Shown here piece after piece: positions 1 to 64,000 of a DNA stretch of 64,000 bases (the stretch's first letter is position 1; every line of letters starts with the position of its first letter). This DNA comes from Octopus vulgaris (Eukaryota). The position numbers and the translations under genes were made by a program. The notes below the pieces were generated by a model. It saw nothing but the letters and a program-made list of their open reading frames with translations. It was not told where the DNA came from and made no database searches. Where the stretch lies: assembly GCA_951406725.2 (NCBI GenBank), contig OX597814.1, positions 68,758,001 through 68,822,000 on the forward strand, given 5' to 3'.

Positions 1-209
1 GCATTATTTGAAAATTAAAATTCATTCAAGAGCCCCAACGTGCATTACAGATTTGAAGAAAATTTGTCAAGAAGAATGGGAAAAAATTCCTAAAGAAACA
101 TGCGAGTCATTGATTAAGAACTACAAGAAGAAATTGGTTGAAGTGGAACTGAATAATGGTTATGCTAAATCAGAATTTTGACATGTACGGACATTTATTT
201 CCCCCCACT

Positions 210-299
210 GTATATACATATTATATATATAATGTATATTATACATATTATATATATATAATGTATATTATATATATTATATATGTATATATGTATGTA

Positions 300-352
<53 letters not shown>

Positions 353-396
353 CATGTATATGTATATCAAAAAATATATATATATATTATATATAT

Positions 397-448
<52 letters not shown>

Positions 449-450
449 TG
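210..450. repeat. (TA)n-rich microsatellite
   Basis: Interrupted TA dinucleotide run; explains the YI-repeat ORFs at 156-605 and 283-495. Confidence 0.95.
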
Positions 451-465
451 TATGTATGTATGTTA

Positions 466-1018
466 TGTCAGGTCACTTTCGAGTGCTACTGGTAACATGT
501 AACCCAGTACAACCTGTTGCATGGTCGGGTCGTCGGCGACTAAACCGGCAACCTCACCAAGCAAGCTTGGTGAGGAGGGTTTTTATTGGTCACCCTGCGG
601 GATGAAAAACAAAACCCGTCAAAGGGCGGAGGAACTCTTGAGAGTCAACGGCCATCCAATAAATGTCTTAAGGCTTTATCATGCGCGGAGACATAGAAAT
701 AATCGGATTGAATATCCGATCGCGCGGTTAAATCATTGAGAGTGAAGGACTCCAAGCCTTTTTTAGGGCATCCTTCTAGGATATGGTAACTCAGGTAACT
801 GGGATAACTCTGACATAAAACCTGCGGCTCAGTGGTTACCGATGATGTTGACTTGTTCTTCTTTTCGGATTATGGATGCTGTTGCTTAGTGAGTGGGATT
901 GACTCAGTGCACAGCCTTTCCTCACTTTAAAAAAATCTTCTTGCACAGGCATAGCACGATAACAACATTGATTAAGCTTCGTGCAATGGCCATACTCGAT
1001 AACGAGGGGGCAGCCACC
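466..1018 (+). mobile_element. Non-coding interspersed repeat, probably a non-autonomous RTE-tailed retroposon; diverged partial second copy at ~1035-1218
   Basis: 466-660 aligns by eye with 1040-1218 (GCTACTGG..CATGTAA..GCATGGTCG..CTAAACCG..CTTGGTGAGGAGG..GAACTCTT.AGAGTCAACGGCCA). The 3' end (ATGGCCATACTCGATAACGAGGGGGCAGCC) resembles the RTE 3' end at 5028-5062. Confidence 0.45.
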
Positions 1019-1551
1019 ATGTATGTATGTATGTCAATCGTTTACGCTACTGGAACCATGTAAACCTGTACTACTTGTCGCATGGTCGAGCCGTCAGCGT
1101 CTAAACCGCTTCCCTCACCAATCCTCTTGGTGAGGAGGATCTGTATCGGACACCCTGCTGGACTAAGGACTAGACCTGTAAAAGGGTGGAAGAACTCTTA
1201 AGAGTCAACGGCCACACAATTATTATATATATATATATATGTATATAGTTGGCTGAATTGTGTATGTATGTGCTAAGTGCGTGTTTGGTGTGGTGAATGT
1301 TGGGTGTCTGTGTATATATTTTTTTTTATATATTTAGTTGCATTTTTAACTCTTGAATATATGTGTGTATACTGCGTGAACGTGTGTTTTTTTTTTGACG
1401 GAATGGATATCATATATATATATATATCTATATATATATATATATATATATATACATACATACAAATATATGTATGTGTGTATGTGTGTGTGTGTATGTA
1501 AGTAGTTTTACTTGTTTTATTGTATCTGATTTGTGTGTATTTTTGGATGTA

Positions 1552-4500
1552 GTTAAAGAGGTAGATGGAGCTCCTAGGTTTAATAAAGCCATGGGGAAGG
1601 CAATCTGTCTACGAGAAGGTAACTCCGAATTCAAATCCTTCATTGCTGTCTTGCAGTTAGCCTTTGTTTGGGCAAAGACTGAGAGAAGAACACTCTGATA
1701 TAATACCACTGGAGAGGTTAAACTCCGGGATAATAGAACATGCAACCTCCATAATCACCCAGTCATCTTGCCTTGGTTTGTCAATGGATATCAGATTTTG
1801 GGGGAGGAGTGGGTGCTCTACGTGTCGTAGAAGCGTGTGGCATTGATATTTAAATGTACAGATATCTCTTTAAGTCCCATGGTGATGGAATAATGGCGAC
1901 ATGTGCAGGCTTAACGGACTAGGAGTGCATTGTCACGAATCTGCACGTGGGCGGCTCAGGGCACATCTAACGTCGCTGCATTGTTGAAAGAACAGCAGCA
2001 TGCTTCGTCGAGGTCAAGAGCGTCTCAGCAGCCCTCTCTAGGGAAGCACTGCTCATCCAGAAATCTAGGAAAGGTCTAGAAAAGATGACCCCAAAAAATG
2101 CCTATTCTACCATCAAGCTGGTCAACAACCTGCAGCTAACGGCTGTTCACTACAGCAGGAGGAATACAAATAGAAAATATGCAAACAAGAAATATAGATT
2201 ATGGGTAGGTGTATGGAATGTCAGGACACTTCTTGATCATGAAGGGTCAAGTAACTCTGAACGGCGAATGGCATAATAGCCAAGGAGTTGGTTAGGTATA
2301 TGATCGACATTGCTGCACTTTCTGAAACTCGGTTGAGTGATGAAGATCAATTGACAGAAACAGGTGCTGGATATACTTTCTTTTGGAAGGGTTAGCCAAA
2401 GGGTAAAAAACGAGTAGGGGTGTTGGCTTTGCCATTCGTACCGAGTTAACCCACAAAATAGAACAACCTAATGGTTTCAGTGAAAGGACTATGTATCTTC
2501 GAGATCCTCTATCACACAATCGTTTTCTGACTTTTATGCTCTTACTCTTGGTAGCAGCCGTGAATCTATAATAGCTTTCTATGAAGATCTCAGATTGGTT
2601 ATGATGTCGATTCCAAATGCAGATAAGATCCTCCTTCTTGGCGATTTCAATGCCCGCGTTGGATGCGACATTGAGACCTGGGATGCACTAGGGTGACATG
2701 GTTTGGGCAAAATGAACGCTAATGATCTTCGTCTTCTTCAGCTCTGCACTGGACTTGATATCATCATCTGCAACACTGTTTTTCATCAGAAGGATATCCA
2801 TAAAGCAACATGGACGCACCTAAGATCCAAACATGGACGTATTCTTGATTATCTTATCACCATGAAACGAGACCTTCCAGATGTTTGCACTGTCCGAGTC
2901 ATGCGAGGTGCAGTTGTGGGACTGACTATATATTCATACGTGGTAAATTGAAACTCTGCATCATGCGTAGAATAAGATCTGGAGGAATAAAAGTCCCTAA
3001 ACGTATTCATGTGTTGAAATTAAGGGACTCTAAGGTGCAGGCGAATCTTAGAAATGCTATTGGAGATGCGGAATTTGATGGAACCTGGACTCAGTTTAAG
3101 ACTACTATTTACACTGCTGGAGTTGAGGTTCTTGGTCTCAGAAACAGAAAACATCAGGACTGGTTTGATGAAAACGATCTACAGATCAATAAACGTCTTG
3201 AAGATAAAAATGTTGCACTAAAAATACCTCGGTGCCCCAGATGAAGATAAAATGCCCTTACTGCAGTCTCTTAAAAGGATAAAGTCATCACACCAAAGAA
3301 AGATACGACAAGTGAAAAACAAATGGTCGTCAGATATTTCTGAAAAAATCCCCAAAGCGTATAACAGTAAAGACATGAAAACAGTATATCACTTGATAGA
3401 ACAAGAGTTTGGTCCTCGGTCTTCATTTGTGGTACCACTCAAGTCTAAAGACAGCTGCTTTCTCTTCAAGGATCATGAGCGTATCACTTCACTGATCTCT
3501 TTTATAATCCTTCAGTTATTGATGAAAATGTCATCAGTAATCTGCCCCAAAAGGATATCCAACTATAGATGAGATGAAAAAGACGATCAAAGAAATAAAT
3601 AATGGGAAGATACCAGGTCTTGATGGCATTCCTGTTGAAATTCTCCTCCACGGGGCTAATAAGCTTCCTGTAGAGATCCACAATCTAATATCAGACATCC
3701 GGTTGGGTGCTCCTGTTCCCTAGGACTAGGTTGATGCTGTTTTAATTTCATTGTTCAAAGAAAAAGGATCCAAATCCGAGGGTGGCAATTACAGTGATCG
3801 AAATAGTCGGTAAGGGTTTTGCAAGACTTTTACTTAATCGGCTAACAATATGGATATGCCCCTCTGTCATCCCGGAGAGTCAGTGTGGTTTTAGATCAAG
3901 TCGTGGCACAATGGACATGATTTTTTCTACTCGTCAACTCCAAGAGAAATGCATCGAACATCGCAAAACACTTTACCAGATATTTGTCGATTTAACAAAA
4001 GCCTTCGACACTGTTAATAGGACCGTTCTTTGGACCATTCTTGGTAAACTTGGATGTCCACCTCAATTTGCCAACTTGTTTAAGCAACTTAATAGTGATA
4101 TGAAAGCTCGTCTTAACTTCAATGGGTCACTATCGGAACCAATTTCCATCGATAATAGAGTTAAACAAGGTGATATTGCTGCTCCAACACGTTTTTCCAT
4201 ATATTTTGCTGTAACTATCTTGCACGCTTTCCAAGACTTTGATATCGGCGTCTATATTTGCTTCAGAACCACAGACAAGGTCTTTGGTGTTAAACGCTTT
4301 AATGCAAAATCAAAGACATTCCAGACCCTTGTTTGAGAGCTCCTTTGTGGAGATAATATACTTCTCGTTGCTCACACAGAGGAGGACGTACAGGCTTTAT
4401 TGGATCTCTTCTCTAGTGCTTGTATTACTTTTGGACTTACCATCAGTCTAAAGACAACAAAGATCATGTTCTCTCAGCCTCCTGTACTCTTCTGAGACCT

Positions 4501-5062
4501 GGACGACATACAGGCGCCACGTCAAGGCTTTAGAAAGATTCGATCAAACTTGCCTAAGGAGGATACTAGACATCAAATGGAAGTCTTTGACACCAGACAC
4601 CGTTGTTCTTCAGCAAGCCAACACACTCATTATTGAAATTATCCTCATACGGAGTCAGATGTGTTGGGTTGAGCACCTTACTAGGATGCATGATGACGGG
4701 TTGCCAAAGCAGTTGTTTTACGGGGAGTTGCAGCAAGGCAAACGTCCGAGACATAAACCTAAGAATCGTTTTAAGTATGCTTTCAAAAGTAAACTTAAAG
4801 CTCTTCATATGAAAGTTGAAGACTGGGAGCAGATGACGCAAGATCGATCGGTTTGGAAACAAATGATCTACAATTGATGTAAAACAATTGAAGCTCGAAG
4901 AATTGAACAATCTATCTTGAAACGAACACTTCGTAGACAGGATTTAACTACAATCCCAGACACTTGTAAAATCTGCAGGACTTCTTAGTCATATAAGATC
5001 TCATGACAGTATTTATTAATTGAAGAAATGGCCTTCTTCTGTAAAGAAGTGGCAATCATCAT
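1552..5062 (+). mobile_element. Degenerate near-full-length RTE-clade LINE (APE endonuclease + RT), multiple stops and frameshifts
   Basis: APE motifs GVWNVRTLLD, DIAALSETR, LLLGDFNARVG, TWTHLRSKHGRILDYLI; RT motifs PGLDGIPVE, QCGFRSSRGTMDMIF, FVDLTKAFDTV, VKQG; RTE C-terminus LPKQLFYGELQQGKRPRHKPK; short (ATC)n tail. Confidence 0.92.
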
Positions 5063-5960
5063 ATATAAATAGAGTTAGCGGTTGTAGTAGCCGACTAAGG
5101 GATAAAATATCCGTATATACTATCAGTATCCGTTACCTGTGTTATCCCCGGGCAATGGTGTGCAGAGACACCATATACGTCAGGCGCAGGTGACAATAGG
5201 ATAAACAAAGGTTTATAGGGAGCCAATGCAAATAATTAAGAAAACCATAGATTAACCAGCACATCAATTGGACCGCATTTAAAGCTTGTTTATTGATACA
5301 AAGCAAGACATAATAAAGCTAACAACTGTTTCTGATCAGATTACCAGAATGCGAGAATAAAATTCTTCATCTTCATAGGGTATTCGAATTAAGGCAACCG
5401 ATCTTCATCAAAAGCATACAATATAAACAAAAAGAAGGAAGATGTAAGAAAACATGGTTTAGACAAATAGTCTAAAAGCTCAATATGTTAAGTGCACATA
5501 ATTATTTACCATCCGAGTCCAGAGAACGTAGATGAGAGAGTGAGCTACTAAAGGACTAGGGAATACTACAAGTTATTAACGGGAAGGTGCAGTTAGGAGA
5601 TGGAGTCATGGTGTTAAAGAAAGAAGTTTCCAGAAGCTCTGTGTAAAGAAGATACTAACATAATTATCAAAGGTCAAACCTATATTAACGGAGTAAACGT
5701 AAGTAAAGTTAAACAATTAACGTAGGTTACTAAATAGAAAATTTACTCGCAGGAAATTAATACCCTATGGTACACAATAGAGTAAGTCTAAGTCCAGCGG
5801 TCTCTACATTGGTCAGTAACAATTTAAAACAATTCCCAAGTTAAAACCGTTACAAAGGGTTTGTTTATAGATAAACAAGATAAGAAAGGAAGGAACAAAG
5901 GTAAGGGAGATAAGACAATGAGTAGAATTTAAGGGTCGCTTATGTCCTTTACTCTCTTAG
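5063..5960 (-). mobile_element. Probable 3' (pLTR) region of a Penelope-like element
   Basis: Non-coding segment containing a decayed hammerhead-like motif on the - strand (5316-5416); no ORF support. Confidence 0.35.
5316..5416 (-). ncRNA. Degenerate type I hammerhead ribozyme motif with long stem II
   Basis: Minus strand: GCTT-TTGATGA-A-GATCGGTTGCC...GGTAATCTGATC-A-GAAAC-AGTT-GTT-AGC. Stem II pairs well, but core C3 is mutated. Confidence 0.45.
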
Positions 5961-6164
5961 CGGTATAACATATGAGAATGTAACAGAGACAAACAATTTA
6001 GTGGTTGAGTGGGGGGGCAATATATATACAAACATATACGTACACTAAGAGAGAGAGAGAGAGAGATGTACCTATGTGTAGGTGTGGTTAGGGAATAAAC
6101 ATGTGTATGTTTGTATATATATGTTTGTGGGAGTGTGGGTGGTGTTTGGGTGGGTGTATCTATC

Positions 6165-6328
6165 TTTCTATACACATATATATGTATATATATATGTATA
6201 TATATATGTATACATATATATATATATATACATACATATATATATATATATATACATATATATATGTATATATATTTATATATATATATATATATATATA
6301 CAATTATATATATACATATATATATATG

Positions 6329-6425
<97 letters not shown>
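6165..6425. repeat. (TA)n/(TATG) microsatellite
   Basis: Direct inspection. Confidence 0.95.
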
Positions 6426-6426
<1 letters not shown>

Positions 6427-7468
6427 CAATAGATAGTAATTTCCATATATATGAATTCTTTTATTAAACAGTCTGCGAATTTTGACATATCCACATACTA
6501 GACACGTTTGCGCATGAATTATCATATTTCATGAATTATATCAACATCAAATTGCATTCATCGTTAAAAATTGAGCTCCGCATCATGGTATGGAATAAAT
6601 AATGGTCAGTATTTCCATTATGTCTTTCTAATCTCTGCATTGTGGATTACAAATATTGGCAAATATACGCACGCTCCCTTTACATTCGATAATCAATCTC
6701 GGATGACTACAAACTTACTTATTGCAAGTTATAAGGCAGAACTTAGGTGACTTCTTTATATTCTGCCCATATACATACACATATAGAGATATATCAATAT
6801 GTGTAAGCTGCTTACATATGAAAAGGCAAATGAAACGCAGAAACTGTTATACAAATACACACATCTAAGTAGTTTTTGTTATTAACTAACTTCGGCTTGA
6901 AACGACGTGAGAGGTCTTATACATTAGCTACAACATAACATTTACAATTATATTTTTTTCAGCTTGGTACAAATCTACAGTATTATAGCAGATAGACAAT
7001 TACAAGTTATGATATATTCAAACGTATCATGATCTCTAAACTTCCAGAATTTTCATATTTCTCCACCGTATTTCTCAATACAACAACATTATTTGCTGAG
7101 AAGTTTAAATTTTATGCGGGAAACCTTCAATATACACTTTAATATAATAGGATACCTCATTCCTGAGTCTGAAATAGTCAACACTATTTATGTTTGATAT
7201 AGTGAACGTCACCGAAATAGAAAAGTTAGGAGTTGGGTTTCCTATAGTGATAATGTAAAATAATTTGCTTAGCATAATCATTTGTAAGTCTAAATTCTCT
7301 TTTTGAATTTGAATGCAACTTCGGTCGACAGTTACACGTATATTCTTTTTTTTTTTTTTTGTATATACCAATGCCTATTTCCCATTTTCTTGGGAGTGGG
7401 TAACCATTACAAGACACACATCAGGGATTTCCATTCATTTGATATTCTTAAAAAGACAAGAAAAAGTA

Positions 7469-7687
7469 TACTCTTTACTCTTTACTCTTTACTCTTTTAT
7501 TTGTTCCAGTCATTTGACTGTGGCCATGCTGGAGCACAAATCGACCCCAGGAATTATTCTTTGTAAGCCTAGTACTTATTTTATCGGTCTCTTTTGTCGA
7601 ACCGCTAAGTTACGGGACGTAAACACACCAGCATCGGTTGTCAAGCGATGTTGGGGGTTCAAACACAGACAACAAACGTATACACGC

Positions 7688-7749
<62 letters not shown>

Positions 7750-8050
7750 GTATGTATATATGTATGTCTTCCCTTCTTTCCTGAGCGTCAAATAATACTT
7801 TAATTGTTCCACGTCCTCGTGTTGCTGTGTTTTTTTCTGTGTTTCCTTGTTTGGATTAACTATATATATATATATATACATATATACGACGGGCGTTTTT
7901 CAGTTTCCGTCTGCCAAATCCACTCACAAGGCTTTGGTCGGCCCGAGACTATAGTAGAAGACACTTGACCAAGGTGCCACGCAGTGGGACTGAACACGGA
8001 ACCATGTGGTTCGTAAGCAAGCTACTAACCACACAGTCACTCCTACGCCT
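7469..8050 (-). mobile_element. tRNA-derived SINE with internal microsatellite and tandem (AGAGTAA) tail
   Basis: Minus strand begins GGCGTAGGAGTGACTGTGTGGTTAGTAG...GTGTTCAGTCCC (A/B-box-like) and ends in AGAGTAAAAGAGTAAAGAGTA repeats. Confidence 0.7.
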
Positions 8051-9689
8051 ATATTCATTTCATTAATATAAAAGTGAGAAATAAACTGAATTCAGCCAAC
8101 TATACTTGCACAAAAATTGAAAATGTATCAATGTGTCGAAATCTCTATGCCTGCTTCCTTTAAATTATGAATCCGTTTTGCACAATCCAAAACTAATAAC
8201 TATACTTTCTTCAATTACTCCACATCCAAACTCAATTAGTGTTTTATATATATGTGTATATGTATATGTTTTAAAGAAGATGAATTTTCTTATGTTTTGG
8301 AAATGAGTATTCCAGATGTTCCATGAATGAAAGTAGGTATGGATAAATAGTTAAAAACTTCGTTTGGCATTAATGAGATTGCCGGTTAAATTCCATTTTA
8401 CCATAGCTTCGGGTTAATTAGTTGAATTGAATCGATGGAAACTGTTAGGAAATCCAAAGAAAAAATCCTGCAAAGATTACATTAAATGAACTAGCCACTT
8501 ATTTTCTGATTCAATGAAGAGATATTTTGTTGTTCGAACCACAAGAACACTAACAGAATATCCATTTACTTTTGTATTTACACAGATTTAACTGATCTCG
8601 GAAATTCAGATCGAAACCATAGACATTTTAGTACAATTACAAAATTGACACCAAAAGAACATTGATGATGGTAAAGCATTGCGTTTGAACAATTAAGATT
8701 GTTCAGTATATGAGACGAATTTAACGATTTCTTCAAAGTAAAATTTCATTTGAGAACATGATAAACTTACGTTCATAGTAATCAATTACCATGAACTTTA
8801 CAAAACCGCATTTCAAGAATTACAATGTTAGTGAAGAAAGATCAATGTAAACAATGTACAGTGTAAAGATATCATTTTCGCTAATTCCATTTAAAATTCA
8901 AAAATAAACTGGTATTAAAGCATTTTTAATATCAATGTACAAAGATGAAAATAAGCGATGTGTAAGATACAAGAAATAAGGAGTATTTGTAATTTAGATT
9001 ATATCTCTAAATGGTATTTTTAAAATTGCATTTTATATCATTGATTTCTTACTTTCTCGGGTTCTTTCTTTTTGTTTTTTTCATTGTATATCCTGATGAA
9101 ACAGAAAATTACTAACAGTATTGAGCATGTACCAGATGAGAATGAACTTGCTTCCTTTCTGATCATTTTCTATCTATTCCATTCCCTTGCTTGTATGCAA
9201 TCAATTATATGATAGCTGCAAATTAAATGATAGAATGACACACACAGACACACATATACATATTTATACCGGCTGATTTATCTGGTTTTACCCGAATTTT
9301 TTGATAGGTAAAATAAAACCTTATGAATTCACTGTTTTGATAAGTTGCTGATAATCTCCAGGAATGCTCATTCTCTCAGAATTGTTGCATCCAATTAATT
9401 CAGAAGATGGTTCAAGTTAAGAAATATACAAAAACAACATACTAAAATGTTTCTCTTACATTTTATTTCGGGTAAACATACTTTTGCCAAAATAATTTTT
9501 CTAAAGGATTTAACATAATAATTATTATTTCTAATTAGTGTCCCACCCCAATACTTGAAAGTAAATAATATTCTTAATTTTTCTGCCAGGAACTGAAAGG
9601 AAGAAATATATCTCCTTTTCTAATTCAGGGGAAAAGAAAAATGATCAAATAATTGACCATGAGAAAAACAAACTTGACTTCAACGTGAT

Positions 9690-9930
9690 TTCGGTAAATC
9701 TGATGCATTGGCATTGTCTTGTGCCTTGTTGATATTCATTGCAAGTTTAAATTCAAACGACACATCCTGGAGTAAAAAAACATCTTCAGTCTTGGCAAAG
9801 CATGTCACCCATGACTCAACGCATTCCAGACAAATTTCTTGGATGAGACGCAATTGCGCTTATTTCTATGTATTCCCACTGGAAAGGTTTTATGTTACTC
9901 CTGACGTTTTTTTATATTGTAGTTAACTAC
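9690..9930 (-). pseudogene. Possible Helitron PIF1-like helicase relic
   Basis: Minus-strand translation ...CFAKTEDVFLLQDVSFEFKLAMNINKAQD resembles Helitron GEDVFIPRI..PFEFKR..AMTINKAQG; short and degraded. Confidence 0.35.
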
Positions 9931-10293
9931 TTACACACTCTAGGGTCACAAAGTAGATCTGTTAGCAGGGAAGCAATTTATGCTACCCTCCCACTGACCA
10001 TACTAACCACCCCCACATCACGAACATCATAACTATCCTCATTATTTGATTCCTGAGCAATTGTCAAGCTATCTATTCAATAGTTTTTTTTTTCATTTTC
10101 AGTTGACGCTAGTGAATATCGTCTGGTGGTCAGATAAATTTTTACCCATCAGACGAATTTCAGTTACAGTTTAACTGTTTATACTGACCGACCACGAGCA
10201 TACCCCAAGACAAACCAGTTTGCTATATAAGGCCCAACCTAATTTACCTACGTTGTTTAATTCACCCTTCTATTTCTTTTTCTTTTTGCTGTC

Positions 10294-10294
10294 G

Positions 10295-10326
<32 letters not shown>

Positions 10327-10520
10327 CTTCTTCTTCTTCTTCTTCTTCTTCTTCTTCTTCTTCTTCTTCTTCTTCTTCTTCTTCTTCTCATTACTATTAT
10401 TATCATTATTATTTTTATTTTATTATCATTATTATCATTATTATTTTTATATTATTATTATTATCATTATTATAATTGTTGTTGTTGTTGTTGTTGTTGT
10501 TATCATTATTATCATTGTTA

Positions 10521-10558
<38 letters not shown>
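10294..10558. repeat. Compound (GTT)n(CTT)n(ATT)n trinucleotide microsatellite
   Basis: Direct inspection; source of the poly-L/F/I/N ORFs. Confidence 0.95.
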
Positions 10559-10725
10559 GAGTGAGAGAGCAATATATGCCATCAAAGTGACACTGGCGAA
10601 AAATATACGAAGCCCAGTATACCCATCATGTGGACCTGGTAGACCAGGCATATCCATCCCAACTATATGTGCGCGACATAGTGATCTCATATCAAGATAA
10701 TCAACGCATGACCTTGCAGTTGGGG
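10556..10725 (-). mobile_element. 3' end of a (TAA)n-tailed non-LTR retroposon, same family as 31800-32356 and 47078-47562
   Basis: Reverse complement matches CATGATGGGTATACTGGGCTTCGTATATTTT..CAGTGTCACTTTGATGGCAT..CTCACTCAATAATAA of the other copies. Confidence 0.8.
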
Positions 10726-11269
10726 CCGTATCCACACTTTTACTTATTCTTTGTTTCCTCCCGATATAAGGCAAAAGACAAGGTCTGGAAGGCGTACAAT
10801 GTAACAGCACGCTTGTGTTGCAAGTATGATGACGTACTTCTCTAATGTCTAAAACCGCAAACATTATATAAATTTTGACTTCGAACTTTTGCGTAAACTG
10901 GCGTTGCAAATAGAGTTGGTAAAGAAGCAATCGTAACGAATCATTAAAGATGCGTTAAAGAATTTTCTTTGTTTTCTTCTTATCATTTGGATTATTTACT
11001 CTTTGCCAAACCCACTTTATGGTGTCATGAAACTTGAATTTACTACACCTGAGGAATTCCGGCTTTGGTCTGGAATCCGACAGCGTTGATAGCCCAGTAT
11101 TCAGGTCGAGTGCTTCCCTGGAAATACCATAACTTTACATCCTATCTGACCTTATATATATATATATATATATAATGTATGTTTGTATATATCTATATAT
11201 ATACATACGTACATGTGTGTTGTAATTATGCACACGCGCATGTATGTACACATAATGTTACAAGTCTCT

Positions 11270-11590
11270 TACAAGGATCATCAAACAAATGAGTGAGTGT
11301 TACAGCAAATAGGTGAAAGACGACAATTCCTGAACATTGTAGAGAAAAACAAATGCTCGATTCATACGGCCATATTCGAAGAAGCAATGGTTTGGAGAAC
11401 ATTATCACGGAAGAAAGAGTAGAGAGTAGTAGATCAAAAGACAGGCAAAGAACGCAATGGATGGACAGTAGCAAAAGCTAGTCGGACAAGAGTGACAAGA
11501 CAGCCGGAGAACTCGCGCTCAATCAGGAAGACTTTCGTTGTAGTGTCATCAATACGCTGCAGGCGTACGATACATGATGACGACGATAAT
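11270..11590 (+). mobile_element. 3' fragment of an RTE-like LINE
   Basis: Translation YGHIRRSNGLENIITEERVESSRSKDRQRTQWMD matches the RTE C-terminal GHI.R...EG.R.RGR...W.D pattern; (GAT/GAC)n tail. Confidence 0.6.
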
Positions 11591-11650
11591 AGCAATCAGA
11601 CGGAAAATGAAGGCAATCTAGTTACATAACTATATTAAAGGATCATTTTG

Positions 11651-12322
11651 GGATCTTTTCTGTTTGGCTGCCAAGTTTCAGTCTCTTCAGTTCCTGCTCG
11701 AATTGGTTTCATATTCATCACTACTTTGAAATTCATTTTCGCAATAAAATCAGTAAATAAAGAGTTTGCAAATTTTGTAATTTTAACTAATTGTAAGCCA
11801 CAGGCACATTCATGTCTGTTTCCATAGTAACAAGCCAAGCATGAGAACACTATTGTCTGCAAAAAAGCACGTGTTGACAATATTTTCCACTCATTGCAGT
11901 GGTCGTCAGATATGCTAAAAATAGCAGACAAATAAGCCTTAAATCACGCACCAAAAATTGTTTGCTTTATGTTTGGATAATCACATGAATTCCCGTGTGT
12001 ATAATACAAATTTGCAGAAATTTTCTGAAAATTCCAAAAAATAAAAAAAGTTATGAGGGTTTATGGAATGTGTAAAGCAGAATTTGATTTTTTTACAGTT
12101 GACAGCACGTGCTGTCATGCACAAAATGACAGCTTCCAAATCCTGTTTTCTGACTGGATAAAAATTATTAAACTTTAAACCTCTATAACATTTCTTAATA
12201 TTTCCGGGAAAAGTGAAATATCACCTGAGATTCAGCTTGGAACACTACATTAAGGTACCAAATCTTAAATTCTTCAAAAAACTTTGAATTTTCGGAAATT
12301 GGCAGCCAAACTGAAAAGATTC
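11651..12322. mobile_element. Non-autonomous DNA transposon with ~24-bp TIRs and a perfect 8-bp TSD
   Basis: TIRs GGATCTTTTCTGTTTGGCTGCCAA / TTGGCAGCCAAACTGAAAAGATTC; TSD TCATTTTG at 11643-11650 and 12323-12330. Confidence 0.8.
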
Positions 12323-13971
12323 TCATTTTGAATGGCTAGAGAAACTGCTTCGTCACTATACACGTTTATTTGCATATATTAAATTTATGTAAACCCACAC
12401 ATAATTAACGAATTGATTGATTGTGTGTGTCATTCACCCACTACCGTGGGTGAATATATTCTTAGGGTCAACTTTTAATTACTCACGAGCATTTTTAGTA
12501 AAAGGAAACTATACAATAGTGAAATTAATCTTAACCTGAAAACCTTGTCAAAAAATATTAGCGATTAAAAGATGTGGTGTGGCTTTAAATGACCATAGAA
12601 GATTATCCTTATAACAAATTAAAATATTTTTCGCCTATTAAGATATTTAATCTCATAGAAGAAAATATTTGAAATTTTCGCCTTTCTAATATTTGCATAA
12701 GCCTTTTGTTAGAAACGCTGTTTTCACTCTCAACGCCGGAAATGTATGGATACGGACAGTTGGCCCGTTGTAAACATATACGCTGTGTTTTCCATAAGTT
12801 GAAATATAAATTAGATAAATAGCTCTACATTAATACATTTATATATAAACAAATATAGGCACAAAATAGTTACAATGAATGTGGTTTATATATCGATAAA
12901 GAAAAGTTATGAAGTTCAAGACAAAAGTGATTGATCACCAAAGTTTACGTCCGAAGTTTCTCTTATAAACTAGGGAATAAGGATCAAAGATGGAAGCTAT
13001 ATATAAACTGTCTTTAACGATTTCATATCAGCTTTCTTTTTGCTTCGCCGAAAATTGATATTTGGTCCAATATTTACGTATTTTTTATTACTTATTTTTC
13101 GTAACTTTTGGTTTTGTTTTGGTAGTTTCACGTTTCTCGTCCACGTGAAACTATCATTTTTTGTAATATCTTCACTGTTATCTTTATTGAATTTTAGGAT
13201 TGCTATATTTATTCTATATGGCATTAATAAGGGTTATTGAAAAAGTAAAAATTAAAAGTTTAGTACACAGCAATATTCCTTTTATTTATCATAATTTGGC
13301 GTACGAGTTTATCAGGTGAAGTTAATTGTTCGATTATTCAGTTGTTATGATTTGAAATTCATTTGATTTTCTATCATAAAAGCAGACTGATTTATATAAC
13401 AAAACAAATTAGCAACAGAGGATCTTTCCGTTCGGATTGGTGGGTCTTCAGGACTGCAAATTAACATGCGCATAAGTAACTGTAGATTTATACAGATAGT
13501 AACACTAACAAACAAAGCAAAGATACATTATAACGCATGAAGTTCCACGTACATATATGTGCATGGTTCCAAAAATAAAGATAAGACACAAATATACCTT
13601 CCTACATGTACGATTAATATATACCGTGAGTACATATATAAACATTAAGCTTGAATTAATTATGAACAGTGAGTTACAAATTTTGATTTCAGTCGATAAG
13701 TATACAAATGCAATTTGCTTCATATTGAAAAAGTATGTTAAAATGTATGCACTCAGACCTTATCACTGTTCCACAATACCCAACACAAACACACGCATAC
13801 AAATAGTTCATAAATCTTTTATATAAATTCTGTATACACTAACGGAGTTCCACATATATATCCAGTAAAATGAATAATCCTGCCGTATGATGGCATATGG
13901 TAGCCGACAACTATATATGAGCTTAAATTATTACCCAGATAATAGTAAATATATAAAGGAATGTATGTATG

Positions 13972-14007
<36 letters not shown>

Positions 14008-14084
14008 TATGTGTGCGTATGTATGTGTATATGTATGTGTGTGTATGTATATGTGTGTACGTATGTATATATATATATGTATAT

Positions 14085-14161
14085 ATACAAAAGCTAGAAA
14101 TGTTGTTATTAAATTATTGGTATGTGAACAGAGTTTTGTTTCATTGCTATAATGTATTATA

Positions 14162-14230
<69 letters not shown>

Positions 14231-14366
14231 TTTGATAAACAACACTGTTATATGATGAATATAAATATGAATATAAACAGCTGTATTCTTATTAGCATTG
14301 TCATCAGCAATAGCCAACACAGTATGTGATAAGTGTAAACATTTTGTCTGTACGAAACACACGTGA
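14085..14366 (-). mobile_element. 5'-truncated Penelope-like element 3' end with hammerhead-like motif (14118-14317)
   Basis: Near-identical to 18858-19086, which lies directly downstream of a GIY-YIG ORF; terminus abuts a TA/TG microsatellite. Confidence 0.7.
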
Positions 14367-15164
14367 ACAGAGAAAGAGGGAACAGCTGTTTGTACATTTT
14401 AATTCTAGTTGCAATTATCATCGACAACTGTGTACTCCCCTTAACTATCCAGAAACATACTGCATATAAACCCATTGATATTAAAAATGTTAAAGTAACT
14501 TTAGTAGTTACTGTTGTAGACTCTAGACTTTAACCACATAAATTAGTTTAGTACCAACAAACTAAGAAAACAAGATCAGAAACAATCTCTCTTCAAAGTA
14601 TTTATCTTGAAATCATTTATAGCCTTAGTTATATTTGTGCTTTCTGTAGAAAATGGGGGTAGTTCACCAAATTTTGTAAATATTTCGATTACCTTATCTA
14701 ATAGTAGTATTGTCAAACGTAGCGTTTTCAGCAATCATGAGTTGAGAATAATGCCAAACGCTTTTCTATAACTATGCTATATTCTTTTTGCTATATTCTT
14801 CCTTCTTTCTAAAGACTTTTCCATCAGTCAGCACTGTTAACTCGCGCAATAATCATTGACAAGCAGTTTGAATACAACTTATACATTATAAGCAATGCTT
14901 GTGCTTTCATTTGTTTGTATAATGGCAAACAAATTTGATATACTGATTTTCCTTAGTTGTTCAAAATATACACGTTAGTGAATCACCTCTTTGACCTTTG
15001 ATTATAGCTTGTGTGTCTATGGTGTATGTATGCTGTTTCGTGTTGGTTGTATAAATCAATGATGCATTGTAACCAAAATACATTTCTTTTTTATTCCTCA
15101 TCTAAGACCAAACGTCTTTTCGTAGAGTTAAGGCTTTCTTTTATACCCGCGTATAGAGCTGGTA

Positions 15165-15525
15165 CGTTGTAACAAAATTTATGATCAACATTGAAACAAA
15201 GAATAGTAGCAATCAAAGAAAAGATATGACAATGGAACAAAACATTTCAATCAAAAAAGATTGTTTGAAGCAAATCAGAAGAAACTGTTTCAGGAACTGT
15301 ATGGGCAATTACACGTAGAAGAGGAAAGCAGGACATTCTGGAGAGTAATCTGGGACCAATCTGTAGAGCTTAATGATGAAGTGGAGTGGCTGCAAGAAAT
15401 CCAGATAGGTTAAAACAAAACTACAGAAATGAATAAAAAAGCAATTGAGAAAATTCCCAAATTCAAAGAACCCAGGACCAGATGGGGTCCACGGTTATTG
15501 GATGAAGAAGCTGAGATGTACATTA
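15165..15525 (+). mobile_element. R4/Dong-like RLE-clade LINE internal fragment
   Basis: ESRTFWRVIWDQSVELNDEVEWLQE and KKQLRKFPNSKNPGPDGVHGYWMKKL (pre-RT PGPDG motif). Confidence 0.7.
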
Positions 15526-15776
15526 TTTACATTATTAACATTATTTATATTTGACGGATATTTGTCCTCATCTTGTGTGTTGTTAACATAATGTACATCT
15601 CAGCTTCTTCATCCAATAACCGTGGACCCCATCTGGTCCTGGGTTCTTTCAATTTGGGAATTTTCCTCATCTCTTAAATATAGGATTGAAGCTGAGAAGG
15701 TTCCATGAAAGAATAGCACAGCAGCTGGATGAGTACTTGCAGGAAGGCGCAGTACCCAGCTGGATGTAAAAGGGGT

Positions 15777-15780
15777 AGAA

Positions 15781-15815
<35 letters not shown>

Positions 15816-15892
15816 AGAAGAAGAAGAAGAAAAAGAAGAAGAAGAAGAAGAAGAAGAAGAAGAAGAAGAAGAAGAAGAAGAAGAAGAAGAAG

Positions 15893-15923
<31 letters not shown>
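15777..15923. repeat. (GAA)n(CAA)n microsatellite
   Basis: Direct inspection. Confidence 0.95.
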
Positions 15924-16289
15924 CGCGGGACGTTTAACATGTGAGAGCATTAAAATACTGCACCGAAAGCTATCCCAAAAACTTTGGGAATAAAAACAAC
16001 AAATGAAGCTTAAAATAACTGACGAGGTGTTGAACTTTATTCGAATAATACTCATTAAAATTTATTTCTATTTTCCAAATGAAATTATGTGCGTATCATC
16101 TCCATCACTCGCACAACACATATAATCACGCTCGCCACTTTACGATCCTCAACATCAGACCATCTCCGTCGCCAACCACCATACACAAAGAAATTTTTTT
16201 TAATAAATTAATTAATACCTGGGAATTACGTACTTTAAACTTGTTACACAAAAAATATGAAAAAACTACACGTACAAAACCATTTAACA

Positions 16290-17425
16290 CCAGAAATGAA
16301 CGGACCGGTACCCTACGGAAATTATGACCATCAAAATAAAGGGCCGTACGCTATTCCGCATATCCAGCAAATAAAATTTTAAAAAACATAAATGGACACG
16401 TGATGAATATATTTCAAATCCCACACACTTATTTTGCACCAGTGCACAGAACGAAAACAACAATATATACATATAAAATCTGGAAGAAAAATAACCTAGA
16501 TAAATATTTAGACAGCAATGAACCCTAATAAACTAGCTAACATACGGAGTTATATTCTCAAAACAAAAAATATCAGAAATAGAACGCTTAAAAGGAAAAA
16601 TACGTCAGGAAAACGTAGAGAGTAACCACACAGCAATGCGAAATAATATCATCAGCACTGGAACTATAAAATATGAAGAAAGACCTAACATGTCCAACAA
16701 AAATGAAATAAACAGTGAAAGACAACCAAACCAGACCGCAGGAATGTATAATGAGGGACAAAATGCACCAAACCAAAACAGCACAGACAAAAGTATGAAC
16801 GGGAGGGAATACGAAACAAATCTAAAACCTGGAAACAGTGAAGGTAAAACTAACGATTACGATATTCTAAAAATTAGCATAATCAAAGATCTCGGTATGG
16901 GGCACAGATCTCAGTTTGGAGTACCGATTGTACCTCCCAAAAATTAAAATTGATAAAACAATATCAATAATAAATAGCATGAACCTGGCCGTCACAGAAC
17001 AAATAGCCATAGATACAAATGTCAATATGAGCAGGTTAATGATATAATAAAAGCAGCAGCCTCTGTGGCTACAAAAGAAGCTGGATATCCCCTAAATCAC
17101 ATCCAGACAAGAGTATCACCAACCAAACAAACCCTGTGGATAAATAATATCCAGAGAAAAATAGAAAATAAGAGAAAGGATCTATCAATTCCTAACGAAA
17201 CTAGTAGACAATCAAAACTACTAAGCAACAAAAAGAAATGAAAAATACTACGTAAATACAAAATTACCGAACAAGATATACTTGAGGTAAAAGAACAGCT
17301 AAAGCAAGATATCCTCACCAAAGCACAAAAAGGAACAACCTCAGGAAATATCTATCAAAACAACGAATACAGTACCTGAGCTACTCTGGACCCATATAAC
17401 AACTGAAGAGGTCACCCCAGCACTT
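16290..17425 (+). mobile_element. Decayed N-terminal ORF region of an R4/Dong-like LINE
   Basis: KWTRDEYIS.. start motif, PWINNIQRKIENKRKDLS, KEQLKQDILTKAQ; many stops; no catalytic motif. Confidence 0.5.
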
Positions 17426-17429
17426 CAAA

Positions 17430-17880
17430 AGCTAAGCAACCGAATATAGTTGCTTTTTCATTTTCTGTGACCTTTTCTGGCGTGTGCCTATACCATCTTT
17501 TTTTCTTTTGTTATTCCATAGTCTTGGCATAGCTTCCAGTGTATGTAGGTCCCAAGTCTATCGTGTCTGTGAATATATTCTGGGCAGCCAGAGACAATAT
17601 GATTTATTGTTTCTTCTCCATCACCACATATTCTGCAGTTTCTTTTCATTACTTGTTTTTGATCATTTCTGGTGGGAAGGCATTGATCTTGTGCTGCAGT
17701 TAAAAAACCTTCAATCTCTGCTTTGAGTCCTGAGGTTCTCAGTCATTGTTGGGATTTTGCGTTGTCTATTTCTTTTCTGTTTAGCTGAACCCAATATTTG
17801 CCATGTAGGGGCTTTTCTTGCCATCGTTTTATCATGATACGTTGCTGTTCGAGTTTTAGTCTGGATTTCAGTAGCAGCCG
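17430..17880 (-). mobile_element. R4/Dong-like LINE C-terminal fragment; related copy at 19568-20060
   Basis: Minus-strand pieces such as AAQDQCLPTRN and a RHD/RLE-upstream region; the two copies align (CCATCGTTTTATCATG, TTTGAGTCCTGAG.TTCTCA). Confidence 0.6.
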
Positions 17881-17892
17881 AAGGAGACGGCA

Positions 17893-17985
17893 AAGAAGAA
17901 GAAGAAGAAGAAGAAGAAGAAGAAGAAGAAGAAGAAGAAGAAGAAGAAGAAGAAGAAGAAGAAGAAGAAGAAAAAGAAAAAGAAG
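17893..17985. repeat. (GAA)n microsatellite
   Basis: Direct inspection. Confidence 0.95.
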
Positions 17986-18857
17986 AAAAATAGATAGAAA
18001 GAAAGAAAGCAGGAAAGAAAAAAGAAAAGAGAAAATCGGGAGTGGAATCTTCTTTAATGGTCAAGTGACCTAAATTTGACTTGTTATGGTTGTAGCAGTA
18101 GTGGTAGAAACTGTTCTAAATAAATTCATGGGTAGCGACTGTTTGCGTGGGTATAATTGGATGTATATATTATATATATCTGATTCTGAGGAAAGCAAAA
18201 GCTGGGTATGTATTCAAAAGCCGCCAGCAAAACGTCAACCATTTGATGACCTCAAACTTTATGGTAAAGATGAATCCCTAGTCAGCTCCCTCGTTGATAC
18301 GGTGTATACTTTCAGTACTGATATCAAAATGGAGTTCGGACTGAGAAAGTGTGGTGTGTTAGTCTTGAAGAGAGGCAAAATCAAATGTATGGGCATACTA
18401 TCGATACCTGCGGGGGAGGTTATGAAGCAGATAGGAGATAGCCCGTCTCTCCTATCTGCTTCATAACCTCCCCCGCAGGTATCGATAGTATGCCCATACA
18501 TTTGATTTTGCCTCTTTTCAAGACTAACACACCACACTTTCTCAGTCCGAACTCCATTTTGATATCAGCACTGAAAGTATACACCGTATCAACGACGGAG
18601 CTGACTAGGGATTCATCTTTACCATAAAGTTTGAGGTCATCAAATGGTTGACGTTTCATTACCAGATGAAAGGATGTAGCAAGGAAGTTGGGCGTGATTG
18701 ACCCTACTTAATCTCTGTTGTCATTCCAAAATGTTGGCATAGTTTCCAGCGTATATAGGTCCCAACTCTATCATGTATAATACATTATAGCAATGAAACA
18801 AAACTCTGTTCACATGCCAATAATTTAATAACAACATTTCTAGCTTTTGTGTATATA

Positions 18858-19350
18858 TACAAAAGCTAGAAATGTTGTTATTAAATTATTGGCATGTGAA
18901 CAGAGTTTTGTTTCATTGCTATAATGTATTATAGAATATATATATATAGGTTTGATAAACAACACTGTTATATGATGAATATAAATATGAATATAAACAG
19001 CTGTATTCTTATTAGCATTGTCATCAGCAATAGCCAACACAGTATGTGACAAGTGTAAACATTTTGTCTGTACGAAACACACGTGGGTATAAATGTTGTG
19101 ATAAAACATGATTCTTTGCTAATGCGCTGATTATAGGTTGCATTGCCCCTGAGGGGGAAATTCTAAAGCTGGGTTGTTCGTTAGTGGCGCAAATGTCGAT
19201 GCGTTCACTTAATGCTATTTTTCTGTATTCCCGTATTTTCATCTGGGCTCTATGTATGGTCATCCTCTGGCGTAGACTGTTTTTAGTTTGACCAATGTAT
19301 TGCTTTCGACACCCTGAGCAAGTTAACACATATATCAGATTTTCCGAAGT
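18858..19350 (-). mobile_element. 5'-truncated Penelope-like element: GIY-YIG endonuclease fragment + 3' end
   Basis: ENLIYVLTCSGCRKQYIGQTKNSLRQRMTIH (IY..CxxC..YIG, R...H) followed by a hammerhead-like motif and a terminus in (TA)n. Confidence 0.8.
18889..19037 (-). ncRNA. Hammerhead-like motif with ~105-nt stem II region
   Basis: Minus strand: TTGGCTATTG-CTGATGA-C-AATGCTA...TAGCAAT-GAAAC-AAAACTCT-GTT-CACATGCCAA. Core is intact; stems I and III are imperfect. Confidence 0.5.
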
Positions 19351-20269
19351 AATATCACGATTATTAACAATAAGATATGATATGGGTTGGCAAAATCGTT
19401 AACGCATCATACAGGATGCTTAGTAGCATATCTTCCAGCTTTTTCATGTCTTGAGTTCGCGACGGGAACTTTTATCTCCGGCTTAGTTGCTGTATTACTT
19501 CAGATATCATCTGAAGTCCAAGATAGGGCTGGAGAGGAGACACCTGTCACGTAGAGTATTCGGGAAAAGATGAAAGGATGTAGCAAGGAAGTTGGGCGTG
19601 ATTGACCCTACTTAATCTCTGTTGTCATTCCAAAATGTTGGCATAGTTTCCAGCGTATATAGGTCCCAACTCTATCATGTTTGTTGATATATTCTTTCTT
19701 AGCCAGGACAACATGATTTATTGTTTCTTCCTCATCACTATATATTCTGCAGTTACTTATTGTATTTTTTTATTGCGTATTTCTGGAAACTAGCGGGGAG
19801 GCTTTGATCTTGTACCGCAATTAAAAATCCTTCAGTCTCTGTTTTGAGTCCTGAGCTTCTCAACCATTGTTAGGATTTTACTTCGACTATTTCTTTTCTG
19901 TTTAGCTTATCCCAGTATTTGCCATGTTAGGGCTTTTTTGCCATCGTTTTATCATGCCATTTGGTTGTTCCAGTTTTAGCTTAGATTTCAGCTGTCCTAC
20001 AGCTTTTGTTTTGCACAGCTTCTAACGCTGGAGACGTACTACATTGTCAGCTGTTCATTACCAGTGAACTAAGGTAACACCTCTTATTTTTCGAGCACCT
20101 TCCAGAGTATTCGAGCGGTTCCAAGCAGGAGTGTTTTCTGCAAGTGCTCCACCCTTATTGCAGCCCCTATTTGTTTCACGAACTTCTCGAGATATTTGCT
20201 CACTATTCCCAGGGCTGTGATAATTATTGCTACTACTGCTACCTTTTTCATCGATCACAACTGCTTAAC

Positions 20270-21305
20270 TTTCCAAGCTGACATATCATATCTGTGAACT
20301 TTTATTTCTTCCTTATCGCATGCCTTGTTGTCACCTGGGCATGCTATATCTATGATCCAGCATAGTTTGTTTTCTTTCTCAATTAAGACTATGTCCGGAT
20401 TCCAATTCTCTATCTCATGGTCGCACTGAATCATAAAATCCCATAGGATTTTTGCATTTCTATTTTCGACGATACCTTCAGGTTTGTGGTCGTACCAATT
20501 TGTTGCTCTGTCAAGTCCATACTTGTTGCAGAGTGTCCAATGGACAAGCCTGGCTATATTGCCGTGGCATCTCTTATATTTCTTCTGGGCTAGTGGCGTA
20601 CATTGGCTGATAATATTCCATACGGTTTCACCGTTTTGTCCTCAGATTCTCCACTTATCACTTTCTGCTTGTTGTCTATTCTGTATTTTATGTAGTTTGT
20701 TCTTAGTGCTTGCTCTTAGACAGCACACATTTAATGTCGACTTAAGGATCAGTCTCAGTCTGCGCAAGTACTCCACCTTAAAGTTTTTTTTCATTTCTTT
20801 CTCCATCAATTTATCCATTTCCAAAATCCCCATGTACTTATAGCCCGTCTCTCCTATCTGCTTCATAACCTCCCCCGCAGGTATCGATAGTATGCCCATA
20901 CATTTGATTTTGCCTCTCTTCAAGACTAACACACCACACTTTCTCAGTCCCAACTCCATTTTGATATCAGCACTGAAAGTATACACCGTATCAACGAGGG
21001 AGCTGACTAGGGATTCATCTTTACCATAAAGTTTGAGGTCATCAAATGGTTGACGTTTTGCTGGCGGCTTTTGAATACATACCCAGCTTTTGCTTTCCTC
21101 AGAATCAGTGTTAGTGGTATCAAGTAGAGTGCAATGATCAATGGGGACAGACAATCACCTTGGAAGATGCCCCTCCTAATTTCTACTGTCCCTAAACTTC
21201 TTCCGTATGCTGTCAGGTCCGTCCTCCAATTCGCCACACATTTTCCAAGCAATCGCTCAATATTCGATGCAATACGAAATAGGTTCATACACTCCATAAT
21301 CCAAT
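20270..21305 (-). mobile_element. R4/Dong-like LINE RT-to-RLE region, 5'-truncated at a (TAA)n tract
   Basis: RRGIFQGDCLSPL, NHL..DDLKLYGK, MELGLRKC, YKYMGILE, CRICEDKTVKPYG/RHGNIARLVHW-like region, ILWDFMIQCDHEIENWNPDIVL..IIDIACPGD. Confidence 0.85.
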
Positions 21306-21307
21306 TA

Positions 21308-21359
<52 letters not shown>

Positions 21360-21361
21360 CA

Positions 21362-21426
<65 letters not shown>

Positions 21427-21479
21427 TTTATCATCATCATCATCATCATTATACACTCAACAGATTAGACTTTTGGAAA

Positions 21480-24230
21480 AGAATCCTAACATCAGACTAC
21501 CACAAGTAGCCTTAGCTTCCAAGAACTCCGCTAAGTATCCTAACTGTCTCTAATAACACTGTTTCCTGAAGCTGTGCTAGACTGGGCTTCATGCCTACTT
21601 CCTCTATCCATCTGTTCAGATCTTTGGGGATTGTTCCCAATGCACCTCTAATTATTGGGACACATTTTATCCACACTTTCCATAGTTTCTGTAAATCAAT
21701 AGCTAGGTCCTGGTACCTTGCTTTTCTTTCTATACTTCTCATATTAATTGCTTCATCATTTGGAACTGTGAAGTTAATTATCTCGCACTTTCTATTCTCT
21801 TTATCTAGTTTCTATTACTCTGTGAGCCTAAAAGTTAAGGTCCCACAACAATATCTTGTATTTTTCACTTTCAAGTACTTCAAGTACTAGTTTAATGTTC
21901 ATGCCATTTATCAGTATGTTCAAATCCTAGCTTTCTACAAAGCTCCCAGTGGATCGTTCTCCCTAGATTGTCATGTCTTTTCTTGTGTTCTTTCTGTGCC
22001 AGCATGCTACATTCACTTACTATATGAATAACGCTTTCCTATGTTGATTTGTATAATCTTCATTGGGAATCTACTTGGACTTTGTCCATTTTGGCTTTTA
22101 TCCAATTAGGTGTTAATGCTTGATCTTGTGCAGCTACTAACATACTTTCTGTCTCCCTCTTCAGCTTTCCTTTCTGTAGCCATAACAATGTCTCACTACT
22201 ACTACTACTATTTGCCGAAACTATCATGGGAATCTACCATGCAACGCCTTCTCCTCCCAGTCAGATAATTTCTGTTCTTTTTTTCTGGTTTTTAAGTTCG
22301 TCTGGTGTTTTGGTTTCCCTATGTCTTACTGTGACTCTAGCAGCTTTTAATGAACATTCTTCACTATTATCTGCATAGAAGTCTATATCTACTCTAGCTA
22401 ATTCCACACAGTCTTCCACTGATATTAACACTCATCCACCTTTCTTTCTAAGTAAGTATAATTTTGCTACTCCTGCCCTTGGGTGGAGTCCTTCATTCAT
22501 ACTGAATTCCTTCTTAGTTCTTCTGTCTAGTTTTGTTAAGTCAGTTCTTGTCTAATCTACAAAAGCTGCTGAGTATCTAAGGAATGGACCATTTAGCTTT
22601 GATTCATTAGCTTCTCCACCCTTCTAATGTACTCCTCTATTTTAGTTTTCATTTCTGTAGTTAGTATTCTGTCAGATTATAATAGTCATATATACTTATA
22701 ACTCTCTTCTCCTTTCAATGATTTAAAGTCTGGCCATCTGATAATTGGATGCCTCCACAGTTGACTACCTGTCCTCCTTATCATGACTAATATTGCACAC
22801 TTACCTATGCCAAATTCCCTACCTATATCTTTGCTGAAGAGTCTTACAATCTGTATTAAAAATCTATATCTTTTTAATTCTTACTAAAAAGCTTCAGATC
22901 ATCCATGTAGACCAAATGGTTAATTTTTCCATTACTATTACTGAACCGATACCCTACCTTTGCCTTCCTTAGTACTAAACCAAGGGGGATCAAACATAAG
23001 ACAAATATTAAAGGGAACAAGTTACCCTGGAAAATTTCTCCCTAAGTGATTGTCACCTGAGTATAGATCTATTTTCCATTTCTTCATGCTAAAGCTAATT
23101 GATTTTCTTATATTGTCTGCTATTCTGAATATACTCAAACATCCACTTATCTATGAGTGAGAGATCGTATTATAGGCTTTCCTATAATCTATCCATGCTA
23201 CTGTTAGATTTTTCTTTCTAGATTTTACTTTATTTAGAACTGTTTTGTCTATATATAATAGATGATACGTTCCTCTAGCCTTCTTCCTTTCTGTTCTGAT
23301 AGTAACTTTTGGTTGTCAAGGTGTTCGTAAACGCTTTCTGAAAGCAATCCTGTTAACAGCTTCCACACTAATGGTAAGCAAGTGATTGGTCTATGGTTGC
23401 TAGTTATATTACCCTTGGTCTTATCCTTCATAATAAGTATTGTTCTCCCTCTAGTCATCAAATCAGGTATTATTCCTCCATTAAGGCTATATTGAAGTTG
23501 TTGCTTCGGCCTCCCATTTAACCTACTGAATTTGTTTAGCCAGTACCTTTGAATTAAATCTGGTCCTGGGCATTTTTCCTAGCACTTTACTCATTAATGC
23601 ATTAGTTAATCTTAGATCTGACTGCTCCCACTCACTACTTCTCTCACTTTCTTTAATCATACTAAATATCTATTATGATTGAGTCGTTTATCCCAAATAT
23701 TACTCCAGAGCTTTCTAACTTCCTCTGCATTAGGTTGCTAATTTTCAGTGCTTCGTTCTCCACTATTTATTTGGTTATAAAACCTTCTCTTGTCTGTCTC
23801 AAATAATCTATTCTGTTCATACTGATCTTTTCTGATGTCTGGAGAGCTTGCCTGCTACTGCTATGATACGTTGTTTCAACTCTTCTATTACTGTCCCAAA
23901 TCCCTTCTCTTTGACTAAGCATCTTTCTTCGAGGCAAGATTAGCATCTTGTGTTTCCTAACTTGCTTGTTTTCTAGGATTCTAATCTATTCAGATCTTGT
24001 CTTAAAGTTTCCACTTTATTTTGTAGTCTCCTTTTCCACATTTGCTCTTTTTTAATCTTTCCCTGTGAGATAGCTAATCTTCTGCTGAGTACTACCCCTC
24101 CTGCATAGATCAGTAAGGTAGTGTCTTCTATATTTTTAGTATCTATCTTACTGACAACAGAATCTACTTTCCATGTCATTTCTTGTAGCTTCCTTTTGTT
24201 GATGTCTTTTAAATATTCTTCATACGGAAT
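21480..24230 (-). mobile_element. Second, older R4/Dong-like LINE, heavily decayed
   Basis: WKRRLQNKVETLRQDLNRL, PGPDLIQRYWLNK, NHRPITCLPLVWKLLTG, MDDLKLF, AAQDQALTPN, EKARYQDLAIDLQKLW..VPIIRGALGTIPK. Confidence 0.85.
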
Positions 24231-24371
24231 AATTTGCATACAAGGTGGTTAGGAAGGTGTGGAATAGAAGCAACTGCAATGAATAATAAAATTGTACTAT
24301 ATTTGTTCTTTGCCTTCTGATGTGTGTGTGTGTGTGCGTGTGTTTGTGTGTGTGGAGGGATGGTTGGATGA

Positions 24372-24460
<89 letters not shown>
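24372..24460. repeat. (GATA)n microsatellite
   Basis: Direct inspection. Confidence 0.95.
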
Positions 24461-24715
24461 AATTAGTACAGCTTAGTTGGAATATCCTACCACACCCAAG
24501 GTATTCACCTGATCTTGTTGCACTTTCGGATTACGATATATTTCGATCCCCCACAAAACTCTGTTAATGGGAAGAACTTCAACCCTTTGGAAAACTGTAA
24601 AAATCACTTACATCAGTTCATGACCCCAAAAATGTCAAGTTCTGAAATGATGACATCATTAAACTGCCTCAAAGAGGGCAAAAGATAATTTAACAAAATG
24701 GAATGTATGTAATCT
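24461..24715 (+). pseudogene. mariner transposase C-terminal relic
   Basis: LVQLSWNILPHPRYSPDLVALSDYDIFRS matches the mariner HPPYSPDLAPSDY motif; downstream IIKLPQRGQKII. Confidence 0.8.
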
Positions 24716-25237
24716 AAACATTGTTTTTGAATTTTACTTAACGTCCTGAACCCTGCGCGCGCGTGTGTGTGTGTGTGTGTTGTTTGTGTATAAAGATAGC
24801 TTTTCTTATTGCATATAACATCTATTCAAGGATGTGATTTGCGAATACTAGCTACTATTAAGTAGGTTAAGTAGCAACAGAATTGCTGTATGAATTTACC
24901 AAACACTCGTTTGCAAGATAGTAAAGTGTGTTATGTTATAAGAGGCACTACATTTGTTCTATTAAATTATTATCTGTTCTATTATTTTCATTGATATACA
25001 AACTCAATAAAAATCTAAAACATGTAACAAAAATGTTTTAATAGCATAAAAGCAAAACAAACCTATTATTTTTTTTCTATTTTAAATTCGTTTTTCTATC
25101 GATTAGTTAGCGAATTTCGCTTGGTATTCTTCAGCAAAGTATTATCATTTTATTGACTAAATATTTACAAAAAACATAACGCTGTTTGTTCATAGACGAA
25201 ATATCTGTTGGTCGACCGTTTAGCTGATACTCTGGAG

Positions 25238-27435
25238 CAGTGGTTCTCAACCTTTTTACGGACATCGCCCCCTAAAAGCTGTTTTTGACGTAATCGCCAA
25301 CCAAAAAAATGATAACAAATATTAAATATAATGTAGTTACGACTAATCGACACTAAAAAAAATTTGTACATGCAAACGCAAAAGAAAAACGAATTAAAAT
25401 AAAACTATTCTAAAAGGTCTAACTTGTGTAGAAATGGTCTAACAGTGTGAGCCCTGAGATTGATGATGTTCCTTTAAAAATTCAATTCAGGCTTAAAGCA
25501 ACTCAAATTGATACGAATATCGCCACGTGAAATAATGTCAAATCTGTTTCTTTCCTTCCGCAAAATTTGATTGTCGAAATCCAGTTTCGACAAGATATGA
25601 TGTCGGGAAATACAAAAGGATTTTCGATATTTGTGACCATAAATTTGGATATAGTGATTTTACAGTGTCTGATTGCCAACATTCAGACAATCTTTCATTT
25701 TTGAACTTAATTTGAAATTCATCATTACATTTCATCTCAATGACTTCCTCCGGGATATTTTGGTGTGCACTGTGAGGATCGCAATAAATACCAATGTTAT
25801 TTTCACATAAGTCGATTTCCGCTAGTTCGGGCATATTATGAAACTGTCTTAGTTTTAAATTAACTTGAAAAAGATTCAATTTTTCAACAAAAGCTCTCAT
25901 CTCTTGTTTGCAGTCTATCAGCGTTATCATTTTTCCCTGCAGTAGAAGAGAGACCTTGTTCGGCTTATGGAAAAATCCAACTAAGAAAGCGTATGATCTT
26001 CTTTTGAGCTTGAATTTCGGCCTGAGTGTCCTTCTGTTCGTAAGGATACAAGTATTGTATTAAATAAGTTTACAAATCATTCCAAGCAGTTGCCTCTGGA
26101 TAGCAAACGGTCATCAGTATGCAAAAGAAATCTTATATATTTTTCGTCAGCATTGACACAAAATTTTTGAAAAAGACGGTCATATTTAATGTTGAATTAA
26201 ATTTTGTCTATTGTTCTTATAACAATATTCAATAATTGGTTTAGAATAGGGCTTATATTTTTGGCTACGAGGTTATGTCTGTGTAGCACACAGTGTATAA
26301 CTAGAATTTGGGATCACAATTTCTTTTTAAATAAGAGATAAATCCTTTGTGTCTCCCAACCATACACATTGCACCATCAGTAGCACATGAAACTAAATTT
26401 TCATAGTATGGAATTTCTTTTCCTTCAAAAAACGTTTTCACTGCAGAAAATATAGAAGCGCTCGTTGTGTCAGTTTCCAACGGTTTTACAAACAAAAAAC
26501 CTTCTTGTAATGCACAGTTTCTATCAAAGTATCATACATATCCCATTAAAAGTCTTACTGTCAATAATTATCCTTTCATCAATTTGAATAGAAAAATTCG
26601 TTGTTTTCAATCTTTGCATTCGTACGTCTTCGATATGATCTGACCTACGGATAGAATTATTATTCAAAGGTAGACCTTTAATGATAGATGAAGGATTTAT
26701 GATTTATAACTTCTGATATTACTACTTATACTTTTCACCAAATGTATGTGCACTACCTGTCTTTGCAATAATTTCTGCAATTTTGTAGGAAGCCAGCAGC
26801 CTGCCGTCATTAATTCCTGTCTCTTTCTTAAATAATGATTTAACAGTAATCCGATTTTCTAAATCAGTTTCCAATCCCTCAAAATATTTGATAGGCTTAC
26901 CAATTTTTTCGGATGTTTTCTTCTCATATGGTCAGGGAGTCGAGAGGGCTTCGCGGCTTCATTGTACAAAGATTGATGGGGTCTGTAGAGTTTTTGATAA
27001 AACCATATTGTAAGTACTCATCAATATACTGTCGACACTTCTTTTTCGCTATAAAAAGTGAGTGAGAACGATAGTAAATTAGTAAATACTAAACTGTCTT
27101 TAATATCTGCGTCCGACGGTTAAGAGAGAGAACGTCAAATTCAGGCGAGCGCCGTGTATTCAATGAATCATGCAACCCGGTGGCTAGTGTCATAGTAACA
27201 AAGGTAAGAAATTCAGTGATAAACTAAATCCTGGAAGATAACTCATAGTCACTGTATTGGAATTAAGAAAAAGAGTTGGTTTTACGGCTTGACCGCAGTT
27301 ATTGAGAAGAGCATTTGTTGTCATGATGCACTGGATGCGTGATTGCATGCTGTGAATACAGTCGCCGATCGAAGGCTGCATTCATCGCCCCCACCTCCAC
27401 CAAATTTGATTTTCACCCCCGGTTGAGAACCACTG
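25238..27435 (-). mobile_element. Full-length decayed hAT (Buster/Charlie-type) transposon
   Basis: Perfect 15-bp TIRs CAGTGGTTCTCAACC / GGTTGAGAACCACTG; TSD CTCTGGAG / CTCTCGAG (7/8); transposase remnants ATDGAMCMVGRHKGF, HCVLHRHNLVAK, LLYFPTSYLVETGF. Confidence 0.92.
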
Positions 27436-27540
27436 CTCTCGAGAAACCTGGTTGAATTCCGGGTCCTGGCATATTCGTGTTCTTTTTTGTTTTTCAACTT
27501 TTTAATCGAACACTTAGTAGTTTAACTTTGGGAATTCGAT

Positions 27541-27588
<48 letters not shown>

Positions 27589-28591
27589 CGCGCGCGTGCG
27601 TGCGTGCGTGCGTGTGTGCGTGCGTGCGTGCAACTCTTTCTTTAAAATATGTACACAAATGGAAAACTTCAGAAATGTTTGCATGTTTTATCGTTTAAAA
27701 CTGAAATTGCAGGATATATGTTAGATAATTTTATTAACTGCTTCAAAAGAATCCCAGCACTTTGGAATTATTTCTTAAATATTTGGTGCATATTCAAACG
27801 CATCATTGTTTATTGGTGCAAATATAAATTTATAATTATGGTGGGCAAGAAATAGGTTTCCATTTAATTATCCTTAAATGTTTCCTTTCTCAAAGGCTTT
27901 ACATGAAATCTTTGCATTTACTATGAGTACATATTTTGTTTCTAGCTCCAGTTTACCAGCCAGTTGTATTCGTATGTAGCTGAGGTTTATATATGCGCGA
28001 TCTGTTAATAGTTGTTCCTTTGGAATGCATGTTTGGCATTAATTGTATTTTTCATATTTATTGCTATTTCTACAGATAAAAAGGGGAAATTCCTTTAGAA
28101 AGATAATATTTCTCTTCTGAAAAATAATATATTTTGAGGCATCTAGTTGTTTTCAATATTTCCTTTCTTCATATGGTATTTTGTAGCTTTCTTTGTACTT
28201 GAAAGGCAAAGTTAACCTTCGAAATGTGACGTAGTGAGGTAATGTCTAAGCTGACATTATCTTACATGTGTTACTTAACCATCTGCATATGTATCCAGCA
28301 TATCCATTGGGCCATATTAGTTCTGTGTACTTCTAATTCCTAATGTGTTGCTCTACTCATCTTTAAACACGTTGTTGATGCATTTGTATTTTATTTTATA
28401 CCTGTTATTCATAAAGGCTTGTTTCAGTGATATCATAGAACACAAAATTTTCGCTTAAAGTTCTTCATCTGATTTTACTTGTGGCCTCTAATAGTTTTCT
28501 ATGAAAATGTCTAGTGAAAGAAAATATTCATAAGAATATAATGTGGCTATTAATGTAGATGAAATGGATTTTATATAGACTGGTATCATAC

Positions 28592-29178
28592 CAAAATAGG
28601 CAACAAGGATATCCAGAGGTAATGTAGTACGATCGTTTCAAGCAACTCCATTTAATTGAACAATGCAATCATTACATCAATTTAAATGCAAAGCAATCCT
28701 CAGCTGCATAAAGACATAGAATTTGATTAAATTAAAAGAGATGGACACATTACTAAAATTTTACCTAAAATCCCCAAGAAGGTAAGGAGATAGACAAAGA
28801 ACGTGCTGTCTTCACTTCAGCTTAGAAGCTACTAAGGTATCAGGAAGAAAGACTTGATACAGATTTTGCTTGTCACTGTTTTATGGGGTCAGTTTTAATT
28901 TATAGACTAGCTTATCAAATCTTTGGCCAAAAGAACAAGTATACCTTAGTAACTTCTAAGCTGAAGTGAAGACAGCATGTTTTTTGTCTATCTCCTTACC
29001 TTCTTGGAGATTTTAGGTAAAATTATAATAATGTGTCCATCTCTTTTAATTTAATTAAATTCTATGTCTTTATGCAGCTGAGGATTGATCTGGATTTAAA
29101 CTGATGTAATGATTTCATTGTTCAATTAAATGAACGATCGCACTGCATTACCTCTGGATATCCTTGTTGCTTATTTTG
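28592..29178. repeat. Long inverted repeat / foldback element (~245-bp arms, ~100-bp spacer)
   Basis: 28592-28840 is the reverse complement of 28940-29178, with scattered mismatches and one ~12-bp indel. Confidence 0.9.
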
Positions 29179-30462
29179 ATTTTAATCACCTTATTTTGAA
29201 ATTGTATGGATAATACCGTACTAAATTCTTGTGCCTCAACTTAAGTACCATATTCATCTGAATCTAAATTTTTGACTGATATCATATGTAGAATTTTCAG
29301 CAGGATATTGTCTCGAAATAAGTGGAATTGCTGGAATAATATTTCCTTAAATTGGAAAAGTGCATTTTTTTTTATATTCACAGCACTATTGTGCAATATA
29401 TTTTGACCAATATCAATGTATTTTCATCTACCATATTTTGGAATTCGACAGAGAGGTTGTTAATGTGGGTAAAATTAATTTTTCGAGATCTAACTATAAG
29501 ATACAAATATATCACAATAAAATATCAGTAAAAGTACCGAGCATAATTTTTCTGTATATCTTTTCGTTATCAGTAAAAGCATTAAGGTGTACATTTGAAT
29601 TTATTATTGAAATACTGAGTTTCAACCTTTTGCTTCCTCAAATTATTCAGTCTTGATGTATTCTCATTCGCATTGAAGCATAGAAATGAGTATGATAATC
29701 AATAGAGATCTTTCCCCATCTATTAGCAAAATTAGCATTGAAATATGTAATCCTGTCATAGGCGAACAATCTTTAAATAGGAAATACATAAATGTTGTAG
29801 TCTATAAATGAGCTATATCAGACCGTTGATGTATTTATCAATGACTTAAATCATCATACTTTCATAAATACGAAAATAAACATTGTCAAGTCACGTAGCT
29901 AATCAGTAAATAGGAGTTATTCGTCAAATTCTAATTTTTAATAATCAGATATTCAATAATTTTCGCAATTTTCCATTAACAAATATCGGCAATTTATCTT
30001 ATATGATTTCACAGGTTACTAATTTATTTTTTCTTTTCCTTTTTGGCGAAATATCTTTCGCTTAAAAAGTAAACAAGAAAACATGTTTTTTAGCACTATG
30101 TAGTTTTTTAAAGAATGATAAAAGCGATATCTTCACAGTATAATACAACAAGACTTGAAAATAAGCTTCGTTTCTGTCCTTGTGTTTAGCACATGCACAA
30201 CATACTTTTGATTCTTGTGAATGAGGCGAAATAATATAAATGTATTTATTAATAATAATACGGTTGGAGGGTTATCTTTGGATACTTGTGTCATTTCTTA
30301 TAATATTTATTAATTATCTTCAATATTTAGTTGAACTGAAGTTATAGTAGGTCAAAACTATATTATGTTTTCTTTTTAATACGAGAATATAAAGATGTAA
30401 CCAGAAAGATGCTTCAAATATCTCAGTTAACCAAAATATATAATAGATATAATACTGAGTCA

Positions 30463-30680
30463 GGCGGCTAGCTGGCAGAATCGTTACCGCATGAGACAAA
30501 ATGCTTAGGGGTATTTCATCTGTCTTTATAGACTACAACATTTATGTATTACCGAGATGAATTTTGCCGTTCATCCTTTGAAGTCGATAAAATAAGTACC
30601 GGGTGAGTTCTGGGATCAATGTAATCGACTAACCCCTCCACTGAACTTGCTGACCGTGTGCCAAAATTTGAAACAAATGC
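30463..30680 (+). mobile_element. tRNA-derived SINE (GGCGGCGAGCTGGCAGAA family)
   Basis: GGCGGCTAGCTGGCAGAATCGTTA...TTCATCCTTT..GTCGATAAAATAAGTACC...GTAATCGAC; further copies at ~43010-43190, 44190-44340, 44510-44700 and 46535-48020. Confidence 0.75.
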
Positions 30681-31044
30681 TAAAGCTGAGTTTTTATACT
30701 TTTGTTGTATAAGAGAAATGAGTAAGAAATTACTCCAACCAGGAACGTGACTAAAGAAGAATCCAGTGTCCTTTCGAATTTCCGTGACATACTTATTTAG
30801 GCCACTGGTCATTTTACCCCGGTCAATCATCTTATATGTCTAAATATTGCTGTAAAAGATATTAAATTATATATTAACAAATAAATTATTCAAAGAAATT
30901 ACTCAGAAATGCCATCTGATCTGTATGAAAATTAGTTAAATTAGTTAAGTTAGTGTTAACATATTTTATGCAGCATTATAAAGCTAATTAAACATAATCA
31001 TGTGTGGCAGAAATAATAATAACAACAACAACAACAACAACAAC

Positions 31045-31095
<51 letters not shown>

Positions 31096-31099
<4 letters not shown>

Positions 31100-31728
31100 C
31101 ATATTATCTCTGGCTGCCCAGTCCTGGCTAAGAAGGAATATATTCACAGACATGACAGAGTTGGAACCTACATACACTGGAAGCTATGCCAACATTATAG
31201 AATAACAACAGAAAAAAGATGGTATAGGCACACACCAGAAAAGGTCACAGAAAACGAGAAAGCAACCATACTCTGGGATATGCCGATACACACAGATAGA
31301 GAAATTAAGGCCAACAGACCAGATATAGTTGTCAGAGATCATGAAGGAAAAAAATGCTTTCTAATTGATGTATCAATACCGGCAGATGACAACGTGTCTC
31401 TAAAAGAAATGGAGAAACTTTCAAAATACAAAGACCTGGAAATGGAGGTAACCAGAATGTGGAATCTAAAAACAGAAACAATTCCTATCATAGTTGGTGC
31501 ATTAGGCATGATAAAAAAATATTCAGACAAATACATAACAAAAACACCAGGACTTACAAACACATATAACATACAGAAAATTGCACTACTAGGCACTGCA
31601 CACATCCTACGCAGAACACTTTCCATACAATAACCATCAGAGCATCATAACAAATCACAGCACATACCCAAGGCACACAGAGCTGCGCTCGGTAGTGAAG
31701 TGAAAGCACGCTATAAAAAATAAAACTA

Positions 31729-31732
<4 letters not shown>
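31096..31732 (+). mobile_element. Young 5'-truncated R4/Dong-like LINE 3' end with an open RLE endonuclease frame, inserted in (AAT)n
   Basis: Uninterrupted NHIISGCPVLAKKEYIHRHDRV...LWDMPIHTDREIKANRPDIVV...IDVSIP...EKLSKYKDL...PIIVGALG, stop at 31633; (AAT)n on both sides. Confidence 0.92.
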
Positions 31733-31799
<67 letters not shown>

Positions 31800-31801
<2 letters not shown>

Positions 31802-32356
31802 GCCCTGATGCAGTACCAGGCAGTGGCTCTCATGGCTTCTGATCTTAACTGATTGGAAGTGTTATCATGTACATTGTTTTGTCTTGGTATAAAAGATGGG
31901 CTACAGCAAATATTCTGCTCAATACCACAGATTTGCTTGTCAGTTGTTTGACCTTAACCAGTTGAGCATGTCCCTTAGTGGCTGACGATATGTGCATCTC
32001 TGATCACGAGCAGAAGTAGTGGGGGAGCATCATAGCCATGTGTTGAGAAGGATTCTTTGGGGTTTGAATAATTCACCTCTGGAAACATGGGTGTTTCGTT
32101 CAACGTCCTTAAACAACCCTTATTCAGGGACCTTTTGAGCGGGATGGGTTACTCGATCTGAAGAAAATTCTAACTGGGCTCCACCTGCAAGGTCATGTGC
32201 TGTTTATCTTGATATGAGATCACTATGTCGCGCACATATGGTTGTGATGCATGTGCCTGGTATACCCTTATCAGACGGGTAGTCATGATGGGTATACTGG
32301 GCTTCGTATATTTTACCCCAGTGTCACTTTGATGGCATGCTCTGCTCGCTCACTCA
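31800..32356 (+). mobile_element. Non-coding (TAA)n-targeted retroposon
   Basis: Flanked by (AAT)n; highly similar to 47078-47562. Confidence 0.8.
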
Positions 32357-32410
32357 ATAATAATAATAATAATGCTGATGATGATGATGATGATAATGAT
32401 GATGGTGATG

Positions 32411-32469
<59 letters not shown>

Positions 32470-33990
32470 TATCAATGTGCGAATGTGTTTGTAGGTGTCT
32501 GAGTGTTTGTGGTTGTGTGTGTGCGCGCGCACGTGTTTTGAAATACCTGTCTCGTTTACGTATATATGATGAATAGTCCCAGGAGTGTTCACCTTTAGTT
32601 TATTATTGGTATATATTACTCTACTCTATACGAATGAATGGAAAAATCGAATGAAACAGAATTTGAAAGTGGGATCAAGGTGGAAGAAAATAAGTAAAAT
32701 ACTGAATGTGGACCGACATCCTCTTACATTAATTTAGTGCATTTCTAGAATTCTTAAGTGAAACGCTGTCTTGATGAAGAGTATGTATTTCTGTTCTTCC
32801 CACTATGTATTGCGAACACTAACTTAATCTTTTGAATCAGTACCTCTATATTCCTGGTCCGTATTTTACAGGTACAAAGGGCAAATAAACATTTATTGGG
32901 ACTTGAAGTGAGAAAGTAGAAGGAGTCTAAATGAATGTTTTTCACCCTCATCTCATGTTAATGATTTATAAATTATTTATTTGTATTAATTGTACATATT
33001 TTAAACAAGCTAAAGACGGAATGGCTAGCTATAGCTAGCTAGACAGACATACAGACAGACAGATAGGTAGTTTCAGGGACCAGTGAGTATTAATTTGTTC
33101 AAGCCATTTGCAATTTTCCTTTCTGTGCAAAGCAATACATATCACACACGTATACTTGCCAATATACTAAAACATTTGACGGAGATAAACAAACATAAAA
33201 ATGAATCGGAACAAGAGACCATGAAATTTAATGACATCGAATTTAGGAAAAATACATACACACGCGCACGCATGCCCACGCACACACAGATACATAAATA
33301 TATATATGCACACAAACATGAATTGTGTGTGTGCATATGTGTGTGTGTGCGTGTGTTACTAGTATATGTGTATGAGTACTTTTATTTTTAATAATTTAAA
33401 GTTTTCCTGTAAGAAAGGATCTGGTTTCTAACAAGGATACAAATTTGTATTGTTGGAAAGCAGGTAGCAAAAATAACGTTACATTTAAACTTGAGAAAGT
33501 CTTGCATATTTTTATTGCCACTTACGGACTGCGTTTCTAACGTGGTTGTTAGCTGGCTGATTTCTTTTTTCTGAAATCCCTAGCTTTTCCAACATCGTTG
33601 CAGTCCAACGACTGAAGCAAGAAAAAAGAATAATATACATACAGTCATACATACATACATACATACATACATACATACATACATACATACATACATACAC
33701 ATACATACATACACACACACATACACAAATACATACATACATACATACATACGTAAATACATACATACATACACTTTATATATATATATATATACAAGAT
33801 AAGAAAATGGAGAAATACAACTAAATCAAATATCAATTATCAGATAATATTCAATCACATACTTTATTAAACCACCACATAAGAGACTGTAGGGTTAAAC
33901 ATAAAAAAAGCAGAACAAATCAGTGTACATAAATGAGAGAGTATAAAAAAGAGAATATAAATATAAGTAAATATAAATATAAGTATAGAT

Positions 33991-34124
33991 TACATCTTAC
34001 AGCTGTTTCGGCCATGTAGATAAGTATGTCTCATTTTTACCAATATTAGCCTTTTATGGTAGGTCAATATATGGATATAAATGAGACATTTACAAAAGTA
34101 TCACAAGGCTTCTTCGGAGATATA
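33991..34124 (-). ncRNA. Type I hammerhead ribozyme motif, long stem II (sense to the PLE)
   Basis: TATATCT-CCGAAGA-A-GCC[~95-nt hairpin]GGC-C-GAAAC-AGCT-GTA/AGATGTA; palindromic stem III ACAGCTGT; U4C core variant. Confidence 0.7.
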
Positions 34125-36001
34125 CATATACATATGAGTGCATATACTCACACTCCTATACATATAAAAATATACATATACATAATAATGTTACTAAATA
34201 ATATAAATTAGTAAACATATATATGTTCCACATTCAATGTTTCAGTTTTTCAACTTAATATTGTGATAATAAACATACACATATTAGTACCTAGATGCAA
34301 ATATACATAGTCAATAGTACATTATGTTACTTCCTACTAATTTCCAAAGTGTCGTTAAAGTTAACATCATTATCGTTGTCAATACCATTAATGCTACCAT
34401 CATTATCATTCATAATATTATTAATATCGCTTACATTAGGATCCAAAGTGGCACATATGTATGTCCGGGTTCCATTTAGTAATTTTCCTTATGACATAAA
34501 TACACTATTGGATTTGAGTTTAAATTATCATTGTCTTCCTCATGGTTGGTCCGTTGAGAGCCGCCCCCACACCGCACAAGAAAAACATCCACATCCACAT
34601 CCAGCCCTAAACCCACACGTCCACATAAAAACCCACAGAAACATGCACACACACATGAGTAAACCCCGACACATCGCTACACAATCACTAGATTGCAGAG
34701 TGTATGTCTGTCATCGCATGGCTTATAGGCAAATCAGTACAGGCCGCAGTGTCTATGTACTAACACACACACTCACACGCACATCCGCATAGATATTAAT
34801 ACAATCTCATATACTGTATCAGGGAACATTCGCACACACATATATACATATTTAAATATACGTCTGCGCACTCATACGTACAAATAAAACCTATACTTAT
34901 ATCCACCCATGAATAAATATTTGCATATACATATATACATATCCAAATACGCACCTGCGTACTCATATGTATAAGAAAAACATACATCAGTACATCCACC
35001 CACGAACATACCTATACATACAAAAATATACATACGTTCACATACACATTTTCACACACCTCGAAACCTCAACCCACTTCCACTAAATCATAAATTAAAA
35101 ATATATGTCTGCCCATCCAGAGACGTATATATATATATACACAAAAAGTAAACAGAAGCTACTATTAACTTAGATATAAGTTCATTAATTATAAATTAAA
35201 TTAAATTAATTATAAGTTAGTAAGTGCCAAATAAACAAAAATAAATAATTAAATAAATAAATATATATATATATATATATATTCATGTATAGATAAATAG
35301 ATAAATAAAATGGAATACAAATTAAGAAGAGCACAAAGATAAACCTAATATAGTAAATATAAGTGGATACACCGAAGTGCATCCACATGCACATACATGA
35401 GCATGCACGCCCTCGCACGGACACGCGAATTCATGGCCGGGCCCACACACACACGTCCCTCCCGCACGCACGATCACCAAGATGCACACCAGACGACGCG
35501 TACAAGTACACGCGAATGTCCGCAAGCGTAGCGCGCGAGAGTGCACACGTTGATGCACATGCGCAGACGCGCTCGCGCATGCGTGCGCGGGCGCACAAAC
35601 TCCGGTGCAGCGCCACCCGAGCCCATGCTTGTGCAGCAGAAATACAACAACCCCCAACAAACCAACCGTAAAAAAAAAACCTTATATGCTCTTCGGGATA
35701 AACAACTTATACTAATTATAGACTCTCACATATTACATATTGGTATAGCAAAACTCAAACTGGTGCCCTAAGATATGATGCGCTTATACACCCTACACAG
35801 ATAAAAGACTCCGTGGGGTTCCGAATATCATGCATATATCAAAATAACTATATATTTTTGTATATTTTTCAGTCGGGACACAAACAATCAATATAGAACA
35901 CATACATGGAGACACAAAGTTATAAATTATAAATTGTAAGGACAAATAGTACTGTCTTATATAGAGGAATGCTAAAAGATTACTGGTAGAAGAATTAGAT
36001 G

Positions 36002-37212
36002 TTATTTAAATCTAGAGAAAGTGTACGCCAATTTGTGAAGGCAAAAAAAACTCCGCTCATTAATGCTGTTAATACTGGGTTGGCCGGCTTTGATGATGAA
36101 GAAAATTTCATTGATACATAAAGAGCATTTTTTATTTCTACTATTGTATACAGGTGCAGATGTTAGTATTTCCCAATCTAATTTAAAATCTATGTTTTTA
36201 CTCTTGAGTTCCCAGATATACGTACTTAACCCCGTAGAGTTCATCCTATTTTTATTTTTAAAAGTATATCTAAGATAGTTTAGCCGTTGTTTTATACTAT
36301 TTTTAGTCGCACCAATGTACACCCTGCTATTGTATTGTGTATTTACAGTGCATTGGTAAACCACCTCTCTCCTCAGGCATTTATTACCAAACACACATTG
36401 ATTCTTGCTTCTGCAAGTGCAGATTGAGGAGATTTAACCCTGGCAGAGATCCCCGTAGCCCTATTCCTGTTGATAATATTGCACTTATTTTCACTACTAC
36501 CCATGTTTATCTTTCTATCTTTATAGAAGCAATCTAATTTCTTGTTGTTGAAGGAGGAGATGATGGTGGCTAGATTATTCGTGATACTATATCCTATTCT
36601 AATAGTTCTATTGTTAATTATTTGGCTAAATTTATTCTTACCCTTAGTAAATAGTCTATATATTACTTTATGTATTGTTCTGACTATATCCGTTTTAATC
36701 TGCATTGCATATGGTATTATTAGCCATAGTGTATCGTCATCACTATGTGGATTACTCCTCAAATTGTTATTTATGGGGAAAACCCTATTATTCTTCCATC
36801 CCATATGTTTTCTACTCTTAGTATTGTCAATATGATGCCTAGAATTCCCCTTTAGATTGGTTTTATTAGTGACTTTATTGTTATTCGTATTCTTATTATT
36901 ATTGTTGCTTAGATGAACTTCACTATTGCCATATATATTATCAATGTTACTATGCCTATTGTTGATATCCCTACCATCATTATTTTGCGCCAAGTTATTT
37001 AGACCAATGTTGACAAGTCTAAGATTATTAAAACTAGTATTAATGTCATATGTATTTTTATATAGTATATTTTTCTTTGTCCTACAATTGTTATTGTCCC
37101 TTCGGAAATTCGTGTTATTCGTGTTGTTCTTAATAGTTCCACCTGTGTTCGAAGGATCATTATTGGGTATATACCAAATTTTATTTTTGTAGCCTGCCTT
37201 CTGCAATGCCGG
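36002..37212 (-). pseudogene. PLE ORF C-terminal part (thumb end, Asn-rich linker, Cys motif, GIY-YIG); frameshifted near 36420-36500
   Basis: ALQKAGYKNKIWY; NNRTIRIGYSITNNLATII; CTCRSKNQCVFGNKCL; VVYQC..VYIGATKNSIKQR; CSLCINE; CLH. Collinear with the ORF at 55482-57622. Confidence 0.85.
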
Positions 37213-37721
37213 GGTTTTCATGTGGACGTGTGGGTTTAGGGTTGGATGTGGATGTGGATGTTTTTCTTGTGCGGTGTGGGGGCGGCTCTCAACGGACCAA
37301 CCATGAGGAAGACAATGATAATTTAAATTCAAATCCAATAGTGCATTTATGTCATAAGGAAAATTACTAAATGGAACCCGGACATACATATGTGCCACTC
37401 TGGATCCTAATGTAAGCGATATTAATAATATTATGAATGATAATGATGGTAGCATTAATGGTATTGACAACGATAATGATGTTAACTTTAATGACACTTT
37501 GGAAATTAGTAGGAAGTAATATAATGTACTATTGACTATGTATATTTGCATCTAGGTACTAATATGTGTATGTTTATTATCACAATATTAAGTTGAAAAA
37601 CTGAAACATTGAATGTGGAACATATATATGTTTACTAATTTATATTATTTAGTAACATTATTATGTATATGTATATTTTTATATGTATAGGAGTGTGAGT
37701 ATATGCACTCATATGTATATG

Positions 37722-37854
37722 TATATCTCCGAAGAAGCCTTGTGATACTTTTGTAAATGTCTCATTTATATCCATATATTGACCTACCATAAAAGGCTAA
37801 TATTGGTAAAATGAGACATACTTATCTACATGGCCGAAACAGCTGTAAGATGTA
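37722..37854 (+). ncRNA. Type I hammerhead ribozyme motif, long stem II (inverted pLTR copy)
   Basis: Stem I 37722-37728/37848-37854, core CCGAAGA 37729-37735, GAAAC 37836-37840, predicted cleavage after GTA at 37847. Confidence 0.7.
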
Positions 37855-38270
37855 ATCTATACTTATATTTATATGTACTTATATTTATATTCTCTTTTTT
37901 ATATATATTCTACTTATTATAAAACTTTATTCTTTTATGTACACTTTTTATGTACATTCCTTTATGTACACTGATTTGTTCTGCTTTTTTATGTTTAACC
38001 CGACAGTCTCTTATGTGGTGGGTTAATAAAGTATGTGATTGAGTATTATCTGATAATTGATATTTGATTTAAATGTATTTCTCCATTTTCTTATCTTGTA
38101 TTAGTAATTTGTGGTAAATCATTTTACCTTTGCCCATATAATACAGTAAATGAATTGATTGCATCGCAATCCTTAACATTTATGTATTAACTTTGTTGGG
38201 TACTTCACTAGCAGTATGTTGGATATATGTTATCCCATGGAGGGTTGCATTTACAACCCCTATCTCAATT

Positions 38271-38312
<42 letters not shown>

Positions 38313-38315
<3 letters not shown>

Positions 38316-38540
38316 CAAATAAGAAAATGGAGAAACAAATGTTACATTATTTATTCATTTTACAAATGAGAACATCAAAAGCAAACAAAATATTATATAA
38401 ATCAATAAGTAATATAATAATACAAATACATATTTTAAAAGTCACGTTATAAATTATTGTAATTCATAAACTACTTCTTACAGCTGTTTCAGCCTATGGT
38501 CAAAAGTTAATCCAACTTATATTGCCTATAGATGTTAATA
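38313..38540 (-). mobile_element. Short 3' end of a related PLE with only the 3' half of a hammerhead
   Basis: Terminus TACAA.TAAGAAAATGGAGAAA shared with 33793; minus strand GGCT-GAAAC-AGCT-GTA-AGAAGT at ~38472-38495; no CUGANGA half found. Confidence 0.65.
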
Positions 38541-38569
38541 TATTAGGGTCAGTATATTACAGTATATTA

Positions 38570-41496
38570 TAAACTTGTTGATGCTAAGAGCAAGATATTA
38601 TCAAGATGATTATCAGTTAAACTTGTTCTTAAATTGTTCTTAGTTTGCTTCACTTTGGAAAATAATTGCTCACGCTGATAAGTGCTTCCAAACAAAGATG
38701 CCAACCTTTTTTGCATGATTCACTAACTTGGTATACTTCCCACTTGGAAAAATATATTTTGCATAGAAGTCAATCAATGAAACATCTTTAGAATGAAATT
38801 TAGTTCTCAATAAGTCGTCACAATGCATATGAATCAATTCCATTTGAAAACATTCTGATACTGTCTCCACCTCCACATCAAGTGGTGTAGCAAACAATTT
38901 AAAGTCAGCAAAACGTGATGCAAATTCATTTCTCAAATCCTGGATTATATTCACAAATACTTCTGAATCCTGTGGTTTCCTTCCTAGAAGTGATGGAAAA
39001 TGCGCATAATTTTTATTTCAAAGTTGATGTTCCCACAACTGTAGCTTTTTTTCAAAGGCAACAATATAGTTATACATTTCATTTACAAGCTGAGTTTTAC
39101 TTTGAAGTTGTAAATTTAAGTTATTTAAATGAGTCACAATATCCACAATAAATGCTACAGTTGCAAACCAATTAGGATTTCGAAAATGTGAACTATCCAC
39201 ACGTTTGCTTTCAAGAAATATCGCCAACTCTTTGTGTGAGGCAAGTACTCTTTTTAACATTGATCCTCGGCTAAGCCAGCGTACATCGTAGAAATAAGCA
39301 AGGTCACCATATTCTGCCTTAGTCTAGCAAAAACTGTTTAAATTGAGGATAATTTAATCCATGAGATAGGATCAGATTCATGGCCTTCACAACAATATCC
39401 ATAACATTCTTAAATCTCAAAGACTTGGCATACAATGTCTCTTGATGGATAATGCAATGAATTTTAACAGGTTTGTGTGATTCCAAGGCTTCCTACATGT
39501 TCTTGCAGTAGTGCAACAAAGCCTTTTTTTCATTTTTTGTCCTACTATTACTAGAACACCATCAGTTGTGATGCCAATTAGCTTCGAAAAATCAAACTTC
39601 ATTTCTGATATCATTTCCAACAAAGCTTCAATGATGTCTGCTCCGGTTACGGTTCGCTTCACATGAATTAACTGAATAAAGATCTGAAAAGTTGAAGTCA
39701 TTCCTCGCACAAAGACAGCAAGTTGTGCAGTGTCACTTAAGTCTGTATTCTTATCGACTGCAATTGAAAAATATTGTAATTCACTTCAGGCGTTGATTAA
39801 TTGATTTTTAATATGTACTGACATTTCTTCAACCGCCGTCTGACCGTCCTCGGAGACAGGCTGACAGTTTCAAATAAAAAAATTTTTCTGAACAAACAAT
39901 ATCCAACACGGCCAATAAGTAGTCTTTAAAAAATTACCATCTGTAAAAGGTTTCATCTCTTGAGCGATGCGTTTTGAGACTTCACAGCTGGCAATTGTAT
40001 TTGCCACATTTTCGCCTTTTCTGTTTTTAAAAAATGACGTTCGTTTTCCAAAACTAGACTTCAACTGCTCAATTTCATCTTTCCTTGCTTGTCCAGCAAA
40101 TGTCCTAAAATTTTCACAATGATGCGTCTCGTAATGCCGCATAGTACTTGCTATCTTATTCACAGCAATGCTTTCTATATTTATGAGACAAATCGGGTTC
40201 GCACTGTGCTCAATGAAGAAGTAATCATTAGTCATTAGTCCAAGTTCCTTGGAAAATTCAGCAATCAGCATCTACCTTTCTTCGTTTTGCATTCATGGTC
40301 ATCGAAAATTTTTCCTACGAATAAAATTGGAATTTAAAATTTTACATCTGAATAATTCTATTTTTCTAATGACAGTCCTTTTATTGTATTCGAAAGCCTC
40401 GTCTCTCAAATTACAATTGTAATAATACCAGCTGGTTATGGCTAATAACTTGTATAATGGTGAGGATGATTGTTTGTTTGTTTGTTGAGCGAAGCGGTCT
40501 TCGTCCCGTCTGTAGTGGGAGAAGTACGAAACGTGGTCCTTTGCTATTCATAAGACCCGCAGAAGGGAAAGTGGGTCAACCCCCGACACAGAGAGCATGG
40601 ACGGATGGATGAATGCGCATCCAGGCTCAGCGGTTGCGTAAGAAGTCGGGGACAAGAAACAGGAAGAAAGAGTGAGAGAAAGTTGTGGCGAAAGAGTACA
40701 ACAGGATCACCACAACCCCCTGCCGGAGCCTCGTGGAGCTTTAGGTGTTTTCGCTCAATAAACACACACAACGCCCGGTCTGGGTATTGAAACCACGATC
40801 CTCCGACCGCGAGTCCGCTGCCCTCGCGCCTCCACGGTGAGGATGATGAAGACAAAGGCGGAAATAGGTATGGTGGCAAGGACAAGAAGAAACAAATGAG
40901 ATTCTAAACGATGACAATAAAAATATTATTTGAAAAATACAATCATGAGATAAATGAGTAAAAGTCTCTTGTTGGAGAAGAGATGTGTAATATAACAGAA
41001 CTGAATGAAGAATTCGAGTTCGAAAAAATGAGTGAAAATGGGTGGCGGGAGTAAGCTGTTGGTTTCACGAATTAGAGATGGGACGTCGCCGTTGACAGAG
41101 TGAAGGCAGTACGCCGACTGAGACAATTGTCCCTTTGAGACAGTCTCTTTTTGTCCGTTGCCAAGCTCAAGTCGGCTCTCAGTTTTTTTGTTTTAATTTT
41201 TACGCAGGAGGGGTGGTGATTCGATAGAAATGTTTCGGAATTGCATTGTTATTATTATTATTGTTTTTATTTTTGTATTCTGTGAGCGGAAATGATGCGC
41301 GGAGCTCTGCGTACCCGACGAATTTTTTATTGGGTTTTTGCTGTCAAAGCGTTCACATCCGGTTGGTGATAGATGTATTCGAAAGCCTTGTCTCTCATAT
41401 TACAATAGATTTAAATTTTAAATAAACAACTCATTGGGCATCAGTTCTCACGGGCCGGTTAAAATCCCTTCGCGGGCCACAGATTGCTGACCCTTG
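38570..41496 (-). mobile_element. Decayed hAT transposon (SPIN/GTF2IRD2-like transposase), only one terminus retained
   Basis: Terminus CAAGGGTCAGCAATCTGTGGCCCGCG at 41496; transposase remnants PICLI..RHYETHH, KPFTDGNFLK, DTAQLAVFVRG, ITTDG, HCIIHQ, VRWLSRG, LNNLNLQLQ. Confidence 0.85.
40585..40825 (-). mobile_element. tRNA-derived SINE nested in the hAT 5' region
   Basis: Minus strand AGGGCAGCGGACTCGCGGTCGGAGGATCGTGGTTTCAATACCCAGACCGGGCG: tRNA-like anticodon arm and B-box; GC-rich relative to the flanks. Confidence 0.65.
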
Positions 41497-43768
41497 TCCT
41501 ACGTGATATGATGTCATTTTGCGAAATGCGTTTTCGAAAACTTATTTTAAATCTTATATTATATATTGTTAGTTCTTTTACGTTTGTTTCCTGGTGTAAG
41601 CTTGGCCTTCTTATTGAATGCGTTCCATTTTTCTGTCTACTTCACTTTTTACGAGTTGACCTTTTATATTGATGTTACTATTTGATTAATTGTGGAAGTC
41701 AGTGGAAAGAACTACATTTGTAATCATCTAAATTAATTCCCATTGAATTAATTTAGATGATTTCAGATTATTCTTTCTGTTTTTCTCAATAACTTTTGAC
41801 TGCTTTTCACATCTTACATCTAGCGAAGAGTTAAGAAAATTTAACACACGCTTGAAATCATTGGTTTCAACATAGATGTATTTGTAACTATTTACAGGCC
41901 AGTCAACTCTGTTATTAAGGCTTTATCACACAGGGAGGGAGCTACAAACCAAAATATTTTTCATAATATATACAACTCCTTCAGTGATATATATCAGAAA
42001 ACGTAGGAGAAGATAGTTACATATATCCGATATGACTTTTCAGCGAAATGTGCTTAAAATATGCTACCTTCCTATTTTAAAAATATGTTCCATAAAAATC
42101 TATAAATTAAATATTAAAACAAGAATAAATATTTTTAAATTTATAACCTCTCCGGCTTTCCTATAATACTGCATAATGTTTAATATATTTGGTAGCCTAA
42201 TACTAATAAATCACCATAGCCCTTTGGGGTTTTTTTGTGGGTGTGGGGTATGAGACAGTGATCGAGAACTTAGATTCTTAGTTTGAAGTTAATTCTAAGT
42301 TCGAAGCGTCTGTCAAAGTTATAACTTAGATTTTCTCCTCTGAACTCAGTTTTCTCAAAGTCTAAAATCCAAACACATTTTGGAAAATATTTACAATAAA
42401 GTTAATCGCTTGACTTTGCCAAATATACACCTCGACGGTATCGATGTGGTTTCTTATAGAACTCATGCTGATACAACAAGAGCCCCCCATGGGCTTCTCA
42501 TTACCTACCCAGATTGGCTCCTGACGTCTTGTGCACTACTAAATTACCGACAATTCATTCACAAGTATATATTTTTACCTATTTAATCCTTTAACTATTA
42601 GACACTAACTGCTCAACGTCTAGCTACAAATATGTTCCAGACGTATGCAAAAAGGACTATTCTTTAAACCTACAAATAAACGAAAACCAATAGTTGTATT
42701 ATCACGTCACGAACCTAATGTAACACATCTTTCTTTGCTGCTGGAACAATGACACCTATGTCAAGACCAGTATTCAGCAACTTCCTCTTCTAAAGATATT
42801 ATACGAGTCCTTTGATTCTCATTACGTCGTTGATTCTCATTACGTCTTTTAAAAATACTTATAGAAATAATTGCAAAACTCAGGAGTGTTGATTTACTGT
42901 ATTTGTTATTGCTGGTGTTACATGGCAATCGTGACGACGGCATCTAGCAATGATTTTTTTTTAAGACATTGTGTATCTGAAACTACATTATCCTTTCTAG
43001 GACATTAAGGAAGGTTCGATGGAGAAAACGCTTAGTGGCATTTCCTCCGGCTCTTTATGTTCTGAGTTCAAATTCCGCCTTTCCTACTTTCGGGATCGAT
43101 AACATAAGTACCAGTTGAGTACTAGGTTGATGTAATTGACTAACAGTTTCCTTTTAAAAAGTGATAGCCTTTTGCCAAAATTAGAATAAAATTATTAAGA
43201 TGTCAAAGAATATTTAGTAGATATTTCAAGGAGATAGAGCCTTTGTACAGGCGCCTTCTTCTAAGATTTGTAAGTAGTATGGTGGCTGAGTGTAGTTATC
43301 TGATGTGGAGACCGGTTTCTGTGGATTATTGATATCACTTGTGAGTTTTGATGAATATGTGTATTTAATTTAATATTCAGTTTACTTATTTACTTATATA
43401 CTATGTTATAGCAAGAAGGAAAAATAAGCATCTTTAAAGATGCTATATGTTTCATATTGATGAGATTGAAAGCAAAGCTAACTGCAGATAACGCTGAGCA
43501 TCAAATCCCCCTCACAGACAAGGTTCTACAATTCAAACAATAAAATAAAATGAAATGAACTCTCATGTGTATAATCAATTTAACTGAAATGGTAAACTAT
43601 GCTGTTAACATACTGTATATAGCTTAATTTTGAATTCACGAACTGATCTGGAACTCCCGATTGCTTTAAAACATTTATTCAGATTACTATTGCTCAGTAG
43701 TAGCAGGAAATAACCTAAAATTCTTATATTTTTTAATGTTTGATTCAAAGTTAAAATTTCCTTTTTAG

Positions 43769-43869
43769 GTCGTCAAAATGTTGCTGGTTGTCGTATGTCT
43801 TTTCGTTATTTGCTGGATGCCTCTGCAAACATACAACTTGTTATCTGAAATATGGAGACCAATTAACGA
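43769..43869 (+). CDS. Internal exon of a class A neuropeptide GPCR (TM6-ECL3), leucokinin/lymnokinin receptor-like
   Basis: tttcctttttAG | VVKMLLVVVCLFVICWMPLQTYNLLSEIWRPIN(D/E) | GTAAGT; CWxP motif; KML..VV.LF..CW.PLQ.YN....P.IN pattern as recalled for kinin receptors; phase 0 to phase 2. Confidence 0.88.
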
Positions 43870-45520
43870 GTAAGTAATATTTTAATTGTAAGAAATTTTG
43901 TTTTGCGTTGTATACCAAGCGTTAAGATTTAAATCGATGAGCAAGGTTCAAATCCCAATAGATGCAATGTTTCACTTAACGCTACACTCTTCAAATAGAA
44001 CTACCGTTGTCTTTTGTTGAAATATATATCAGCATATAATTAGATACTCATTATCTTAAAATACGCTTGTAGGTGAGCAAGTTCGCTGTCTTAGTCCGAG
44101 GTACGGGAGTCGATCCCACTACAACAATCCCGCTGTTTGTATATGAATAGAAAAAATGCTCCTAGTGTCGAAATAAATCCTTTGCGATATTTTTTGAGTT
44201 ATTTCCATTCCGAGTTCATATCTTGATATGACTTTGCCTTTCATCCTTCAACAATCGATAAAATAAAGTACCAGCCAAGTAATAGAGGTCAATGTAATCG
44301 ACAAAACGCTGTATTTCAGGCCTTGTTCATAAATCAGAAATCACTATTTTAAATAAGTTTATTTAAGGAACTGATTGAGAGAGAGTTTTGGCTACCATTT
44401 TCAACAGATTGAGCTGAATTTCACTACCAAATTCTCATAAGTACAATGGTAAGAGTATTTGGTGCTAAGAAAAATGGCATAGACACAAGACAACTTTCTA
44501 ATTCTTTCTAATTTTTGCACAAAACAGAAATTTTAGTGGCAATGAAGTTGTCGATTATATAGACACGAATGCTCAACTGGAACTGAATTTATCGACCCCC
44601 AAAAGCATGAGGTTTGACCTCGGCGGAATTTGAACTCAGAACGTGAGGAGGCAGAGGAAATGCCGTCCAGCATTTTCTCCGACGTGCTAACAATTCTGAT
44701 TTCTTTAATTAGGTACAAGGCCTCAATAGAGAAAGGGCAAAACAAAAACAGACAAAACAATACATTGGGGTACATAGAACACATATTGGATGAATTATGA
44801 TATAAGAAAAAGGAGAATGAAATGGCTTACCTACCTCCCAAAGCAGGTAGTTCCATTTTACTGTTTATGTATCACATATTAACATTACAGTTGATTATTC
44901 TTATTTTCATCGTTTTTTTGTTTTAAAAGTTATTATTTTGAAATATTAAATATTTCACTTACTTTCATAGTAAATATTGCATTATAGTTTCAAATGTCAC
45001 CACTGGTATCATCTCGTCGTATCGAACGTGTAATGGCGATATTTCAATTTTTTCACTAAACAGTTCCTTTAACTTTTCACATCTGTCTCTCTCAAGCAAG
45101 ACCGGCCTGTCGTCCTCGGTAGAGTCCCTCCCTGATACCTTGACTCTAATTACGTTTTTCATTTTTGTAATCTTTCTCTCGATCTCTACACTCATTTTAT
45201 AGTTTATCATCGTTCGAATGTGTTTTCCTTTTGGTACCCACCCCCGTTTTCCGTTGTTATTCTCTCCTGATGTTCCTGGTATTAGTGTCTCGTCCTTCTC
45301 TGTATCTCTCTTTGTTGTTGCTATCTCTCTTCTTTTCCCTTCTGCGCACTTCTTTACTCCTCCGTAATTTTCAGTTTGGTATCTCTGGTCTTTTGCATTG
45401 ATTCTCCTCTATATTGTCTTTTCTCTTTTTCTGTGAACCTTTGGGTGGGGAATTAATGTTTCCTTCTCTTTTCTTCTTTCTTTTTCCAACTGTATACTTT
45501 TCTCCTATATTTTCTTCATT

Positions 45521-45880
45521 GGATCTTCTCCCTTTTAACAGCAGATCGAGAAATTAATTTTTTGTAACTAAACACTTTCAAACTTCGGACACTAGTAGAA
45601 TGTGTCATATAAAACATCTTTTCCTCTTAGTGTTGTTGAGAAGAGTTTATATTTTCAAAGTTATTTCGGGTTAAAGTTGTCGTATTTTTGGTAAATTCAA
45701 CCAATCAATGACGTGTATTCAGCTGAATAGAATTACTACAGTTGTTTGTCAACAACTATGGGCGGTGTATATTTCGTTTGTTACTGTCATTTATGCAATC
45801 GTTCTTGCGTTTAGCTTTAGGGTGTTAGGGTTAGGGCTTTAGGATTAGGGTTAGGGTTAGGGATTTAGGGTTAGAGTTAC
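45521..45880. mobile_element. Partial non-autonomous DNA element containing degenerate TTAGGG repeats (45817-45876)
   Basis: Begins GGATCTTCTC.., like the TIR at 11651; internal TTTAGGG/TTAGGG units. Confidence 0.4.
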
Positions 45881-46534
45881 GGAAAAAGGGGAAAATGAAG
45901 AAATTTGAGGGGGTAAGGGGGTAAAAATGTCAAAATTCCGGTTTTTGGCAATTCTCCGGACTCTCCGTATCCGAAAAGCTGGGTTTTTGGCAAAAAAAAT
46001 TCTAAAATACAATAATTTGCGACAAAATGGGGGTGGGGACGGGGGGAAGTCTTTCCAAAAATAGTAGCTGAAAAACAGGAAAAAGACCTAAAAGCAGTAG
46101 AAATGCACGAACGATTATGGTGGTGTCTTGAAGTAAACGTTCTTCAGATACACTCGTTTATTCATCCGAACGTAACTGAGATGAAATATGTCATAAATAA
46201 CAGGGACAAACGAAATATACACCGCCGGAAGTTGTTGTTGAGAAACAACAGCAGTAAAATTTTATCTTGTAATTTAATTTCTGTAACCTGCAGTCCCTCC
46301 GCTGACAGGCTTTTGCCAGTCACCGCAGCGTAACTGCCCGTTTGCGCTGGTATGCTTTCCATATTATCCACTATTTCACCCATAAATGGAGAAGAAAATT
46401 TAAAAAACGGTAACAACAATCCAACAATTCAATAAGAAACAGTTAAACAAAAACAGTTCTCACAAGGAGCGTATACACTTCCAAACAAAACACCAACGAC
46501 AGCGTGCTAACAATTCTGTCAGGTCGCCGTCTTA

Positions 46535-46737
46535 ATAATCCTTTCTACTATAAGCACTAGACCTGAACTTTGTGGGGAATAGGTTAGTCGATTATATTGA
46601 CCTTGTGCTCGACTGGTACTTATTTTATCAAAAGGCAAATCGACCTCGGTGGAATTAGAACTCAGAAAGTAAAGTACTGGTGAAATGCCACTAAGCTTTT
46701 CGTCCGGCCTGCTAATGATTCTGCCAACTCGCCCCTC

Positions 46738-46815
<78 letters not shown>

Positions 46816-47031
46816 CCTTCTGACTGTAGGCACAAGGCCTGGAATTTGGGTGAAGGAGTAAGTCGATTACATCAACCCCAGAGCTCAACTGGTACTTATT
46901 TTATCGGTCCCGAAAAGGTGAAAAGCAACGATGACCTTGGCGGCATTTGAACTCCGAACGTGAGGGCAGACGAAATACCGCTAAACATCATACCCTGCGT
47001 CCTAACGTATCTGCCAGCTCACTGCTTTAAC

Positions 47032-47079
<48 letters not shown>

Positions 47080-48020
47080 TGTTTTGTCTTGGTATAAAAG
47101 ATGGGCTACAGCAAACATTCTGCTCAATACCACAGATTTACTTGTCAGTTGTTTGACCTTAACCAGTTGAGCATGTCCCTTAGTGGCTGACGATATGTGC
47201 ATCTCTGATCACGAGCAGAAGTAGTGGGGGAGCATCATAGCCATGTGCTGAGAGGGATTCTTTGGGGTTTGAATAATTCACCTCTGGAAACATGGGTGGT
47301 TCTTTCAACATCCTTAAACAACCATTATTCAGGGACCTTTTGAGCGGGATGGGCTACTCCACCTGAAGAAATTTCTAACTGGGCTCCACCTGCAAGGTCA
47401 TGTGCTGTTTATCTTGATATGAGATCACCATGTCACGCACATATGGTTGTGATGCATGTGCCTGGTGTACCCTTATCAGACGGGTAGTCATGATGGGTAT
47501 ATTGGGCTTCGTATATTTTACCCCAGTGTCACTTTGATGGCATGAACTGCTCTCTCACTCAATAATAATAATAATTCTTTCTACTAGAGGCACAAGGCCT
47601 GAAATTTGGGAGGCGGGGACTAGTCGATTACATCAACTCCAGTTTTTCATTGGTTCTAAATTTATCGACCTCGAAAGGATGAAAGGCAAAGTCGACTTCG
47701 GTGGAATTTGAACTCAGAACGTAGCGACAGACGAAATACGACTAAGCATTTCGCCCATCCTGCTAACGAGTCTGCCAGCTCGCCGCCTTTATAATAATAA
47801 TAATAATAAGAAGAAGAAGAAGAAGAAGAAGAATCCTTTCTACTATAGATACAAGGCCTGAAATTTGGTGGGAGAGGAAAGATCGATTATTCGACCCAGT
47901 ATTTCACTGGTACTTAATTTATCGACCACGAAAGAATGAAAGGCAAAGTCGACCTCAGAACGTGGCGACAGGTGAAATATTTCGTTCGGCGTGTTATTGA
48001 TTCTGCCAGCTCGCTACCTT
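46535..48020 (-). mobile_element. Cluster of four co-oriented SINE copies separated by (TAA)n/(GAA)n, with a nested + strand (TAA)-tailed element at 47078-47562
   Basis: Repeated unit ATCCTTTCTACTA..GGCACAAGGCCTG...GTCGATTA...CTGCCAGCTC at ~46535-46737, 46813-47030, 47574-47790 and 47832-48020. Confidence 0.85.
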
Positions 48021-48049
48021 TATAATGATAATAATAATATTTCTAATGA

Positions 48050-48900
48050 AACTTGAAAAAGTTCATGAATTATATACCAAGGATGACCCCTCTCATTTCT
48101 TTTGTATATATTGACTCTTGAGCCATTACTACTCAAATTGGAGGCATTTAGGGCCGTCCCGCGAAAATTAGGATGTTGGAAATCCGTGTTAGGATATGTC
48201 GACGACGTCACCTTATTGGTAAGATATTATCACCGCTCCAATGAACTCGAGGTGGTGACAGAAGGAAAAGTAGGTGGCCCTGCAGCCCAGGACCTGGAGA
48301 GGCAGGACCAAGCCGTCAAACAGCGTCGTCGGGCGCTGGACGGACGAATCGATTACATTGCTCGGGGTCTGGTTTGGTCTGGACCACCAGATGGACAAAA
48401 ACTGGGATGAGGTAACGAGCAGGATGGCCTCTCTCATCCAGAAATGGGCTGAGGGAAAGCTATCCTTGAAAGGTTGGACAGAGACCGTCGTGCCTTGTCC
48501 TCATCCACATCTCAACCCCTACTCTATCGCTTTTTGTGGAAGGGACAGGTTCCACTGATCAGAAGGTTCATTTGCTGTCAACACCCGCTGCGTGGAGGAC
48601 GGGTATGCTGTGACTGATGACGTACAAACATGCGCTCAGACTACATTTCCAACTCTTCCTTGGAGGTGAACAGATGTGGTCGCCGTTCGCTAAACACGTT
48701 TTTCTCCAGTTCGTCTTCATTACGGGACTGCAGTGCTGGATCAAGCGAAGACTGAGAGGAAGTTCTTGGAGACTAGAATGTCTTCAAATGCTCACTGTTC
48801 TCAGCCAATTTGGCTTTCTATAGCGGGTTAATTGAGGATAAAAGCGACGATGTTCTTCAGGAGACTCCCGTACAATGGAATACGTCTGCTCCAGTTGTTC
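48050..48900 (+). mobile_element. Decayed L1/Tx1-like LINE RT fragment
   Basis: QG*PLSFLLYILTLEPLLLKL...GYVDDVT; ITLLGVWFG..NWDEV...W...KLSLKG. Confidence 0.75.
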
Positions 48901-49097
48901 GAAGTTCAGGGTCGCAAACTCCCATGCTTGGCAAAACTTCGCATAATGACATATTCTTTGCTTTTTCGCAAGCATCTCTTATTACAAGCGTTCTTTTAAT
49001 TCCGATTAATTCACTTTTGTTGTGTTCGAATCGGTTACTCGCATGGTTTCACCGGCAATCGAGCAGAATGCTTTGCGGTATTTAGTTACATCCCTTC

Positions 49098-49138
<41 letters not shown>

Positions 49139-51443
49139 ATTTGGCCACAGTACTTAACTGGTGTCTTTCTTATCCTTTGAAACCCATAAATCTTTTAATC
49201 TAGAAACAAAAGAGAAGTGTTAAATAATACCTGGCATTTGGCCTACCACTCTATCGATTTTAGCAATCCACCTCCTGTTAAAATGTAATAATGATAATAG
49301 AAAACAGTATTATTGTTGTTTTTGCTGTTGCCATTTATCATCTTCATCATTTTCGTCTTAGGTATCATCAATATTTCCGTTGCTATACTTATCAACAGAT
49401 GAATTTCTTGAAATATCAGTAGAGATGATTTAAATAATTAAATAAATGTGTTTGTATGTTGGTGAAAGTAATGATCTCTTGACCTGGTATCTCTCATAAA
49501 AGTCTAATAAAGACTAGGTAATCTCAGCAAACTGACATCAGAGAACATCTTTGAAATAGTAACAGATGTGTGTGTGTTAACGAAGGCAGTTTTTCATTCT
49601 CAGGAACTGCCAATATATATTCAATTACGAAGCCTCTACTACTTGGGTGTCCACTTCTAATCGAGTTGCATTTCCCCGATAATTTTACAAGAAAATTAAT
49701 CAACACATTCACACACTGATGTGTGTGTATGTGTTCATATGTTCATATAAACATGTATGCGTGCGAGAGAGTGAAAGTTTTATGGGAGGAGACAGACAGA
49801 CAGACAAACATTTTTATCTGCACTCTTCAAATTATGTGTTATCAAGTTGATAAAATGCCAGACAATTCTGGAGGTTGAGTCAGTTTATTCGCCAACTGCA
49901 ATGACTTTTCTTAAAACAAATTGACACCGCATGCTACTAACAGAGAAAGAAGCAGAACCATTGTAAAACATTTTCGTTTCCTCATCTTACATTATGGAGT
50001 TTAACTCTTCCGGGATTTTAGGTGGGCTAGAAAAACTGACTAATCCTTCAATGCATTTGCTACATGAAATATTAATATCACAATAGCAATAGAAACAATA
50101 TGAATGAGTGCAAAGACCCAAAATACTGGGTCTTTGCACTCATTCATAAAATTCAGTTTCAAATATGATGATGTTCTGTGTAAAACAATTACTACAGGTG
50201 ATGTACTAAATCAGATGCTTTTGACTATTTCATGAATTATTATTTTAAGACTATATGAAAGAAATTATTGAGCAGTTCTAGAAGTACTGATGTGGAGTAA
50301 CGATAGATGATTTTATAGGTTAAGATGTTCACTTCAAAATAACGAGGTTTCGGTGAACCTTCTACTCTGGCCACAATAGACCAACTTTGTCAAATACAAT
50401 GTCACAATGGGTCTACCTAAATAATACATTACGGTTACAAGTTGACTGACATTCGTCGAAACCTGCAAGAGACATAAATATATATGCCAATGAAGCGAAA
50501 CTTGTATTGATTATTTCAGATATATATTATTTTTCTGTGCTGGTTCAAATTTCCAATCTATGGATGTTGTAGAATCTATATCAATATGATACTATACATT
50601 TGTTAGAACAATAGTACCAATGAGTTCATACATTCCTCGATGAGCTCAGCATCGATGAGCTTCAGACAAAGGTTTGTCTGAAGGATGAAAGTGGACCTTA
50701 CTATCGTCAACGCAGCTAATTCCCAATTCAGTCCAAAGAAAAACATAAGCAAAAATTAAAAGTGAGGGAACCTATCAATCAAGTTACTTTATTGCGATAA
50801 ATCCAATTGCTTTGAATGAGATTTGGGGCTCACAAAATATATTGATAAATGCAAATGCTGTTGTTTTAATCTTCAGTACAATTTTTGCATCCAAATCCTG
50901 AGCTTACGCTATACACGCTGCTTTACATCAATTCTTCAAATTTACACTGCTACAAATATCATTATAAGGACAGATTTGAAACTGTCAATAATAAATGGAG
51001 TGATTGGTTCCATTTCACTTGAAGTGATGACATATTCAAACAATAAGTGTCAAAACTATTCACAATTGATTTTCTCTAGATTTTATTTGTGCGAAATTTG
51101 TGACTAGTTTCTTATTTAATTATATAAGTTTGTGCGGTGAGTCGGATACGAGTGAATTAATATAGTCTCAGATTACTAGTCAAAAAATTAATAGGTTGTA
51201 TTCTTTCATTGCAGCTCTGGAATGTCCAAGGCCAAGACATAACTTTCACTAGTTCGTTACAATACGTTTCGAAGTTTAAATACTGCTTATGCATGTAAGC
51301 AACGGGAGCAACATATAGTTAATGAATACTTACTCGTGAGTATTATATATGTAGAGAGCGGGGCAGAAGCGTGACAGACAAAGAGACAGACAGACAAAAA
51401 GACCGACAGACAGACACACATACATACAAATAGAAAGTTAGAT

Positions 51444-51444
51444 A

Positions 51445-51489
<45 letters not shown>

Positions 51490-51505
51490 GTTGGTTTATT
51501 GGTTG

Positions 51506-51539
<34 letters not shown>

Positions 51540-51558
51540 GATTGATTGATTGACTGAT
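51444..51558. repeat. (GATT)n microsatellite
   Basis: Direct inspection. Confidence 0.9.
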
Positions 51559-52112
51559 TTCTCTTTGCCTCTTCCGTACACTTCGCATTAAGACAATTAG
51601 AATGAAAAACTAGTGCTATTTTTCAGAGCGTATGAAATGGGAAGCTGGAAATAAATTCAAACGATATTTCCTAGTATGCTGTACCGTTAGTATTCGAAGA
51701 TATAACTACTGTTTCAGGAACGAAAGAACTTATATATAGCGTGATATATATATTTATCTTTTACTATACCGCAAGTTTGCAATTGTTAGTACGTAACGTT
51801 TAGCGACTTTTTTTTATAATTATAGTAGTCAATATACTTCTTTTAAGGCAAAAATAACAGCGTTCAGTCTTTCATATGGACTTTCTTTTCTTCAATTACC
51901 ACATATTTTTCCTCATTATTACACCTATTATACTGATAATTATGACATTGGTTACTAAATGTGTGTATGTGTTTGTGTACGCACGCTCACTGGTAATATA
52001 TTCATATATATACAATATCCTCATATATATATATGAGGATATTATTGGTTATGATAATATCAGTAGCTTAGCATATGGAAAAAAACCCATAGCGATAAAA
52101 ATTTATCAATTA

Positions 52113-52263
52113 ATAATTAAGGGTACTAACAGGCAGTACCGGCATGCTAAATATAGTAGCCAAAATCACCAAACCACAAAGTGTTTAAGTGAAAATTTGT
52201 GGTTTGGTCATTTTAACTGCTGTATTTAGCATGCCGGTATTGATTGTTACTAGCCTTAATTAT
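52113..52263. repeat. ~150-bp imperfect palindrome (MITE-like)
   Basis: ATAATTAAGG..TACCGGCATGCTAAATA..ACCAAACCACAAA [15 nt] TTTGTGGTTTGGT..TATTTAGCATGCCGGTA..CCTTAATTAT. Confidence 0.8.
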
Positions 52264-52269
52264 GTATAT

Positions 52270-52341
<72 letters not shown>

Positions 52342-52366
52342 TTATATATATTTATTATATAGAAGG

Positions 52367-52417
52367 AGCTTCTACAGGACTAGTACTGTTTCATTCAAGA
52401 GAAATCTTCAGGAAGCT
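52367..52417 (-). ncRNA. Compact type I hammerhead ribozyme (PLE pLTR, 3'-most copy)
   Basis: Minus strand: AGCTTC-CTGAAGA-TTTCTCTTGAAT-GAAACAG-TACTAGTC-CTGTA/GAAGCT; 6-bp stem I, intact core, 4-bp stem III, GUA cleavage triplet. Confidence 0.8.
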
Positions 52418-53363
52418 ATTTAACAAGAATTGTATTAGCATTTATACATTTAGGCAGGTTTAAAGGAGTGGTGGTGGGGGACTTTTTGGGGGTAGGCATA
52501 GCGCAAAATATCATACTTGGGGGAGTGGTCAAGGAGTCAGTGGTAAGTTAGATGAAGGAATAGATAAATAAAAAAATAAAAAAATAAAAAAATATAAAAA
52601 AATAAAAAGTAAAAAATAAAAATAAAATAAAATAAAAATAATAAAATAAAATAAAAATAAAAAATAAAAAATATATATAAAAAAATATATATATAAAATA
52701 TATATATACAAAAATATATATATAAAAAAAAGGGGGATAGAGTTATAGGTAAATAAGGAGATTCTCACTTATACCTATACACACATGTATACGTATCTAC
52801 ACACACATACATACATACACATATATATACACACACATATACACACACACATATATATACATACATATACATACCTACACATACACACATACATACATAC
52901 AAATATACATATACATATATATATATACAATCCAATACAGGCCCATTCCCTAATTTTAATTTTATTATCTTCATTTATTACTTTTGTTATCTTTGATCGC
53001 TAGGGCTAAGAATCCTGGCAATGGCTGCAGTCCATTTGTCTGTCTACTAGAATGCAAGTACTCATTCCCGCACGCACACTCATTAGCACGTACATTCACC
53101 CATTCGTACACTCATACACATACACGTACGCACGCGTTATATTCATACATACAAACATCTACATACGTTCACGTATATACACATACGTACTCGTACCTAC
53201 AGATTCGTGTCTACACTTTAGGAGGCTAGACTATACATATACACCAATAAATATACATATATATATATATATATACCCGCATATACATACACACACACAC
53301 ATATATACTCCTACATACAGATACATACCTACATATATATACATATATATATATATATACATG

Positions 53364-53417
<54 letters not shown>

Positions 53418-53920
53418 CATACACATACACACATACATATACACACACATACATACACATATATATACATACACAAACATATATACACACATATATATAT
53501 ACATACACACATACACACATACATACGTATACATACATACATACATCCATACATCCATACTTACATGCATTTATACGCATACACACACCCATCTATATAT
53601 ATGCATATATATATATATATATATATATAACACACTCACACATACATATACAAATCCACGCACACACATACATACATACACGTATACGCATACACGCACA
53701 TACACATATACATGCGTACCCATACACGTGCACACACGCACGCGCATCCATATATATACACACACACACATATATATACACACGTGTGCAAGCATACATA
53801 CATACTCATACGCGCACACATACTTACAAATACATATATGCACACACTTACACACATATATATACATACACATATACATGCATACATACATATATGCATA
53901 CATACACACACGCACTCATA

Positions 53921-53970
<50 letters not shown>

Positions 53971-54049
53971 TATATATATATACACACACACATACATACA
54001 TAGATACACATACGCATACATACACATACACATACATACACACATATAT

Positions 54050-54092
<43 letters not shown>

Positions 54093-54297
54093 TACATATA
54101 TACACACATACATACATATACATACACACACACATACATATATACATATACACTGATACACATACCCATACATACACATGCATATACTTATATCACTACA
54201 TACTCACATATATAAACATATATACATATACACACATACATATATACATGTACATACACATACGTATGCATATATATACATATACATATATATACAC

Positions 54298-54330
<33 letters not shown>

Positions 54331-54578
54331 TATACATGTATACATACGCAAAAATGATACACATATATACACATACACACACACAGACAGATGCATATAC
54401 ATACATATATATATATAAACTACATATCTATATAAATACATACATAATACACATATACACACACATATATATACATTCATGCATATACATATACAAGTAT
54501 ACACATACATACACACACACGCGCACACATACATATACACACACACATATATACAAATACATACATACATACACACAT

Positions 54579-54609
<31 letters not shown>

Positions 54610-54983
54610 CATACACATACACGTACACATATACATATGTATATATATATCAACAAGGGAGGGTAAAGTTAATTAGTTATTAATCAATTTCATCAAGTGT
54701 TCAGTATGTAAAGGGACCATTATTATTTTGAGTAAACAATGTTAGAGGGAAAAAATTCTCTAAGTAGTGGAAGAGGCTAAAAAACTTTATTGGCTGCTAT
54801 TTCTAGAAAGTTTAGTATGTGGCAAAGTAATTTATTTTATTTTCCTAATCCCTAATTATATAATATTTTATACATACATACACATACATAAGCACATACA
54901 TTTACACATACATATGCATATACATATATACACATATACATACAAACACATATACACATATACACACACACACACATACAAGC

Positions 54984-55022
<39 letters not shown>

Positions 55023-55026
<4 letters not shown>

Positions 55027-55204
55027 TTATATAGAAGGAGCTTCTACAGGACTAGTACTGTTTCATTCAAGAGAAATCTTCAAGATTTCTCTTGAATGAA
55101 ACAGTACTAGTCCTGTAGAAGCTCCTTCTATATAATAAATTAATTTTACTCTGCTATGTATTGAGTACCTTACTTACTGTGGTTAACCCCGAATCAACCC
55201 GGGA

Positions 55205-55212
<8 letters not shown>
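55023..55212. mobile_element. Fold-back mini-insertion of the same PLE's terminus into its own pLTR (TA)n
   Basis: 55023-55081 equals 52351-52409; 55082-55212 is the reverse complement of ~57666-57795; absent from unit 2 (~60400-60430). Confidence 0.9.
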
Positions 55213-55240
<28 letters not shown>

Positions 55241-55481
55241 AATATATATACATATATATTTTTTTACATGCATACATACACACACACACACATAATACAT
55301 GCGTATATTCCTACTGTACCCATGCATTTCTATACAAATATACATACATACATACATACGATACACATATACAAGCGTGCACATATAATATGTGAAAGGT
55401 CTTAGGAGAAAAGGTAATCGGGGGTGCTAGGGGAACAGTGGGGTTGGGGGGGTTGTAGGGGGGGTTGTAGGGGGGTTGTCA

Positions 55482-57622
55482 TCAATCAGGTTGCCGGGTA
55501 GGTCTATAGTTCTTGTAGTTCGCATACTTCTTATGCATACAATTTGGGGAGTGTTCTGAAAATTTGTTAAGGAGAGGGCCTTTGGCGAACAAGATCTCTA
55601 GGCTCTCTGATATGCATAGGTCACAGCAGGTATGTCCTCCTGTGTACGAGCGCGCCTTCTGTAGTAGTTTCCACTTGGTCTTGAAGGGGATTGAGTTCCT
55701 TTTAAGGTACCAGATGTGGGCGGCGAGGGTAGTTTGGTTGGATTTATCCTGTCGCCGGAACGAGTGTGTATGTGCATACCAGCGGGTCTTAAAGCTGTTT
55801 GACGTCATTCCAATGTAGGATTTACTTTTATCGTCAAGGCCTGATCTTACCTCGCATTTATATACTAGGTCCCTCTTTAGGCAGTTGTTGTTGAGGGGGC
55901 AGGTGGTTTTATCATGGCAGTTGCAATTGCTATCGGACGTTGGATGGGCCCCGGAGAAAGTAGATATGTTAAGTTTTTTCACATTGTTGTTGGCTAGGTT
56001 CCTGGCTAGGTTGGGCGTGGTAGAGTAGGAGAGTCTAATAGTGTTCTTATTTAGGATAGTGTAGTACTTATGTTGGGTGGGGAAGTGTTTCTGTAGGAGA
56101 GTGAAAAAGATCTTAGCTACAGGTGTAGCGACCTCACGGTTGAAGGGGGGTTGTACCAGCTAATGTGTCTTCGTCTATTTTTCCTGGGTTGGCGTGGGGC
56201 TATACTAGTGTAGGTAATCTTATCTTTAAAACCACTGCGGGCCAGGGCCTCGTTGTAATAGGGGGCTGCGGCCTTAAAGATATCTTCCGTGGCGGACAGG
56301 CTAGAGATTCTAATTGAGACACTTTTTACTAGGTTATCTAATATATTTCTGGGGTGGTTGGAATTGATATCTATATATCTAAGGGATTCATTTGGTTTGT
56401 GGTACGGGTAATAAAGTGAGGTTTTTAAGTCGAGGGTGACATCTAGGAAGTTAGCCTTAGTTAAGTTGGATTCTAGGGTAATCCTAAGGCCTAAGTTTTT
56501 AAAGAAGGTGTGAAGATTTTTCCGGAACCCATCCGTGGTCCTGGGGTTTATATTGTGGAGGGCGAAAAGGCCGTCATCTCGGTAAAGACCACCGGAGAGG
56601 CCTGTGAATAGGGTTTTCAGCCTATGGAGGATGAAAAGGCCCACTAGGTCACTTATTTCAGCAGAGTCGTTAGCACCCATGCTGACGTCGAAGGGGGTCA
56701 CAGATTTTTTGTTGATCCAGTGGGATCCGTCATAGAAAAGAAAAGTCTTACGTGCGTGGAGGATCACATCTTGCTCTGCCTCGGTGATGGTGGAGGACCT
56801 CCTGGCGAAGTTAATCCCATCGATCAGCAAGCTCTCCGATATAGAGGCGTAGTAATCCTCGATATCCAGTTGTAGGAATCGGGTGTTGCTTTTATCTGGT
56901 AAATCCCGGAACCAAGTTATTGCCTCGGAGGTCCTATTCCAGAGTGGAAGGGGTGAAGCTTCACGCATTTTTGGTAAAATCCTGTCCAAGATCTTCTTGC
57001 TGATGGATCCGATGTCAGACTTGGTTGGGTTAATCAAACGGACCGACGGTTTATTTTCGAAATGGTCTTTGTGGTCTTTCAGGGTGAAGTGTGGGGACTT
57101 CACCCTCAGGGGTTCTGTTCGGTCGTCGATTTTAAGGGAGGTGGCAATCTCTTTCCCGGCCAAGTTGGTTTCAGTTAGCGCTACGTCGTCTACTTTCTTG
57201 TATTTAGCTGTGATGGCGTTATCGGCTAGTCTATTATAGGTATCCGGAGTCACCGCGTAAATATTTTTTGTCTTGTCCGAAGGGACATGGAGGTTCTGGG
57301 AGCTTTTCATTTTCGAAAGCTTCGCATTCAGTTCCGTTTGGAAAGGTAAGTTGACTCTCCTGAATTTGATGTTTTTTATCATGAGGAAGAGGTCTTCTTC
57401 AAACGGTTCAAGTAGGCTGTTGGTAGGAGGGGCCTTATTTGATTTGAAGCCGTACTTATCATTACTGGTAGATGCTACATCAGGGTTGTCGAAGAAGAAA
57501 GATCTCCATCGAATTCTTTTGATGAACTCATCAGTCCGTCTAATGAGGGCTTTTTGGTACTGTTTCCTTGGTGGGATAGTAATGTTCTTCAGGGAAGTGT
57601 CGAGGTCGATTCTTGTCAGCAT
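55482..57622 (-). CDS. PLE polyprotein, copy 1 (RT + GIY-YIG), ~713 aa if the single 1-nt frameshift at 56145-56150 is corrected
   Basis: SLKNITIP..FIKRIRWRSFFF N-terminus; RT LDIEDYYASI, VSMGANDS, LYRDDGL, FLDVTL; CNCHDKTTCPLNNNCL; LVYKC..SYIGMT..FKTRWYAH; CDLCISE; CMH. Confidence 0.9.
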
Positions 57623-57753
57623 TTTTCTTGGTGATGGTTATAAGGGCACTAGGGTGTGCTAAGATATGTAGGTCCCGGGTTGATTCGGGGTTAACCACAG
57701 TAAGTAAGGTACTCAATACATAGCAGAGTAAAATTAATTTATTATATAGAAGG

Positions 57754-57804
57754 AGCTTCTACAGGACTAGTACTGTTTCATTCAAGAGAAATCTTCAGGA
57801 AGCT
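57754..57804 (-). ncRNA. Compact type I hammerhead ribozyme (middle copy)
   Basis: Identical to 52367-52417; predicted cleavage ~137 nt upstream of the ATG at 57622. Confidence 0.8.
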
Positions 57805-58752
57805 ATTTAACAAGAATTGTATTAGCATTTATACATTTAGGCAGGTTTAAAGGAGTGGTGGTGGGGGACTTTTTGGGGGTAGGCATAGCGCAAAATATCA
57901 TACTTGGGGGAGTGGTCAAGGAGTCAGTGGTAAGTTAGATGAAGGAATAGATAAATAAAAAAATAAAAAAATAAAAAAATATAAAAAAATAAAAAGTAAA
58001 AAATAAAAATAAAATAAAATAAAAATAATAAAATAAAATAAAAATAAAAAATAAAAAATATATATAAAAAAATATATATATATAAAATATATATATACAA
58101 AAATATATATATAAAAAAAGGGGGGATAGAGTTATAGGTAAATAAGGAGATTCTCACTTATACCTATACACACATGTATACGTATCTACACACACATACA
58201 TACATACACATATATATACACACACATATACACACACACATATATATACATACATATACATACCTACACATACACACATACATACATACAAATATACATA
58301 TACATATATATATATACAATCCAATACAGGCCCATTCCCTAATTTTAATTTTATTATCTTCATTTATTACTTTTGTTATCTTTGATCGCTAGGGCTAAGA
58401 ATCCTGGCAATGGCTGCAGTCCATTTGTCTGTCTACTAGAAGGCAAGTACTCATTCCCGCACGCACACTCATTAGCACGTACATTCACCCATTCGTACAC
58501 TCATACACATACACGTACGCACGCGTTATATTCATACATACAAACATCTACATACGTTCACGTATATACACATACGTACTCGTACCTACAGATTCGTGTC
58601 TACACTTTAGGAGGCTAGACTATACATATACACCAATAAATATACATATATATATATATATATATACCCGCATATACATACACACACACACATATATACT
58701 CCTACATACAGATACATACCTACATATATATACATATATATATATATACATG

Positions 58753-58806
<54 letters not shown>

Positions 58807-58995
58807 TACATACACATACACACATACATATACACACACATACATACACATATATATACATACACAAACATATATACACACATATATATATACATACACA
58901 CATACACACATACATACGTATACATACATACATACATCCATACATCCATACTTACATGCATTTATACGCATACACACACCCATCTATATATATGC

Positions 58996-59027
<32 letters not shown>

Positions 59028-59306
59028 TCACACATACATATACAAATCCACGCACACACATACATACATACACGTATACGCATACACGCACATACACATA
59101 TACATGCGTACCCATACACGTGCACACACGCACGCGCATCCATATATATACACACACACACATATATATACACACGTGTGCAAGCATACATACATACTCA
59201 TACGCGCACACATACTTACAAATACATATATGCACACACTTACACACATATATATACATACACATATACATGCATACATACATATATGCATACATACACA
59301 CACGCA

Positions 59307-59349
<43 letters not shown>

Positions 59350-59437
59350 CACACAATATATATATATATACACACACACATACATACATAGATACACATA
59401 CGCATACATACACATACACATACATACACACATATAT

Positions 59438-59482
<45 letters not shown>

Positions 59483-59970
59483 TACATATATACACACATA
59501 CATACATATACATACACACACACATACATATATACATATACACTGATACACATACCCATACATACACATGCATATACTTATATCACTACATACTCACATA
59601 TATAAACATATATACATATACACACATACATATATACATGTACATACACATACGTATGCATATATATACATATACATATATATACACATATACACATATA
59701 TATATATATATATACACACACATATACATGTATACATACGCAAAAATGATACACATATATACACATACACACACACAGACAGATGCATATACATACATAT
59801 ATATATATAAACTACATATCTATATAAATACATACATAATACACATATACACACACATATATATACATTCATGCATATACATATACAAGTATACACATAC
59901 ATACACACACACGCGCACACATACATATACACACACACATATATACAAATACATACATACATACACACAT

Positions 59971-60011
<41 letters not shown>

Positions 60012-60381
60012 CACATACACGTACACATATACCTATGTATATATATATCAACAAGGGAGGGTAAAGTTAATTAGTTATTAATCAATTTCATCAAGTGTTC
60101 AGTATGTAAAGGGACCATTATTATTTTGAGTAAACAATGTTAGAGGGAAAAAATTCTCTAAGTAGTGGAAGAGGCTAAAAAACTTTATTGGCTGCTATTT
60201 CTAGAAAGTTTAGTATGTGGCAAAGTAATTTATTTTATTTTCCTAATCCCTAATTATATAATATTTTATACATACATACACATACATAAGCACATACATT
60301 TACACATACATATGCATATACATATATACACATATACATACAAACACATATACACATATACACACACACACACATACAAGC

Positions 60382-60432
<51 letters not shown>

Positions 60433-60674
60433 AATATATATACATATATATTTTTTTACATGCATACATACACACACACACACATAATACATGCGTATAT
60501 TCCTACTGTACCCATGCATTTCTATACAAATATACATACATACATACATACGATACACATATACAAGCGTGCACATATAATATGTGAAAGGTCTTAGGAG
60601 AAAAGGTAATCGGGGGTGCTAGGGGAACAGTGGGGTTGGGGGGGGTTGTAGGGGGGGTTGTAGGGGGGTTGTCA

Positions 60675-62815
60675 TCAATCAGGTTGCCGGGTAGGTCTAT
60701 AGTTCTTGTAGTTCGCATACTTCTTATGCATACAATTTGGGGAGTGTTCTGAAAATTTGTTAAGGAGAGGGCCTTTGGCGAACAAGATCTCTAGGCTCTC
60801 TGATATGCATAGGTCACAGCAGGTATGTCCTCCTGTGTACGAGCGCGCCTTCTGTAGTAGTTTCCACTTGGTCTTGAAGGGGATTGAGTTCCTTTTAAGG
60901 TACCAGATGTGGGCGGCGAGGGTAGTTTGGTTGGATTTATCCTGTCGCCGGAACGAGTGTGTATGTGCATACCAGCGGGTCTTAAAGCTGTTTGACGTCA
61001 TTCCAATGTAGGATTTACTTTTATCGTCAAGGCCTGATCTTACCTCGCATTTATATACTAGGTCCCTCTTTAGGCAGTTGTTGTTGAGGGGGCAGGTGGT
61101 TTTATCATGGCAGTTGCAATTGCTATCGGACGTTGGATGGGCCCCGGAGAAAGTAGATATGTTAAGTTTTTTCACATTGTTGTTGGCTAGGTTCCTGGCT
61201 AGGTTGGGCGTGGTAGAGTAGGAGAGTCTAATAGTGTTCTTATTTAGGATAGTGTAGTACTTATGTTGGGTGGGGAAGTGTTTCTGTAGGAGAGTGAAAA
61301 AGATCTTAGCTACAGGTGTAGCGACCTCACGGTTGAAGGGGGGTTGTACCAGCTAATGTGTCTTCGTCTATTTTTCCTGGGTTGGCGTGGGGCTATACTA
61401 GTGTAGGTAATCTTATCTTTAAAACCACTGCGGGCCAGGGCCTCGTTGTAATAGGGGGCTGCGGCCTTAAAGATATCTTCCGTGGCGGACAGGCTAGAGA
61501 TTCTAATTGAGACACTTTTTACTAGGTTATCTAATATATTTCTGGGGTGGTTGGAATTGATATCTATATATCTAAGGGATTCATTTGGTTTGTGGTACGG
61601 GTAATAAAGTGAGGTTTTTAAGTCGAGGGTGACATCTAGGAAGTTAGCCTTAGTTAAGTTGGATTCTAGGGTAATCCTAAGGCCTAAGTTTTTAAAGAAG
61701 GTGTGAAGATTTTTCCGGAACCCATCCGTGGTCCTGGGGTTTATATTGTGGAGGGCGAAAAGGCCGTCATCTCGGTAAAGACCACCGGAGAGGCCTGTGA
61801 ATAGGGTTTTCAGCCTATGGAGGATGAAAAGGCCCACTAGGTCACTTATTTCAGCAGAGTCGTTAGCACCCATGCTGACGTCGAAGGGGGTCACAGATTT
61901 TTTGTTGATCCAGTGGGATCCGTCATAGAAAAGAAAAGTCTTACGTGCGTGGAGGATCACATCTTGCTCTGCCTCGGTGATGGTGGAGGACCTCCTGGCG
62001 AAGTTAATCCCATCGATCAGCAAGCTCTCCGATATAGAGGCGTAGTAATCCTCGATATCCAGTTGTAGGAATCGGGTGTTGCTTTTATCTGGTAAATCCC
62101 GGAACCAAGTTATTGCCTCGGAGGTCCTATTCCAGAGTGGAAGGGGTGAAGCTTCACGCATTTTTGGTAAAATCCTGTCCAAGATCTTCTTGCTGATGGA
62201 TCCGATGTCAGACTTGGTTGGGTTAATCAAACGGACCGACGGTTTATTTTCGAAATGGTCTTTGTGGTCTTTCAGGGTGAAGTGTGGGGACTTCACCCTC
62301 AGGGGTTCTGTTCGGTCGTCGATTTTAAGGGAGGTGGCAATCTCTTTCCCGGCCAAGTTGGTTTCAGTTAGCGCTACGTCGTCTACTTTCTTGTATTTAG
62401 CTGTGATGGCGTTATCGGCTAGTCTATTATAGGTATCCGGAGTCACCGCGTAAATATTTTTTGTCTTGTCCGAAGGGACATGGAGGTTCTGGGAGCTTTT
62501 CATTTTCGAAAGCTTCGCATTCAGTTCCGCTTGGAAAGGTAAGTTGACTCTCCTGAATTTGATGTTTTTTATCATGAGGAAGAGGTCTTCTTCAAACGGT
62601 TCAAGTAGGCTGTTGGTAGGAGGGGCCTTATTTGATTTGAAGCCGTACTTATCATTACTGGTAGATGCTACATCAGGGTTGTCGAAGAAGAAAGATCTCC
62701 ATCGAATTCTTTTGATGAACTCATCAGTCCGTCTAATGAGGGCTTTTTGGTACTGTTTCCTTGGTGGGATAGTAATGTTCTTCAGGGAAGTGTCGAGGTC
62801 GATTCTTGTCAGCAT
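60675..62815 (-). CDS. PLE polyprotein, copy 2 (RT + GIY-YIG), same 1-nt frameshift at 61338-61343
   Basis: Protein identical to copy 1 except FQAEL vs FQTEL in the ORF track. Confidence 0.9.
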
Positions 62816-62946
62816 TTTTCTTGGTGATGGTTATAAGGGCACTAGGGTGTGCTAAGATATGTAGGTCCCGAGTTGATTCGGGGTTAACCACAGTAAGTAA
62901 GGTACTCAATACATAGCAGAGTAAAATTAATTTATTATATAGAAGG

Positions 62947-62997
62947 AGCTTCTACAGGACTAGTACTGTTTCATTCAAGAGAAATCTTCAGGAAGCT
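62947..62997 (-). ncRNA. Compact type I hammerhead ribozyme (5'-most copy)
   Basis: Identical to 52367-52417. Confidence 0.8.
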
Positions 62998-63754
62998 ATT
63001 TAACAAGAATTGTATTAGCATTTATACATTTAGGCAGGTTTAAAGGAGTGGTGGTGGGGGACTTTTTGGGGGTAGGCATAGCGCAAAATATCATACTTGG
63101 GGGAGTGGTCAAGGAGTCAGTGGTAAGTTAGATGAAGGAATAGATAAATAAAAAAATAAAAAAATAAAAAAATATAAAAAAATAAAAAGTAAAAAATAAA
63201 AATAAAATAAAATAAAAATAATAAAATAAAATAAAAATAAAAAATAAAAAATATATATAAAAAAATATATATATATAAAATATATATATACAAAAATATA
63301 TATATAAAAAAAAGGGGGGATAGAGTTATAGGTAAATAAGGAGATTCTCACTTATACCTATACACACATGTATACGTATCTACACACACATACATACATA
63401 CACATATATATACACACACATATACACACACACATATATATACATACATATACATACCTACACATACACACATACATACATACAAATATACATATACATA
63501 TATATATATACAATCCAATACAGGCCCATTCCCTAATTTTAATTTTATTATCTTCATTTATTACTTTTGTTATCTTTGATCGCTAGGGCTAAGAATCCTG
63601 GCAATGGCTGCAGTCCATTTGTCTGTCTACTAGAAGGCAAGTACTCATTCCCGCACGCACACTCATTAGCACGTACATTCACCCATTCGTACACTCATAC
63701 ACATACACGTACGCACGCGTTATATTCATACATACAAACATCTACATACGTTCA

Positions 63755-64000
<246 letters not shown>

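What the first reader, a model, noticed from the sequence alone, without database searches (positions are those of the whole stretch)
52351..63754. Very young tandem Penelope array punctuated by one hammerhead per 5193-nt unit: a possible genomic imprint of a circular or multimeric RNA intermediate
Seen: ~2.15 head-to-tail units on the - strand with three identical hammerhead motifs (52367, 57754, 62947), one amino-acid difference between the two ORFs, 5' truncation in mid-pLTR and (TA)n on both flanks. Known: PLEs form pLTR-ORF-pLTR partial tandems and carry type I hammerheads. Inference: cleavage at successive ribozymes would release an exact 5193-nt monomer (137-nt leader, RT-GIY-YIG ORF, ~2.9 kb 3' region) that could circularise. 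More than two rounds of reverse transcription around it would give exactly this array. The genomic end lies 22 nt beyond the cleavage site and finishes in TATATAATAAA, which suggests priming by microhomology with the (TA)n target on an uncleaved or re-ligated RNA.
Basis: partly seen in the sequence, partly recalled or inferred. Interest (0 to 1): 0.8.

Follow-up and report, generated by a model that had tools for sequence, protein, structure and literature searches.

The report
Tandem Hydra-clade Penelope retrotransposon array
A young jumping gene of a known Penelope-like group sits here as two head-to-tail copies, each ending in a ribozyme-like motif, and was likely copied from RNA that the ribozyme had not cut, which is ordinary for its kind and no proof of an RNA circle.

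Summary
The array is real: 11,404 nt on the minus strand, 2.16 units, three identical type I hammerhead motifs, (TA)n on both sides. It is a Hydra-clade Penelope-like element (RWR, DKT, CxCX5C, C-terminal GIY-YIG), with a unit twice the usual length. Two points were missed. The units are 5193 and 5387 nt: the second holds a nested 206-nt inverted-end insertion with two more broken hammerheads. Both ORFs carry the same one-base frameshift between RT and endonuclease, whereas family contigs in four public runs mostly read through. Family 3' ends recur 22 and 96 nt past the cleavage site, with none shown at it, and a downstream hairpin is predicted to compete with ribozyme folding. Head-to-tail junctions are common in relatives (40 of 91 loci). 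The circle model was published in 2014 for all PLEs, and a 2024 in vitro study found uncleaved RNA to be the main template. Best reading: internal priming on uncut read-through RNA. A circle, DNA duplication through the pLTRs, or two alleles joined in assembly give the same geometry and are not excluded.

The parts
63755..64000 (.). (TA)n target flank at the 5' side of the array; runs to the window end
62931..63754 (-). 5'-truncated upstream copy = pLTR (824 nt: last 802 nt of the 3' region, hammerhead, 22 nt); junction blurred by microhomology
62947..62997 (-). type I hammerhead motif 3; predicted cleavage between 62953 and 62952
   Evidence: layout as in the Hydra table
62857..62930 (-). 74-nt 'tail' between the two recurrent 3' termini (+22 and +96), within the 137-nt leader
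   Evidence: loose ends into (TA)n at 62930 and 62857; nested insertion
61344..62815 (-). unit A, RT part of the ORF (RWR, DKT, YRDD); the frame stops at 61310 after the frameshift
61338..61343 (-). C6 run at WYNPP: one-base frameshift in unit A (family contigs mostly have one more base)
60675..61343 (-). unit A, linker (CxCX5C) and C-terminal GIY-YIG endonuclease, in another frame
57760..60674 (-). unit A 3' region, 2915 nt, 66% purine-pyrimidine microsatellite; likely captured host DNA
57754..57804 (-). type I hammerhead motif 2
55482..57622 (-). unit B ORF with the same frameshift at 56145-56150
55082..55213 (+). nested insertion, inverted arm (132 nt): runs from the hammerhead core to the +96 terminus
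55023..55081 (-). nested insertion, direct arm (59 nt): from core G5 to the +22 terminus; lacks the 5' strand of stem I
52373..55481 (-). unit B 3' region, including the nested insertion
52367..52417 (-). type I hammerhead motif 1
52351..52372 (-). 22 nt past the cleavage site; 3' end of the array, AT-rich, joined to (TA)n
52270..52350 (.). (TA)n target flank at the 3' side

Best explanation
This is a 2.16-unit head-to-tail insertion of a Hydra-clade Penelope-like retrotransposon into a (TA)n tract, likely made by target-primed reverse transcription that started inside an RNA left uncut at its hammerhead. Shown: the anatomy, the clade motifs, and two fixed 3' ends 22 and 96 nt past the cleavage site, both joined to (TA)n. 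Inferred: the GIY-YIG endonuclease nicks (TA)n; the freed 3' end pairs with a short UA-rich stretch of the RNA at +22 or +96; RT copies a linear read-through transcript of a tandem donor (or hops between transcripts through their overlapping ends) and stopped after 11.2 kb. A short inverted copy of the same family inserted later into a (TA)n run of unit B. The 2.9-kb 3' region is inferred to be host DNA captured between the ORF and a downstream hammerhead-bearing end. Ribozyme cleavage is predicted to be inefficient in long transcripts and is not needed.
For: Ends recur in other copies: contigs run into (TA)n at 62857 (32 in X11, 3 in X9, 1 in X8) and at 62926-62936 (12 in X11, 3 in X1, 1 in X8); none of the 24 rows shown lies at 62952/62953 (113 rows not shown). 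The nested insertion uses both ends. In relatives, 24 of 83 hammerhead calls have a (TA)5 run within 250 nt downstream, 17 of them at 31-63 nt and none closer than 31; no shuffle control was run. 40 of 91 related loci show a direct repeat at 2200-2847 nt spacing, i.e. head-to-tail junctions. Predicted stem I pairing falls from 0.95 (+6 nt) to 0.37 (+22) and 0.04 (+40); 1 of 300 shuffles is as low at +22. PMC11167929: internal initiation at two sites, hammerhead mutants still insert, multi-copy mRNA proposed. PMC4209133: minimal PLE hammerheads cleave poorly. PMC3846280: inverted pLTR with tail, nested insertion and captured 3' spacers. The two outer pLTR copies differ by 1 substitution, as expected for parts made at one time.
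Against: Nothing here separates a linear multimer from a circle. Both units share four substitutions (61970, 62010, 62182, 62197) and the frameshift where family contigs in all four runs mostly or only show another letter. This asks for one source unit or a uniform donor array and, if the frameshift is real, for protein supplied in trans. No donor locus was seen, as no whole genome is held. The folding occlusion is not beyond chance in longer contexts (19 of 300 shuffles at +40, 88 of 300 at +96). The in vitro work is on a Poseidon element, not on Hydra. Many of the 40 repeats in relatives are contig-end overlaps, which fit tandem DNA or circles alike and do not give the unit number.
Confidence: 0.58

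Rival explanations
1. Circle template: hammerhead cleavage releases a 5193-nt monomer that is ligated into a circle, and RT goes round it more than twice.
For: The geometry fits. Units A and B share four substitutions and a frameshift against the family pool, as one molecule copied twice would give. The outer pLTR copies are nearly identical. The isolated motif is predicted to fold (stem I 0.95) and to dimerise through its palindromic loop 3 (-29.4 versus 2 x -8.5 kcal/mol). Circles are shown for small hammerhead retrozymes (PMC7229834).
Against: The model was proposed without in vivo evidence. A search for Penelope-like + circular RNA + RNase R + hammerhead returned 1 paper, on small retrozymes. 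Cleavage was dispensable in vitro and no RNA-seq reads began or ended at the site in the anole element. Stem I is predicted to be outcompeted once 22-40 nt more are made. No end at the cleavage site among the rows shown.
Confidence: 0.14
2. DNA-level duplication: an ordinary one-ORF partial tandem inserted, gained the frameshift, and was doubled by unequal crossover between its 824-nt pLTRs.
For: Gives exactly pLTR-unit-unit. Explains a shared frameshift without action in trans.
Against: If the four shared substitutions had built up in place, the two outer pLTRs should differ at about 4 sites; 1 is seen (P about 0.09, a rough Poisson estimate). Head-to-tail junctions are common in the clade.
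Confidence: 0.15
3. Assembly artefact: two alleles of a one-ORF insertion were joined through the pLTR, and the frameshift is a homopolymer error.
For: Alleles would share private letters and differ slightly (3 of 3253). Homopolymer runs disagree among the copies (C6T8, C6T7, C5T8; C8 versus C7). The broken run would be the only run of 7 in the ORF.
Against: A pure copy of one sequence is excluded by the differences and by the structured 206-nt insertion, whose ends match family-wide ends. Contigs with the window's letters at 62010 and 62197 were not seen in any of the four runs, so the insertion may be rare, which makes two diverged alleles in one animal less likely.
Confidence: 0.12

Closest known systems
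Hydra clade of C-terminal EN+ Penelope-like elements (Craig et al. 2021, PMC8557442)
   Same: RT followed by GIY-YIG, about 710 aa in relatives; RW[KR], DKT, CxCX5C, CxxC and CxH; canonical type I hammerhead with the same core layout; (TA)n target. The RT is 44% identical to P0053, which by eye differs from Hydra-2_Amil at about 15 of about 400 residues shown.
   Different: Unit 5.2 kb versus 2.1-2.7 kb for the complete families in the paper's table and 2200-2847 nt in 40 related loci. Stop-to-hammerhead distance 2915 nt versus 102-549 nt in 26 of 27 cases. Both ORFs here are frameshifted.
PAc, Poseidon element of Anolis carolinensis (Frangieh et al. 2024, PMC11167929)
   Same: Tandem loci, AT-rich targets, two adjacent 3' termini downstream of the hammerhead that define a tail, template uncut at the ribozyme.
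   Different: Other clade. Its start sites lie inside the ORF; here both ends lie in the 137-nt leader, and the tail is 74 nt rather than the 30-40 bp usually given.
Adineta vaga Pen1 and Pen2a (Arkhipova et al. 2013, PMC3846280)
   Same: Inverted pLTR with tail, palindromic junction, insertion nested in another Penelope, 3' pLTR set off by a 0.9-1.5 kb captured spacer.
   Different: Other families; the spacer here is longer and mostly microsatellite.
Non-LTR retrozymes (PMC7229834; bioRxiv 10.64898/2026.07.22.740005)
   Same: Tandem units with one type I hammerhead each; PLE-related.
   Different: Non-coding, about 170-400 nt, with circles shown by experiment; this unit is coding, 5.2 kb, with no circle shown.

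Membership tests
Hydra-clade PLE | RT with C-terminal GIY-YIG endonuclease | tested here: met
   tblastn of 700-734-aa homologs covers RT then EN in order; alignment of the EN part
Hydra-clade PLE | RWK motif, and DKG changed to DKT | tested here: met
   RWR and DKT in the window; RW[KR] in 105 of 106 and DK[TS] in 106 of 106 homologs of 650 aa or more, DKG in 0
Hydra-clade PLE | CxCX5C linker; CxxC and CxH around the conserved E and N; no CCHH | tested here: met
   C76/C78/C84, C176/C179, E182, N195, C204/H206 invariant in the 13-row alignment A1
Hydra-clade PLE | canonical type I hammerhead near the 3' end | tested here: met
   core, stems I-III and cleavage triplet present, laid out as in File S2; activity untested
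Hydra-clade PLE | insertion into (TA)n | tested here: met
   array, nested copy and family contigs all end in (TA)n
Hydra-clade PLE | single uninterrupted ORF | tested here: inconclusive
   broken in both window copies; family contigs in 4 of 4 runs mostly carry the extra base; real change or assembly error not settled
Hydra-clade PLE | typical trait, not diagnostic: generally under 3 kb | tested here: not met
   unit 5193 nt because of the long 3' region
Hydra-clade PLE | placement in an RT tree with reference clades | not tested
   no tree built; reference sequences were seen only in the paper's supplement
Naiad/Chlamys PLE | N-terminal endonuclease; no canonical hammerhead | tested here: not met
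   EN is C-terminal and a hammerhead is present
Neptune / Nematis / Penelope-Poseidon PLE | DKG motif and CCHH in the endonuclease | tested here: not met
   DKT and the Hydra cysteine pattern instead (definitions)
Non-LTR retrozyme | small non-coding tandem unit | tested here: not met
   5.2-kb coding unit
Non-LTR retrozyme | accumulates as a circular RNA | not testable with these tools
   only contigs were served; they cannot show RNA ends or circles

The most novel reading that the evidence does not exclude
The two units are two passes of RT round one hammerhead-cut, religated 5.2-kb RNA circle, and the frameshift they share is a mark of that single molecule. This would be direct genomic evidence that an autonomous-type PLE retrotransposes through a circular RNA, with a hairpin just past the cleavage site switching the ribozyme off in the template.
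Probability: 0.14. Interest if true: 0.72.

Novelty: new member of a known kind. Interest (0 to 1): 0.3.

Why it matters
How PLEs make head-to-tail arrays, and what their hammerheads do, is still open. This locus does not settle it, but it is a usable test case: a young, high-copy, probably transcribed Hydra family with two exactly mapped 3' ends (+22, +96) and a predicted ribozyme-blocking hairpin, so priming and cleavage can be assayed outside the one clade studied in vitro. The doubled unit length suggests capture of host DNA between ORF and hammerhead. If the circle reading were true, it would confirm a model proposed in 2014 for which my searches found no direct test.

Tried and rejected
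Rfam at gathering score: 0 matches in the window. Pfam: no family at cut-off for RT, EN or the 36373-37551 ORF. No whole genome held, so no donor search and no genome-wide map of ends from the source individual. No RNA holder on record was listed; the 'RNA?' runs are guesses, so expression is not shown. Contigs cannot show RNA ends; tables 5 and 6 were empty. Depth peaks over the hammerhead and falls toward the ORF 5' end, but summed contig depth is no copy number and was not used as evidence. L022 (2427-nt period, 2 mismatches) and L041 (2405-nt period) look like two-ORF tandems, but their mismatch pattern fits an assembler unrolling a loop, so they were not counted as proof of unit number. 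Programmed frameshifting at the C run rejected: family contigs mostly hold the in-frame form and relatives have single ORFs. Naiad, my first guess from memory, rejected on domain order. General ribozyme occlusion in relatives (56 of 80 calls under 0.2 at +40) had no control and was not used. The unique islands of the 3' region matched nothing else in the window. Three look-ups of earlier findings returned nothing. The host species was not determined.
Full report
OBSERVATION. The array runs from 63754 to 52351 on the minus strand (11,404 nt) between two (TA)n tracts. Three identical 51-nt motifs begin at 52367, 57754 and 62947. They hold the type I hammerhead core, a 6-bp stem I, a 3-bp stem II and a stem III with a palindromic loop. 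Rfam does not call them and their folding energy equals that of shuffles, but the layout matches the Hydra motifs in File S2 of PMC8557442. From cleavage site to cleavage site the upstream unit A is 5193 nt and the downstream unit B is 5387 nt.

TWO THINGS MISSED. First, unit B carries a 206-nt insertion in a (TA)n run: a 132-nt inverted arm (55082-55213) joined at a palindromic point in the hammerhead core to a 59-nt direct arm (55023-55081). The direct arm ends at +22, like the array; the inverted arm ends at +96. Both lack the 5' part of the ribozyme. Second, neither unit has an RT-endonuclease ORF. Homologs of about 705 aa align to one frame up to WYNPP and to another frame after it, in both units. 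Contigs of the family carry one more base in this C run: 144.2 of 153.2 depth in X1, 29.1 of 29.1 in X8, 35558 of 61363 in X11, 2938.6 of 3158.2 in X9. The break is thus particular to this locus or an assembly error; homopolymer runs also disagree among the three copies elsewhere, so I leave this at about even odds.

WHAT IT IS. A search with the RT part gave 1439 hits among 8000 candidates scored, best 52% identity. [quoted passage not shown] These are the features that define the Hydra clade, with (TA)n targets and canonical hammerheads. P0053 is 44% identical to the RT and by eye about 96% identical to Hydra-2_Amil over the stretch shown. No tree was built. The unusual trait is length. Among 91 related loci, the hammerhead lies 102-549 nt past the stop in 26 of 27 cases with a long ORF, and 40 loci show a direct repeat at 2200-2847 nt spacing. 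Here the distance is 2915 nt, 66% of it microsatellite. Capture of host DNA as a 3' spacer is described for rotifer Pen1; I infer the same.

WHERE COPIES END. On the 2481-nt stretch laid (60660-63140; 4 of the 24 runs listed), contigs leave the element for (TA)n at 62857 (32 in X11, 3 in X9, 1 in X8) and at 62926-62936 (12 in X11, 3 in X1, 1 in X8). These are the +96 and +22 ends of the nested insertion. None of the 24 rows shown lies at the cleavage site; 113 rows were not shown. One X1 contig turns back on itself at 62997, a second inversion at the hammerhead's 5' edge. In relatives, 24 of 83 hammerhead calls have a (TA)5 run within 250 nt downstream, 17 at 31-63 nt and none closer (the same measure gives 31 for this array; no control). 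So templates across the clade reach past the cleavage site. Two ends 74 nt apart are the PLE 'tail', which Frangieh et al. tie to two internal RT start sites. Both ends here carry a few bases that match (TA)n, which fits priming by microhomology; that step is inferred.

IS THE RIBOZYME LIKELY TO CUT? Predicted pairing of stem I is 0.95 with 6 downstream nt, 0.37 with 22 and 0.03-0.04 with 40-110, because a hairpin right after the site takes the 3' strand. Against shuffled downstream letters this is unusual at +22 (1 of 300), weak at +40 (19 of 300) and not unusual at +96 (88 of 300). The isolated motif is predicted to dimerise. Published minimal PLE hammerheads cleave poorly; in the anole element cleavage needed protein and was not needed for insertion.

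HOW THE SECOND UNIT AROSE. A and B differ by 3 substitutions in 3253 non-microsatellite nt: young, and not a plain copy. They share four substitutions (61970, 62010, 62182, 62197; two synonymous) where the laid contigs mostly or only show another letter, plus the frameshift (40 of 66 rows were shown). At 62530 the pool agrees with B. The best run holds only 0.85 of the sampled words, so the window may come from another population and 'private' is relative to these runs. The shared letters ask for one source unit or a uniform donor array. They fit a circle, DNA duplication, two alleles, or template switching equally. If the four changes had built up in place before a DNA duplication, the outer pLTRs should differ at about 4 sites; they differ at 1 (P about 0.09), mild support for all parts being made at once. 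pLTR-unit-unit is what every model gives, so the geometry is not diagnostic. I rank read-through or template switching on uncut RNA first (0.58) because every PLE partial tandem already needs a template that spans the site, such junctions are common in the clade, and the one biochemical study points that way. Then DNA duplication (0.15), circle (0.14), joined alleles (0.12).

COMPARISON WITH WHAT IS KNOWN. The circle model is stated as a tentative proposal for all PLEs in PMC4209133. Inverted pLTR with tail, nested insertion and captured spacer are in PMC3846280. Partial tandems and the pLTR promoter are in PMC2377424. What I saw of each paper: PMC11167929, parts 1-2 of 4 (main text and start of methods); PMC8557442, abstract, passages, sections 11 and 12, supplement part 2 of 59 and search hits; PMC4209133, part 2 of 4 and passages; PMC3846280, section 6 and passages; PMC2377424 and PMC7229834, passages; bioRxiv 10.64898/2026.07.22.740005, part 1 of 5, supplements not seen. 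Five searches showed no report of a circular RNA of an autonomous PLE and none of a Hydra family with a 5-kb unit; the library lacks most subscription papers, and unread supplement parts may bear on Hydra tails.

VERDICT. A real, young tandem of a new Hydra-clade family with a long 3' region and two sharply mapped ends. It works like other PLEs; it is not evidence for a circle. Interest 0.3.

Noticed in passing
window 33792-38101 (-): A second, unrelated PLE-like insertion: remnant of a Hydra-type linker and endonuclease at about 36005-36820 with no RT hit, an 890-nt inverted arm (37212-38101 versus 33792-34634, 92.5%), a hammerhead-like motif with a changed core base and a long extended stem II at about 33990-34120, ending in (TA)n; a further related end near 38320-38500.
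   Followed up: partly
window 62901-62983 as laid: Most contig depth over the hammerhead carries another letter in loop 3 (62964) in three of four runs, and several contigs continue upstream of 62997 with unrelated sequence: possibly an abundant short hammerhead-only family or subfamilies with other 3' spacers.
   Followed up: no
window 18230-18656 and 28592-29178: Long palindromes (97% and 81%); parts of the first recur at 20840-21108.
   Followed up: no
window 31873-32370 and 47078-47575: 498-nt direct repeat, 96% identical, 15 kb apart.
   Followed up: no
L079-L091: Hydra-type elements with hammerheads and (TA)n lie in contigs filed under bacterial MAGs; likely eukaryotic host DNA in the bins. 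L081, L089 and L090 hold clusters of 4-6 hammerhead calls.
   Followed up: partly
L007, L079, L083, L085: Nested or inverted arrangements in relatives: an opposite-strand element of another family next to the ORF (L007) and long inverted 5'-truncated arms (L079, L083, L085).
   Followed up: no
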